Source of the DNA: Patescibacteria group bacterium
Lineage (GTDB): Bacteria > Patescibacteriota > Minisyncoccia > Phycocordibacterales > UBA9973
Assembly: GCA_040384365.1 (NCBI GenBank)
Contig: JAZKJK010000014.1
Location: 1-54,624 of the forward strand
DNA: 54,624 nt
Direction: 5' to 3'
A program made the translations under genes and the position numbers. A model generated the notes under the pieces. The model was not told the DNA's origin. It searched no databases and saw nothing but the letters and a program-made list of their open reading frames with translations. Within the stretch, counting starts at the first letter, position 1. The number at the start of each line of letters is the position of its first letter. This document shows, piece by piece, positions 1-54,624 of the stretch.

Positions 1-1
1 C

Positions 2-94
2 GGGGCGATTAACCCAGCGACCGGTGAAGTCTACAAATACAAAAAATGCGGACTCATCAACGCTCCACAGCATCGGAAGTCGTTGGTGAACTAA
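2..94 (+). CDS. 3' end of a gene truncated by the window edge (...GAINPATGEVYKYKKCGLINAPQHRKSLVN*)
   Basis: Open frame from base 2 to TAA at 92-94, one base before the next ATG; product not identifiable. Confidence 0.45.
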   Translation, partial: GAINPATGEVYKYKKCGLINAPQHRKSLVN

Positions 95-95
95 T

Positions 96-524
96 ATGAA
101 AAAAGATGCATTATTTTGTGTAGGACAGAAAGCTTTTATTGAGAAGAACGGAAAGGTTCTAGTCTTGAACGATCCGCTGGTGGGGTTGGATTTTCCAGGC
201 GGTAAAATTCAAGAGGGAGAAGCACAAGAGGGCGACTTCAACAGCTTAATTGATGCCCTGAAAAGAGAAGTTAGAGAAGAAACAGGACTTGAGATAGAAG
301 TTTTTGAACCATTTGCGGTCTGGTATCGCAAATTTCTAGAGAAAAATCATAGGAACTACGGAAAAGAAGTATATTTGGTGGCTTTCAGTTGTAAATATGT
401 GTCGGGTGAAATCAAACTGAGCGAGGAACATAATAAATTCAAGTGGGTGGATCGGAGTGACTACAAAGAACTTAATGATGGAAGTGAATATTTTAATGCT
501 CTTGAGAAATATTTTAAAAAATAA
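96..524 (+). CDS. NUDIX hydrolase
   Basis: Nudix box FPGGKI...ALKREVREETGL, with a short insertion in the loop. Confidence 0.9.
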   Translation: MKKDALFCVGQKAFIEKNGKVLVLNDPLVGLDFPGGKIQEGEAQEGDFNSLIDALKREVREETGLEIEVFEPFAVWYRKFLEKNHRNYGKEVYLVAFSCKYVSGEIKLSEEHNKFKWVDRSDYKELNDGSEYFNALEKYFKK

Positions 525-527
525 TTT

Positions 528-860
528 ATGATCTTTCAGGTAATACAAATTAGAAAAATGGTTGGTGAAGCCAAGGAGAACCCAGGCAAGTTCGCGGGTG
601 CGAAAATGGGGGAGCTATTTATGGGTATGTTGATTACGCCGTCACTGGTTGTCCTATCTGTTTTAGCAATTTTTTTTGTTTTTGGTTTTACAACTTTTAT
701 TGGCGGGCCATATTGGTTCTTTAAACTACTTTTCTTCCTATCTTTATCGGCAGTTATATGTATTTTGTATTTTTTAAGGAAAATTTATCTGATGATTAAA
801 TCTGTGGCGAAAGAGGTAATAGATAGTACAATTAAAGTAGAATCAAAAGTAATTAAATAA
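528..860 (+). CDS. Hypothetical membrane protein (2 TM)
   Basis: Two long hydrophobic segments; tightly packed in the operon. Confidence 0.7.
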   Translation: MIFQVIQIRKMVGEAKENPGKFAGAKMGELFMGMLITPSLVVLSVLAIFFVFGFTTFIGGPYWFFKLLFFLSLSAVICILYFLRKIYLMIKSVAKEVIDSTIKVESKVIK

Positions 861-861
861 T

Positions 862-1179
862 ATGAAAAAACCAGAAAAAGGATTTTATTATCATTACAAA
901 CATGACCCCAAGGGAGAAGTAGGCAATTATGCTTATGAGGTTTTGAATATTGCTCACCATACTGAGGTAAAAGGTTTGGATGAATCAGCTATGGTAGTTT
1001 ATCGTCCACTTTACTCAGCTAAAGTGTATGAAATAGGGAAACATTGGGACGTGCGTCCACTGGCAATGTTTATGGAGAGTATTATCAAAGACGGGAAAGA
1101 AATATCACGTTTTACAAAAATAATTGATCCTAAGATAATTTTTGAATTAGAAAAAATTAGGGATAAAATGTATGATTAA
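862..1179 (+). CDS. DUF1653 family protein
   Basis: GFYYHYKH, AHHTE, MVVYRPLY, WDVRPLAMF and RF motifs typical of DUF1653. Confidence 0.8.
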   Translation: MKKPEKGFYYHYKHDPKGEVGNYAYEVLNIAHHTEVKGLDESAMVVYRPLYSAKVYEIGKHWDVRPLAMFMESIIKDGKEISRFTKIIDPKIIFELEKIRDKMYD

Positions 1180-1807
1180 GGCTGTAATTTTTGATATAGA
1201 TGGGGTACTACTTGATTCTTTCGAAGCAAATTTGAAGTTTTTTGATGATTTATTGCGAAAATTTGGTCACACTCCTCCCACCAGAGAAGAATACAAAGGA
1301 CTCGTGGCTTCTCATATGAAGGCTATAATCAAACAATTCTCTAAACTAGAATCAGAAGACGATATACAAAAGATTTGGATAGAGGGTAGAGATAAAAAAG
1401 AAGTTCCATATCCTTCTCACCTTTTAAATCTTCCTAATAACTTGGAAGAAACTATAAAAATTTTACATAAGGATTTTATCCTTGGAATTGTTACAAGTCG
1501 TGAGAGGAGTGGTATATATAAAATACCCCAACTTGCTTCATTGGAAAAATATTTTAAAGTTACTGTTGCTTTTGAGGATACAAATGATCATAAACCTCAT
1601 CCAGCTCCTCTATTTCTGGCAGCTAAAAAATTAAATATTAAACCAGAAGAATGCATATACATTGGTGATACTGAGACTGACTTAAAAGCAGCACGATCGG
1701 CTGGAATGAAGGCCATTATTTTTTCCAAAGAAATTTTTAAAGATGCACATGCGCAGACTGTAATATTTTCTGAATTACCAGAAATAATAAAATCTATAAA
1801 TTTATGA
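1172..1807 (+). CDS. HAD-superfamily phosphatase (PGP/PpaX-like)
   Basis: Motif I FDIDGVLLDS, motif II VTS, KPHP and YIGDTETD. Confidence 0.9.
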   Translation: MIKAVIFDIDGVLLDSFEANLKFFDDLLRKFGHTPPTREEYKGLVASHMKAIIKQFSKLESEDDIQKIWIEGRDKKEVPYPSHLLNLPNNLEETIKILHKDFILGIVTSRERSGIYKIPQLASLEKYFKVTVAFEDTNDHKPHPAPLFLAAKKLNIKPEECIYIGDTETDLKAARSAGMKAIIFSKEIFKDAHAQTVIFSELPEIIKSINL

Positions 1808-2337
1808 AAATTGGTATAGGTTCAAAAAACAAAACAAAGATCAATGCAGTTTCGGAACTGTTGAAAGATTATCCGATGTTTGATAACGCGGAAGTTTTTG
1901 GTGTTGATGTAAAAATTGAGGAGTTTGGTCATCCCAAAAGTCTTGATGAGACAGTTGCTGGTGCGATTGAAAGAGCTAAAAAAGCCTACGTGGGGAATGA
2001 TTATGGTTTTGGCATTGAAAGTGGGCTCATGAAAGTTCCACAAACAAAATCAGGTTATATGGAAATTGCGTTTTGCGCTATTTTTGATGGCAAGCAGATT
2101 CATATGGGAACTACTCCAGCATTCGAATGGCCGAAAAAAGTACTGGAGGGTATACTAAACAAAGGTTTGGATGGAAGTCAGGCAGTTAAAGAGAGTGGGC
2201 TGACTTTTCAAGAAAAGCTTGGAGAACTTAATGGTTTTGTAGGTCTTTTTACTAAAAACCGTTTGAATCGTACCGAATACAACAAGACTGCTGTCATGAT
2301 GGCGCTTATGCATCTCGAAAATCCTGAGCATTATTAA
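1804..2337 (+). CDS. yjjX: Inosine/xanthosine triphosphatase (YjjX/NTPase I-T family)
   Basis: IGSKNKTKINAV, GAIERAK, GFGIESG and LNRTEYN match the YjjX pattern. Confidence 0.8.
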   Translation: MKIGIGSKNKTKINAVSELLKDYPMFDNAEVFGVDVKIEEFGHPKSLDETVAGAIERAKKAYVGNDYGFGIESGLMKVPQTKSGYMEIAFCAIFDGKQIHMGTTPAFEWPKKVLEGILNKGLDGSQAVKESGLTFQEKLGELNGFVGLFTKNRLNRTEYNKTAVMMALMHLENPEHY

Positions 2338-2339
2338 AT

Positions 2340-3599
2340 ATGAAAAATCTGTTAAAAAAAATTAAGACGATATGGTGGATGGGGAAATCATTTAGCGCTA
2401 GGTATTATTATGGAAACCCATCAAGGAAATTAAAGATCATCGGGGTGACGGGCACGAATGGTAAGACGACTACGGCTACACTTCTCTACAAAATTGCGAT
2501 TGCGTTGGGATACAAAGCGGGGCTTATCAGCACTGTAGAAACTTTAATAAATGGGGAAAGAATAAATACAATTAGTAAAATTCCTACCCCAGGGACTACC
2601 CCTGACTCTATCACTCTCACTAGACTTTTTCGCGAAATGTTAGACAGGGGTTGCGAATATGTTTTCATGGAAGTCTCAAGCCATGCGCTAGATCAAAAGA
2701 GGGTAGCGGGGGTAAAGTTCGTCGGAGGAATCTTTACGAATTTGACACATGACCACCTAGACTATCACAAGAATTTTTTTAATTATTTCGGAGCAAAAAG
2801 AAAATTTTTCACAATGCTAGGGAAGAGTGCTTTTGCGCTAACTAATGCCGATGATAAATATGGTCTAAAGATGATACAAAGTATACAAGCTCACCAGTTT
2901 ACTTATGGGTTTGAACAAGATTTCGATAGTGTCCTTTTTCATGGCGAAATTAAAAAGATGGACTTCGAGGGTCTACTACTAGCCTTCAATAAAATAGAAA
3001 TAAAATCAAAACTTCTTGGCAAATTTAATGCATATAATTTGCTCGCTGTCTGGAGCGCAGCGTCGCTCCTCGGTTTCGATATGCTCAAAGTCAAACATGT
3101 TTTGGCAAATATAATCGCGCCAAGGGGAAGATTTGAACATTTTATGTCGCAGAGTGGAGCCTTGGTTGTGGTGGATTACGCGCACAGCCCAGATGCATTA
3201 GAAAAAATATTGATGGCGGTACAGGAAATAAAAAAAGAAGGCAAGATTATTTCTGTTTTCGGTTGCGGAGGGGATAGAGATCCGTTCAAGCGAAAAATAA
3301 TGGGTAAAATCGGAGCGACGCTTTCTGACACAGCTATTTTCACATCAGACAATCCGAGAAATGAAGATCCGGAGAAAATTATAAGTGAAATGCAAGTTGG
3401 TTTATTTCAAGAGGATTTAAAGAAAGTGAAAATAATATCAAATAGGCATGAAGCTATTCTCGAAGCGACCAAGCTAGCCCAAAAGGGTGACATCATTCTC
3501 TGCGCTGGCAAGGGCCACGAAGACTATCAGGAAATAGGTGGGGTGAAGCATCATTTTGATGATATGGAGGAGCTGAAGGGGGCACTCGCTAAGACATAA
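2340..3599 (+). CDS. murE: UDP-MurNAc-Ala-Glu:meso-DAP ligase, N-terminally shortened
   Basis: GVTGTNGKTTT, TTPD, MEVSSHAL, NLTHDHLDYH, VDYAHSPD, FGCGGDRD, SDNPR (mDAP signature), AGKGHEDYQ. Confidence 0.95.
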   Translation: MKNLLKKIKTIWWMGKSFSARYYYGNPSRKLKIIGVTGTNGKTTTATLLYKIAIALGYKAGLISTVETLINGERINTISKIPTPGTTPDSITLTRLFREMLDRGCEYVFMEVSSHALDQKRVAGVKFVGGIFTNLTHDHLDYHKNFFNYFGAKRKFFTMLGKSAFALTNADDKYGLKMIQSIQAHQFTYGFEQDFDSVLFHGEIKKMDFEGLLLAFNKIEIKSKLLGKFNAYNLLAVWSAASLLGFDMLKVKHVLANIIAPRGRFEHFMSQSGALVVVDYAHSPDALEKILMAVQEIKKEGKIISVFGCGGDRDPFKRKIMGKIGATLSDTAIFTSDNPRNEDPEKIISEMQVGLFQEDLKKVKIISNRHEAILEATKLAQKGDIILCAGKGHEDYQEIGGVKHHFDDMEELKGALAKT

Positions 3600-3696
3600 A
3601 CTTTTTTCCGGTACGGATTTTTTGAAGCTTAAAAAATCCTGAAGTTTTCGCGCCGTCGCGCTCAAAACCCCTTCAAAAAGTTATGTTTTAGCGAGT
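3584..3696. repeat. ~113-bp branched palindromic (MITE/REP-like) element overlapping the murE stop
   Basis: Imperfect terminal inverted repeat ACTCGCTAAGACATAAACTTTTT / AAAAAGTTATGTTTTAGCGAGT encloses hairpins GGATTTTTT-gaagctt-AAAAAATCC and GTTTT-CGCG-ccgt-CGCG-ctc-AAAAC. Confidence 0.6.
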
Positions 3697-3714
3697 TTGT
3701 GATAATATGACTTT

Positions 3715-5031
3715 ATGGCTGATTTTGAGCAATATTTCAGGGGTAAAAAGGTGACGGTGGTGGGACTGGGGCTTCTCGGCAAGCGCTTAGGAGATATTGC
3801 GTTTCTTGCAGAATGCGGAGCGGAAGTTTTAGTGACTGATCTTAAATCTGCGAAAGAATTGGCTCCCTCAATTAAGAAGCTTGGGAAATATAAAAACATT
3901 AAATATGTTTTAGGTGAGCACAGATTTCAGGATTTCGAAAATCGAGATTTTATTTTAAAAGGGCAGGGAGTTGCTCTCGATTCCCCATATATTGCTCACG
4001 CTAGAAGCAAGGGTATACCTGTAGAGATGGATGAATCTTTGTTTGCGAAGCTTGTCAGTAAGTTAAATTTGAAAGTAAAAATAATCGGGGTGACAGGAAC
4101 ACGCGGGAAAAGCACTGCGACTATTTTAATTTATGAGATATTAAAGGCGGGTGGTGTGCGAGTGCATTTGGGCGGGAATATTAAAGGCACAGCGGCTTTG
4201 CCACTCTTGAAAGAAGTTAAAGATGGAGACACAGTTGTTTTTGAACTTTCTTCTTGGCAACTACAAGGCTTTGGTGAAGCTAAAATTTCTCCACAGATGG
4301 CGGTGTTTACGAATTTCATGTCCGACCATTTAAACTATTATAATAATGATTTAGAACAGTATTTTCTAGATAAGTCTTTTATTTATAAATTTCAAAAGAA
4401 AGGTGATTTGTTGGTCTTGGGTAAAAATATAAAAGACAAGGTGGGTAAAGTGAAAAGTAAAGTTATAATCGCAGATCCAAATGCGGTGCCACTTGCTTGG
4501 AAGATAAATTTGCTCGGCAAACACAACTTGGAAAATATAGCTTGTGCTCTAGAAATTGCGAGATTTTTGAAGATTGATGAAAAAATAATTAAAAAAGCAG
4601 TAGAGAATTTTGAAGCTGTATCTGGGCGTTTAGAATTAGTAAAAAATGTGAGAGGAGTAAAAATTTATAACGATACGAATTCTACCACCCCAGAAGCAAC
4701 CATTGTTGCTTTAGAATCTTTTAGCGATAAGGTCATCTTAATCATGGGTGGCGTAGACAAGGGTATCTCGACCGATAATTTATCAGCTGTTTTGTCTCAG
4801 AAAACCAAAAAAGTTTTCTTAACGCCTGGGTCAGGTAGTGATAAAATAGAAAATAGAAAAGCAGATATAGAAAAAGTCGTGAATTTAGAAGAAGCATTAA
4901 AGAAAACAATGCAAATAGCAAAACAAGGCGACATTATTCTCTTCAGCCCCGCTTTTGCTTCATTCAATATGTTTAAAAATGAATACGACAGGGGAGATAA
5001 ATTTATGAAAATAGTAAAACAACTTAAATAA
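3715..5031 (+). CDS. murD: UDP-MurNAc-Ala:D-Glu ligase
   Basis: VVGLG, GVTGTRGKST, LGGNI, ELSSWQL, DHLNYY, YNDTNSTTP, SPAFASFNMFKNEYDRG. Confidence 0.95.
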   Translation: MADFEQYFRGKKVTVVGLGLLGKRLGDIAFLAECGAEVLVTDLKSAKELAPSIKKLGKYKNIKYVLGEHRFQDFENRDFILKGQGVALDSPYIAHARSKGIPVEMDESLFAKLVSKLNLKVKIIGVTGTRGKSTATILIYEILKAGGVRVHLGGNIKGTAALPLLKEVKDGDTVVFELSSWQLQGFGEAKISPQMAVFTNFMSDHLNYYNNDLEQYFLDKSFIYKFQKKGDLLVLGKNIKDKVGKVKSKVIIADPNAVPLAWKINLLGKHNLENIACALEIARFLKIDEKIIKKAVENFEAVSGRLELVKNVRGVKIYNDTNSTTPEATIVALESFSDKVILIMGGVDKGISTDNLSAVLSQKTKKVFLTPGSGSDKIENRKADIEKVVNLEEALKKTMQIAKQGDIILFSPAFASFNMFKNEYDRGDKFMKIVKQLK

Positions 5032-5042
5032 CTGCAAAATAA

Positions 5043-6383
5043 ATGACAAAAGAAAATATCAGCGATCTGGCTAAAATCAAAAAAGTTTTCTTTATCGGCA
5101 TAGGCGGTATCGGGGTCTCGGCGATTGCTCGGATGATGCTGGAAGCTGGCAAGAGAGTAGCAGGTTCGGACATTGGCGAAAGTGAGATAACTTCTGAGCT
5201 TGTGAAGCTGGGCGCAGAGATAAAAAAGGGACAGGGGGTAGAGCTCATACCTGACGACGCTGATCTGATTGTTTACTCAATCGCAATTGAAAAATATGAT
5301 CCAGATTTCTTTAGTAAGTTGAAGAAATTAGGCAAAGCATTAAAGAGCTATCCCGAGATGCTGGGCATCTTAACCAAAGATAAATATACCGTGGCAGTCT
5401 CAGGGACGCATGGCAAGACGACGACGACTGCCATGATTGCTAAAATTTTGATTGATACGGGGGTGGATCCTTCGGTCATCGTGGGGAGTCTGCTGAAAGA
5501 ATACAAGACAAATCTGATAACAGGCTTCAGTGATGTCTTTGTAGTGGAAGCTTGCGAATATGAAAGGTCTTTTTTAAATCTCAAACCGCAGATTTTAGTT
5601 ATTACAAATATAGAGGTGGATCATCTAGACTATTACAAAGATATTGCGGACATTGAATCTGCCTTCAGAGAAATGGCAGGGCAGACTGCAGATTATATTG
5701 TCTGCAATCCAAAAGATTTAGCGACTTCTCATATACTAGTACATAAATACGAAGCAAAAATAGTAGACTATACGAAATATTTAGAAAAAGTTCCTCCGCT
5801 TTCAGTCCCTGGTGAGCACAACCGTATGAATGCCGCCGCCGCGCTCGCCGTGGCAGACATTTTGAAAGTTCCAGAAGCTGAAGCGGAAGGTCCAATTGCT
5901 GAATTTTCTGGCACATGGCGCAGATTAGAAAAAAAAGGACAAACAAAAGAGGGGGCTATCATTTATGATGACTATGCTCATCACCCGACAGAGATTAAGG
6001 CGAGTCTGCAGGCGCTACGAGAACTTTATCCTGTCGGCACTAAAAAAATCACAATACTTTTCCAACCTCACCTCTATTCTCGTACAAAAGCGCTGTTTGA
6101 CGCTTTTGCTAAAAGTTTTAAGGAAGCAGATCAAGTGCTTCTCCTGCCTATATATTTTGCGCGGGAAGCTAAAGATGAAAGTGTTTCTAGTGAAAAACTA
6201 GCGAATGCTATTTGCGCTGAATTTTTGAAAGGAGGAAAAGAAGTTTTCGTTCAAGCCTTTCCAGACTTTACTGGAGCAGAAAGGGCAGTTCTCGATCTTT
6301 CGCTTGGTTCAAACGATGTATTTGTGACGATGGGAGCAGGGGAAGCCTATAAAGTTGCTGACAAAGTGTTAAAAATAGAATAA
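5043..6383 (+). CDS. murC: UDP-MurNAc:L-Ala ligase
   Basis: FIGIGGIGVSAIA, GTHGKTTTT, VEACEY, DDYAHHPTEI, FQPHLYSRT, MGAG. Confidence 0.95.
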   Translation: MTKENISDLAKIKKVFFIGIGGIGVSAIARMMLEAGKRVAGSDIGESEITSELVKLGAEIKKGQGVELIPDDADLIVYSIAIEKYDPDFFSKLKKLGKALKSYPEMLGILTKDKYTVAVSGTHGKTTTTAMIAKILIDTGVDPSVIVGSLLKEYKTNLITGFSDVFVVEACEYERSFLNLKPQILVITNIEVDHLDYYKDIADIESAFREMAGQTADYIVCNPKDLATSHILVHKYEAKIVDYTKYLEKVPPLSVPGEHNRMNAAAALAVADILKVPEAEAEGPIAEFSGTWRRLEKKGQTKEGAIIYDDYAHHPTEIKASLQALRELYPVGTKKITILFQPHLYSRTKALFDAFAKSFKEADQVLLLPIYFAREAKDESVSSEKLANAICAEFLKGGKEVFVQAFPDFTGAERAVLDLSLGSNDVFVTMGAGEAYKVADKVLKIE

Positions 6384-6500
6384 AACTCGTCGCAGGCGTA
6401 CTTTTTAGAAAGCCTTGCGCAGGCGGGTAGCCGAGCAGTTCGCTCCGCAAGCTTGCGGAGATAGATTGCTTTATAAAAAGTATGCCAAGAGAGAGTTTTA
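6381..6500. repeat. ~120-bp branched palindromic element starting at the murC stop
   Basis: Ends TAAAACTC/GAGTTTTA; 19-bp arms GGCGTACTTTTTAGAAAGC (6395-6413) / GCTTTATAAAAAGTATGCC (6468-6486); internal perfect palindrome CTCCGCAAGCTTGCGGAG (6443-6460). Confidence 0.6.
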
Positions 6501-6506
6501 ATATCA

Positions 6507-6535
6507 AAAATACCCTTATTTTATAAGGGTATTTT
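6507..6535 (+). terminator. Intrinsic terminator after the mur operon
   Basis: AAAATACCCTTAT-TTT-ATAAGGGTATTTT hairpin. Confidence 0.6.
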
Positions 6536-6569
6536 GTTGTTGACATATACCCAAAATGTTGTCTAACTA

Positions 6570-6598
6570 TTGACTTTTGAATCAGGATATGCTAATAT
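6570..6598 (+). promoter_or_regulatory. Sigma70-type promoter
   Basis: TTGACT-17 nt-TAATAT with an extended TG, upstream of the ORF at 6671. Confidence 0.5.
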
Positions 6599-6670
6599 AT
6601 TGGTATATCCTTATAGTATAGGCGAAAGCTTATTATGTAAGGGTTTTTTAGTTTTAAGTCTAAAAAATAT

Positions 6671-7273
6671 ATGAAAAACAAAACATTAATTAGATTCGTA
6701 CAGTCATTTATTCTTTTGCCAGGTTTGGCAATGTCTAGTGCTCCGGTGGGGCCTGTATCACAAGCTGTGATAAACATGGTGAATAGCCCGTCTGTGTTTT
6801 TACAAAAACAAAATACGGAAGCTGTCGATCCAGCAGTCATAGCTATGCAATCTAAGGCAGATGCCATAGACAATTATTTCAAGGTGCGCAATATGCCCCT
6901 CGAAGGTATGGGTATGAAAATGGTTCTCGAAGCGGAGAAGAATGATCTCGATTGGAGACTTATAGCGGCGATATCCGTGCGAGAATCCACTGGTGGTAAA
7001 CATGAGTGTAAGAAAGTGGGCAATAATGCCTTCGGTTGGGGTTCTTGTAAAATTGGTTTTAGCTCCAATGAAGTAGCTATTGAGACTGTTGCCAGAAATT
7101 TAGGCGGTAACAATCCAAAGACTGCGCATCATTATGATGAAAAGACTACCATCCAAATTCTTCGGGCTTATAACCCGCCTTCAATCGTTCCGAGATATGC
7201 TGAACAAGTTATCTCTATCATGAATGCGATTGGCGCAGGGGATGTAACTCCGGTAACTCCTGTCACAACATAA
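6671..7273 (+). CDS. Secreted lysozyme-like/glucosaminidase-fold cell-wall hydrolase
   Basis: Signal peptide; LDWRLIAAISVRESTGG, NNAFGWG, YNPP and YAEQV resemble the lysozyme-superfamily core with a catalytic ES. Confidence 0.65.
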   Translation: MKNKTLIRFVQSFILLPGLAMSSAPVGPVSQAVINMVNSPSVFLQKQNTEAVDPAVIAMQSKADAIDNYFKVRNMPLEGMGMKMVLEAEKNDLDWRLIAAISVRESTGGKHECKKVGNNAFGWGSCKIGFSSNEVAIETVARNLGGNNPKTAHHYDEKTTIQILRAYNPPSIVPRYAEQVISIMNAIGAGDVTPVTPVTT

Positions 7274-7278
7274 AGCAC

Positions 7279-7312
7279 AATAAAAAATCCCCCATATGGG
7301 GGATTTTTTATT
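7279..7312. terminator. Bidirectional intrinsic terminator between convergent genes
   Basis: Perfect palindrome AATAAAAAATCCCCCATATGGGGGATTTTTTATT. Confidence 0.85.
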
Positions 7313-7322
7313 TGATTGCTTT

Positions 7323-8414
7323 TTATTCTAGATGTACCAAAGTCATCTTTTGATCTTTTGGTTCGAAAAGCGTGATTTGGAAATTATAATTCTTTCCAAG
7401 TTCTAGCTTCTCACGTAGTTTAGATTCTGAAGCAAAAGTTGAATTGTGGACTAGGCCTGCGACTCCTTCTTTGATAGAGACGAGTGCGCCATGTTTGTTG
7501 TACTTGATGACTACTCCCTTGATGATATCGCCCTTCTTTAGTTTACCTTCAAATTCTTTCCAAGGATTTTCTTTGAGAGCTTTAACAGAGAGAGATATTT
7601 TACTGTCCTTGATCTCTATGACTTTAGCGCGGATTTTGTCTCCTATCTTGAACATAGTGCGAGGATTTTCTACAAGGCCCCAATCCAGCTCAGATATATG
7701 CACCAAGCCTTCGAGTCCGTCTTCAAGCTTTACGAAGACTCCGAAATCAACTAATCCAGCCACGGTACAATCTAGATCATCGCCCACAGCATATTTACTC
7801 AAGATTTCTTTCTTCTCTTCAGGATTGTTGTCTTTTTCAGAGAAAATTAACTTGCCCTCCTTTGGCAGGGTAGAAATAATCATGACCGAAATTTTTTGTC
7901 CTACCAGTTTCTTTAATTCTTTTAGGATTTTATCTTTATCAGAGTCGAGGACACGAGGGTAGTGGTCGGCTTTGAGTTGAGATGCTGGCAAGAATCCTTG
8001 AATACCTTGCCACTCCAAGATGAGTCCGCCCTTGTTGGCATCCTTGATTTCCAAGCTCATGACCGTCTTTTCCTTGATGGCTTTTTCAGCTTCATTCCAA
8101 GTTAGGGCTTGCTTAGCCTCCTTGAGAGAAAGCTCTACATAGCCGTCTGTATTTTCTGTGTCAACGACTTTGGCCTTGATGATGTCACCAATGTGTATCT
8201 TCTTTATTATGTCTTTCGCGTTAATAAATTCGCGACCATAAATGATACCTGCGCCATATGGGGCGAGGTCTACATATACGGATGATTTTTCGACACTAAT
8301 AACTGCACCTTCTACTAGAGAGTCAACTTCTGGCTTGTTTACACTACGATTTACGATAGAACTCAAAACTGGATTTTCGTCTATCACTACAATTGGTTCT
8401 GCTACTTTAGTCAT
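7323..8414 (-). CDS. rpsA: 30S ribosomal protein S1 (four S1 domains)
   Basis: Repeated S1 motifs: ANKGGL...GFLPASQL, DFGVFV...EGLVHISELDW, KISLSVKAL. Confidence 0.9.
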   Translation of the reverse strand: MTKVAEPIVVIDENPVLSSIVNRSVNKPEVDSLVEGAVISVEKSSVYVDLAPYGAGIIYGREFINAKDIIKKIHIGDIIKAKVVDTENTDGYVELSLKEAKQALTWNEAEKAIKEKTVMSLEIKDANKGGLILEWQGIQGFLPASQLKADHYPRVLDSDKDKILKELKKLVGQKISVMIISTLPKEGKLIFSEKDNNPEEKKEILSKYAVGDDLDCTVAGLVDFGVFVKLEDGLEGLVHISELDWGLVENPRTMFKIGDKIRAKVIEIKDSKISLSVKALKENPWKEFEGKLKKGDIIKGVVIKYNKHGALVSIKEGVAGLVHNSTFASESKLREKLELGKNYNFQITLFEPKDQKMTLVHLE

Positions 8415-8562
8415 AAATTAAAAAGAAAAATCCGCGTTAAAGCGGATAAAAGGCTTAGGTTCTAACGCAAGAGGCGAGAGGGTTACCCTAAATCCATGCT
8501 TTTAATAAAAATTCACTTATGAAAATATACTACTACATCTGCGCAAAAATGCAAGCCTTCAC

Positions 8563-9273
8563 TCAATCGTACAGTCCAAGCTTGTTCTTTAGGGTCTGTT
8601 TTAGCATTTGCAGTCTTGCTGCTAGGTATTGTTTTTTGGTTTCGGCAAATGCAAGGTCTTTTCTTTTAGAATATTTTTCAAACTCACTTTCAATATAGAA
8701 GGTTGCTGATGATAAAACATCTTCTAAAAGCTTTTTTCTTTTTATGTAGCTTAATTTATCAATTGTTGTTCGTATAACATTTAAAATTTTTTCCATAGGC
8801 ACCAAAGCTTTTGGATTTTTTGTTCCTATAATAGGATAAGAAAATGCATCTAGAATGTCATCCAAATGTAATATATCTTTTGGGCTCAGCACAATTTTGC
8901 CTGATGGATTAATAGTGAAATTATATTTCAGGTTATGACATCCTACTTCTGTACTAATATCAAAAATCTTTCCTTTTCTCTTTAGCTTAAAATCTCTTTC
9001 AAAGTTAAAAAAATCTGCGTAGAAAGTATATGTTTCACTGTACACTTCTAGTCTTTCAGGGTCTTCGTAATAGAAAAGTATTGCATCAATATCAGAATTT
9101 TCCTTGCCGTAACCTTTCATTGTGGAACCAACTATTACAGATCCGCTGAATCTTGGGTCTTTGTTGCCCAAAGCTTCGAAAAACTCCCTTGCATACTTCA
9201 ATTTTTCTGTTTGAGGCTCACCCTCATTAGTTCTAGGATTGATGAATTTTCTTTTAAACCAATCTTCTTGCAT
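8563..9273 (-). CDS. Nucleotidyltransferase-domain protein (Pol-beta superfamily)
   Basis: hG[GS]x9-13DhD signature IVGSTMKGYGKENSDIDAIL; very AT-rich. Confidence 0.55.
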   Translation of the reverse strand: MQEDWFKRKFINPRTNEGEPQTEKLKYAREFFEALGNKDPRFSGSVIVGSTMKGYGKENSDIDAILFYYEDPERLEVYSETYTFYADFFNFERDFKLKRKGKIFDISTEVGCHNLKYNFTINPSGKIVLSPKDILHLDDILDAFSYPIIGTKNPKALVPMEKILNVIRTTIDKLSYIKRKKLLEDVLSSATFYIESEFEKYSKRKDLAFAETKKQYLAARLQMLKQTLKNKLGLYD

Positions 9274-9351
9274 ATAACTATCTTATATTTTTTATAAATA
9301 ATAGCAATTATTCACTGGTATTTCCTTAAATTTTCTGCTATAATACGCTTA

Positions 9352-9987
9352 ATGATAATCACATATTTCGGCAAGCAGTTTTTCAAGATTCAGCAGGGGG
9401 AGACAGTCCTTTCTTTTAATCCCATAAGTAAACAGAGTAAAAGCTCTAAAACTGGTATGGGGGCGAAGTTTGGCGCAGATATTGCCTTAAGTACTACCAA
9501 TCATCCTGATTACAATGGCCTAGAACAGCTCTCTCACGGCGAGCGCGTGCCTTTTGCGGTGACTGGCCCCGGCGATTATGAAGTCAAAGAGATTTTTATT
9601 AAAGGAGTGCTCTCAGATACGACTATTGCGGGCAAAAAATATATCAATACTATTTATGCATTTTTGATGGATAATATTAATATTGTATTTTTGGGAGCGC
9701 TTTCAAATGGAGAGCTACCAAAGGAATCCTTGGAGGCCATCAATAATTCTGATATTCTTTTTGTGCCGATTGGGGGAGGTGACTTGCTTGATTCTAAAAC
9801 TTCTGCCAAGCTTGTATCATCGCTCGAGCCCAAGCTGGTCATTCCCATGGATTATGATGACAAGAGCCTCAAGGCTTTCCTAAAGGAGCTCGGGGAAGAA
9901 AAGGCGGAAGTAGTAGACAAGTTGACCCTTAAATTAAAAGATCTAGAAGGCAAAGAAGGAGAAGTCGTGGTTCTAAAAAGTTCGTAA
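9352..9987 (+). CDS. MBL-fold metallo-hydrolase-like protein (degenerate metal site)
   Basis: MIITYFG, ADIALST..HPDYN, GPGDYEV, DILFVPIGG, LEPKLVIPM. Confidence 0.75.
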   Translation: MIITYFGKQFFKIQQGETVLSFNPISKQSKSSKTGMGAKFGADIALSTTNHPDYNGLEQLSHGERVPFAVTGPGDYEVKEIFIKGVLSDTTIAGKKYINTIYAFLMDNINIVFLGALSNGELPKESLEAINNSDILFVPIGGGDLLDSKTSAKLVSSLEPKLVIPMDYDDKSLKAFLKELGEEKAEVVDKLTLKLKDLEGKEGEVVVLKSS

Positions 9988-10008
9988 AGTTATAAAGTTC
10001 ATAAAGTA
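9977..10008. repeat. Short tandem repeat of (AAAGTT-n2-3) units
   Basis: AAAGTTCGT AAAGTTAT AAAGTTCAT AAAGTA; 9986-10008 is identical to 18028-18050. Confidence 0.7.
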
Positions 10009-10009
10009 T

Positions 10010-10258
10010 ATGCGAAAAATAATTCACAATTTGAGGAATCAGCCCGAGCAAGTCAAAATGCACATTTTGCATGTAGCGACCATTGTGGCTGGGATTATTT
10101 TGATCCTGCTCTGGATTTATTCTCTAGGAACAAATTTGAGTAATCCTAATACACAAGCAAAAGTAAGTAATGATTTAAAACCATTTTCCGTATTAAAAGA
10201 TAATATAATCAGTGGATATCAAAGTATTTCAGGGACGAATACGGATACAGAGCAATAA
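10010..10258 (+). CDS. Small single-TM hypothetical protein
   Basis: One hydrophobic helix; immediately upstream of gyrA. Confidence 0.7.
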   Translation: MRKIIHNLRNQPEQVKMHILHVATIVAGIILILLWIYSLGTNLSNPNTQAKVSNDLKPFSVLKDNIISGYQSISGTNTDTEQ

Positions 10259-10261
10259 TTT

Positions 10262-12736
10262 ATGGCCAAGAAAGATTTAGAAAAAAAAGATGGTGGCAAT
10301 GACAAGCCAATCAATATAGATAAAATTCTGCCGGTTGATGTCGTGACTGAAATGAAGGAGTCTTATTTGGCGTACGCTATGTCCGTCATCACTTCGCGTG
10401 CACTACCAGATGTGCGAGATGGATTGAAGCCCGTGCACAGGAGAATACTTTTTGCCATGCATGAAATGGGGCTCACCTCCTCGGCCCGTTTTCGAAAGTC
10501 AGCGGCAGTTGTCGGAGATGTACTTGGAAAATATCATCCACACGGAGATGTCGCGGTCTATGACTCGATGGTGGGTATGGCTCAGGAATTTTCTTACCGT
10601 TATCCATTTATTTTAGGCCAAGGTAACTTTGGTTCGATAGATGGAGACAATGCGGCGGCTATGCGTTACACCGAAGCCAAAATGTCCAAGATCTCCGGCG
10701 AGCTTTTGCGAGATTTAGAAAAAGAAACAGTGGATTTTCGTCCAAACTATGACCAGACTCGCAAGGAGCCGATAGTTTTTCCTGCCTCTGTGCCAGCATT
10801 ACTCTTGAACGGTACCCTCGGTATCGCCGTCGGTATGGCCACAAATATTCCGCCGCACAATCTCGCCGAAGTTTTAGATGCGACGACACATCTGATCGAA
10901 AATGAAGATGCGACGACTGAGGACTTGATGCAATTCATCAAAGGGCCGGACTTTCCGACTGGCGGCATAGCTTATGGATATAAAGATATGTTGCACGCGT
11001 ATTCAGGCGGCCGGGGTGGAGTCGTCTGTCGCGGTGAAGCGGAGATAGTGGAACAAAAAGATGGGAATTTCTCTATTATTATAACTTCAATTCCTTTTCG
11101 AGTTAACAAATCAAATTTGATAATGGCGATAGCTGAGCTCGTGCAAGAAAAAAAGCTTGAAGGCATCAAAGGACTACGCGATGAATCCACCAAGGACATC
11201 CGAATCGTGATTGATTTAAAATCTAGCGCGCATCCAGAAAAAGTTTTGAATTATATTTATAAAAATACTCAACTCGAATCGAATTTCAACTTTAACATCG
11301 TGGCCTTGGTAGATGGAGTGCCACAAACCCTTTCCCTCAAGTCAATTCTGGAGCAATTTGTTTTACACAGAAAGGAAATAGTAAAGAGAAGAAGCGCATA
11401 TGATCTACGCAGAGCTGAGGAACGCGAGCATATCTTGCTGGGCTTAAAAAAAGCGCTAGACAAGATAGATCGGGTGATCAGCGTCATTCGCGCTTCTAAA
11501 AATTCTCAAATCGCCAAGTTTAACTTGATGAAAGAATTCAAGTTTTCCGATCTGCAGGCTATGGCTATTCTCGAAATGAAGCTGTCTAAATTGGCCGGAC
11601 TTGAGAGGCAGGCCGTGGAAGACGAACTCAAGGAAAAGCAGAAATTTATCGCTGAGATGAAAGATTTGCTGGCTAGCCCGAAGAAAATTCTAAAAACTAT
11701 TGCTGGAGAATTAGCAGAAATACGTACAAAATATACAGATGAACGCCGTACTAAAATAGTGAAGGGGGGAGTCAAGGAAATTTCTGATGAAGATTTGGTG
11801 CCGGAGAAAGAAACCATGCTGGTACTCACTGCTGGCGGATATGTAAAATGCACCGATCCTTCGGAATATCGCGCTCAAAAGAGAGGCGGAGTCGGGGTGA
11901 TTGATTTAGAAACCAAAGAGGAAGATTTCGTTACCATGCTCGTTTCTGGTTCGACTCACAGCAACCTGCTTTTCTTCACCAACTTGGGCAAAGTTTATCA
12001 AATGAAAATGTACGATATCCCAGAAGCTCGCCGAGCTACCCGCGGTAAGTCGATTATGAATTTTCTATCTCTGTCGGCTGAAGAGAAGGTAAATTCTATT
12101 TTGGCAATGCCGAAAGATATAGATAAATCTCCAACTTCACTTATGCTCGTGACAAAGAATGGTACAGCCAAGAAAATGTCTTCCGAGAGCTTCAAAGATG
12201 TTCGCCGAAGTGGCATCATCGCTATTCGCTTGGATAAAGATGATCAACTCATCTCGGCTCTAGTAACGGAAAAAAATGATGAAGTCATGATTGCGACCGC
12301 CGAAGGTCAGTCTATCAGGTTCAAAGAGTCTGACATTAGAGAGATGGGCCGAACAGCTGGCGGTGTGCGTGGAATAAAATTGGGCAAAGATGATGCGGTC
12401 ATTGGTGTGGATGTAGTCAGGAAAAATGGTGAGAAGGGCGCTTTTTTGACCATGAGCGCGAATGGTTTCGGCAAGAAAACTGACTTAAAAGAATACAAAG
12501 TTCAAAATCGCGGTGGATCCGGCATCAAAACCGCTAAAGTTACTTCAAAGACAGGAAAATTAATTGTGGCCAAAGTTTTAACTGGCGAAGAAGCTGAGCT
12601 TATTGCCATGTCTAAAAAAGGACAAGTCATCCGCACCGCGCTCAAAGACATCTCATCTCTCGGGCGTCAGACTCAAGGCGTGACCATCATGCGCCTCCGT
12701 GGAGGTGACGGCATCGCCTCACTCGCTTGTATCTAA
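10262..12736 (+). CDS. gyrA: DNA gyrase subunit A
   Basis: [22 protein letters not shown], catalytic AAMRYTE, GyrA-box QKRGGVG and C-terminal pinwheel repeats. Confidence 0.98.
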
Positions 12737-12738
12737 AC

Positions 12739-13399
12739 ATGTCAAAGTGTCTCTTTGACATCATAAATTAGTGTTTGTTTTACAAAGTTTTTAACATCAC
12801 CGAAAGTTTCAAGTAAAAGCTCCTTATCTACTATCGGTAGATTTCTTTTTTCTGTATAGTCATTATAACTGCTCCATTTATATTCGCTTGGATCTTTTAC
12901 CAATTTATCTTTTACTGCATTCATATGAATATAAGATGATACCCACATCAACTGTGAGTTATTATCGATAAGTACAGCTTTGAAACAATCTTGAAAAGCA
13001 TGTCCTTCACGATTGTATTTATTGTTTATATATTTAGAATAACTTGAGCAGACTTTTGAGATTAGTTTTGAAATTGATGTATCGCTACATTGCTCGATTA
13101 GTAAATGAAAATGATTTGGCATAAGGCAGAAAGCATTGATTTTGAATTTATTTTTTCCTTCTGATTCAATCCTGATTCTAGAATAGGGCATACTCAATAA
13201 ATTTTCGTTTCTCAATTCTTTTTGATCAAACCCCAGAGCTAAAGCGAGTCTAAAAAGAAAAGCTTTATAATCTTGCTCGTCAAAAAATATTTTTCCTCTA
13301 TGATTACCTCTATTATAAATATGGGCAATTGAACCTCTATTAAATTTTTTGTAATCCCTATTATTCATCTATCCATTATGTCAAAGTGTCTCTTTGACA
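12739..13399 (-). mobile_element. RAYT/IS200-like unit bounded by two identical 22-nt hairpins in direct orientation
   Basis: ATGTCAAAGTGTCTCTTTGACA at 12739-12760 and 13378-13399 flanks the transposase gene. Confidence 0.75.
12742..13368 (-). CDS. REP-associated tyrosine transposase (RAYT, Y1 HUH family)
   Basis: HIYNRG, FCLMPNHFHLL (HUH), YIHMNAVK (catalytic Tyr region), YKWSSY. Confidence 0.9.
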   Translation of the reverse strand: MNNRDYKKFNRGSIAHIYNRGNHRGKIFFDEQDYKAFLFRLALALGFDQKELRNENLLSMPYSRIRIESEGKNKFKINAFCLMPNHFHLLIEQCSDTSISKLISKVCSSYSKYINNKYNREGHAFQDCFKAVLIDNNSQLMWVSSYIHMNAVKDKLVKDPSEYKWSSYNDYTEKRNLPIVDKELLLETFGDVKNFVKQTLIYDVKETL

Positions 13400-13459
13400 G
13401 CAAGGGTTTTTGTTAATAACTTCAATGCAAACTAGGTTTTTTAATACTATAATGTATAA

Positions 13460-13975
13460 ATGTTCACTGACCCCATAAAAAATTTAAAAGCTTTGGGACT
13501 GAGGGAAAATAATATTGTGGCGGATTTAGGAGCAGGCACTGGATTCTATTCTGTGGCCGCGGGTCACCTCGTGCGCAGCGGTAAAGTCTACGCAGTGGAA
13601 ATAGTCAAAGATTTTTTGGTGACTATCAAAAATAAAGTCAAAGAAGCACGACTACACAATGTAGAAATACTCTGGGGCAATATTGAAAAACTCGGTGGGA
13701 CGGGAATAGGGGATAATATCATTGATGCAGTTATAGCTTCCAATGTCCTCTTTCAAGTCGGCGACAAAGAGAATTTTATTCTTGAAATAAAAAGAATATT
13801 AAAATCCAAGGGTAGGGTGTTGTTAATCGATTGGTCAGCGCCATCGATCATGGGCGCAAAATCCATCATCCCTAAAAACAAAGCTCGCGAGATGTTTGAG
13901 AAAAAAGGTTTTATCCTGGAGCGAGAGATTGATGCAGGCGGGCATCATTATGGTATGATATTAATCAAGGTTTAG
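13460..13975 (+). CDS. Class I SAM-dependent methyltransferase
   Basis: VADLGAGTG, VYAVE, EIKRILKSKGRVLLIDW. Confidence 0.9.
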   Translation: MFTDPIKNLKALGLRENNIVADLGAGTGFYSVAAGHLVRSGKVYAVEIVKDFLVTIKNKVKEARLHNVEILWGNIEKLGGTGIGDNIIDAVIASNVLFQVGDKENFILEIKRILKSKGRVLLIDWSAPSIMGAKSIIPKNKAREMFEKKGFILEREIDAGGHHYGMILIKV

Positions 13976-13978
13976 AAC

Positions 13979-15274
13979 ATGAAAGGAAATTTTCAAATTA
14001 TAATTATAGTTGTATTTATTGCCCTAGCCGTTTTAGGTGTTCTAGTTTTTTCTGGAGCCATACCGATCGGGGGTGATCAAAGCGCCGGAGGTCAGGGCAC
14101 GGTGGTTTTGTGGGGGACAGTGAGCCAGGGGGCAATGTTCCCACTCATAGAGGAATTCAATAATGCCAATCCGACTTTTATTTTGAAGTATGTACAAAAA
14201 TCGCAAGATACCTTCGATCAAGACCTTTTGGAAGCATTGGCCGAGGGGACAGGACCTGATATGTTTCTGTTGCCTGACACTCTAGCTTTTCACTATGCTA
14301 ATAAAATTTTTACTATTCCATATAGCAATTATTCTCTATCTAAATTCAAGAATAATTTTGCCGGCGCCGGCGAGGTATTTCTGACTTCAAATGGTGTTCT
14401 GGCTTTTCCGTTATCGATTGACCCATTAATGATGTATTACAATCGAAGTATGCTGGACGCCAATGGAGTCGTGTCGCCGCCAGCTTTTTGGGATGATTTG
14501 TCTGCCATTGCTTCAACTTTGACCAAAAAAGACAGTTCCAATAAAATAACAAAGAGCGCGGTGGCCTTGGGGCAATTCTCGAATGTTGTCCATGCCAAAG
14601 ACATCCTAACGACTCTCTTTATGCAGGCGGGAAGCAAGATAGTGAGTGAAAAGGGCGGGACCTTTAGCTCTAGTTTAAACGATAACAACAATCCCGCACA
14701 CAGCCTCGCATCCATTTTAAAGTTCTACACTGACTTTGCCAATCCAAGTCGCGATGTGTATTCTTGGAATAAGTCTTTTCCAAATTCAGATGACGCTTTC
14801 TCCGCTGAAAATCTAACATTTTATTTTGGATTTGCTGGAGAGCTCTCATCACTCATCAATAGGAATCCAAATCAAAACTTGGGAGTGGCGCCTATACCCG
14901 AGATCAAGGGTTCTAATTTCAAATTAACCGGCGCGCATGTCATGGGGGTAGCGATATTGTCTTCTTCAAAAAATTTCAATACGGCCTTTACCGCAGCTGG
15001 GCTATTGTCTAGTGGGAACTTTGCTTCTAGATTTGCTACGGCGACAGGCGTGGCTCCAGCGCGTCGAGACTTGCTCAAGACCAAACCAGTGGATGCATAC
15101 TCTTCATTCTTTTATGATTCCGCGCTTTATGCAAAGAGTTGGCTAGACCCATCGGAACCCGACACAAACAATATTTTCCGCAATATGGTCGAAAGTGTGC
15201 TGTCTAACAACATGACTGTAGAAAACGCTATATCAGATGCAAATAGCAAGCTCGGTCTTTTATTATTAAAATAA
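13979..15274 (+). CDS. Membrane-anchored extracellular solute-binding protein (family 1, sugar-binding type)
   Basis: N-terminal TM, ALAEGTGPDMF, PLSIDPLMMYYNRSML; no adjacent ABC permease or ATPase. Confidence 0.8.
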   Translation: MKGNFQIIIIVVFIALAVLGVLVFSGAIPIGGDQSAGGQGTVVLWGTVSQGAMFPLIEEFNNANPTFILKYVQKSQDTFDQDLLEALAEGTGPDMFLLPDTLAFHYANKIFTIPYSNYSLSKFKNNFAGAGEVFLTSNGVLAFPLSIDPLMMYYNRSMLDANGVVSPPAFWDDLSAIASTLTKKDSSNKITKSAVALGQFSNVVHAKDILTTLFMQAGSKIVSEKGGTFSSSLNDNNNPAHSLASILKFYTDFANPSRDVYSWNKSFPNSDDAFSAENLTFYFGFAGELSSLINRNPNQNLGVAPIPEIKGSNFKLTGAHVMGVAILSSSKNFNTAFTAAGLLSSGNFASRFATATGVAPARRDLLKTKPVDAYSSFFYDSALYAKSWLDPSEPDTNNIFRNMVESVLSNNMTVENAISDANSKLGLLLLK

Positions 15275-15276
15275 AT

Positions 15277-16239
15277 TTGATGATCAAAAAAAGTAAAATT
15301 TTAATCTCTCTCTCAATATTTCTAATGCTTGCCACCTCTTCATTTTCCTTTGCGCAAGATGCAATAAGGATTGTCGCTGGTTCGGTGTCAGGAGATGGCC
15401 TTGATCTCCTCACTGTATATATTTCAAACAGTAATCCGAGAAGTTTGGAACTTGTCGCAAAATATGGCGAGGATTATAGTTTTGAGCTGACAAGTAACAC
15501 AATTTCTTTTAATGATGCGGGTCGTGGCACAGCTACACTATCCACTATCAGCAGATCTGGGGAAACTTTTCAATACCGACTCGTCGACAAGAAGGGAGTC
15601 TTGCTCCCAAGTGAAATATATTCATTTACTTCCGTTCCTGTTCCTAATTCTTCTGGTGGATATTCAGACTACAGATCTTATCCAGTTTCCAATACCTCAA
15701 CTAACCCAAATAGTCCTAGCTATACCACCTCCTCTACCCCCATTCCTAAGGATCCAAATACTTCGACTACCACTAGCAACTCCAATTCCACAACTACTTC
15801 TGCCAATCCCAATGCTGTTACTTTAGGAGGGAATTCACCATCTTTACCACCTAGTAGCGCATCTAGCTCTGCCTCTACTTCAAATTCAACTTCTAATAAC
15901 ACGAATGATGGTAAAGGCTTAGTTCCTTGTGACAATACGCCAGATGATAAGGGTGTCATAGCTAAACCTTGTGACTTTAATGCATTTATGAAACTCATAA
16001 ATACAGTCATTCATTTTGTGCTTTTTAGTTTAGCTATTCCCATTGCCGCCATCATGTTCTTCTATGCTGGTTTTCTGATGGTCACTTCTGGGGGTAGCGC
16101 CGAGGCTAAGAGTAAGGCGAAAAATATATTTTCTAATGCTGTCTATGGTCTCGTCATTGCCGCAGGCGCTTGGCTCATTATCAGGACTATACTATCCATA
16201 TTGGGCTATAACGGCTCTTGGATAGGTTTTACTATATAG
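15277..16239 (+). CDS. Pilin-domain protein (VirB2/TrbC-like C-terminus) with N-terminal domain and Ser/Thr/Asn/Pro linker
   Basis: Signal peptide, GLVPC...C pair, then TM-YAGFLMVTSGG..KSKAK..NAVYGL-TM. Confidence 0.75.
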   Translation: MMIKKSKILISLSIFLMLATSSFSFAQDAIRIVAGSVSGDGLDLLTVYISNSNPRSLELVAKYGEDYSFELTSNTISFNDAGRGTATLSTISRSGETFQYRLVDKKGVLLPSEIYSFTSVPVPNSSGGYSDYRSYPVSNTSTNPNSPSYTTSSTPIPKDPNTSTTTSNSNSTTTSANPNAVTLGGNSPSLPPSSASSSASTSNSTSNNTNDGKGLVPCDNTPDDKGVIAKPCDFNAFMKLINTVIHFVLFSLAIPIAAIMFFYAGFLMVTSGGSAEAKSKAKNIFSNAVYGLVIAAGAWLIIRTILSILGYNGSWIGFTI

Positions 16240-16253
16240 TGTATAATTAAAGA

Positions 16254-16619
16254 ATGAAATTTATTAAGAAAAATTGGTGCAAGTTAGTTTCATTATCTTA
16301 TATTTTTACGGCGAATATTTCTGTGGTTTACGCCGATGTTAGTGATTCTTGTCCTGTTGGTACGATTTGTAATCCAATAAAAGCTGCTAGCATCCAAGGT
16401 TTCATCAAAACTCTTTTAGAAGGTGTACTTAAAATAGGCATACCGGTGGTCGCACTCGCTATCATTTACTGCGGATTCCTATTCGTGGCGGCTCGGGGTA
16501 ACACGGAGAAATTAACCAAGGCCAAAGACGCCCTCCTGTATACTCTGATCGGTGCGGGGATACTTTTAGGGTCGTGGGCTATAGCCACTATGATATCAGC
16601 TACAGTGACTGCATTATAA
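16254..16619 (+). CDS. VirB2/TrbC-like pilin
   Basis: Signal peptide, C..CNP, IIYCGFLFVAARGNTEKLTKAKDALLYTLIG. Confidence 0.8.
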   Translation: MKFIKKNWCKLVSLSYIFTANISVVYADVSDSCPVGTICNPIKAASIQGFIKTLLEGVLKIGIPVVALAIIYCGFLFVAARGNTEKLTKAKDALLYTLIGAGILLGSWAIATMISATVTAL

Positions 16620-16632
16620 ATTAACTTAATTT

Positions 16633-16659
16633 ATGACCCTTCGACAAGCTCAGGGTCAT
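16633..16659. repeat. REP-like hairpin
   Basis: ATGACCCT-TCGACAAGCTC-AGGGTCAT; a related copy lies inside fmt (42703-42726). Confidence 0.7.
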
Positions 16660-16676
16660 GGTGATAAAATAGAACC

Positions 16677-17162
16677 ATGAAAATCAAAAAATACACAATA
16701 GATATTTTAATACTGACAATGCTTATAGGTATATTTGTCCCAATACTCGGAGTACGGGCATCCCCTCAAAATCCGAATGAACCATGTACTTATTTTAATT
16801 CGTTGAATCCAGACAATTCACCATGTCAGGCGGGCTCGCAGGATAGTGGAGATCAGGGTTCCCTCGTGTGCCGATTGGATCCAAATCCAAAACTGCAAAA
16901 TGTTTTAGTTTATGGTAGTTGTATTATCAATACTGCAGTCATTCCGCTCATTTTTGCTTTAGCCATAGCTATGTTTGTCTGGGGTGTCGTCCAGTATGTC
17001 ATAAATAGCGATGAAGAAGCCAAGAAGGAGAAAGGCAAGCAATTCATGATATGGGGGATAATAGCTCTGACTGTGATGGTCTCAGTCTGGGGGTTGGTGT
17101 CTATATTGGGTGGCACTTTTGGTATCAATACTCACTTTATTCCACAGGTGAAGGCGCCATAG
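16677..17162 (+). CDS. VirB2/TrbC-like pilin
   Basis: FVWGVVQYV...EEAKKEKGKQFMIWGIIALTVMVSVWGLV two-TM hairpin; Cys-rich N-terminal part. Confidence 0.8.
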   Translation: MKIKKYTIDILILTMLIGIFVPILGVRASPQNPNEPCTYFNSLNPDNSPCQAGSQDSGDQGSLVCRLDPNPKLQNVLVYGSCIINTAVIPLIFALAIAMFVWGVVQYVINSDEEAKKEKGKQFMIWGIIALTVMVSVWGLVSILGGTFGINTHFIPQVKAP

Positions 17163-17255
17163 TGTTGCTTTTGTTTTTATTGTGCTTGTAGTACAATAGG
17201 GGTATATTATTAAGTTTATTATTACAAGGTCGCGATTATTAGAAATATTTTTATT

Positions 17256-17645
17256 ATGAAAAAGAAATTAATTGTTTTGTCAGGTTTTGCTTTAGGTTTT
17301 GCTCCATTCGTAGCATTGGCGCAAGCTCAAACTGGTGGTACACCTAGAGTATGTAATGCAAGCACAATCACAGATATACAAAGTGTATTATGTAAAATTG
17401 CGGAGATTTTAAGCGCCATCCTTCCTGTTTTGGTTGCCTTAGGAGTAGTTTACTTTGTTTGGGGAGTTATCTCTTATGTTGTCGGGGGCGATGAAGAGGC
17501 AAAAAAGAAGGGAAGAGAAAAGATCATATATGGAATCATTGGATTGGCTGTTATCTTGAGCGTCTGGGGACTTGTGAGGATTTTAACAAACACCTTTGGG
17601 CTGACTAATCGACAACAGATTACTCTACCGACGGCACCTTATTAA
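17256..17645 (+). CDS. VirB2/TrbC-like pilin
   Basis: Signal peptide ending ALA; FVWGVISYV..DEEAKKKGREKIIYGIIGL...VWGLV. Confidence 0.8.
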   Translation: MKKKLIVLSGFALGFAPFVALAQAQTGGTPRVCNASTITDIQSVLCKIAEILSAILPVLVALGVVYFVWGVISYVVGGDEEAKKKGREKIIYGIIGLAVILSVWGLVRILTNTFGLTNRQQITLPTAPY

Positions 17646-17684
17646 GGCTGGTTATAAAGTAGAAAGTCAAATACAAATTAGAAC

Positions 17685-18020
17685 ATGAATTTTTTCTCTA
17701 CCAAAGTAGCCTTTGCGGCGAGTGCAAACCTAAATCAATTTATAGGAAATGTGGATAGGATGATCATAAACCCGCTCATCAGTCTACTCTTTGCTTTGGC
17801 GCTAGCCTATTTCCTTTACGGGATGTTTGAGTTCATCGCTAACGGGGCCAATGACGAGAAAAAAACAATTGGGAAAAGTCATATGTTGTGGGGTGTCGTC
17901 GGACTGACCATCATGATGGGAGTCTGGGCTATTCTTGGTGTTATTTTAAGCACATTTAATATACCAAAGGATCAAATAAATCCAGAACAGGGAACAGTCA
18001 CGCTACCTCCTAGTCCATAA
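17685..18020 (+). CDS. VirB2/TrbC-like pilin
   Basis: FLYGMFEFI...DEKKTIGKSHMLWGVVGLTIMMGVWAIL. Confidence 0.8.
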   Translation: MNFFSTKVAFAASANLNQFIGNVDRMIINPLISLLFALALAYFLYGMFEFIANGANDEKKTIGKSHMLWGVVGLTIMMGVWAILGVILSTFNIPKDQINPEQGTVTLPPSP

Positions 18021-18027
18021 GTAGTTG

Positions 18028-18057
18028 AAAGTTATAAAGTTCATAAAGTAAAAAGTT
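18028..18057. repeat. Short tandem repeat of (AAAGTT) units
   Basis: AAAGTTAT AAAGTTCAT AAAGTA A AAAGTT; same family as 9977-10008. Confidence 0.7.
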
Positions 18058-18062
18058 AAAAG

Positions 18063-18106
18063 AAAAAAGGCGGTCGTTCGTGCTAGGAACGGATCCGCCT
18101 TTTTTT
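18063..18106. terminator. Bidirectional intrinsic terminator
   Basis: AAAAAAGGCGG...CCGCCTTTTTTT between convergent genes. Confidence 0.75.
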
Positions 18107-18162
18107 GATTCTGCATGCGTGGCCAGCGCGATTTTGGGCCGATTACCTTTCTGATGGAATTG

Positions 18163-18609
18163 TTATTCCCATCTGTTTAGGATTTCTACCTTTCTTTCGG
18201 AACCTTTCGGGTCCGCCATAAAGATATAAATCCCATCTTGTTCGTCGAACTTAACTTCCACCCCAGGTTGGTCGCTCACGACTTCACCCGAGGGAAGGGT
18301 TATAGAGACTGGTCCACCTTTAGGCCACTCCTTGAACCCCTTGTATAACTTTACTGCCAATCCATTTGCGGGGACTGTCAGCGTCCGAAACGTCCACGGC
18401 TTTTCAGCGGGGACGGTGTGAGTTGCTGGTGCGGAAGCGGTGGCAGTTTGCTTTCTTGCCTCCTTGTCCGCCTCGGCTTTTTTGCTGCAACCTCGTACTC
18501 CTCCTGCAATAGCAAGGAGCAATAAGATTGTGCCAAGGATCATCCAAGTCCAACCTGGAGCAGGCTGGGCCGAATTTTCCTCCTTTTTTGTCTCGTGGGT
18601 GGTGTTCAT
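18163..18609 (-). CDS. Hypothetical single-TM protein
   Basis: TM followed by RGC and an Ala/Thr linker; start overlaps the upstream stop (ATGA) with an AGGAG SD. Confidence 0.7.
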   Translation of the reverse strand: MNTTHETKKEENSAQPAPGWTWMILGTILLLLAIAGGVRGCSKKAEADKEARKQTATASAPATHTVPAEKPWTFRTLTVPANGLAVKLYKGFKEWPKGGPVSITLPSGEVVSDQPGVEVKFDEQDGIYIFMADPKGSERKVEILNRWE

Positions 18610-19640
18610 GGTCTCCTCCCAAAGATGGCCGCAATTATCTGGGCCGTCGGTTGATCAAACGCGATCGTATTTGCGTTGATTGTTTTCGTCGTTTTACCAA
18701 TGGAGAGTTGGACTTGCTCCAGGGCTTGCTCACGAGTTAGCCCAGCTCCAGTGGGTAGTGGTGCCATAAGTGCCTTAACACGCTCGATGAAGTGTTCGAG
18801 CTCTACGATTTCTGCTTTGCGCTCCTGCACCTCTTTTGCTTCTTCTTCAGCCTTTTTCCCAACCTCACCGAGGACGTCTATGTCCCCGAGGTTTAGGCGT
18901 TCAAGCATGACACCAAGGTCATCCAGAGCGATTTTTCCCGTGCCAGTGCGTAGGGCCTCTATTTCCTCACGTCTTTTTTTGACGGCGGTCTTGAGACTCT
19001 CTGTTTTTTCAGGTCCGATTTTATCCAATTCTTCTCGGACTCTTTGCCAGTTATTGTCTGTCCACCACTTTTCGATTATGGTGAATTGTCTTGGCTGGGG
19101 TTGCGCGAAATATCGCAACCAAATCCAGGTCGGCACCTGCTGAGCGTAGTCCGGGATTTCGGTCAGCGAATTTCTGGCAAGTTTCTTCACCAACACACTG
19201 ACTGCTTCCAAGTGTGCTTGGTTTAATTCCTCCCAGTTCGCCGGACCTTCTTCGGGACCTGCTGCCCACTCGCGGATTCTCTCCTGTATTTTTCCCGCGA
19301 GTTGATGTTTGACTCCGTTTTCTTGACCGCTGTCAATGTAATTGCTCAGCAGTGTTGGACGGAATGTAATAGTTACTGGGACTCGCGATTCCGCGCGATC
19401 CGGTGTTCTCGTCTTTTCGGACACAACCTCAAAGGTGACACGTTCCACCTTAACAAGGATGAACCCTGACAAGTAAGGAAATATGGGGTACCACCCCCAT
19501 CCTTCGTTGTAAACTTTGCCAGGGACTCTTTCTCCCAGCCAAGTTGCCTGTCCCTTGTGAGGGGGGCTGGCTTGAATTTGTCTGAGTCCTTGGAGGAAAA
19601 GCCCCCCAAGAATACCGACGATGATGATTATCATTGTCAT
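18606..19640 (-). CDS. SPFH/band-7-like membrane protein with internal insertion
   Basis: N-terminal TM, GERV..VYNEGWGW..P, TPD...VTITF, LGVMLERLNLGDI and an EA-rich coiled coil. Confidence 0.6.
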   Translation of the reverse strand: MTMIIIIVGILGGLFLQGLRQIQASPPHKGQATWLGERVPGKVYNEGWGWYPIFPYLSGFILVKVERVTFEVVSEKTRTPDRAESRVPVTITFRPTLLSNYIDSGQENGVKHQLAGKIQERIREWAAGPEEGPANWEELNQAHLEAVSVLVKKLARNSLTEIPDYAQQVPTWIWLRYFAQPQPRQFTIIEKWWTDNNWQRVREELDKIGPEKTESLKTAVKKRREEIEALRTGTGKIALDDLGVMLERLNLGDIDVLGEVGKKAEEEAKEVQERKAEIVELEHFIERVKALMAPLPTGAGLTREQALEQVQLSIGKTTKTINANTIAFDQPTAQIIAAIFGRRP

Positions 19641-19795
19641 ATGTTTCTCTTTCTCGCCTACTGGTGTTTTTGCGTCAGTAGACGCGGTTGGTTTTTGACT
19701 AGTTTGCCCATCGATGGGCCGAATGGATTTCGGCCACTCGAATAAGCAAACTATTCAGTATTCAACCTTGTTTTCAAAGGGCAGTTTACCTCTAT

Positions 19796-19823
19796 AGTAT
19801 ATCACAAATGTAGTAAAAGTCAA
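19796..19823 (-). promoter_or_regulatory. Sigma70-type promoter of the SPFH operon
   Basis: Minus strand TTGACT-16 nt-TATACT with TG extension. Confidence 0.55.
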
Positions 19824-19834
19824 GCAAAACAAGC

Positions 19835-19862
19835 AAAAAGCCCCCATAATAGGGGGCTTTTT
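19835..19862. terminator. Intrinsic terminator
   Basis: AAAAAGCCCCC-ataata-GGGGGCTTTTT downstream of the gene ending at 19880. Confidence 0.75.
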
Positions 19863-19879
19863 AGCTAAATCTAACTACA

Positions 19880-20449
19880 TTAGTCGTGTTTCATTGGCAT
19901 TGCGTGATATCTTTCACCACCGCCATGTATCTTTCTGACTAATATCACTATCAATAGGACTAGTATGGCAAACATAATCCATTGGATGATACTTGAAGGT
20001 AGGAAACCATCTGATCCAAATATAGCATTTGCTCCTAGGTCGCCATTTGTTTCAGTATTTGTTGCAGAGTCAGCGTTACTGTTTGTATAAGTTGTATTTT
20101 GGTTTGCAGTAGTCTGTGTTGCTGGGGTAGTAGTTCTAGTGGCAGTACGAGTCGTAGTCGTTCTATTTGGGTTGGTGCTATTGGAATAGACAGTCGGGGT
20201 AGGGGAAGGAGCAGTATAAGTTGGAGCAGGGGTGTATGCAGGAGCTACATAAGTCGGTTCAATATTGTCATAATTACTTGGTGTTTGGTATGTGTTATAC
20301 CTGTTGCTAGAATAGTTTGAACTATCGTATGGAGTCACATAGCCAGCTGTACCAGCACTTACTGGCTCAGGTGAAACACTAGTCCCAAAGGCTAAGATAG
20401 CTAATATGCCTAAAGCGAAAACTATTTTGTTGTTGTTTATTTTATTCAT
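19880..20449 (-). CDS. Secreted, C-terminally anchored Thr/Ser/Tyr/Pro-rich surface protein
   Basis: Signal peptide, low-complexity body, C-terminal FLPSSIIQW-TM-RK; start moved to ATG 20449 on promoter evidence. Confidence 0.75.
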   Translation of the reverse strand: MNKINNNKIVFALGILAILAFGTSVSPEPVSAGTAGYVTPYDSSNYSSNRYNTYQTPSNYDNIEPTYVAPAYTPAPTYTAPSPTPTVYSNSTNPNRTTTTRTATRTTTPATQTTANQNTTYTNSNADSATNTETNGDLGANAIFGSDGFLPSSIIQWIMFAILVLLIVILVRKIHGGGERYHAMPMKHD

Positions 20450-20457
20450 ACAAGGGC

Positions 20458-20486
20458 AGTATAGCATATTATGTCCCTATTGTCAA
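20458..20486 (-). promoter_or_regulatory. Consensus sigma70 promoter, near-leaderless
   Basis: TTGACA-17 nt-TATACT, 8 nt before ATG 20449. Confidence 0.7.
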
Positions 20487-20532
20487 GCACAAAAAAAGCC
20501 TTTTAAATATGGCTATTTTACCTGATTTTTTG

Positions 20533-20614
20533 TGGGCGAGGGGAGACTTGAACTCCCATGCCTTACGGCACTACTTCCTAAGAGTAGCGTGTCTACCAAT
20601 TTCACCACCCGCCC
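20533..20614 (-). tRNA. tRNA-Leu(TAG)
   Basis: Cloverleaf GGGCGGG...CTCGCCCA; anticodon arm CTACT-CT TAG GA-AGTAG; long variable arm; GTTCAA T-loop. Confidence 0.95.
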
Positions 20615-20625
20615 AATATTTATTT

Positions 20626-20647
20626 TGACTAGGTACTTACCTAGTCA
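20626..20647. repeat. 22-nt perfect hairpin between tRNA genes
   Basis: TGACTAGGTA-CT-TACCTAGTCA. Confidence 0.6.
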
Positions 20648-20650
20648 GTG

Positions 20651-20723
20651 TGCGTCCAGAAGGGATCGAACCTTCGACCTTATCCTTAAGAGGGATCTGC
20701 TCTACCAGCTGAGCTATGGACGC
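20651..20723 (-). tRNA. tRNA-Lys(CTT)
   Basis: GCGTCCA TAGCTCAGCTGGTAGAGC; anticodon loop CT CTT AA; GGTTCGATCCC TGGACGCA. Confidence 0.95.
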
Positions 20724-20750
20724 AAATAAATTTTTCATTCAGTTATATTT

Positions 20751-20835
20751 TGGTGCCCGGAGTGGGAGTCGAACCCACATCCCTTACGGGACACCATTTT
20801 AAGTGGTGCGCGTATACCAATTCCGCCATCCGGGC
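20751..20835 (-). tRNA. tRNA-Leu(TAA), CCA encoded
   Basis: GCCCGGA...; anticodon arm CACCA-CT TAA AA-TGGTG; variable arm; ends CCGGGCACCA. Confidence 0.95.
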
Positions 20836-20872
20836 AAAAAATAAAATACAACCTTCATGAAAATTTCACCTT

Positions 20873-21355
20873 TCATTTTTTCCTATCTTTTCTATTTCTA
20901 CCTCTATGCGTGATTTGTAGACTGTGACAATTTGGGCATAGAACTCTAAGATTTTCTAACCTATTATCATGTCTGTCTCCATTTATATGATCTAGTTCCA
21001 ATGGAACTCTACCATCAACAGACATTTTTGCCCAGCCACACTCCTCACACTTGGGTTCCTTCAGTTTAACTAAAAAAAGTCTTTTTTTCAACTTAAAACT
21101 TTGGTAATCACTATTTTTAACTAAAATATCTTTTAAGGCTATCACGGGCTTAAAAGGAAGTCTCAATCCCTTATTCCACAACATTCCCGTAAAGTGTTCT
21201 GTAGATAGGTTATATTCTCTGATATATTTTTTTACTTGTTCATAATTTCCTCCTGCAGGTATTAACCCTAAAATTTTTATTACATTTCTATAACTTTTAG
21301 AATCTTTAACCGCATTTTTTAATTGTATTTCCGACCAACTTCTTTTTTTAGGCAT
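20873..21355 (-). CDS. HNH endonuclease inside a tRNA cluster
   Basis: CEEC...LELDHINGDRHDNRLENLRVLCPNCHS; N-terminal helical putative DNA-binding region. Confidence 0.9.
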   Translation of the reverse strand: MPKKRSWSEIQLKNAVKDSKSYRNVIKILGLIPAGGNYEQVKKYIREYNLSTEHFTGMLWNKGLRLPFKPVIALKDILVKNSDYQSFKLKKRLFLVKLKEPKCEECGWAKMSVDGRVPLELDHINGDRHDNRLENLRVLCPNCHSLQITHRGRNRKDRKK

Positions 21356-21413
21356 AGATTTAAAAGGTATACGGATATTATACTATAGTATGCTTTGTAT
21401 ACCTAAAATAGAG

Positions 21414-21485
21414 AGGCCTGGGGCGGAATTGAACCGCCGTATATTCCTTTTGCAGAGGAATGCCTTACCACTTGGCTACCAGGCC
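21414..21485 (-). tRNA. tRNA-Cys(GCA)
   Basis: GGCCTGG...CCAGGCC-U discriminator; anticodon arm TTCCT-CT GCA AA-AGGAA. Confidence 0.95.
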
Positions 21486-21526
21486 AACATGTTTTTAAAA
21501 GACTATTTTAAACAACACATCTAATC

Positions 21527-21850
21527 CTACCCATTTCTAAGCAGTTCGTCAATTTTCTGTCGGTGCTTTTCTCCTAGGTCAATGGCGATATCAATGAAAG
21601 GAATATTTTTGGTGCTCATATTTTTCTTCAGAAATTCCCGCAATTCTGGTCTTTTGCGTTTAGCGAATTCTAAGGCACTCTTTTCTTTATCGCTTGGCAA
21701 CACGGTGATGTATATGGTGCCGCGTTTGAGGTCAGGGGAGCAGTCGGCGGAGGTCACTGTGATAAGCGAAGTTTTATTGTTTTCCCGTCCCAAAAATTCT
21801 GCGGTAAGTTCCTTTATGTATTGAGCTACTTTTTCTTTTCGTTCAGACAT
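21527..21850 (-). CDS. rbfA: Ribosome-binding factor A
   Basis: RKEKVA, ITVTSADCSPDLK, KNIPFI..D; directly downstream of infB. Confidence 0.85.
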   Translation of the reverse strand: MSERKEKVAQYIKELTAEFLGRENNKTSLITVTSADCSPDLKRGTIYITVLPSDKEKSALEFAKRKRPELREFLKKNMSTKNIPFIDIAIDLGEKHRQKIDELLRNG

Positions 21851-21854
21851 GTGT

Positions 21855-23375
21855 TTACTTTTGGGCTATGGAAAATGACTCTAATACATCGCCTGCGGCA
21901 ACTTCTATTTTTGATTCGATCATCATACCGAATTCGGAGCCTTCGAGAACCTCGCTGGTTTTCACCTTACTTTTTTCTAGATTTACAATTTTCCCGCGCC
22001 CTATTTCAAATTCTCGGCGCATTATTTTTACTGTTCCATTTAGGAGCATCCGTCCCTCGATGACTTTTCCGCCTATGATCTGGCGTTCCTTGGTGCGGCT
22101 GAAAGCTCTGATGATCTTTGCGCGGCCTGTCGTCTCGACAGTCTCGACTCTCGGTCTTCTCGATTCCATTTGGACTTCCAACCACTCGGTCATCTTGTAA
22201 ATAATATCAAAGAAAGAAATTGTTATGCCTCTCTTGTCTGCGACTTCGAGTGCGGTCTTGTCGGCTTTGACATTGAATCCGATGATGATAGCTTCTTTGC
22301 CATCCGATATATTCTTCATATCAGATTCAGAAATCGCTCCGACGCCCTTGCTGATGATTTTAAATTCTGCGCCACCATTCTTGATTTTGGCTATTTCTTT
22401 TTCGATAGCTTCGAGCGAGCCGGATACGTCGGCCTTGATCAATATTGGGATTATTTTTTTACTTGTTTCTTCTTTGGGCCCCAAAGGACGGTCCTTAAGA
22501 GAGTTTCCCAAAGGACCGTCCTTGAAAGATTGCGCGTATGCTTGAGCATCCTTTTTATTTTTGAAACTTTGAAACATTGCACCAACGGCTGGCATTTTAT
22601 CAAAACCACAAAGGCGTACTGGTGAAGATGGTGAGGCAGTGTCTATCATCTCTCCTTTAAAATTTTGTATCATGCGAGTAGAGGTAATGGCGTTTTCCAC
22701 CACCACAAACATTCCTTTGCTGAGAGTCCCGTTTTTAATGATTAGGGTTGCCTGGATGCCGCGTTTGGAATCCAGGTCGGCTTCGATGATGAAGCCAGAA
22801 GCATCCTCGCCATTGTTTTCGGTAAAATTTTCCATTTCGGCCAGAATCAAGATAAGTGACAGCAGGCCATCTACGCCCGCGCCGGTTTTGGCGGAAATTT
22901 CTGCGCCTGGAGTTTTGCCTCCGTAATTTTCCAAGTAAATTTCATTTTCGGCTAACTCTTGTTTTGTTTTTTCAATATTGGCGCTCGGTTTATCTATTTT
23001 ATTTATGGCGACAATCGCAGGCAGTTTCATCTCGGTAATTGTTTTCCAGGCTTCGATGGTTTGTGGCTTTACTCCATCTTCCGCTGAGACTACTAGGATG
23101 GCAATGTCAGCAATGATGGCCCCGCGTTCACGCATTTTAGAGAAAGCTTCATGTCCCGGCGTATCCAGAAAAGTTATTTTCCTGTCTTTACCTTCTTCGT
23201 CTTTGTGCAAGACTTCATATGCAGAAATATTTTGAGTTATGCCTCCGGCTTCACCTTCGGTGACGTTTGTCTTACGGATGTAATCGAGCAGGGTGGATTT
23301 ACCATGGTCAATATGGCCCATGACGACCACCACCGGAGATCTCGCTATTATTTTTTTATTTTCATTTTCTTTCAT
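21855..23375 (-). CDS. infB: Translation initiation factor IF-2 (no N-terminal domain)
   Basis: [51 protein letters not shown]. Confidence 0.95.
22480..22523. repeat. REP-like palindrome doublet in frame within infB
   Basis: CCCAAAGGACGGTCCTT (22480-22496) and CCCAAAGGACCGTCCTT (22507-22523), 27-nt period. Confidence 0.7.
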
Positions 23376-23830
23376 AATACTTTTGCTCTGTTTAACGCTT
23401 CTCTTTCTTCGGTGCTCAATTCATATTCTGATTTATTGTTTTTGATTGGTTTAGCAAATATGCTCATGCGTTCGCGAGAATACAAACTAGAAACGACCAC
23501 TCCGTCGCCTTCTTCGTTCAACAGGCCGATAGCAAAACTTTGGTTGCTACCTTGGTCGGGGAATGGGTTGAAGCGCAGGGTTTCAACTCCTCGAATACTT
23601 TTTTTAAGTTTGGTATTTATTGTGGTGATGCTTTTTTCCAGAACGTCTTTGGCTTTATTCAGTTCGGTAATGTTATCTTCTAGACTAATGATAGTGTCTT
23701 CTAGGTCTTTCGCTTTTTTGCCGAGGAAAAATCTTTTCAATCTTTTTTCGGTGACAATCATCCAAATAGTGCCGACCACTACGGCGATTGCCACAAAAAC
23801 AAAAAAAGCCAATTCGAGCTTTGTATTCAT
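23372..23830 (-). CDS. DUF4446 family protein
   Basis: N-terminal TM, coiled coil, RFNPFPDQGSNQSFAIGLL, GVVVSSLYSR, FAKPI, LSTEEREA. Confidence 0.85.
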   Translation of the reverse strand: MNTKLELAFFVFVAIAVVVGTIWMIVTEKRLKRFFLGKKAKDLEDTIISLEDNITELNKAKDVLEKSITTINTKLKKSIRGVETLRFNPFPDQGSNQSFAIGLLNEEGDGVVVSSLYSRERMSIFAKPIKNNKSEYELSTEEREALNRAKVL

Positions 23831-23854
23831 ACCGATTCAATATATACTATTTTT

Positions 23855-25081
23855 ATGCCGAAATCAATTAGGAAAATAAAGGAAATATACCTAGATTATG
23901 CCTCTGCCGCGCTCGCGACTGCTAGCAATCCGGGAGCAATTCATGCGCTCGGCATGAGAGAAAAAGCTAAGTTGGAAAATGCGCGGGCGAGTGTCGCCAA
24001 AAGTCTAAATGCACACAAGAATGAAATTATTTTTACTTCTGGCGCTACTGAGAGTAACAATTTGGCTATTTTAGGTTTTATCCATGCGGAACAGGAGAAA
24101 GGTTTTCTCAGGTCCTCGGAACTCCCTAGTCCCTCTTTCCCGGCCAGACCATTCAAAAACCTTTCTCCTGTTCCGCATATAGTTACAACGAATATCGAAC
24201 ATGCGTCTGTCCTAGAAGTTTGCAAACATCTAGAAAAAACCAAACAAGCCGAAGTCACTTATGTGGAAGTCGAAGCCAGTGGAGTCATCGACGCCAAGAA
24301 AATAAAAAAAGCGTTGAGAGAAAATACTGTTTTGGTTTCGGTGATGTATGCCAATAATGAGATTGGAACTATCCAGCCAATCAGAGAGATTGCTAAAGAA
24401 ATCAGACACTTTCGCAAGCAAAAGGAAAAGCAGAAAGGTTTTCCTTTTTTTCACACTGATGCGGTGCAAGCCGTGAATTATTTGCCTATAAATATGGCGG
24501 AGCTCGGAGTTGACCTCATGTCTATAAATAGCGCTAAAATTTATGGACCAAAGGGGGTCGGCGCGTTGTATGTGAAAAAAAATACACCCATGAGTCCGAT
24601 TATGTTTGGTGGCAATCAGGAATTTGGTTTACGACCCGGCACCGAAAATGTTGCTCTGGCTGTCGGACTCGCGAAGGCGTTACAAACTACTGAACTAATA
24701 AAAAAGAGGGAAGTGGAACGTTTGACCAAACTGCGAGATTGCATGATAGCGAAACTAAAAAATAATTATTTTGATTTTTTGATCAATGGTGATTTGAAAA
24801 ATAGATTGCCGAATAACATCAACATAACTATCCCAAATATTCCGAGCGATCTTTTAGTGATTGAGCTATCCGCGCGAGGAATAATGGTCTCAGCTAAAAG
24901 TGCTTGCAAATCTGGAGACGGCAAGGCTTCGCATGTGATTCAAGCAATAGATAAAAATATAAAAGAAACCGATGGTTCGCTGCGCTTTTCCTTGGGCAGG
25001 GGCACAACCAAAAAAGATATAGATTACAGCGTCAAAGCTCTGTCTGAGATTTTAACCAAATTAAAAAAGTGGTACAAATAA
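23855..25081 (+). CDS. iscS: Cysteine desulfurase (IscS/NifS group I)
   Basis: IYLDYA, FTSGATESNN, IEHASV, ANNEIGTIQP, HTDAVQA, PLP-Lys in SAKIYGPKG, catalytic Cys in SAKSAC. Confidence 0.9.
   Translation: MPKSIRKIKEIYLDYASAALATASNPGAIHALGMREKAKLENARASVAKSLNAHKNEIIFTSGATESNNLAILGFIHAEQEKGFLRSSELPSPSFPARPFKNLSPVPHIVTTNIEHASVLEVCKHLEKTKQAEVTYVEVEASGVIDAKKIKKALRENTVLVSVMYANNEIGTIQPIREIAKEIRHFRKQKEKQKGFPFFHTDAVQAVNYLPINMAELGVDLMSINSAKIYGPKGVGALYVKKNTPMSPIMFGGNQEFGLRPGTENVALAVGLAKALQTTELIKKREVERLTKLRDCMIAKLKNNYFDFLINGDLKNRLPNNINITIPNIPSDLLVIELSARGIMVSAKSACKSGDGKASHVIQAIDKNIKETDGSLRFSLGRGTTKKDIDYSVKALSEILTKLKKWYK
24084..24178. repeat. 95-bp palindromic element translated in frame within the cysteine desulfurase gene
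   Basis: Perfect 23-bp inverted repeat ATGCGGAACAGGAGAAAGGTTTT (24084-24106) / AAAACCTTTCTCCTGTTCCGCAT (24156-24178). Confidence 0.85.
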
Positions 25082-25120
25082 ATTTTTGCAAACACTTGAC
25101 CCGGATGTTATAATCGGCTT

Positions 25121-25921
25121 ATGGACATCAAGGACCTAAACAAACCCCAGCTCATACTTCTCGCCGTGCTTTTGAGCTTTGTCACTTCGATTGCCACAGG
25201 CATCACGACCGTGACGCTGATGCAACAGGCTCCCCAGTCTGTGACTGGTCCGATCAATCGCGTCATTCAACAGACAGTCGAAAAAATCCAACAAGTCGAG
25301 GGCAAGACCACCGTGCAGACGATCATCGTCAAAGAAGAAGACTTGGTGGTGGACGCTATCGCTAAAAATAAATCCGCAGTATTTTCTGTGAGTAAAGAAG
25401 TTCAAGATCCAGACAGAAACACTATTGAAGTTTCTGCCGGTAGGGGATTCGCAATTTCCAAAGACGGCATAGTCGTAGTGGATAGCGGTTTTGTATTTGA
25501 ACAAGGCGCGTTTTATGTAAAGAATGACAGCGGAAAATTTAAAGCCGAGTTCTTGTCTACTGATCACGCCGGATTTTCATTTATCAAAATAGGCCCTGCG
25601 GTCAATGGCACTGATAAACTTGTTTTTACAGTGCCTACTTTTGGAGATTTGAATAAAATGAAGATAGGGCAGAAAATCATAGTTTTGGGTAACAGTATTT
25701 CTTCTTCTATCTTTGAAGGAAATAGAAATGTAGATATTAATTTTGCAAAATCAAGCCCAGGCGGACTCCTGCTCAATCTAGACGGAGAAGCTCTCGGGAT
25801 CGTCCTCTCTAGTGATACGACAAGTTTTGCCTCCATCGATGTCATAAATATTGCCTTAAGAATTTCTCTAGGAGAAGATGTAGGAGACACTACGCCCGCA
25901 GCTCCAATCCTTGCACCATAA
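25121..25921 (+). CDS. Membrane-anchored trypsin/HtrA-like domain protein, catalytic residues apparently lost
   Basis: GRGFAISKDGIVV, KIGQKIIVLG and PGGLLLNLDGEALGI match the HtrA scaffold; no TNxH or GNSGG. Confidence 0.65.
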   Translation: MDIKDLNKPQLILLAVLLSFVTSIATGITTVTLMQQAPQSVTGPINRVIQQTVEKIQQVEGKTTVQTIIVKEEDLVVDAIAKNKSAVFSVSKEVQDPDRNTIEVSAGRGFAISKDGIVVVDSGFVFEQGAFYVKNDSGKFKAEFLSTDHAGFSFIKIGPAVNGTDKLVFTVPTFGDLNKMKIGQKIIVLGNSISSSIFEGNRNVDINFAKSSPGGLLLNLDGEALGIVLSSDTTSFASIDVINIALRISLGEDVGDTTPAAPILAP

Positions 25922-25955
25922 AAACTTTACAACTTTATAACTTTCGACTTATAAT

Positions 25956-28685
25956 ATGCCACCATTAAATAAATTTACAACCAAAGCCAAAGATGCCATC
26001 AAGAAAGCCCATGAGCTGGCTATTGAGCGTGGAGTCAATCACGTTTCTTCTCTACACCTTCTCGCGGCGCTCCTGATTCAAGAAGAGAGTATGGTGAATT
26101 CGATTTTAGATAAATTAGAGATAGATACCATGCTGCTCGCCGACACAGTTTTGGAATTAATTGAATTACCAGAAGGCCACAGCACTCTCTCTCCCTCATA
26201 TCAGATTTATCTCAATCCGGATCTCGCGCAAGTCATAGAGAAATCCGCCAAGACGGCAGAATCCATGAAGGATGACTTTGTCTCGACTGAGCACCTGTTC
26301 ATCGCCATATTGGAAGTTACCAGTGAAGCTCGGGAGACTTTGGCGAGATTTAGAATCCATAAAGATTCGGTGATGAAAGTCATAGAAGAACTACGCAGTC
26401 AAAATATCACCGACGTGACCGAGCCAAAGAAATTTAAATTACTTTTAAAATACACTCGCAACCTGACGAAACTCGCCAAGGAAGATAAACTCGATCCGGT
26501 CATTGGTCGGGACAATGAGATAACCCGCATCATGCAGATACTTTCACGTCGCACTAAGAATAATCCAATACTTATCGGTGAAGCTGGCACAGGTAAGACA
26601 GCCGTGGTGGAAGGGTTAGCGCAGATGATTGTAAAGAACAACGTCCCAGAATCTTTGAAAGACAAAGAACTCGTATCTCTCGATCTCGGACTACTAGTCG
26701 CGGGAACAAAATATCGCGGAGAATTTGAGGAGAGATTGAAGGGCATCATGAAAGAAATTGAACGCTCAGACGGCAAGGTGATTATTTTTATCGACGAGAT
26801 TCATACCATAGTCGGCGCTGGTGGCGCTGAGGGTACGATGGATGCTTCCAATATGTTGAAGCCAGCACTTTCGCGCGGAGAACTCCGAGCGATCGGCGCG
26901 ACGACTTTGCGAGAATATCAAAAGCACATAGAGAAGGATCCGGCTTTGGCTCGACGTTTTCAGCCGGTGTATATCGACGAACCGAGTGTCGAAGACGCTA
27001 TCGCCATACTCCGCGGATTGAAGGAAAAATATGAGCTCTTTCATGGGGTACGCATCACTGATGATGCAATAGTCTCTGCCGTAAACTTATCTGCGCGATA
27101 TATCACCAACAGATTCTTGCCAGACAAAGCCGTCGACCTCATAGATGAAGCGTCTTCTTCTCTAAAAATAATGTTGGAAAATAAACCGCCAATTTTAGAA
27201 GACGCTCACCGCAAGATAATGCGTTTGGAAATAGAAAAAGAAGCTTTGAAAAAAGAGATTACTGGCCTCGGCGGAGACTTGACCAAGGAAGAGAAAGAAA
27301 AAGCCAAAGAAAAAACTAGTGAAATAAAAAATAGACTCAAAGAGGTAGATAAAGAAATAGGGAACTTGCACGAGAAGACCAAAGAGCTTGAGCTAAAATG
27401 GCAGAACGAGAAATCAATCGTGATTGAAATTCGCGCCATCAAAAAAGATCTCGAGGCCCTGCGTTTAGAGGCTGAGAGCGCGGAGATGCGAGCAGATTTG
27501 TCTCGCGCCGCGGAGATACGTTATGGCAAAATTCCTACGCTCAAAAAAGAACTTGAAACCAAACTTTTACGTCTGAAGAAACTTCAAAAATCACGTCGAA
27601 TTTTGAAAGAAGAAATTACCGCAGAAGATATTGCCGAAGTCGTCGCGCGTTGGACGGGCATACCGCTGACCAAGATGTTGGAAGAAGAGCGTGCGAAGCT
27701 GGAGAAGATGGAATCAGAATTGAGTGAGCGGATAGTAGGTCAAGATGAAGCTATCAAGCGCGTCGCTGATGTCATCCGCCGTTCTCGCGCTGGTATCGGA
27801 GACCCAAACAGACCCATCGGCTCGTTTATCTTTCTGGGTCCGACTGGAGTCGGCAAGACGGAGCTCACCAAGGCCCTCGGCCAATTTATGTTCAACGACG
27901 ACAAGGCCATCATTCGGGTAGATATGTCTGAATACATGGAGAGACATTCTGTGTCCAAACTCATCGGCTCACCTCCGGGATATGTCGGCTATGATGAATC
28001 CGGCCATTTGACGGAAGCGGTCAGGCACAGACCCTACGCGGTGATACTCTTTGACGAAATTGAGAAAGCTCATCCGGAAGTTTTTAATATGCTTCTCTCG
28101 GTCATCGATGAAGGCCGGATGACTGATGGCAAGGGCAGGGTGGTCAACTTCAAAAATACCATCATCATCTTGACCAGCAATATTGGTTCGCAATTTGTGG
28201 AGAAAATGGAAGCGATTGGATTTTCGAATAATTCCAAGAAAGCGGATTATGCGAATATGAAAGAAAAAGTTATGGAATCCTTGAAAGAAAATTTCCGTCC
28301 AGAATTTCTAAATCGCTTAGACGAAGTCATCGTCTTTGATGTCTTGTCAGAGGAAGCTATAAAAGATATCGTTAATATCCGAGTCAAAGTGGTCAAAGAT
28401 CGTCTAGCGGGCAAAGGAATTGCTCTGGAGATCAGCGATGAAGCTTTGTCTTATTTGGCCAAGGAGGGATACAACCCGCACTATGGGGCTCGACCGCTCA
28501 ATCGTTTGATTCAAAATAAAATTCTAAATCCTGTGGCATCTTATATTATCTCGGATGGTGTCAAAAAGGGCGACACCGTTAGCGTCATTGTAAAAAATAA
28601 TGAGATTGCGATTGAAAAGAAAAAAGAGAACAATATTCGAAAAATAAAAAGCTCTATGGGTATGAGGTCGAAGTCGGAGGTTTAG
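25956..28685 (+). CDS. clpB: ATP-dependent chaperone ClpB
   Basis: Clp-N domain, two AAA modules ([16 protein letters not shown]), long M-domain with AAEIRYG, PPGYVGY. Confidence 0.95.
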
Positions 28686-28752
28686 AAAATAAAAAAAACA
28701 GCCCACGAACCTTGCGGTTCGCGGGCGTGTTGGATCGATTGTCGAGCTCAGC

Positions 28753-29010
28753 TCAACTCGGACGGGGGTGGGAACTTCCCTTGTTGTTTCCGCCCAGGCC
28801 TTTGATGACCTCCGCCAAGGACCGCTGGCGTTCGGGTGTGTCTGCCAACGCCGCCGCACGGAAAAAATCTTGCGGTGTCGGGGTCAGGTCCAGGTGCGCC
28901 GGACCAGTTTTGCGGGCAACAGGGCGAGGTGCCCTGCCGACGGGTTTAAAGTTACGGGAGACGTTTGAGACGCTCCCCGGTTTAAATCCGGGCTTGAGTG
29001 CTTGCGCCAT
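28753..29010 (-). CDS. Small basic hypothetical protein
   Basis: ATG-started 85-aa ORF with an upstream TTGACT-16-TATAGT promoter (~29119-29146) and a downstream hairpin plus T-tract (~28692-28727). Confidence 0.5.
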   Translation of the reverse strand: MAQALKPGFKPGSVSNVSRNFKPVGRAPRPVARKTGPAHLDLTPTPQDFFRAAALADTPERQRSLAEVIKGLGGNNKGSSHPRPS

Positions 29011-29144
29011 AGGTTTTCAATGAGCGAATGTTGGGACAAGATAGCTAATGTTTTTACTCAGAACCCACCATCCGGCAGGCCTAAGGCATCTTTCCTTACT
29101 TAATTTCGACTCCGATATACTATACACTTTTTCACACAAAAGTC

Positions 29145-29267
29145 AAGCAAAGCAACCCTACATCCCGCAGGACTCTCGACCTACGGTCGCTGGTACTTTT
29201 CCGCCTCGCTTCGCCCGTATGGAAAAGTCTTTCTCGTCCTGACGCAAAGTACGCAGGTACTTTGCTT
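29145..29267. repeat. ~123-bp branched palindromic element
   Basis: AAGCAAAG/CTTTGCTT and CAGGAC/GTCCTG stems enclose CGACC-tac-GGTCG and ACTTTTCC...GGAAAAGT hairpins. Confidence 0.5.
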
Positions 29268-29278
29268 ACGGTCCACAC

Positions 29279-29314
29279 AAAAAAAGACCCCGACGGATAG
29301 TCGGGGTCTTTTTT
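29279..29314. terminator. Intrinsic terminator downstream of tRNA-Ala
   Basis: AAAAAAGACCCCGAC-ggata-GTCGGGGTCTTTTTT. Confidence 0.85.
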
Positions 29315-29322
29315 AAAACGCG

Positions 29323-29395
29323 TGGACCGTACAGGACTCGAACCTGCCACCCCCTCATTGCAAATGAGGTGCTCTACCAGATGAGCTAACGGCCC
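29323..29395 (-). tRNA. tRNA-Ala(TGC)
   Basis: GGGCCGT/ACGGTCC acceptor stem with G3:U70; anticodon arm CCTCA-TT TGC AA-TGAGG. Confidence 0.95.
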
Positions 29396-29418
29396 AAATT
29401 ATTTTCATAACCGGGGTG

Positions 29419-29490
29419 CTCCGAGGGTAGGGATCGAACCTACGACCAATCGCTTAACAGGCGACCGCTCTACCGCTGAGCTACCTCGGA
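29419..29490 (-). tRNA. tRNA-Asn(GTT)
   Basis: TCCGAGG...CCTCGGAG; anticodon loop CT GTT AA. Confidence 0.95.
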
Positions 29491-29558
29491 ATGTATTTAA
29501 TATGCAAATAACCTATTTATACTAGCAGAAATAGCAAAAAAAACAACAAAGTATCTAA

Positions 29559-29582
29559 ATTGACCCACGAAAGTGGGTTTTT
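29559..29582 (+). repeat. 24-nt terminator-like direct repeat, copy 1
   Basis: ATTGACCCAC-GAAA-GTGGGTTTTT, identical to 30255-30278. Confidence 0.8.
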
Positions 29583-29668
29583 TGAGCGAAAAGGTATACT
29601 GCCCCTGTAAGGGGAGATAACTACCCTCGGAGCTAGTAACTTTTTTAGCTTTTGGTATAATTATATTT

Positions 29669-30049
29669 ATGAAAACAAATAGTAAAAAATATGTTGATGG
29701 GTTTGTTATACCAATAAAAAAGAAAGATTTAGCCGCTTACAAAAAGATGGCAGAATGGGGAGCTAGCATGTGGAAAAAGAATGGTGCCCTGGAGTATTTT
29801 GAATGTGTCGGAGATGATTTGAAAATTAGAAAAGGTATGCCACAGAAAGGCTTTATAAAGCTTGCCGGTCTTAAGGCTGATGAGACTGTTATTTTTTCTT
29901 GGATAGTATATAAATCTCGTGCTCACAGAGATCAAGTGAATAAAAAAGTAATGAATGATCCCAGTATGAAAGATTTTGATCCTGCCACTATGCCAGTTGA
30001 TATGAGGCGTTTTGCATCTGGAGGGTTCAAGCCAATAGTGGAGGCTTAA
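29669..30049 (+). CDS. DUF1428 (YbaA-like) family protein
   Basis: YVDGFVIP, GALEYFECVGDD, ETVIFSWIVYKSRAHRDQVNKKVM.D, GGF. Confidence 0.9.
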   Translation: MKTNSKKYVDGFVIPIKKKDLAAYKKMAEWGASMWKKNGALEYFECVGDDLKIRKGMPQKGFIKLAGLKADETVIFSWIVYKSRAHRDQVNKKVMNDPSMKDFDPATMPVDMRRFASGGFKPIVEA

Positions 30050-30070
30050 TTATCGTGATATTTCATTTAT

Positions 30071-30235
30071 ATGAAAACAAGTCATCTAATCTACTCCATT
30101 CTGGCAATATTATTCGGGGCATTTATGGTTGTATATGGTGGAGTTGATGATAGCCCTGGCGGGCAACTGCTCGGACTGGTTTTGGTTATCGGCGGTATTG
30201 TATTTATAGTAAGGAGCAAGAAAAAGAATTCTTAA
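30071..30235 (+). CDS. 54-aa two-TM protein (not in ORF track)
   Basis: Own translation: MKTSHLIYSILAILFGAFMVVYGGVDDSPGGQLLGLVLVIGGIVFIVRSKKKNS*; TM-DDSPGG-TM-basic tail. Confidence 0.75.
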   Translation: MKTSHLIYSILAILFGAFMVVYGGVDDSPGGQLLGLVLVIGGIVFIVRSKKKNS

Positions 30236-30254
30236 TAAAAAAAGTCTTAAAACC

Positions 30255-30278
30255 ATTGACCCACGAAAGTGGGTTTTT
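30255..30278 (+). terminator. 24-nt terminator-like direct repeat, copy 2
   Basis: ACCCAC-GAAA-GTGGGT plus T-tract, just after the 54-aa gene. Confidence 0.75.
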
Positions 30279-30462
30279 GGTTTTTTTGCGTCTCTAAGAC
30301 CACGAGAGGAAAATTGACAAAAATTTAAATAAACATCTTAAATTAAAAAAGGAAAGATTCTATGTTTTGATTCGTCATCCAGTGTATATCCCGCAGTATG
30401 TCGATCGTGGGGTAATTACAAGTTAATTAATAATAAAAATTATTAACCTAAATATAAAATAT

Positions 30463-31812
30463 ATGAAAAAATTACTTAGTATGTTTATGGGTCTTACTCT
30501 GGCCTTGGCTTCACTCCTAGTAGTGACTCCAGGCGCTCTCGCTGCTATTGTCGGCACCAATGGTAGCTTTGAACTGGGCACGGATCCGGGGGTGTTTAGT
30601 AATCTTCTAACTGGGGACAGTGCTAGCGTTACAGACTGGACCGTTAATGCGGGGAGCCTAGATTATATCGGTACGTATTGGCAAGCGGCAGATGGAGCTC
30701 GCAGTATTGATCTAAATGGTAGTTCGGCTGGTTCGATTAGCCAGACTCTGGTTACAGTTCCAGGGGCGACTTATGTTGTCCACTTTAGTTTGTCAGGAAA
30801 TCCGGACGTGGGTCCTAGCGCTAAAGTTCTACGGGTGAGTGCAACTAGTGGTACTCCAGCCTCTCAAGACTTTACCTATGATACAAGTGTCAAAGGTAAT
30901 ACTCTCGCTGATATGAAGTGGGAAAGCAACACGTATACTTTCGTTGCCTCTTCAACAAGTACTACGTTGACCTTCGGCAGCCAAGTAGAGGGTGCGGCTG
31001 GTCCTGCCTTAGACAAAATATCCGTTGAAGAAACTTTGCCACCTGTCACGCATGTGTTAGCAGTCGCTAAAGCTGGCAATGGTGCGGGTACGGTAACTTC
31101 TGTTCCTTCCGGAATAAATTGTGGCGCTGATTGTTCAAAATCTTTTGACAATGACACAGCTGTCACATTAACAGCGACGGCAGCAGCCGGCTCAAGCTTT
31201 ACAGGATGGTCCGGTGATTGTAGTGGAACAGGTTCATGTGCTCTAGTCATGAGTAGCAACGAGTCTGTCACAGCCACATTTACTCTAGATGTTGTGGTTC
31301 CAGTAACCTTCACAATTAGAGCGTTAGCTGGTTCTCATGGTTCGATTTCTCCTTCTGGTTCAGTAGTAGTTAATAGTGGCAGCAATCAAGCTTTCACCAT
31401 TACTGCTGATAGTGGCTTCCATGTAAAAAATGTCTGGGTGGATGGATCTTCAGTCGGTGCGGTTGGTACTTTTACCTTCAGCAATGTGCTGGCTAACCAC
31501 AGGATTGTGGCTAGTTTCACCGCCGACTCTGTCTCTGGTCTCCCTCAAGCCAAGGCAGATTGTAAGGAGGGTGGATGGGCAGGCTTCAGCAATCCAAGCT
31601 TTAGGAATCAAGGATTGTGTGTAGCTCAGGTCAATCATCAGTTCAGGGGTGATGACGATGATGACGAAGATAGCAATATCGAAGATGGTGATGACAGTGA
31701 TGATGAAGATGAGGATGATGATGACGATAGAGTGAGTGCGAATGTCAGTGCGAATGTTCACGCTGGCAAAGCTCACCTAAACGCCAAAGGCAAATTTAAG
31801 ATTAATGATTAA
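30463..31812 (+). CDS. Secreted surface protein: choice-of-anchor C/DUF642-like domain, divergent InlB B-repeat-like domains, Asp-rich tail
   Basis: NGSFE, WQAADG.RSIDLNG, GPALD.; GTVTS.PSGINCGADC, FTGWSGDC; CKEGGW...FRNQGLCV; poly-Asp tract. Confidence 0.75.
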   Translation: MKKLLSMFMGLTLALASLLVVTPGALAAIVGTNGSFELGTDPGVFSNLLTGDSASVTDWTVNAGSLDYIGTYWQAADGARSIDLNGSSAGSISQTLVTVPGATYVVHFSLSGNPDVGPSAKVLRVSATSGTPASQDFTYDTSVKGNTLADMKWESNTYTFVASSTSTTLTFGSQVEGAAGPALDKISVEETLPPVTHVLAVAKAGNGAGTVTSVPSGINCGADCSKSFDNDTAVTLTATAAAGSSFTGWSGDCSGTGSCALVMSSNESVTATFTLDVVVPVTFTIRALAGSHGSISPSGSVVVNSGSNQAFTITADSGFHVKNVWVDGSSVGAVGTFTFSNVLANHRIVASFTADSVSGLPQAKADCKEGGWAGFSNPSFRNQGLCVAQVNHQFRGDDDDDEDSNIEDGDDSDDEDEDDDDDRVSANVSANVHAGKAHLNAKGKFKIND

Positions 31813-31830
31813 ATAATCTGAATTGCTTTA

Positions 31831-31858
31831 CAAAGCCGCCCAGGAATGGGCGGCTTTG
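31831..31858 (+). terminator. Intrinsic terminator
   Basis: CAAAGCCGCCCA-ggaa-TGGGCGGCTTTG. Confidence 0.7.
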
Positions 31859-31929
31859 GCTTTCAGTATTTAAAAACTTCATGACCAGCCAGGAGCCCTT
31901 GATATGCTGACTTGGTATATAATATAAAT

Positions 31930-32181
31930 ATGAGCAAGAAAGGAATTTCTAATGGTGTGGTACACAAAGCGCCAGCGGATTTACGGAAGGCGATTACATC
32001 TCTCCCTGCGGCGAGAGCGCTATGGGAAGATATTACTCCACTTGCCCGCAACGAATGGATCTGCTGGGTTATATCTCCCAAGAAAGCCGAGACTAGAAAT
32101 ATACGTATTGAAAAAGCACTTTCAAAGCTTAAAGGTGGAATGCGTCGGCCATGTTGTTGGGCTGGGTGCATGCATCGTTAA
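31930..32181 (+). CDS. YdeI/OmpD-associated family protein
   Basis: PADLRKA, WEDITPLARNEWICWV..KKAETR..RI, RRPCCWAGC.HR; start set at ATG 6 nt after TATAAT. Confidence 0.8.
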   Translation: MSKKGISNGVVHKAPADLRKAITSLPAARALWEDITPLARNEWICWVISPKKAETRNIRIEKALSKLKGGMRRPCCWAGCMHR

Positions 32182-32237
32182 TCACACATGACCTGTACTG
32201 GTTTCCAATATTATAATTTTCTGGTAAAATAATACAT

Positions 32238-32765
32238 ATGGAAAAATTTAAATTTATATTATTTTCAATTGTTATTCTAGCCTTGGTAGGCATTGGGGGG
32301 TACTGGTCTGTAGCTACTCTACAATCCGGTCCAGAGTATGCGACAGAGCAAAAGTTGAGAGCGCTCCAAAAAGAAAATGAAGATCTAGGGCTCGAAGTGA
32401 AAAAGCTGACCGCTGATCTCAGTGCTGCGCATTCTAAACTAGAAGTCTCTGCGCCGAGTGTTGAAAAAACCGCAGAAGTACCAAAAACCACTGCGTACAA
32501 ATATCAAAGTTTAATGAATGAACTACAGAAACTTGCTGACGGGAATGTATTTTTGAAACTCAAATCTAGTGGGGCCGGAGTCGGCACAGTCCAAAAATTC
32601 TTAAATATTTATAATGACACTTCCAACAAAATAGACAATGATTATGGAGTGGGCACAGTCAATGCAATCAAGATTTTTCAAAAAGACCAAGGGCTGACGG
32701 CGGATGGAGAGGCTGGTCCAGGTACTTTCAGCAAGATGATTAGTTGGCTCAAGAAGCAAGCTTAA
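32238..32765 (+). CDS. TM + coiled coil + peptidoglycan-binding domain protein
   Basis: LKSSG..V..VQKFL, DNDYG.GT..AIK.FQKDQGLTADGEAGPGT (PG_binding_1 pattern). Confidence 0.8.
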   Translation: MEKFKFILFSIVILALVGIGGYWSVATLQSGPEYATEQKLRALQKENEDLGLEVKKLTADLSAAHSKLEVSAPSVEKTAEVPKTTAYKYQSLMNELQKLADGNVFLKLKSSGAGVGTVQKFLNIYNDTSNKIDNDYGVGTVNAIKIFQKDQGLTADGEAGPGTFSKMISWLKKQA

Positions 32766-32789
32766 GATCCTCCTCACCAAGGGGGGGGG

Positions 32790-33839
32790 CTAAAAAATTC
32801 CGGAAAAGATATGGAAAATATTTATGAGTGGGGACAAAATGTAATCAAACCATTTTGGCTGATAGGTTCTGTGGTCAAACAAGACAGCGTCCTGCTTCCA
32901 ATCGCTCGCAATATCTTCTAATTTAGAAACGACTTCCAAATCTTTAAAGAAGATACCCACTTCGGAATTAAAATCAAAAGACAGGAAGTCTAGATTTTGC
33001 GATCCGACCATGGCCTCACGGGAGTCGATGATGATGGCTTTGGCATGATTCATCTTTTTCTCCATGTAAAATTTTATGCCCAATTTGGAGATTTTATAAA
33101 TATAAAAATAATTTACCCGATCGACGATAAAGTGATCGGTATGTTTTGGCACCAAGACTTCTACTTCTACGCCACGCAAGACTGCTTGGTGCAGGGCGGC
33201 TCGTAGCCAGCGTTTCGGTATAAAATATGGAGTAATGAAAATAATATTTTGGCGAGCTCCGTTTAAATAATTTTTATAAATTCTTTTAAAATTAGACCGA
33301 TTTTTTTCTGGGGAATGCTCGACTATCCAAGTGTCCACTTTTTCTCTCTTCATTTTCTCACTCTTATCTAGTAGTAGCGGATCTATGCCCCCCGCATTTA
33401 CATAAGATTTCTTAAAAGAGGCGGTAACTTTTTTTACTAAATTGCCCTTGATTCTGACCATGAGGTCATTCCAAAATCTCGATTTTTGATAGAGATTGAC
33501 TCCGCCGATAAATGCGATGCGTTCGTCCACGACCAACACCTTGCGATGCATCCGGTGGAGCAGATAGGACATGGTGAGTATTTCTACTCCGGCTTCTCTC
33601 AATTCGAGCATGGCGCCATTACTTAGGCCAGCACTTCCAAAAGAATCCAGAATCAGTTTCACGCGCAAGCCGAGCTTGGCCTTGGCCTTGAGTAAATGAA
33701 AGAAATTAAATTCCTTCATGTCATTATTGAAAATATACATTTCCAAATAGATGGATTGCCTGGCGTTTGTGATGGATTCAAACATGACCTTCCAGGCCTT
33801 TTCGGAATTAGTGAAAAACTTGCAAGTTGAATAAGCCAT
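32790..33839 (-). CDS. cls: Cardiolipin synthase-like phospholipase D
   Basis: Two HKD motifs (HRKVLVVD...GGVN; HAKAIIID...GSQNLD); start set at ATG 33839. Confidence 0.85.
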   Translation of the reverse strand: MAYSTCKFFTNSEKAWKVMFESITNARQSIYLEMYIFNNDMKEFNFFHLLKAKAKLGLRVKLILDSFGSAGLSNGAMLELREAGVEILTMSYLLHRMHRKVLVVDERIAFIGGVNLYQKSRFWNDLMVRIKGNLVKKVTASFKKSYVNAGGIDPLLLDKSEKMKREKVDTWIVEHSPEKNRSNFKRIYKNYLNGARQNIIFITPYFIPKRWLRAALHQAVLRGVEVEVLVPKHTDHFIVDRVNYFYIYKISKLGIKFYMEKKMNHAKAIIIDSREAMVGSQNLDFLSFDFNSEVGIFFKDLEVVSKLEDIASDWKQDAVLFDHRTYQPKWFDYILSPLINIFHIFSGIF

Positions 33840-33904
33840 AGAGACATTATACACTAGTTGAAAAATGTGCTATAATAGCGGGATTATAATATAAGAAAAT
33901 AATA

Positions 33905-33979
33905 AGGCACTAGGCAACTAGGCCTTAGGCATTAGCGAATTAAAAGCTAGAGCCTAGAGCCTGAATTTCCTAGAGCCTA
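33905..33979. repeat. Inverted arrays of ~7-nt TAGGCNN units
   Basis: AGGCAC TAGGCAAC TAGGCCT TAGGCAT TAG ... CTAGAGC CTAGAGC CT ... CCTAGAGCCTA. Confidence 0.65.
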
Positions 33980-33988
33980 TACAATCAT

Positions 33989-34114
33989 ATGGCAAAAAGA
34001 GGCACCACACTTAGTCCAAAAAATAGGTCCAGACGTTCTCACAAGACCAAGAAAAGGCTGGCAATCAAGAAATTGATGCTTGCTAAGAAGGCGACTCGCA
34101 GGAAGTCTAAATAA
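33989..34114 (+). CDS. 41-aa extremely basic small protein (not in ORF track)
   Basis: Own translation: [41 protein letters not shown]; upstream TGcTATAAT with the hexamer at 33871-33876. Confidence 0.6.
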
Positions 34115-34131
34115 AATTTTTCATCGTTAAA

Positions 34132-34500
34132 ATGATGAACGAACTCACAGCTGAAGAGAAAAGAGTAATAATAGACAAGGGAACGGAGATGCCCTTTACC
34201 GGCGAGTATTATAAAAACACAGCTAATGGCATGTATGTTTGTCGTCAGTGTGACGCGCCTTTATACACTTCAAAACAAAAATTCGAATCCACCTGTGGCT
34301 GGCCTTCTTTTGACGATGAGATACCGGGGGCAGTGAAGAAGAGCGTGGATGCTGATGGCATGCGGACAGAAATAACCTGTGCCAAGTGCGGAGGACATCT
34401 CGGGCATTTGTTTACCGGCGAAGGATTGACTGAAAAAAATATCCGACACTGTGTGAATTCGATATCAATGAAATTTGTGCCGAGGAAAATAAATTTATGA
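34132..34500 (+). CDS. msrB: Methionine-R-sulfoxide reductase
   Basis: GTE.PF.GEY, CxxC, CGWPSF, CGGHLGH.F, RHCVNS. Confidence 0.95.
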
Positions 34501-34511
34501 ATTTGTTATAC

Positions 34512-34531
34512 CCCTTATTCGTGCGAATAAG
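34512..34531. promoter_or_regulatory. Palindrome upstream of arsR-like gene (operator or cassette end), copy 1
   Basis: CCCTTATTCG-TG-CGAATAAG, just upstream of the -10 box TAGAAT. Confidence 0.6.
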
Positions 34532-34555
34532 CCAATAAAATGTTAGAATAATTAC

Positions 34556-34816
34556 ATGAGACATTATGAGAAAATTTTAAAAGCCTTGGCAAATAATCGT
34601 AGACTGGAAATAGTTAAATATTTAAAACAAAAGAAAGAAGCAAGCGTAGGGGATATAGCCAAACATATTAAACTTTCTTTTAAATCTACATCTAGACATC
34701 TCGCCATACTGTTGGGTGCAGATATATTAGAAAAAGAACAAAGAAATGTATCAGTTTTTTATAGTCTAGCACCCAAATTAGTAAATCTAGCGAAATCAAT
34801 AGTTTCTGAGATTTAG
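34556..34816 (+). CDS. ArsR/SmtB family transcriptional regulator
   Basis: LKALAN.RRLEI, SVGDIA, TSRHLAIL, VFYSL; no Cys. Confidence 0.85.
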   Translation: MRHYEKILKALANNRRLEIVKYLKQKKEASVGDIAKHIKLSFKSTSRHLAILLGADILEKEQRNVSVFYSLAPKLVNLAKSIVSEI

Positions 34817-34842
34817 CTTTTATTGCGTGTTTATTTTATTAT

Positions 34843-34868
34843 ATCCCTAATTCGTGCGAATAAGGGAT
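34843..34868. promoter_or_regulatory. 12-2-12 palindrome downstream of arsR-like gene, copy 2
   Basis: ATCCCTAATTCG-TG-CGAATAAGGGAT; 19/20 identical to copy 1. Confidence 0.6.
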
Positions 34869-34916
34869 TAATGTAGCTATATTTAATACTTCTAGAAAAA
34901 GTGATAGAATATATTT

Positions 34917-35480
34917 ATGAATCGCAATGCATTTATTTTCCATGGGACGGAAGGTCATCCACAGGACAATTGGTTTCCATGGTTAAAAGAAAAGCTCGAG
35001 GCACAAGGATGTAAGGTTTTCGTGCCACAATTTTCCTCGCCGGAAGGAGTGCCAGCAAAAATTTCAGAGTGGTTTGATATTCTGAAAAGTTACGAAAAAG
35101 AAATTAATGAAAACACAATATTGATTGGTCATAGTTTGGGCGGTATGTTTGCTCTAAAAGTTTTGGAACAATTAAAACACTCAATTAAGAGTGCTTTTTT
35201 TGTTGGCACACCTATTGGAGTGAAGCCGATTCTTAACTATGACAGAGATAATAGTTTTAGTGGTTTTGACTTTAATTGGAAAGTGATTAAATCACGCGCA
35301 AAAAATTTCACAGTATATCAATCAGACAATGATCCTTATGTTTCTTTGGATAATGGAAAAAAATTAGCTGAAAATTTGGGAGTTGAACTTACATTTATTC
35401 CTAATGCTGGACATTTTAATAAAAGAGCGGGTTATCTAACCTTTCCAGCTTTATTAGTGAAAGTCGAAGAAATTTTATGA
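34917..35480 (+). CDS. RBBP9/YdeN family alpha/beta hydrolase
   Basis: IFHG, NWFPWL, GHSLGG, SDNDPYV, AGHFN. Confidence 0.9.
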   Translation: MNRNAFIFHGTEGHPQDNWFPWLKEKLEAQGCKVFVPQFSSPEGVPAKISEWFDILKSYEKEINENTILIGHSLGGMFALKVLEQLKHSIKSAFFVGTPIGVKPILNYDRDNSFSGFDFNWKVIKSRAKNFTVYQSDNDPYVSLDNGKKLAENLGVELTFIPNAGHFNKRAGYLTFPALLVKVEEIL

Positions 35481-35968
35481 CTAAGAAAATAATACTAGCA
35501 GGAGGATGCTTTTGGGGATTGCAAGATTTAATGAAAAAACAACTAGGGGTAATAAAAATAGTCGCAGGATATACTGGAGATGATAATATGAAAAATCCAA
35601 CTTGGTTTAATCATGGAAATCATGCCGAAGCCGTTGAGATCGAATATGATGAACAAAAAACTTCTTATAAAAAGTTGTTGGATTTTTTCTTTCAAATACA
35701 CAATCCGACTACTTTGAATCAACAGGGCAATGATAGGGGCACTTCTTATCGCTCGGCGATTTTCTATGGCAATGATGCAGAGAAAAAAGAAGCAGAGAAC
35801 TTTATAGATATTGTAAATAAATCTAAACGCTGGAAGGATCCGGTGGTGACAACTCTCGAACCACTTAAAAAGTTTTATCCGGCAGAGGAATATCATCAGG
35901 ATTATTTAGAGAAGAATCCGGGCGGTTATACTTGCCACGCCATATACTTTGATAGTTATTTAAAGTAA
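35477..35968 (+). CDS. msrA: Methionine-S-sulfoxide reductase
   Basis: AGGCFWG, HAEAV, QGNDRGTSYRSAIF, FYPAEEYHQDYL, GYTCH. Confidence 0.95.
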   Translation: MTKKIILAGGCFWGLQDLMKKQLGVIKIVAGYTGDDNMKNPTWFNHGNHAEAVEIEYDEQKTSYKKLLDFFFQIHNPTTLNQQGNDRGTSYRSAIFYGNDAEKKEAENFIDIVNKSKRWKDPVVTTLEPLKKFYPAEEYHQDYLEKNPGGYTCHAIYFDSYLK

Positions 35969-35977
35969 ACTAAAGCT

Positions 35978-36994
35978 ATGGAAAAAGGACCAAAAGTAAG
36001 AATAGTCGGAGGAGCTTCTACTGAAAAGAAGGAGCAAGCAAAAAAAGAACTCAGGCAGGCTCTATTTAATCATTCTAATTCTCTCAGTTTACAAGAGAGA
36101 GAGGCGTTAGAGAAATTTGAATACCCTAAGTCTTTAAAAGAGCTTGCCCTTATTAATTTTGTGAACCAAGAAACATCCCGTTTAATGCAAGAGGCAGGCA
36201 TCAAGCCATACGATATTCCTTTTGAAAATTATCACATTATTCCACCAGAGTTATATCACCAACTTACAAAAGACAACAGTAATGCTGCTACTGAAAATAA
36301 AAAACAAGCTATGATTTTTAATGCTGAATATTTTCGTGACAATCCTGTAAATTTTGGCGCTGTTGCTCTTCACGAAACGCTTCACCTTAAAGCTCATCTT
36401 TCTATGGAAGTTGAGGAAAAAGACGGCAAAGTAGATTCAACACTTTACCGCGAGAGTGTAGCCATACGAGCGGCCCAAAGTAAAAGTCATCATGGGGAAT
36501 ATCACCACCATTTCACTGGTTTACATGAAGGCATTGTAGCTGAAACTGAAAAAAGACTTCTTGCAAAACTTCTTGATTTACCACAGCTTGCTAAAGAAAA
36601 AGAATGGTTAGAATCAGACGAAGCGAGAGAAATGAGGAAAAATTTGGCACAAGAAAAAGAAATCCCCGAAGATGATATTATTTGGATTGGCAAAAAAGGG
36701 GAAAATGACTTAGAGTGGGAGCTCGTTACCTATCCACAGCAAAGAAAAGTTTTAAATTATCTGTGTGTTGAAATACAGAAACAGTTTCCTGACCAATATA
36801 GAAGTGCAGATGATGTTTACCAAACATTTTTAAATGCTCATTTTACCGGAAGACTTTTACCAATTGCACGGCTCATTGAAAAAACTTTTGGCGAAGGAAG
36901 TTTTCGTCTGCTTGGCAATATGGGTACTGGTAATTCAAGTGGCGTTCTTCATCTAGAGTCACTAAAAAAAGCTAGAGCAAGGCAGATTCGTTAA
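35978..36994 (+). CDS. Hypothetical zincin-like protein
   Basis: HExxH (LHETLH) with downstream GLHEGIVAE as a possible third ligand. Confidence 0.5.
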   Translation: MEKGPKVRIVGGASTEKKEQAKKELRQALFNHSNSLSLQEREALEKFEYPKSLKELALINFVNQETSRLMQEAGIKPYDIPFENYHIIPPELYHQLTKDNSNAATENKKQAMIFNAEYFRDNPVNFGAVALHETLHLKAHLSMEVEEKDGKVDSTLYRESVAIRAAQSKSHHGEYHHHFTGLHEGIVAETEKRLLAKLLDLPQLAKEKEWLESDEAREMRKNLAQEKEIPEDDIIWIGKKGENDLEWELVTYPQQRKVLNYLCVEIQKQFPDQYRSADDVYQTFLNAHFTGRLLPIARLIEKTFGEGSFRLLGNMGTGNSSGVLHLESLKKARARQIR

Positions 36995-37018
36995 GGAAAA
37001 TAAGTAAGAGATCCATTT

Positions 37019-37495
37019 ATGAAGAAAAGAAAATTAAACAAGCAAAAAAAGGTAGTAATGGTAAGCGGGGGATTTGATCCCGTGCACATCGGTCATGTCA
37101 GGATGTTTGAAGAAGCCAAGAAACTAGGCGATGAGCTGGTAGTTTTACTAAATAATGACAATTGGCTAAAGCTAAAGAAAGGTTATGTTTTTATGCCAGA
37201 ACAAGAGCGAAAAGAAATCATTGAAGCGTTCAAAGTTGTCGATAGAGTTATTTTGACAAGTCACGAAGAAGATACGAAAGATATAAGCATTAGTAAAGAT
37301 TTGTTGTCTCTACGCCCGCATATTTTCGCCAAAGGCGGGGATCGCCATGTCGGGAATATTCCAACGCCGGAAGTTCTAATCTGTAAAGAAATAGGGTGTG
37401 AGATAGTGGATGACATTGGATTTGGCGGTAAAGTTCAAAGTTCTTCAGACTTGGTCAAAAAGGCTAAAGAGAAAACAAAAGCAAAAAATAAATGA
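37019..37495 (+). CDS. Cytidylyltransferase-like nucleotidyltransferase (HIGH family)
   Basis: SGGFDPVHIGH, KKG, ERKEI, FAKGGDR, QSSS. Confidence 0.85.
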   Translation: MKKRKLNKQKKVVMVSGGFDPVHIGHVRMFEEAKKLGDELVVLLNNDNWLKLKKGYVFMPEQERKEIIEAFKVVDRVILTSHEEDTKDISISKDLLSLRPHIFAKGGDRHVGNIPTPEVLICKEIGCEIVDDIGFGGKVQSSSDLVKKAKEKTKAKNK

Positions 37496-38283
37496 AAACT
37501 TTGAACCTGGAAAAACTTAAAGAAAAAGATCTATTCGTTTTTGACTTAGATGGAACTCTGATCGAAACCAAATCCCCAATGGGGGGAGAAATGTCAAAAT
37601 TAATGACTCAACTGCTCCAAGTAAAAAAAGTTGCCATCATCGGCGGAGGAAAGTATGAAATTTTTCAAGAGTTATTTATACGCAAACTAAAATGCCCCAA
37701 AGAACTTTTGAAAAAACTTTATTTATTCCCGACTACGGCGACTTCTTTCTACAAATATAATAATGGTTGGAAAAAAGTTTATGCGAAATTGCTAACCACC
37801 TCCGAAACAACTAAGATCCGAAAATCCTTCAAAGAAGTATTCAAGGCCATAGGGTATCAGCACCCTAAGAAAACTTACGGACCGATCATAGAGAATCGAG
37901 GTACGCAAGTATCTTTTTCAATATATGGGCAAGATTTAGTGCGGGTGCTCGGAGACAAAGGGGTGAGAATGAAAAAGAAGTGGCTCAAAGATAATTTCAA
38001 AACTAAAATGAAAATTGCCAGATTGATGGCCAAAAAGCTCCCAAACATGGAGGTTCATGCCGCTGGTTTTACCACGATTGATGTCACCCAAAAAGGTATC
38101 AATAAAGCCTATGGTATCCACCAAATTCAAAAACAGTTGAAGATTCCTATCAGCAAAATGTTCTTTATTGGCGATGCCATATTTAAAGGGGGTAATGACT
38201 ATGCCGTAGTAAAGACTGGGGTGGACTACCTCCCTGTCAACGGGCCTAAAGACACAGCGAAAATAATTCGTAGTATTGTCTGA
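37492..38283 (+). CDS. HAD-IIB hydrolase, phosphomannomutase-like
   Basis: FDLDGTL..K, IENRGTQVSFS, GFTTIDV...GINKAY, FIGDAIF.GGNDY resemble HAD-type PMM. Confidence 0.75.
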   Translation: MKTLNLEKLKEKDLFVFDLDGTLIETKSPMGGEMSKLMTQLLQVKKVAIIGGGKYEIFQELFIRKLKCPKELLKKLYLFPTTATSFYKYNNGWKKVYAKLLTTSETTKIRKSFKEVFKAIGYQHPKKTYGPIIENRGTQVSFSIYGQDLVRVLGDKGVRMKKKWLKDNFKTKMKIARLMAKKLPNMEVHAAGFTTIDVTQKGINKAYGIHQIQKQLKIPISKMFFIGDAIFKGGNDYAVVKTGVDYLPVNGPKDTAKIIRSIV

Positions 38284-38348
38284 GGTTGGGGTGGGTTTGG
38301 CCCCGGACTCTTTTAGTTATATAATGATACTTAATATCTGAATAACTT

Positions 38349-38690
38349 ATGAAGACACTTATTGTAAAAAAGCCTTGGGGGCAGTTTGAACAATTTACCC
38401 ACAATGAAAAGACAACGGTAAAAATTATTTCAATTAACCATGGTGGTTCTTTGAGTTTACAGACTCACGACCATCGGACAGAATTTTGGCAAGTCATTTC
38501 CGGACACCCAATTGTGACCATCGGTGACAAGAAAATAAATGCAAATCCTGGCGATGAATTTACGGTGGAAAAATTACAACCGCATCGGCTGGAGGCGGCA
38601 GGTGACGATGTGAAAATTCTCGAAATCGCCTTTGGAGATTTCGACGAAGATGACATCATCAGAATAGAAGACAAATATGGTCGCGCTTAA
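38349..38690 (+). CDS. Stand-alone type II phosphomannose isomerase cupin
   Basis: KPWG.F, SLSLQTH.HR.EFW, HRLE, LEIAFG.FDEDDIIRIEDKYGR. Confidence 0.85.
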   Translation: MKTLIVKKPWGQFEQFTHNEKTTVKIISINHGGSLSLQTHDHRTEFWQVISGHPIVTIGDKKINANPGDEFTVEKLQPHRLEAAGDDVKILEIAFGDFDEDDIIRIEDKYGRA

Positions 38691-39810
38691 AAAAATCAAA
38701 AAGAAAATAATAATAAAATCTCGACGTCTAAATGGGTCGGGATCTCGGCTGAAAAAGTCGAATAAAAAAGTAACTCGAAGAACAGTTAGAAGGGTTACTG
38801 TTCTTGAACTCAAAAGATCCAAGAAAAATCCGATTATTGAACCAACCAGTCATAGATATTGGGAATCTAAAGCCACTTTCAATCCTACGGCTCTGTTGCA
38901 TGATGGGAAGGTACATATCATTTATCGGGCCATTGGAGATTCGGACAACTCGGTCTTGGGTTATGCGGGAAGCCATGACGGCTTTACCATCTCAGATAAT
39001 TTTTCTAATCCGGTTTATTTTCATTTCATCGGTCGGGACAAAGATAAATCCCTGCCTTCTATTTCTTATAGCTCCGGCGGTGGCTGGGGTGGCGGGTGTG
39101 AAGATCCACGACTGACGCTCATTGGCGACAAAGCCTATATGCTCTATACCGCTTTTGATGGATGGGGATCTGTGCGGATTGCCCTGACCTTCATCAGCTT
39201 GGATGATTTTATTGCTAAACGCTGGAATTGGAAGGAGCCCGTTCTCATTTCTCCGCCGGGTGAAATTCATAAAAACTGGGTGCTTTTTCCAGAAAAAATA
39301 AAAGGTCAGTACGCGATTTTGCACAGTCTCTCTCCTAAAATCATGATAGATTATTTGGATAGTTTAGATGAACTGGATGGGGATAATTTCATATATAGTG
39401 TTCATCAGGGCAGTCACCTCTGGGGAGAGAGGGATCGAATGATTCGAGGTGTGGGACCTTCACCCTTAAAGACAAAATACGGCTGGCTTGTCTTGTATCA
39501 CAGAATGGAGAAACATGATTCGCATAGATATAAACTCTGGGCGATGATTTTGGACATGAAAGATCCGACTAAGATTTTATACAATTCCAGTCAACCGATT
39601 CTCGAGCCTGATGAGTGGTATGAGAATGAAGGCTACAAGGGGGGAGTCGTCTATTCTTGCGGGGCAGTCATCAAAGACGGACAGCTTTTTGTATATTACG
39701 GAGGCGCGGATAAAGTTTCTGCGGTGGCGACAGCCAATCTAGATAGATTCTTAGAGGAGCTGGTGCATTCCAGTTCATCTAAATTAAAAAATAATAAAAT
39801 TAAAAAATAA
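38677..39810 (+). CDS. GH130-like glycoside phosphorylase/glycosidase with basic N-terminal extension
   Basis: NPII, TFNP, IIYRA, GCEDPRL, KNWVLFPEKI, WLVLYH, VVYSCGA, YYGGAD. Confidence 0.85.
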   Translation: MVALKKIKKKIIIKSRRLNGSGSRLKKSNKKVTRRTVRRVTVLELKRSKKNPIIEPTSHRYWESKATFNPTALLHDGKVHIIYRAIGDSDNSVLGYAGSHDGFTISDNFSNPVYFHFIGRDKDKSLPSISYSSGGGWGGGCEDPRLTLIGDKAYMLYTAFDGWGSVRIALTFISLDDFIAKRWNWKEPVLISPPGEIHKNWVLFPEKIKGQYAILHSLSPKIMIDYLDSLDELDGDNFIYSVHQGSHLWGERDRMIRGVGPSPLKTKYGWLVLYHRMEKHDSHRYKLWAMILDMKDPTKILYNSSQPILEPDEWYENEGYKGGVVYSCGAVIKDGQLFVYYGGADKVSAVATANLDRFLEELVHSSSSKLKNNKIKK

Positions 39811-39813
39811 TTT

Positions 39814-41742
39814 ATGTTTGTTACCAAAAGATCTCACCACAATCCGATTCTTGTCCCCGACAAAGACCATTATTGGGAAGCTTTTGCTTCTTTCAACATG
39901 AGTGTGGTAAAGGTGGGCAGAATGTTTTACGGAGTTTATCGTGCCATTTCAGCTCCGGACAGATTGCGCACTCCTGCGCAGGTTTCCGTCATCGGTATCG
40001 GTAAAAGTAAAGATGGCCGAGATTTTGTGGAGCGTGAGCCTTTTATCATACCTAGCGAGGAATGGGAAAAATTCGGTTGCGAAGATCCGCGCGTAACTTT
40101 TTTTGAGGGAAATTATTACATATTTTATACGGCTTTATCAAAGTATCCTTTTGAAGCAAGTGGCATAAAAGTCGCAGTCGCTATCTCAAAAGACTTAAAA
40201 AAGATAAAAGAAAGGCATCTCGTGACGCCCTTTAATGCCAAAGCCATGACCCTGTTTCTAGAGCGGATAAATGGAAAGATTACAGTGATTCTCTCGGTGA
40301 ATACAGACATGCCCCCAGGGAAGACTGCGATAGCGCAAGTCGATAGCATAGAGGAATTATGGGATTCAAAGTTCTGGGAGGAATGGTATAAAACTGTAGA
40401 TAAGCATACGATTGATCTCAAAAAAACTCCTTATGATCATGTCGAAGTCGGTGCGGCGCCTATTAAAACTAGCCATGGCTGGCTCCTCGTCTATTCACAC
40501 ATTCAAAATTATTTTGGCGGTAGTGGTCTCGATCGTATTTTTGGAGTTGAGGCAGTTTTACTTGATCTAGATAATCCGCTCAAAATTATCGGACGGACAT
40601 ATGGCCCCATATTTGCGCCGCGGGAGTCATACGAGCTTCTGGGTCATGTTCCTGACGTAGTTTTTCCGACTGGGGCAATTGTTAAAAAGGATACACTTTA
40701 TATTTATTATGGAGCCGCAGATATGACGACATGCCTCGCTCATGTAAATCTCACTGACCTCTTGGGTACGATGCGTAGAGAAACAGATGCCGATTGGCAT
40801 TTCAAACGTTCAGCCAAGAACCCAATTATTTTGCCCAACAAAGATCATCCATGGGAGGCCAAGGCCGCTTTCAATCCGGCAGTGATACGAATACGAAACA
40901 CCACGCATATATTATATCGAGCGCTGTCTGAGGACAATACTTCTTATGTCGGTTATGCTTCGACCAAGGATGGTGTGACGATTGATGAGAGACTAGCAGA
41001 ACCTATCTATAGCCCGAGGGAGGATTTTGAATCCAAAAAAATTGCCGGCGGAAATTCTGGTTGTGAAGATCCGCGCCTGACAAAAATAGGTAAAGTCATC
41101 TACATGTGTTACACAGCTTTTGACGGCATCGGCCCGCCGCGAGTGGCCATCACTTCTATTACCGAGGCAGACTTCTTGCGCAAGAATTGGAAATGGGCCA
41201 AGCCTATTTTGATAACGCCACCTGGTTTTGATGACAAAGATACTTGTATTTTTCCCGAGAAAACAAAGGGTCAATATTTTGTCCTGCATCGCGTCGGGAA
41301 CGAAATATGCGGGGATTATTTAAAGTCACTTGATTTTGAGAAGGAGAGTGTCAAAAAATGCATCAGAATCATAGGGCCGCGAATAAATAGTTGGGATAGC
41401 GCCAAAGTCGGTATCTCGGCGCCACCGATAAAAACCAAAAATGGCTGGCTGCTACTCTATCATGGTATTTCCAAAAGTCACAACACCTACCGGGTCGGAG
41501 CGGTCCTGCTCGACCTGGATGACCCTGCCATAGTGCTGGCGCGCACCACCGATCCCATATTTGAGCCACAAGAATTGTATGAAAAAGTCGGCATAGTCAA
41601 CAATGTTGTTTTCCCATGTGGCATGGCCCTACAAGATGGACTGCTTTACATATATTACGGTGGCGCAGATACAGTCGTCGGCGTAGCGACCATGAAGCTC
41701 GATATTATATTGAAAGCTTTGACCAGGGAGGTTAAAAAGTGA
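39814..41742 (+). CDS. Tandem double-domain GH130-like protein
   Basis: Two full sets of NPI/FN/YRA/GCEDPR/VVFP/YYG.AD motifs. Confidence 0.85.
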   Translation: MFVTKRSHHNPILVPDKDHYWEAFASFNMSVVKVGRMFYGVYRAISAPDRLRTPAQVSVIGIGKSKDGRDFVEREPFIIPSEEWEKFGCEDPRVTFFEGNYYIFYTALSKYPFEASGIKVAVAISKDLKKIKERHLVTPFNAKAMTLFLERINGKITVILSVNTDMPPGKTAIAQVDSIEELWDSKFWEEWYKTVDKHTIDLKKTPYDHVEVGAAPIKTSHGWLLVYSHIQNYFGGSGLDRIFGVEAVLLDLDNPLKIIGRTYGPIFAPRESYELLGHVPDVVFPTGAIVKKDTLYIYYGAADMTTCLAHVNLTDLLGTMRRETDADWHFKRSAKNPIILPNKDHPWEAKAAFNPAVIRIRNTTHILYRALSEDNTSYVGYASTKDGVTIDERLAEPIYSPREDFESKKIAGGNSGCEDPRLTKIGKVIYMCYTAFDGIGPPRVAITSITEADFLRKNWKWAKPILITPPGFDDKDTCIFPEKTKGQYFVLHRVGNEICGDYLKSLDFEKESVKKCIRIIGPRINSWDSAKVGISAPPIKTKNGWLLLYHGISKSHNTYRVGAVLLDLDDPAIVLARTTDPIFEPQELYEKVGIVNNVVFPCGMALQDGLLYIYYGGADTVVGVATMKLDIILKALTREVKK

Positions 41743-41762
41743 AAATAAGCTTATGGTTAGGA

Positions 41763-42206
41763 TTACTTATTTGTTCTAAGTTTTTCAATTGCGGCGTATA
41801 TTTCGTCCGATCTGGCTGGTTTATGTAAGAAATAAGCACCTAGTTTATCAGCCTCTACTGTTAGAGGTCCATCTTGGGCATCCGTAGTATACAATATTAT
41901 AGGTACAGTTTTTAAATGTTCTATGTCCCTGATTCTTTTAATTGCATCAATGCCTCGCATATTGGGCATGGTGTTGTCTGTAAGTACAAAATCAGTAGTA
42001 TAACCCGGAGTTGAAAGTTTGTTTACTAGCTGTAGTCCATCTTCTACGGACTCCACCGAAGTGTACCTGCGACCAAGTAATATCATTAACATGTCTCTAA
42101 TATCGGGAGTATCTTCCGCCACTAAAATCCTCAAGTCTATTTTCTCTTTTCCCTCTGGGACTTTTGGTTTTTGGTCGCTTGGTTTTGGTTCGTCTCCGAT
42201 TGACAT
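41763..42206 (-). CDS. Single-domain response regulator receiver (CheY-like)
   Basis: ILVAED, LTDNTMPNMRG, VPIILYT, FLHKP; start set at ATG 42206. Confidence 0.85.
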   Translation of the reverse strand: MSIGDEPKPSDQKPKVPEGKEKIDLRILVAEDTPDIRDMLMILLGRRYTSVESVEDGLQLVNKLSTPGYTTDFVLTDNTMPNMRGIDAIKRIRDIEHLKTVPIILYTTDAQDGPLTVEADKLGAYFLHKPARSDEIYAAIEKLRTNK

Positions 42207-42236
42207 GATATCAAGTATATATGATATAATAGCTAT

Positions 42237-42635
42237 ATGCAAATCAATTTACAGGGTAAAAATATGGAGCTGACGGAGACCATTAAAGACTATGTTTTAA
42301 AGAGGGTGACTAATTTAGAGAAGTTGCTGACTCGGATTGAGGAGAGAGATGGGAAAGTGATGGCGAATTTTGAAGTGAGCAAGTCTACCAATCATCATAA
42401 ATCCGGTGAGATCTTTCATGCCGATTGTTTGATCAAGATAGACGGCAAAGAATTTTTTGGTAGCGCCGACAAAGAAGACCTGTATGCGGCTATAGATGAT
42501 GTGAAAGACAGTCTATACTACGAAATAAATAAAAATAAAGATCGTACTCAGACATTGTTCAAGCGTGGGGCGACTAGTATCAAAAAAATGATGAAAGGTC
42601 TCTCCAAGAAGAATCCGTTTACTTCTAAATATTAG
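42237..42635 (+). CDS. hpf: Ribosome hibernation factor HPF/RaiA
   Basis: MQINLQGKNMELTETIKDYV, EDLYAAID. Confidence 0.9.
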   Translation: MQINLQGKNMELTETIKDYVLKRVTNLEKLLTRIEERDGKVMANFEVSKSTNHHKSGEIFHADCLIKIDGKEFFGSADKEDLYAAIDDVKDSLYYEINKNKDRTQTLFKRGATSIKKMMKGLSKKNPFTSKY

Positions 42636-43476
42636 CTTTCAAAAAATCCTCGTACTTTGTTTCCTTTTTGCCTTCAGGTAAGACTTTTTTGATTATGAAT
42701 TGCTTGCCCTGAGCTTTGTCGATGGGATTATCTATAAGTTCTGCCTCGGTGATTATTATTCTTTTACCGTCTTTGAAAAAGAAAGTTCTGGGCCAGTTAG
42801 CGTACGCGCGGAATTTGCGCCAGTTTTTTTGGGGATCGTCTTTTAGGTCAATCTCTCCATCAGTTTTTACTATTTTTTTTACATAAGTAGCCCCCATGTG
42901 GTTTTGCTCTCTTGGTATAATTTTACCATTGATAAATTCTGGAATAATTTTTACTAATAATTCTCCTCCCAATTTCGCTAAAGATTTTTCCAAATCCTGT
43001 ATAAATTCGTTTCCAGAGAGAGAGATTTTTTCTTGCGCCAGTATTGGTCCGTGGTCCATTTCCTCGTCTATTTTTATAATAGTTACACCTGTTTCTGTGT
43101 CTCCGTTTAAAATGGGCGTCACGATTGGTGAAGAGCCACGATAGAGCGGAAGAAGAGAGGGATGAATGTTTATTATTCCTAATTTTGGCAAATCTAAAAT
43201 TTCTTTAGGAATTATTTTTCCGTAGGATACCACTACGAAAAAATCAAAATCACTCCCTATTTCTCCTTTCTTTAATTTTTCCGGCTGAATAAGGGGGATA
43301 CCGTACTCTTTGGCCCATAGTGCCGTAGGTGGTGGAGTTACTTCTAAATTTCTCCCTTGAGGTTTATCGGGGTTGCTTATAATGAGCCTAGGTATAAAAC
43401 CATTTTTAAATAATTTCTCTAATGTGGGAACAGAGAGTGGTTCTCCTCCAAAAAATACAAAGTTTATTTTATTCAT
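42625..43476 (-). CDS. fmt: Methionyl-tRNA formyltransferase
   Basis: PDKPQGR, VVSYGKII, NIHPSLLP.YRG, TGVTI..IDE.MDHGPI; follows def. Confidence 0.92.
   Translation of the reverse strand: MNKINFVFFGGEPLSVPTLEKLFKNGFIPRLIISNPDKPQGRNLEVTPPPTALWAKEYGIPLIQPEKLKKGEIGSDFDFFVVVSYGKIIPKEILDLPKLGIINIHPSLLPLYRGSSPIVTPILNGDTETGVTIIKIDEEMDHGPILAQEKISLSGNEFIQDLEKSLAKLGGELLVKIIPEFINGKIIPREQNHMGATYVKKIVKTDGEIDLKDDPQKNWRKFRAYANWPRTFFFKDGKRIIITEAELIDNPIDKAQGKQFIIKKVLPEGKKETKYEDFLKANI
42703..42726 (-). repeat. 24-nt REP-like copy in frame within fmt (PIDKAQGK)
   Basis: Minus strand CCCATCGACAAAGCTCAGGGCAAG resembles CCCTTCGACAAGCTCAGGG at 16637-16655. Confidence 0.65.
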
Positions 43477-44048
43477 TTTATTTCTTCTACCTTTATATCT
43501 TTGGCGTGATCAATAAAAAGTATGCCGTTTAAATGGTCTGTCTCGTGCTGGAAAATCTGGGCCAATAGTCCCGCTGCGCCGCGGGTAAATTTCTTGCCAT
43601 TTTCATCATAAGCTGTAACTATCGCCTTGGTCGATCTAAAGGTCTTGCCATAAAGCGGACGGACAGATAGGCAGCCCTCGGGCACCCATTCTTTTTCGCG
43701 TGAGAGCTTGGATATTTTGGGATTGATGAAAATAATATCCTTTACGGCGAGATCTTCCTGAGCGGGGTCGCTGTCTGGTATGTAGCTACCATCACCATGT
43801 TTTTCCTCGATTCTTTCCTTTCTTTGCTCTATAAAATCTTTTGCAAATATTTTTCCCGATACAACAAAAATTCGCATTGAATATCCTATCTGGGGCGCGG
43901 CGATAGCCACACCATCGTCTTGGCTTTTTAAGGCTTCCGACATTTCTTTCAGAACCTTTTTTATTTTTGGGGTTTTAATGTCGTGCACCAGGACTTCCTT
44001 GGATATGTGACGCAAAACTTTTTCATTTTTTTGAAGAATTTTCTTCAT
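43473..44048 (-). CDS. def: Peptide deformylase
   Basis: GVAIAAPQIG, EGCLS, QHETDHLNG. Confidence 0.95.
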   Translation of the reverse strand: MKKILQKNEKVLRHISKEVLVHDIKTPKIKKVLKEMSEALKSQDDGVAIAAPQIGYSMRIFVVSGKIFAKDFIEQRKERIEEKHGDGSYIPDSDPAQEDLAVKDIIFINPKISKLSREKEWVPEGCLSVRPLYGKTFRSTKAIVTAYDENGKKFTRGAAGLLAQIFQHETDHLNGILFIDHAKDIKVEEIK

Positions 44049-44068
44049 CCCTGTATTTTTAATTAGTT

Positions 44069-45367
44069 TTATTTAAGTTCCTTCAAATATTCTAGGAGTT
44101 TTGATAGCTTGACTGTATCTTGAGAACGGTTGCTCATATCTCGCACAATCACTGAATTATCTAGGGCCTCTTTGACCCCAAAGATGAGCGCGTAGGGGAT
44201 GGCTAGCTTTTCTGCGATGGCGAGCTGGGAACCGAGACTGTCTTTCGAGAGGGATTGGGCGATGGGGACATGAGCTTTGCGTAGTATTTCAATAATATTT
44301 AAACTCTTTAGCTTTGCCTCTCCGCCGAGTTGGATGAAATAAATTTTCGGCTTCTTTAATATTCTAGGTGAAAGCTTTTTATACCAAGGCGAGGCCACGA
44401 TTCTATCTACACCGATAGAGATTCCCACAGCTGACACATCCTTCTTGCTTCCAATTTGACGAGCCAGATAATCATAACGTCCGCCAGCGGCGAGTGTGAG
44501 TGGCGCTCCATCTTCAGCGCCTTTTTGTTCTATAATTTCAAAAACTGTGCGAGTGTAATACGAAAGTCCGCGCACTAGATTTTTATTGAGATTGTATTGG
44601 ATGTTCATTTCTTCTAAATATTCCAACACTTCTTTGAAATGTTTTTTGCACGAAGGGCAGAGGAATGAGACAGAGTCCGGAGCATTTTTATTTATCTCTT
44701 TTGTCTTTTCTTCTTTGGAGTCTAGTATGCGTAGGGGATTGATCTTTAAGCGTTCTCGGTCTACCGGCGCTAGGTCACTGATGTGTTTTCGGTAATAGCT
44801 CGTCAGCTCCTTGATGTATCCGTTGCGACATTCTTTGTCACCGATCGAATTGATATCAATAGAGAGATTCGCTGCGCCAGCGTCCTCTAAAATGCTCATG
44901 CCCGCTTTGATGACAAGCGCATCCATAATACTTTTGTCGCTTCCTAATGAATCCAAGTCAAACTGCCAAAACTGTCGATAGCGTCCACGCTGTGGCTTGT
45001 CATGTCTAAAAACTGGGCCGTATTGATACAGCATTACCGGCTGTGGGATTGTCTGCATGCCATGTTCGATATAAGCGCGCACGAGCGGGGCGGTGTGTTC
45101 TGGTCGTAGGGCGAGATGGTCGCCGCCCTTGGTCTTTAACGTATACATCTCTTTATCTACTATGTCTGTGCCTTCGCCTATGCCAGTAGTAAAGATGTCT
45201 TCATTCTCTAGCATTGGAGTTTCGATTGGTTTGAAGCCATAGTACACGGCTACCTCTTGCGCCTTTTCAAAGAATCCTTGAAAGGCGTAGTATTCTTCAT
45301 TCCTAAGATCTCGCATACCCTTTGGTGAAGAAATTTCTTGAGATTTGTTTTTATTTACATTTTTCAT
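44069..45367 (-). CDS. hisS: Histidine--tRNA ligase
   Basis: PKGMRD, LRPEHTA, FRHDKPQRGRYRQF, LVRGLSYYT, GGRYD. Confidence 0.96.
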   Translation of the reverse strand: MKNVNKNKSQEISSPKGMRDLRNEEYYAFQGFFEKAQEVAVYYGFKPIETPMLENEDIFTTGIGEGTDIVDKEMYTLKTKGGDHLALRPEHTAPLVRAYIEHGMQTIPQPVMLYQYGPVFRHDKPQRGRYRQFWQFDLDSLGSDKSIMDALVIKAGMSILEDAGAANLSIDINSIGDKECRNGYIKELTSYYRKHISDLAPVDRERLKINPLRILDSKEEKTKEINKNAPDSVSFLCPSCKKHFKEVLEYLEEMNIQYNLNKNLVRGLSYYTRTVFEIIEQKGAEDGAPLTLAAGGRYDYLARQIGSKKDVSAVGISIGVDRIVASPWYKKLSPRILKKPKIYFIQLGGEAKLKSLNIIEILRKAHVPIAQSLSKDSLGSQLAIAEKLAIPYALIFGVKEALDNSVIVRDMSNRSQDTVKLSKLLEYLKELK

Positions 45368-45388
45368 ATCTTATTTTTTTTACTTATC

Positions 45389-45967
45389 TTATTGTTTATA
45401 TTGACCTGGTAATATATCTAACTTGGTTATTGGTAGCAGTCGCAAGAAGGCTCTGCCCGTCAAGAGATTCTTCTTTACCGCACCCCAGTATCGCGAATCA
45501 GAACTACCACTTCTGTTGTCGCCCATTACAAAGTATTCATCACTTTTTAATTCAACATGCGTAGCATTATTGGCAATATTCTTTACATAGGGTTCATTGA
45601 GAGTTAGTCCCTCCGGATGATCTACATTTGTAATCGTGACTACGCTACCTCTGATGTCCACGGTCTCGTTTGGCAGCCCGATAATTCTTTTGATAAAAAA
45701 TTTCGTTTGGTCTTTGGGATATTTAAAGACGACTACATCATCCCTTTTAGGGTCAGTGAATTTATAAGATATTTTGTCTACGATTAAATAATTTCCGTTT
45801 TCAAAAGTGGGCACCATGGAGGCCCCAGACACGACAAATGGTTCTGCGACAAAGGCGCGGATGGGGAGGACCACTATCAAAGCTATAAACGCAAAACGCA
45901 CTAGCTCCCAGAATGATTGTTTGGTTGAGCGTGGTTTCTCTGCGACTTCACTTATTTCGTTTTCCAT
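45389..45967 (-). CDS. lepB: Signal peptidase I
   Basis: SGASMVPT, FIKRIIGLP, MGDNR..SSDSR.WG; start set at ATG 45967. Confidence 0.93.
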   Translation of the reverse strand: MENEISEVAEKPRSTKQSFWELVRFAFIALIVVLPIRAFVAEPFVVSGASMVPTFENGNYLIVDKISYKFTDPKRDDVVVFKYPKDQTKFFIKRIIGLPNETVDIRGSVVTITNVDHPEGLTLNEPYVKNIANNATHVELKSDEYFVMGDNRSGSSDSRYWGAVKKNLLTGRAFLRLLPITKLDILPGQYKQ

Positions 45968-46064
45968 AGTGCAAATAATAGCATAAAAAATCCTTGACAT
46001 GTTTCGTTTATTTGTTTTGTAATAAAATCTTTGCTACACGATTTTTTTGTGTTATTATATAGAG

Positions 46065-46592
46065 ATGAAATTAGTCGTTGGCCTGGGCAATCCGGGCAAG
46101 GAATATGAAAATACCAGACATAATACTGGGCGTATTGTGGTCGGGCTAATAGAGAAAAAACTTTCAGAAAAAAAGATAAAATTCATCACTCCGGATAATT
46201 TTATGAATAATTCTGGGAAGGCCGTGGCGCCACTTATAAAAAGCAAAAAGGATTTGGCTAGTCTGGTAGTTATTTATGATGATATTGATTTACCGTTAGG
46301 GAAAATTAAAATTTCCTTTAATCGTTCGGCTGGCGGGCACAATGGTCTCGGTTCTATCATCAAAGCCCTAAAAAGCGAGGAATTCTTGCGCATTCGAGTC
46401 GGCCTGTCTCCGGCTACCCCAAAAGGCGTAGTCAAAAAGCCAAAGGGGGAGAAAGCTGTTTTGAATTTCTTATTAGGCGAATTCAAAAAATCAGAATTAG
46501 AAACGATTAAAAAACTGGCTAAAATAGTTGCTGAAGCAGTAGAGACTATATATTCCGAAGGTGCGGGTAAGGCTATGGCGTTGTATAATTAA
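46065..46592 (+). CDS. pth: Peptidyl-tRNA hydrolase
   Basis: VGLGNPG..YENTRHN.G, FMNNSG, YDDIDLPLG, GGHNG, RIRVG. Confidence 0.95.
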   Translation: MKLVVGLGNPGKEYENTRHNTGRIVVGLIEKKLSEKKIKFITPDNFMNNSGKAVAPLIKSKKDLASLVVIYDDIDLPLGKIKISFNRSAGGHNGLGSIIKALKSEEFLRIRVGLSPATPKGVVKKPKGEKAVLNFLLGEFKKSELETIKKLAKIVAEAVETIYSEGAGKAMALYN

Positions 46593-46596
46593 ATTT

Positions 46597-46815
46597 ATGA
46601 CAGAACATGCCATATTAGAAAATGATCCTATAAAAAATGCAGAAACTCATATTTTGGTTCTTCGCCAAGAGATTGCCGCGATGGGCGGCAATGATTACGA
46701 GATTCCGGCTCTCGATGATTTAATTAAGTGTTTAAAAGCAGGAACATGTACGCCTGATGATGCTTTAAAGCAAGCAAAAGAAATTCGAAGCAGAAAACAG
46801 GACAATTTTATATAG
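46597..46815 (+). CDS. Small hypothetical protein
   Basis: 72-aa ORF from ATG 46597 fills the gap between pth and convergent dnaE. Confidence 0.55.
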   Translation: MTEHAILENDPIKNAETHILVLRQEIAAMGGNDYEIPALDDLIKCLKAGTCTPDDALKQAKEIRSRKQDNFI

Positions 46816-46820
46816 ATGTT

Positions 46821-49800
46821 TTAGACCTCTTTCACCGCTTCTATAATGATACTTTTTTCGCCGTTACGCAAAGAGACTTTGCCGGAGAGGGCAATGCACT
46901 TCTCCGCCACCAATATATCAATAGATTCTTTGAAGATTGAAGGGAAACAGACGACTTCTATTGAATCCGTCAAATCGGCGATCTTTAGGAAGGCCATTCT
47001 TTCATTGTTTTTGGTGACGACTTGCCTTGAAGTCTCTATGATGCCGGCGATAGTCACCGATATGCCATTTCCAATCTCTGCTTTTATTTTCTTAATATTT
47101 ATATCTCGACTTTCTAATTTTTCACGGATACGGTCTAGTGGATGTCCGGAAATATAAAGTCCTAGCAGTTCTTTTTCCCAAAGTAGTTTTTCTGCTTGGG
47201 TGGCCGGTGTGGCATTTTGTAATTTGAATTCTGGAGCCTTGATGGAATTTGCACCGCCGAAGAGAGAGACTTGATTTTCGTCCTGTTTATTTGTCTCGTG
47301 ATTATATTCGAGCATGGCTTCCAAGTTTGATAGCAGCACTCCTCGATCAGCCCATTCGTCCATACATCCGGATTTGATCAAGGCTTCCATCGATTTTTTA
47401 TTTAAATTTTTATGTTTGATTCTATCTAGGAAGTCCGTGATTGATTTAAATTTACCGTTCAATTTTCTCTCAGCGATAATGCTATCGGCAATATCCGTTC
47501 CAAGATGTTTAATCGTGTAGAATCCAAATCTTATTTTTTCACTTTTATTTTCAGCGCTTATAACGATGTCTTTTTCTTTTGGTATGCAAGTAAATCCGCC
47601 ATAACTTTCATTAATATGTGGAGGGAGAACTGGAATATTCATATTTTTACATTCTTGAATTATTTCAGCAATTTTCTCTACATCACCAGATTCAGCTGTG
47701 AGTATTGAAGCCATATATTCCACAGGGTAATTTGCTTTCATATACGCCGTCTGGTAAGCGACTTTACCATACGAAGCTGCATGAGCCTTGCCGAATCCAT
47801 ATGCTTGAAAAGGTTCAAACAGTTTCCAAAGTTTTTCGGCGAATTCTGGAGTTTGTCCGTTCGCTATGATGCCTTTTGTCAATTTTTCTCTCTGCGCGGC
47901 CATTTCTGCCGGTATTTTTTTACCGACGGCCTTGCGGAATTTATCAGCTTCTTCCCAGTTGTAGCCAGCGAGTTCGATTGATGAAAGCAAAAGGTCATCT
48001 TGATAGACTATAAGCCCGTAAGAATCACCTAGATATTTTTTCATTCTAGGGTCTAGGTATTTGATGAGTCTAGGATTATGTTTACGTTTAATATATTCAG
48101 GAATGGATTCCATCGGTCCTGGGCGATACAGGGCGACCATGGCATTGATGTCGTGAATTGATGTTGGCTTTAATTCTTTCAAATACCGTGTCATACCCGA
48201 ACCGTTTAATTGAAAGAGCCCTTCAGTCTGGCCAGACGCCAGTAATTCAAAAGTTTTTTTATCATCGAGCGGTATATTTTCTATGTCTATGTCTATATTA
48301 TAAAATCTTTTAACTTTTGAGACCGCATCTGCCAAAATTGATAAATTTCTTATACCAAGAAAGTCGAATTTCAAAAGTCCTGCTTCCTCGATACTATACA
48401 TATCATACTGAGTTATTATTTTCCCAGAACCATCTGTGCCTCCTTTCGGGTCGTATTGCAGCGGTACATATTCTACGAGTGGGAGCGGTGAAATGACTAC
48501 TCCGGCCGCATGTACGGAAATGTGCCTCACGCATCCTTCAAGTTTTTTTGCAAGATCTATTATTTCTTTCGTATCTTTTTCTGTCTTATACGCTTGTGCG
48601 AGTTCTGGGACTATTTCCATCGCATGGTCTATGGTCATTGGCATACCTTGGGAGCCCATCGGGATCATCTTTGAAAGTCTATCGCCGATAGTATAGGGGT
48701 GCGCTAGGGCGCGAGCGACGTCTTTGACCGCGCCACGCGCCATCATCGTACCAAAAGTTCCAATCTGCGCCACTTTATCTTCGCCGTATTTTTTCTTTAC
48801 ATACTCAATCATCTCGTCACGTCTATTATCAGCAAAATCCATATCTATATCTGGTGCGGAAGGACGGAAAGGATTCAAGAATCTTTCGAACGGTATTTTG
48901 TAATCTATCGGGTTTACATTTGTAATTCCCAGAAGATATGTCGCCATCGAACCTGCGACTGATCCTCGAATTGTAGTCAAAATTCCGTTTTCTTTGGCAT
49001 AATGCATCAGATCTCCAACTACCAAGAAATATGGCGAGTAGCCTTTGTCAAAAATAACTTTCAGTTCATATTCTACGCGCTCCAATACAGGCTTTGTTTG
49101 TTCGATTCCCATATTTTTAAAGCCAGCATATACAAGCTCACGCATTTTCTGATCTGCTGTTTTCCCCCCCTCAATTTTGAAATCCGGGAAAACCCATTTT
49201 CCTAGCTCAAGTTCCAAGTTGCACATATCAGCTATCTTCATCGTGTTTTCTACTGCCTCTGGAATATCCTTGAAGACTTCTAGAGCTTTTTTGGTGTCAA
49301 TAAAAGAAAAATCATCATCCGAGAATTCAAACTTGGCGCCATCTTTTCCATCGCCCTGAGTATTTATCTGGAGCAGGGTGTGGTGCGCATCGTGATCGTC
49401 ACTACAGGGGTAGTGTGAATCCTGTGTTGCGACGAGAGGGATGTCATGCTTTTTGCCGAGGGCTATCAGTGCCTCCCGCACAGTTTTGTCATTTTCCACC
49501 GATGGGTGACATTGAATTTCTATAAAATAATTTCCTTTGCCGAAAATTTCTTGATATTCTAAAACCAATTCGTCTGCTTTCTTCAAGTCACCTTTCATTA
49601 CTGTCTGTGAAAGTTCTCCACCGAGACATCCAGATAGGGCGATGATGCCCTCCGAATATTTCCGGAGTATTTCTTTATCCATTCTTGGTTTGTAATAATA
49701 TCCTTCTAGGTTGGCGATAGTCACTAGCTTCATTAGATTCTTATAACCCTCCAGATTTTTCGCTAGCAAGATGAGGTGATAGTAGCGTTTGGTGCCTCCG

Positions 49801-50066
49801 GCTTCGGTCGTTCTGTCTTTACGACTGCCGGCAGTCATGTACGCTTCGACGCCGATAATCGGCTTGATGCCTTCTTTTTTGGCAAGTTTGTAAAATTCGA
49901 TGGCGCCGTACATGTTGCCGTGGTCCGTGATAGCCATTGCCGGCATATTGAATTTCTTAGCAAGTTCAATCAAGCGTTCAGGTTTTGAAAGCCCGTCTAA
50001 AAGGGAATAGTGCGAGTGGGTATGCAAATGCACGAATTTTAAGCTTGCCTTTTCTTTTGCTTCCAT
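46821..50066 (-). CDS. dnaE: DNA polymerase III alpha subunit
   Basis: PHP domain HLHTHSHYSLLDG, RGS.AGS, PDIDMDF, KFDFLG, FGKAHA, OB fold; the ORF-track 5' extension overlaps gap, so start set at 50066. Confidence 0.97.
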   Translation of the reverse strand: MEAKEKASLKFVHLHTHSHYSLLDGLSKPERLIELAKKFNMPAMAITDHGNMYGAIEFYKLAKKEGIKPIIGVEAYMTAGSRKDRTTEAGGTKRYYHLILLAKNLEGYKNLMKLVTIANLEGYYYKPRMDKEILRKYSEGIIALSGCLGGELSQTVMKGDLKKADELVLEYQEIFGKGNYFIEIQCHPSVENDKTVREALIALGKKHDIPLVATQDSHYPCSDDHDAHHTLLQINTQGDGKDGAKFEFSDDDFSFIDTKKALEVFKDIPEAVENTMKIADMCNLELELGKWVFPDFKIEGGKTADQKMRELVYAGFKNMGIEQTKPVLERVEYELKVIFDKGYSPYFLVVGDLMHYAKENGILTTIRGSVAGSMATYLLGITNVNPIDYKIPFERFLNPFRPSAPDIDMDFADNRRDEMIEYVKKKYGEDKVAQIGTFGTMMARGAVKDVARALAHPYTIGDRLSKMIPMGSQGMPMTIDHAMEIVPELAQAYKTEKDTKEIIDLAKKLEGCVRHISVHAAGVVISPLPLVEYVPLQYDPKGGTDGSGKIITQYDMYSIEEAGLLKFDFLGIRNLSILADAVSKVKRFYNIDIDIENIPLDDKKTFELLASGQTEGLFQLNGSGMTRYLKELKPTSIHDINAMVALYRPGPMESIPEYIKRKHNPRLIKYLDPRMKKYLGDSYGLIVYQDDLLLSSIELAGYNWEEADKFRKAVGKKIPAEMAAQREKLTKGIIANGQTPEFAEKLWKLFEPFQAYGFGKAHAASYGKVAYQTAYMKANYPVEYMASILTAESGDVEKIAEIIQECKNMNIPVLPPHINESYGGFTCIPKEKDIVISAENKSEKIRFGFYTIKHLGTDIADSIIAERKLNGKFKSITDFLDRIKHKNLNKKSMEALIKSGCMDEWADRGVLLSNLEAMLEYNHETNKQDENQVSLFGGANSIKAPEFKLQNATPATQAEKLLWEKELLGLYISGHPLDRIREKLESRDINIKKIKAEIGNGISVTIAGIIETSRQVVTKNNERMAFLKIADLTDSIEVVCFPSIFKESIDILVAEKCIALSGKVSLRNGEKSIIIEAVKEV

Positions 50067-50085
50067 TTTTAATATAATAGCATAC
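50067..50085. promoter_or_regulatory. Overlapping bidirectional -10 elements for leaderless dnaE and gap
   Basis: + TATAAT 50073-50078, 7 nt before the gap ATG; - TGcTATTAT (hexamer 50079-50074), 7 nt before the dnaE ATG. Confidence 0.7.
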
Positions 50086-51111
50086 ATGAAAACAATCAAA
50101 GTTGGCATTAACGGGTTTGGCAGAATAGGCAGAGCATTTTTAAAAGTCGCTTGGGAGAGGCCTGAGATTGAAATAGTCGCGGTCAATGATCTCGGCAGTG
50201 TGGAGAACATGGCCTACCTTTTGAAATACGATACTGTGTACAAAAAATGGGATCATGACGTAAAAGCCGAGGGACAGGAAATAATAATTGGCAGCAAGAG
50301 GGTAAAAGTTTTGGCCGTCAAAGATCCAAAAGAATTACCTTGGAAAGATTTAGGAGTAGATGTCGTCGTAGAATCCACCGGACTTTTCGTGACTTATGAT
50401 AAAGCCAAAGCGCACATTGATGCAGGTGCGAAAAAAGTAGTCATTTCGGCTCCAGCCAAAGACGGGGACGGTAGTGTCATGGGCGAGACTATTTTGCTCG
50501 GAGTTAATGAAGACAAATTTGGTACTTGCGATATTACTTCCAATGGTTCTTGTACTACTAATGCTTCTAGTCCTTTGATTGCAATTTTACATGAGGCTCT
50601 CGGTATTGAGAAAGCAATGTTGAATACTACACATTCATATACTGGATCTCAAGCCTTAGTGGATGGTCCTTCTAAAAAAGATTATAGAGATGGTCGTGCG
50701 GCTGCTCAAAATCTTGTTCCTGCTTCTACTGGAGCTGCAATTTCTGTAACAGAAGCAATTCCAGAACTTGCTGGTAAATTCGATGGTGTTGCTGTGCGAG
50801 TCCCTACTGTTTGTGAATCTATTACCGATATTACATTTATTTCTAAAAGAAATACTACTGTGCAAGAAGTTAATGATATATTGAGAAAAGCATCAAAAGA
50901 TCCACGTTGGGAAAAAGTTTTTGATGTAGTTGAAGAGCCTGTGGTGTCGAGTGATATGATAGGAAATACGCATGCTTCAATCGCAGATTTACTTTTAACT
51001 AAAGTAGTAGATGGAAACCTTGTGAAAGTTATGGGTTGGTATGACAACGAAATGGGGTATACGAATACGCTAGTGGAGCATGTGATTAAAACGGGAGGAG
51101 CGATAAAATAA
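50086..51111 (+). CDS. gap: Glyceraldehyde-3-phosphate dehydrogenase, type I
   Basis: GINGFGRIGR, ESTG, SNGSCTTN, PASTGAA, RVPT, WYDNE. Confidence 0.97.
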   Translation: MKTIKVGINGFGRIGRAFLKVAWERPEIEIVAVNDLGSVENMAYLLKYDTVYKKWDHDVKAEGQEIIIGSKRVKVLAVKDPKELPWKDLGVDVVVESTGLFVTYDKAKAHIDAGAKKVVISAPAKDGDGSVMGETILLGVNEDKFGTCDITSNGSCTTNASSPLIAILHEALGIEKAMLNTTHSYTGSQALVDGPSKKDYRDGRAAAQNLVPASTGAAISVTEAIPELAGKFDGVAVRVPTVCESITDITFISKRNTTVQEVNDILRKASKDPRWEKVFDVVEEPVVSSDMIGNTHASIADLLLTKVVDGNLVKVMGWYDNEMGYTNTLVEHVIKTGGAIK

Positions 51112-51113
51112 AT

Positions 51114-51455
51114 ATGAAAAAAGCAATAATTGTAATTATAGTAGTCATAATTATAGCTGCAACTTTCCTTCCAATTTATAATGGCAGGGTCGGAGGTTGT
51201 GGAGTTGTTGAGGGAGGTGGCTGTTGGAATTATAAATTGAATCTTATTGAGTACATTAAGTATAAAAACAATCCTGAATCAGAATTGTTAAAAGAATGTC
51301 CAGATAAAATGATCTGGAATAAAATGCCTTCAACTGGATATTCAAAAATTCCTCGATCTTATTACATTAAAGACGGAGTCCGCAAAGAGATTCAAGAATA
51401 TGACGGTGGATGGCTAAGAGCCAACTGTACTATTTCGGTTCAGGAAGTTTATTAA
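51114..51455 (+). CDS. Hypothetical secreted/membrane-anchored Cys-containing protein
   Basis: N-terminal hydrophobic helix, four Cys, CPDKMIWNKMP. Confidence 0.65.
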   Translation: MKKAIIVIIVVIIIAATFLPIYNGRVGGCGVVEGGGCWNYKLNLIEYIKYKNNPESELLKECPDKMIWNKMPSTGYSKIPRSYYIKDGVRKEIQEYDGGWLRANCTISVQEVY

Positions 51456-51464
51456 CTAGCAAGT

Positions 51465-51488
51465 AACTAGCAAGAACCGTTCTTGCTA
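51465..51488. repeat. 24-nt hairpin direct repeat flanking fic, copy 1
   Basis: AACTAGCAAGAACCGTTCTTGCTA; preceded by an 11-nt tandem duplication TAACTAGCAAG (51453-51474). Confidence 0.8.
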
Positions 51489-51535
51489 CATGATAGTTTT
51501 TTAGAGTTAGCTAAAAATTATGGTATAATGAGGAC

Positions 51536-52090
51536 ATGCAGAATCAAAATGTTGACGAAATCAGTAAGGAACGAGCCAAGAAACTTTTTGGTAGTAATGA
51601 AATAAAAAGTTTTGAAACGGGTACAATCAAGGGTCTACAGCAGATCCACAAATACTTGTTTGGGGAGCTTTATGATTTCGCTGGTCAGATCCGCGTTAAG
51701 GATATAAGCAAAGGCGGATTTCGATTCGCTTCCCACTTATATCTGGAAGAAAGTTTGAATAAAATCGGAGAAATGCCGGAAAATACTTTTGAAGAAATTG
51801 TGGCCAAATATGTGGAGATGAATGTCGCTCATCCATTTATGGAGGGCAATGGTCGGAGTATGAGAATTTGGCTGGATTTAATTTTTAAAAAAAATCTCAA
51901 ACAGTGTGTGAATTGGGCGAAGATCGACAAAGCTGACTATTTAAATGCCATGGAGCGTAGCCCTGTGAACGCCATCGAAATTCGCGAGCTTTTGCGTTCC
52001 GCTTTGACCAATAAAATTGATGACCGTGAAGTTTTCATGAAGGGTGTAGAGCAGTCGTATTATTACGAAGAGGAGGATTTTTATAAATAA
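51536..52090 (+). CDS. fic: Class III Fic protein adenylyltransferase (NmFic-like)
   Basis: Canonical [12 protein letters not shown]; C-terminal inhibitory helix SYYYE. Confidence 0.92.
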
Positions 52091-52096
52091 TAAAGA

Positions 52097-52122
52097 AACT
52101 AGCAAGAAACGTTCTTGCTAGT
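52097..52122. repeat. Hairpin direct repeat flanking fic, copy 2
   Basis: AACTAGCAAGAAACGTTCTTGCTAGT; 23/24 identical to copy 1; 6 nt after the stop. Confidence 0.8.
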
Positions 52123-52154
52123 GGTCAAAATTATTAAAAAAATAAAATAAATTT

Positions 52155-52460
52155 ATGAAACAAAAAAGATATTGGTTGAGGGGGGCTTTGATTTTTGGTC
52201 TAATTTTATTGCCTCTATTTTTCATAAATGAAAACAATCAATTTCTTTTTATTCCTCTATTTATAATTTGGACTGCCCTTGGGGTAACCTTATTTGCTCC
52301 ATTTTTTATTACCGTAGGCGAACCCATAATTGCAATAACGGGCCATCCCAAATTTATTGGATTCCTTATTGTTTGGGTTTTCTATGTATTGGTGGGTATA
52401 ATCGCTGGCTGGATTTACGGAAAAATTAAAAATAGAAATAAAGTTGACCAAGTGCTATAA
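52155..52460 (+). CDS. Hypothetical membrane protein (3 TM)
   Basis: RYWLRG N-terminus, hydrophobic segments, GWIYGKIKNR C-terminus. Confidence 0.7.
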   Translation: MKQKRYWLRGALIFGLILLPLFFINENNQFLFIPLFIIWTALGVTLFAPFFITVGEPIIAITGHPKFIGFLIVWVFYVLVGIIAGWIYGKIKNRNKVDQVL

Positions 52461-52468
52461 TAAACTCC

Positions 52469-52951
52469 ATGAAAATTTTTATTGGAACAGATCATGCGGG
52501 ATACGTGCTCAAGGAGAAGCTGGTGACATCTCTGCAGGGCGAAGGCTATGAGGTCATAGATAAAGGCGCATTTACATACGATGAACACGACGATTATCCT
52601 GATTTTGTAATTCCAGTTGCAGAAGAGGTGAGCAAGGATGGAGACCGAGTTAAAGGCATCATCCTGGGAGCCACCGGACAGGGGGAAGCCATTGCCGCAA
52701 ATAAATTCCCGCATGTTCGAGCGGTAGTTTATTATGGCAAATCTGAATGTATAGTAGATGATGAGGCGGATATAATCGTTCGTTCTCGTGAGCACAACAA
52801 TTCCAATATTTTATCTCTTGGCGCTAGATTTTTAACCGAAGAAGAGATGATGAGCGCGGTGGACCTTTGGCTCAAGACTCCTTACACTGGTTCAGAGCGT
52901 CATGTTCACCGGTTGGCAAAAATAGACACGATTAAAATATCCGACAAATAA
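52469..52951 (+). CDS. rpiB: Ribose-5-phosphate isomerase B family
   Basis: IGTDHAG..LKE, DYPD, GATGQGEAIAANK (Glu-type), REHNNSNILSLGAR, RH..RL.KI. Confidence 0.92.
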   Translation: MKIFIGTDHAGYVLKEKLVTSLQGEGYEVIDKGAFTYDEHDDYPDFVIPVAEEVSKDGDRVKGIILGATGQGEAIAANKFPHVRAVVYYGKSECIVDDEADIIVRSREHNNSNILSLGARFLTEEEMMSAVDLWLKTPYTGSERHVHRLAKIDTIKISDK

Positions 52952-52965
52952 TTTGCCATTCTCCA

Positions 52966-53766
52966 ATGAAAAATAAATCTAAAGAACTGAAAGTAGCGAT
53001 CAAAGCTGCTCTCAAAGCTGGAAAAGTTTTAGAGAAATATTTTGAGACAGAAATACTAAAGGAGATTAAGGAAGACAAAAGTATTGTAACTCTAGCTGAT
53101 AGAGAGTCTGAAGAAATAATAAAAAAAATAATATCCGGCGCTTTTCCAAACCATTCTATTTTAGGGGAGGAGACCGGTATGACAGAAAATAAAAGTGAGT
53201 ATGTCTGGCACGTTGATCCTGTGGATGGTACAAAAAATTTTGCAAATGGAATTCCCCTTTTCGCAGTCTCTGTCGCGTTGGCCTATAAAAACGAGGTTAT
53301 AGTAGCTGTGGTGTATAATCCTGCCGTTAATTCATTGTTTTACGCGGAAAAAAATAAAGGCGCGTATTTTAACGATAAGAAAATTCAGGTGTCAAAAGAT
53401 GATACGATTCATAGTATAGTTTCGGGTGGCAAAAGCAGGACAGATGAAGATAGAAAGCTATACCGTAGACTTATGTATGATTTACCTGAAATGTTTAAGG
53501 GTTTGACAGTACGAGATTTTGGATCTGTAGCTCTCGAATTAGGTTATGTGGCGCGTGGTTCATTTGAGGCCACTATTCAAATAGGACTACATTCATACGA
53601 TTTTGCTGCAGGAATTTTGCTCGTGCAAGAATCCGGAGGTAAAGTTACCAATTTTGACGGTACGGCCTATAAATTCCCCGGCAATTATTTTATCGCTTCC
53701 AATGGAGTTTTTCACGATTTACTGGTTAAAGAAGTGCAGGAACAAAAAACTAAATTGGGTATATAA
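52966..53766 (+). CDS. Inositol monophosphatase family protein (SuhB/FBPase-IV-like)
   Basis: VT.AD, GEE, W.VDPVDGTKNF, GS.AL, YDFAAG.L.VQESGG.VT. Confidence 0.9.
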   Translation: MKNKSKELKVAIKAALKAGKVLEKYFETEILKEIKEDKSIVTLADRESEEIIKKIISGAFPNHSILGEETGMTENKSEYVWHVDPVDGTKNFANGIPLFAVSVALAYKNEVIVAVVYNPAVNSLFYAEKNKGAYFNDKKIQVSKDDTIHSIVSGGKSRTDEDRKLYRRLMYDLPEMFKGLTVRDFGSVALELGYVARGSFEATIQIGLHSYDFAAGILLVQESGGKVTNFDGTAYKFPGNYFIASNGVFHDLLVKEVQEQKTKLGI

Positions 53767-53776
53767 TAAAAGCATT

Positions 53777-54624
53777 ATGGCAGAAATAATTCCGGCAATT
53801 TTAGAAAAAAATTTTAGTGAAATAAAAAATAAACTTACGGCTCTCCGCGAGCAGGCAAGGTTTGTGCATATCGACATATGTGATGGGGTGTCCGTGCCGA
53901 GTCAGAGCTGGCCTTTTTCCTCGGGCGGTTCGGATGATTATGATTTTCGAAAAATTATAAACGAAGAAGAGGGGATGCCATTCTGGGAAGAGTTTGATTT
54001 TGAATTTGATTTGATGGTGGCGGATGCTGTGGAGAATTTCGATTTATATATAAAGTTGGGACCGAAGAGGATTATTTTTCACCCAGATTTAGGCGGAAGC
54101 ACGGAGGAATTTGAAAATTTCTTAGAAGGTTTGGATATGTATATCCGAGATAATGTACAGATAGGCATGGCTTTCAAGCCGAGTGATGATCTGGCCATTG
54201 TTTCAAAGTTGTCCAATAAGGCTGATTTCTTACATTGCATGGGTTCGGATAAGATTGGTTTTCAAGGCGAAGCTTTTTCAGAAAAAGCACTAGAAAATAT
54301 TTTAAAGGCATATGAAAAAGACTCTACCGTTAACAAACATATCCGTTATTGGATGGGCAGAGCATACCACCTAAATTATAAATTTGACGAAGCACTTCTT
54401 TCTTATAATATCTACAAAAATACTTTACGTAAAAAAGACCAACGCAGCGAAGATTTGAGATTACACTTAGAACAATCTGCGGAAGCAAAAAAACAATCTG
54501 AATCTCCTCAAAATTATTTGGTACAAAACATGGGCAACCATGTAAACAGTACATTCTCTGACCATAGCCCTGTTATTTCAAACGATGGACAAACTATTTA
54601 CTTTACTTCTAGAAGGGAAACAAG
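53777..54624 (+). CDS. rpe: Ribulose-phosphate 3-epimerase-like N-terminal ~175 aa fused in frame to an unrelated TPR/PD40 sequence; runs off the window (not in ORF track)
   Basis: Own translation: MAEIIPAIL...VHIDICDG...EFDLMV...IIFH...CMG..IGFQGEAF; the expected VDGG is missing and is replaced by YWMGRAYHLNYKFDEA...NMGNHVNSTFSDHSPVISNDGQTIYFTSRR. Confidence 0.75.
   Translation, partial: MAEIIPAILEKNFSEIKNKLTALREQARFVHIDICDGVSVPSQSWPFSSGGSDDYDFRKIINEEEGMPFWEEFDFEFDLMVADAVENFDLYIKLGPKRIIFHPDLGGSTEEFENFLEGLDMYIRDNVQIGMAFKPSDDLAIVSKLSNKADFLHCMGSDKIGFQGEAFSEKALENILKAYEKDSTVNKHIRYWMGRAYHLNYKFDEALLSYNIYKNTLRKKDQRSEDLRLHLEQSAEAKKQSESPQNYLVQNMGNHVNSTFSDHSPVISNDGQTIYFTSRRET

Follow-up and report, generated by a model that had tools for sequence, protein, structure and literature searches.

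An in-frame 95-bp palindrome in a cysteine desulfurase gene of a CPR bacterium, a probable mobile hairpin akin to RPEs and REPINs

Coding palindromic elements are textbook oddities of Rickettsia, and we know of no transposase of the Rickettsia palindromic elements (RPEs). REPIN/RAYT systems, best studied in proteobacteria, are described as extragenic. The account of RPEs summarised in PMC10969869 (Ogata et al. 2000 and 2002) has them inserting in frame. REPINs are presented in PMC3337134 as hairpin-forming doublets of REP sequences that are thought to be mobilised by RAYTs, and the cases given in PMC8604942 show template switching that homogenises the arms of inverted repeats and inverts spacers in coding DNA. 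Here we describe hairpins that resemble RPEs and REPINs in general build and that lie within essential genes, without exception in frame, in a CPR bacterium whose genome is small and gene-dense. The window also contains a RAYT-like gene with REP hairpins on either side. Open-access papers and preprints yielded no description of such elements in CPR, and an earlier account may exist elsewhere.

The window is the whole stretch of DNA that we analysed, 54,624 nucleotides from a Patescibacteria group bacterium (WIN; L-numbers denote orthologous loci and P-numbers orthologous proteins). It carries an intact gene for a NifS/IscS-type cysteine desulfurase of 408 aa (23855..25081, + strand), identified by its open reading frame and by Pfam, NCBIfam, and PDB matches. 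The Pfam family PF00266 (class-V aminotransferase/cysteine desulfurase) is matched at 1.1e-61, and this match is broken into two stretches by an insert. NifS is the best NCBIfam match, at 361 bits, with all NifS/IscS matches under their equivalog cut-offs, and cysteine desulfurases in the PDB match down to 1.4e-72. The homologues are named Nomurabacteria, Paceibacterota, or Minisyncoccia, in agreement with an earlier reading of the letters alone (the sequence-only reading), which had proposed an inserted coding palindromic element in a CPR genome. The length of the enzyme varies from 368 to 478 aa among CPR orthologues.

The insert is a 95-bp element, a perfect 23-bp inverted repeat around a 49-nt spacer, lying between ...TTTTATCC and ATAGTTAC... 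The sequence-only reading had placed it in frame inside iscS, and both its coordinates and the reading frame were confirmed. The left arm (24084..24106, + strand; ATGCGGAACAGGAGAAAGGTTTT) encodes (H)AEQEKGF and extends a native helix; its inner part, AAAGGTTTT, is common to all four DNA copies described below. The right arm (24156..24178, + strand; AAAACCTTTCTCCTGTTCCGCAT) encodes KNLSPVPH, and its last 6 nt, CCGCAT, are the codons of a nearly invariant Pro-His that precedes the IVTT strand. The arms, 23 nt each, are 100% complementary, and the ORF (23855-25081, +) is open across both, with no stop. The core between them (24107..24155, + strand) encodes LRSSELPSPSFPARPF and contains two conserved blocks, CTCAGGTCCTCGG and CCGGCCAGACCATTCA, which pair as an inner stem around a variable apical loop. 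The core is unique within the window. The element is the longest close inverted repeat of the 54.6-kb window and the single copy there of its family (family 1).

None of 100 dinucleotide shuffles of the window had two arm matches at up to 3 mismatches, which excludes a chance origin of the inverted repeat. As RNA the element folds at -48.3 kcal/mol (z = -7.7), a stability that none of 200 shuffles reached, so that the earlier judgement that such a repeat is unlikely by chance was borne out. Rfam gave nothing at gathering score: generic miRNA hairpins scored 20.8 and 18.3 bits where the gathering scores are 73 and 78, and no family beyond such generic hairpins appeared at E <= 1. A terminator scan found nothing at the element and no terminator-like tail, and distant blastn against a phage collection gave no match to it.

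The sequence-only reading had placed the insert between NNLAILG and HIVTTNIEH; the location stands and the bounds are two residues off, the inserted peptide HAEQEKGFLRSSELPSPSFPARPFKNLSPVPH lying between ...NNLAILGFI and IVTTNIEH. It adds about 25 residues to a loop that is, as had been supposed, normally short: LGLV-QNFKK-PH is the commonest form in orthologues, and query residues 84-106 are extra relative to 9wep_A, the best solved structure. In the AF2 model, pLDDT is < 50 at residues 85-103, with a helix before (64-86) and a strand after (108-112), and in our alignment (A1) P107 is nearly invariant and H108 invariant. The inserted loop is probably tolerated because it sits between this helix and the strand with its conserved His. 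The conservation of the frame suggests that the segment is translated as a disordered surface loop of about 25 residues.

Inserts occur at four hot spots of the desulfurase gene in orthologues, the site of the element (site A) and three more. Of 120 orthologues, 38 carry 6 or more inserted residues at site A and 82 carry fewer than 6. The 80 orthologous loci all gave a single uninterrupted tblastn match. Orthologues without the insert show no structure; in those with it the fold is strong (z = -7.7 in L005, -10.4 in L012, and -7.8 in L011). The sequence-only reading had named orthologues with the loop and without the inverted repeat as evidence against itself, and the opposite was found: the loop goes with a hairpin, and its absence with no structure. 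The position, orientation, and family of the inserts vary even inside tight clades, and unrelated hairpin sequences are found at the same sites in different orthologues. A clade of three proteins (P0006/P0020/P0035; support 99, branches of 0.02-0.04) has three different states at site A, and the sole difference between P0021 and P0054 is the loss of the centre of the element. Insert state differs between close relatives, in some pairs by loss of the element centre only. Resolution is poor in the orthologue tree, where 47 of 116 inner branches are open, and because the FastTree topology is weakly supported we dropped the counting of gains and losses and used only well-supported small clades.

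The alignment of orthologues, proposed earlier as a way to define the insertion and any target duplication, revealed the extra loop, no target duplication, and no definite ends. No direct repeat flanks the element in the window. Compared with the empty sites of L001 and L002, the added DNA extends symmetrically to both sides of the core and does not form a single block accompanied by a duplication. The sequences of the window and the orthologues do not define exact ends, and cutting out candidate units of 87 nt or 93 nt restores no plausible ancestral loop.

The window also has an insert at a second hot spot of the gene, site B (24415..24452, + strand). It consists of arms only (RKQKEKQKGFPFF, with a small hairpin AAAAGGAAAA/TTTTCCTTTT), and its positions 24424-24443 are identical to the left arm of site A at 18 of 20 bases. 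We infer that this stub is the deletion remnant of a second copy; the same site holds a full copy in L006.

DNA copies with the same core were found in the window (site A, +), L005 (site A, +), L006 (site B, +), and L009 (site B, reverse), with covariance model scores of 88-112 bits and stems of 23-27 bp retained in all four. Family 1 is further present in 17 of the 120 orthologous proteins, from several sources: 5 at site A, 11 at site B (6 reverse and 5 forward, in two frames), and 1 at site C. The same core is thus read at three loop sites, in both orientations and in at least three reading frames, and the frame is never broken; 4 of 6 frames are open through the core in the window and 5 of 6 in L005 and L009. 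L005, L006, and L009 have near-identical core blocks, in host genes that are 62-72% identical in nucleotides; at third codon positions, identity between the host genes of the core-bearing copies is only 39-47%. All confirmed family-1 copies (4 DNA, 17 protein) lie within the desulfurase gene. Regular-expression, blastn, and tblastn searches of 1.23 Mb of loci found none outside it, and the other matches to the full pattern, in L050, L070, and L071, contain mismatches and are due to chance. Among 1.84 billion representative proteins, a profile search gave 3 matches at E <= 0.001, of which only P0122, a desulfurase, is real; P0121 and P0123 have low-complexity repeats instead. Since the profile has only 30 positions, this is a weak negative for other family-1 hosts. 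A word-index search with the 43-aa reverse-frame peptide gave 1 candidate and none that scored; it missed known positives (e.g., P0084) and is uninformative.

The perfect arms had been taken as a sign that the insertion was probably recent, and this is not supported. L005 has an element at the same codon site that is identical at 79 of 95 positions, in a host gene that is 77% identical to that of the window in amino acids, 72% in nucleotides, and 47.5% at third codon positions. Between the two stems, 3 positions have changed on both arms and one further pair has gone from G:C to G:T. These double changes mean that perfect pairing was maintained over time or re-made, and that it informs little on age. 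The perfect arms thus reflect maintained pairing, not youth, and the recency of the element is not shown. On the poorly resolved tree, the window and L005 may share one insertion or have had two. We also considered that the outer arms might be host-derived and only the core mobile, an idea that three observations on the arms weaken: the site A element and the site B stub of the window share 18 of 20 arm bases, the arms of sites A and B share AACAGGA...AAAGRTTTT (allowing an indel, and read by eye), and both copies in L004 have related arms.

These two L004 copies belong to a sister family and speak for its mobility within a genome. One lies at site A (10240-10345) and one in a stretch that no ORF covers and that is apparently intergenic (7112-7231), and they share an identical block of 46 nt; their outer arms and inner mini-stem differ, yet are paired in each copy. 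Related hairpins also occur in other genes. The infB gene of the window (ORF 21855-23375) has an in-frame palindromic doublet in the linker of IF-2 (22484..22523, - strand; AAGGACGGTCCTT + AAGGACCGTCCTT), which encodes 15 residues, has 2 matches in the window (0 of 100 shuffles reach 2), and folds at -27.1 kcal/mol (z = -3.2). Its unit type is also found in the desulfurase of L017, and infB of L005 has a different doublet at the same place. In L002, tsaD holds an in-frame related hairpin with a weak family-1 match (25.7 bits, E = 0.007), the only one in another gene. True doublets of short palindromes, with units such as AAGGTCSGACCTT, AAGGACNGTCCTT, and GGGAGCYSRGCTCCC, form sister families in L011, L017, L012, L005, and infB of the window. 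The proposed likeness to Rickettsia palindromic elements is upheld by the peptide added to the loop and by relatives that differ in site, orientation, and frame and that also occur in genes other than the desulfurase.

A candidate mobiliser is encoded in the window, a RAYT-like Y1 (HUH) transposase of 208 aa (12745..13368, - strand). It matches Pfam Y1_Tnp at 6.8e-13, has HFH and YIHMN motifs in its translation, and scores 68.3 bits (E = 6.3e-19) with NCBIfam REP_Tyr_transpos, for which the cut-off is 80. A REP hairpin, ATGTCAAAG-AGACA-CTTTGACAT, lies at its 3' flank (12739..12761, - strand), and a second copy with 1 mismatch at its 5' flank (13378..13400, - strand). This REP type (ATGTCAAAG-N5-CTTTGACAT) is also found in frame in the desulfurase genes of L002, L004, L012, and L021. 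A second RAYT-like gene adjoins the desulfurase of L011, in which several copies of doublets are present. In the window, the REP on either side of the gene is unrelated in sequence to the 95-bp element and the transposase scores below its cut-off, so the link between transposase and element is circumstantial; a cognate RAYT may be encoded elsewhere in the genome.

Taken together, the 95-bp palindrome is probably a small, non-autonomous, RPE/REPIN-like mobile hairpin that has inserted into a loop of the desulfurase and is read through in frame. The chief rival is that the hairpins are selected cis-acting RNA or DNA structures specific to the desulfurase gene (for processing, pausing, or regulation) and not selfish DNA. 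Strong in-ORF hairpins are indeed concentrated there: in L001-L030 and the window, 11 fall in 40 kb of desulfurase ORF and 1 in 288 kb of other large ORFs (79-fold, binomial p = 1e-9), and over all 81 sources the counts are 11 and 3 (26-fold). The nucleotides of the core are conserved well beyond the synonymous sites of the host, stem pairing survives double changes, and the search of representative proteins found no other host family of family 1. However, 82 of 120 orthologues have fewer than 6 extra residues at site A, the inserts change in position, orientation, and family even within tight clades, and unrelated hairpins fill the same sites. Sister families in infB, in tsaD, and in the ORF-free stretch, together with the lack of any Rfam match beyond sub-threshold generic miRNA hairpins and of a terminator-like tail, further make a desulfurase-specific structure improbable.

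A purely local origin, by inverted duplication of neighbouring host sequence through replication template switching and with no mobile element, is a little less probable still. It would account for the outermost stem, in which ATGCGG pairs with the native Pro-His codons CCGCAT, and for L021, where two arms bracket the native FHTDA motif; moreover, the cases described in PMC8604942 and PMC13100816 document that template switching homogenises and lengthens inverted-repeat arms. Yet the 49-nt core is no copy of adjacent host sequence, it is near-identical at other sites and in the other orientation when the host genes are only 60-66% identical in amino acids, and one element is present at two loci of L004. 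The arms are probably shaped by template switching, which cannot be the source of the core that the copies share. It is very improbable that the mature protein lacks the segment because it is spliced out as a small intron, excised in the manner of an intein, or bypassed in translation. A stable hairpin at a precise place in a conserved enzyme invites the idea, and bypass and intron elements of organelles and phages can look similar, but all copies keep the frame of their host genes and contain no stop, and the 4-5 of 6 open frames are expected under selection for read-through and needless for an excised sequence. Furthermore, 95 nt are far too few for a self-splicing intron or an intein, Rfam shows nothing, and the perfect 23-bp helix has no bulges such as mark a bulge-helix-bulge site. 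Amplification of metagenome DNA can produce perfect inverted repeats as fold-back chimeras; here, an assembly or amplification artefact is refuted by the homologous elements in the independent assemblies of L005, L006, and L009 and in 17 of 120 proteins, and the reading frame is preserved.

If the element is such a mobile hairpin, it would insert into the loop-coding site of the desulfurase and be translated through, with its arms kept paired by concerted change, either homogenisation by template switching or selection for a single-stranded hairpin. The process that homogenises the arms could also invert the core and lengthen the stem until it takes in the essential Pro-His codons. Movement may proceed as a single-stranded hairpin through a RAYT-type Y1/HUH transposase, such as the one encoded 10.7 kb away, and decay by slipped deletion would leave arm stubs. 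A further reading, possible and in our view rather unlikely, makes the desulfurase gene the specific target of a guild of hairpin elements, its four loop sites being re-invaded, flipped, and emptied as a "nursery" for REPIN-like replicators, or else has the host exploit the turnover to vary its surface loops, with family 1 a replicator bound to the gene rather than a repeat found throughout the genome. New cores may then land in, or replace, resident hairpins, the hairpin itself being the target. This would imply long-lived REPIN-like replicators in the loops of an essential enzyme, in genomes almost without intergenic space. The mobile hairpin as such, if correctly identified, explains in part why CPR orthologues vary in length (for this desulfurase, from 368 to 478 aa) and offers a natural system for the upkeep of perfect stems by concerted change, the flipping of cores, and the decay to stubs. 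For annotation, such inserts split Pfam matches, and perfect arms alone are no sign of a recent event.

Among known systems, RPEs as described in PMC10969869 are similar in being small hairpin repeats that lie in frame in housekeeping genes and add a peptide while the protein is kept. They also form several families in a reduced, gene-dense genome. The 95 bp and 23-bp stem of the element correspond to a hairpin repeat of the RPE class (about 100-150 bp), and its insertion is in frame in an intact gene. RPEs are described as dispersed among many unrelated genes, whereas here insertions recur in one gene, at a few fixed loop sites with fast turnover. The 54.6-kb window has one family-1 copy and all confirmed copies are in this gene; sister families occur in infB, in tsaD, and at a second locus of L004. 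Here a single element occurs in both orientations and more than one frame of it is read, several in all, the arms stay perfectly paired through double changes, and a RAYT-like transposase with its own REPs is present. As the host belongs to another phylum (CPR/Paceibacteria), we claim the likeness to RPEs as a functional analogy only.

The likeness to REPINs lies in size and architecture: PMC3337134 describes a near-perfect hairpin of 89 bp in Pseudomonas fluorescens SBW25, close to the 95 bp found here. Conserved blocks enclose an apical spacer that varies and yet folds, the genome has a single RAYT-like gene with REP hairpins on either side, and the sister families are doublets of short palindromes. 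Yet REPINs are, in what is described of them, predominantly extragenic, whereas the elements here are intragenic and in frame. Furthermore, the 23-nt arms of the 95-bp element are not themselves palindromic REP units, and the REP beside the RAYT-like gene of the window is another sequence, so that this gene (68.3 bits against 80) is not flanked by REPs related to the element.

Translated perfect inverted repeats are known in functional genes and likewise keep a strict secondary structure and the protein function together. In those, both arms encode conserved protein regions and are not mobile, whereas the repeat described here adds a loop that is absent from most orthologues. Introns, inteins, and bulge-helix-bulge sites differ from this unbulged helix of 95 nt, which matches no Rfam family beyond generic hairpins. 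MITEs, as presented in PMC10969869, share terminal inverted repeats, the lack of coding capacity of their own, and occasional in-frame fusions; the element here has inverted repeats, and no target-site duplication was found. In contrast with MITEs, it is the pairing between the arms that is conserved, and not a fixed arm sequence, which points to a single-stranded hairpin as the substrate rather than to recognition of double-stranded terminal repeats.

The palindromic element at 24084–24178 lies in an ORF (23855–25081, plus strand) that continues uninterrupted across both arms, as the sequence-only reading had claimed for this perfect 23-nt inverted repeat. The arms (24084–24106 and 24156–24178, 23 nt each) are perfectly complementary to each other and enclose a 49-nt spacer that is unique in the window. 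An arm search of the window matched only the arm itself and its partner, and two matches were obtained in 0 of 100 shuffles. The RNA fold of the element has an energy of −48.3 kcal/mol (z = −7.7). The host gene encodes a class-V aminotransferase of the NifS/IscS cysteine desulfurase type (Pfam, NCBIfam), whose Pfam match is split by the insert into two stretches; compared with the best solved structure (9wep_A), the extra residues are 84–106. In an AlphaFold2 model made with 50 orthologues as input (mean pLDDT 80.8), the left arm corresponds to the end of helix 64–86, and residues 85–103 are modelled with low confidence (pLDDT below 50) as a loop ahead of strand 108–112.

The alignment of the 120 best orthologous proteins (61–74% identical, 368 to 478 aa, named Nomurabacteria or Paceibacterota where any name is given) revealed four hot spots for indels. 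Site A, which follows query residue ~79, is the position of the window element and has at least six extra residues in 38 of the 120 proteins. Site B, after ~192–194, consists of two adjoining column runs with inserts in 38/120 and 32/120, while sites C (after ~305) and D (after ~370) carry inserts in 21/120 and 12/120. The commonest form of site A is LGLV-QNFKK-PH, and the loop is thus normally short, as had been proposed. The inserts make up recurring peptide families, and one family can be found at differing sites across orthologues. The peptide of the window, F[FL]RSS...ARPFKN, occurs at site A of P0003, P0005, P0008, and P0120 and at site B of P0009 and P0016. Read as the reverse complement, it becomes VFEWSG...RGPEKT, which matches the minus-strand ORF of the window and occurs at site B of P0017, P0042, P0064, P0084, P0087, and P0101. 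When the four DNA copies of this family (family 1) were translated in six frames and compared with every insert of the 120 orthologues, family 1 was found in 17 proteins (5 at site A, 11 at site B, 1 at site C). The 11 at site B comprise 6 reverse and 5 forward copies, the latter in two frames. Frame-shifting copies in P0002, at site A of P0009, and in P0010 resemble family 1 by eye and fall under the threshold. A profile search of representative proteins for family 1 was near-empty, a weak negative because the profile has 30 positions.

A genome scan gave 80 loci with the desulfurase gene, none of them from the window's own genome, and the gene is uninterrupted in all of them. Site A shows no structure in the loci that lack an insert; it carries a homologous element in L005 and strong hairpins, quite different from the window element, in L012, L011, L004, and L029. 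The four family 1 DNA copies (site A of the window and of L005, site B of L006 and, in reverse, of L009) have in common, nearly letter for letter, TTTT-CTCAGGTCCTCGG-[variable apex of 17–40 nt]-C(C)GGCCAGACCATTCA-AAAA, and their host genes are only 62–72% identical in DNA and 39–47% at third codon positions. Because the copies are read in differing frames and orientations, the core is conserved as nucleotides and not as protein. Each copy retains a stem of 23–27 bp. Between the window and L005, three stem positions are changed on both arms and one further pair goes from G:C to G:T. The absence of mismatches between the arms therefore gives no ground for dating the event as recent, and the recency previously deduced from it is not supported. 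Either pairing has persisted from the time the two lineages diverged, or the same codon was hit by two related elements; the orthologue tree is weakly resolved and does not separate these options.

Insert states also change within well-supported small clades. The clade of P0006, P0020, and P0035 (support 99) has three differing site A states, the sole difference between P0021 and P0054 (support 100) is the loss of the element's centre, site B of P0035 equals that of P0087 minus the centre, and gains at two sites set P0048 and P0049 apart. Site B of the window (24415–24452, RKQKEKQKGFPFF) retains a left arm that matches the site A arm at 18/20 positions, together with a small hairpin, but lacks the core. 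We infer that a second copy once stood here and that deletion reduced it to this stub; L006 has the full element at this site. In coding DNA, template switching is documented to homogenise arms and to invert spacers (PMC8604942), and PMC13100816 reports arm expansion of inverted repeats. Spacer inversion between inverted repeats would fit the presence of both core orientations within similar site B arms. The site A stem ends exactly at nearly invariant Pro-His codons, for which arm expansion by template switching would offer a simple reason: further extension would overwrite constrained residues.

Hairpin elements are not restricted to the desulfurase gene. We took a census of inverted repeats in 1.23 Mb (the 80 loci and the window) and kept those whose stem was 18 or longer with no more than one mismatch, whose arm G+C was 0.3 or higher, and whose covering ORF was 250 aa or longer; this filter excludes imperfect copies such as those of L006, L009, and L002 tsaD. 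In L001–L030 and the window, the 40 kb of desulfurase ORF contain 11 such repeats and the 288 kb of other large ORFs contain 1 (79-fold, binomial p = 1e-9); over all 81 sources, the counts are 11 and 3 (26-fold). The infB gene of the window (ORF 21855–23375, minus strand) has an in-frame palindrome doublet in the IF-2 linker (22484–22523, AAGGACSGTCCTT), and L005 has a different one, also in frame, at the same linker position (8578–8622). The in-frame hairpin in tsaD of L002 is a weak match to the family 1 covariance model (25.7 bits, E = 0.007). In L004, the site A element recurs 3 kb away (7112–7231), in DNA covered by no ORF. The two copies have a 46-nt identical block in common, and their outer arms and inner mini-stem differ with pairing intact, the clearest sign of intragenomic movement and concerted arm change. 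In L017, a hairpin covered by no ORF (9366–9448) scores 38.9 bits with the family 1 model; it starts with GTAG, the tag in the title of a paper on tagged REPs (PMC3733652).

Several sister families are plain doublets of short palindromes: AAGGTCSGACCTT in L004 and L011, AAGGACNGTCCTT in L017 and the window infB, and GGGAGCYSRGCTCCC in L012 and the L005 infB. The L011 desulfurase gene (335–1831) has at least four AAGGTCSGACCTT... copies (at 445, 713, 1024, and 1518), and a RAYT-like gene lies directly downstream (2135–2560) with a different flanking hairpin, AACCCTGCAAGT.... In the window, two copies of a palindrome-containing 20-mer (34512–34531, CCCTTATTCGTGCGAATAAG; 34847–34866, CTAATTCGTGCGAATAAGGG), 315 nt apart between the SelR (msrB) ORF and the one that follows it, are possibly another REP-like pair. 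A perfect 17+17 nt palindrome without spacer (AATAAAAAATCCCCCAT/ATGGGGGATTTTTTATT, 7279–7312) between two convergent ORFs is probably a bidirectional terminator.

REP/RAYT systems have been described mostly in proteobacteria. The Pfam scan of 59 window ORFs found a RAYT-like gene (12745–13368, minus strand; Y1_Tnp), whose protein has HFH and YIHMN motifs and whose best NCBIfam match is the REP-associated tyrosine transposase (E = 6.3e-19; 68.3 bits, under the cut-off of 80). The hairpin ATGTCAAAG-AGACA-CTTTGACAT flanks it on both sides (12739–12761 and 13378–13400). Elsewhere in the data set, exact TGTCAARG-N5-CYTTGACA hairpins are found only inside desulfurase genes: L002, L004, and L012 carry them at site C, and in L021 they form an inverted pair around FHTDA. 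The L021 pair (4910–4982, ATGTCAAGG-N5-CCTTGACAT) brackets this conserved desulfurase motif, so one arm coincides with coding sequence that is normally conserved. A RAYT-type single-strand hairpin mechanism is plausible for the element, the link being circumstantial because the REP beside the window RAYT-like gene is unrelated to family 1. A REP-flanked RAYT-like gene in a CPR genome deserves attention of its own. The same scan identified five consecutive ORFs with T4SS_pilin/TrbC-like domains (15277–18017, plus strand), a tandem pilin-like gene family, and a 160-aa ORF with an HNH endonuclease motif (20876–21355, minus strand; HNH_3, 9.4e-07; weak NCBIfam matches to ZorE and IscB) in a tRNA gene cluster, between tRNA genes at 20532–20835 and 21413–21485.

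Judged from these sequence comparisons, the element is a coding palindromic insertion element. The independent copies exclude an artefact, the objection that had been foreseen. A dedicated regulatory structure fits less well and is hard to square with an element that is absent from most orthologues and varies in site, orientation, and family. Local template switching alone also fits less well, since it could not give rise to the shared core. Excision or bypass of the segment is a poorer fit too, and an unnecessary one, given that frame conservation is universal and 4–5 of the 6 frames are open.

Among open-access papers and preprints, we found no account of such elements from CPR bacteria. The element would work like the Rickettsia palindromic elements, as an in-frame passenger in housekeeping genes. 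This part of the earlier analogy stands as a functional likeness; strict membership fails for both the RPE and the REPIN families. Unlike classical MITEs, the element shows no target-site duplication. REPINs (PMC3337134) have the same architecture as the sister families, doublets of short palindromes. The element resembles them in its hairpin, conserved blocks, and variable apex, and in the RAYT-like gene of the same genome, but it differs in being intragenic and in having arms that are not themselves REP palindromes.
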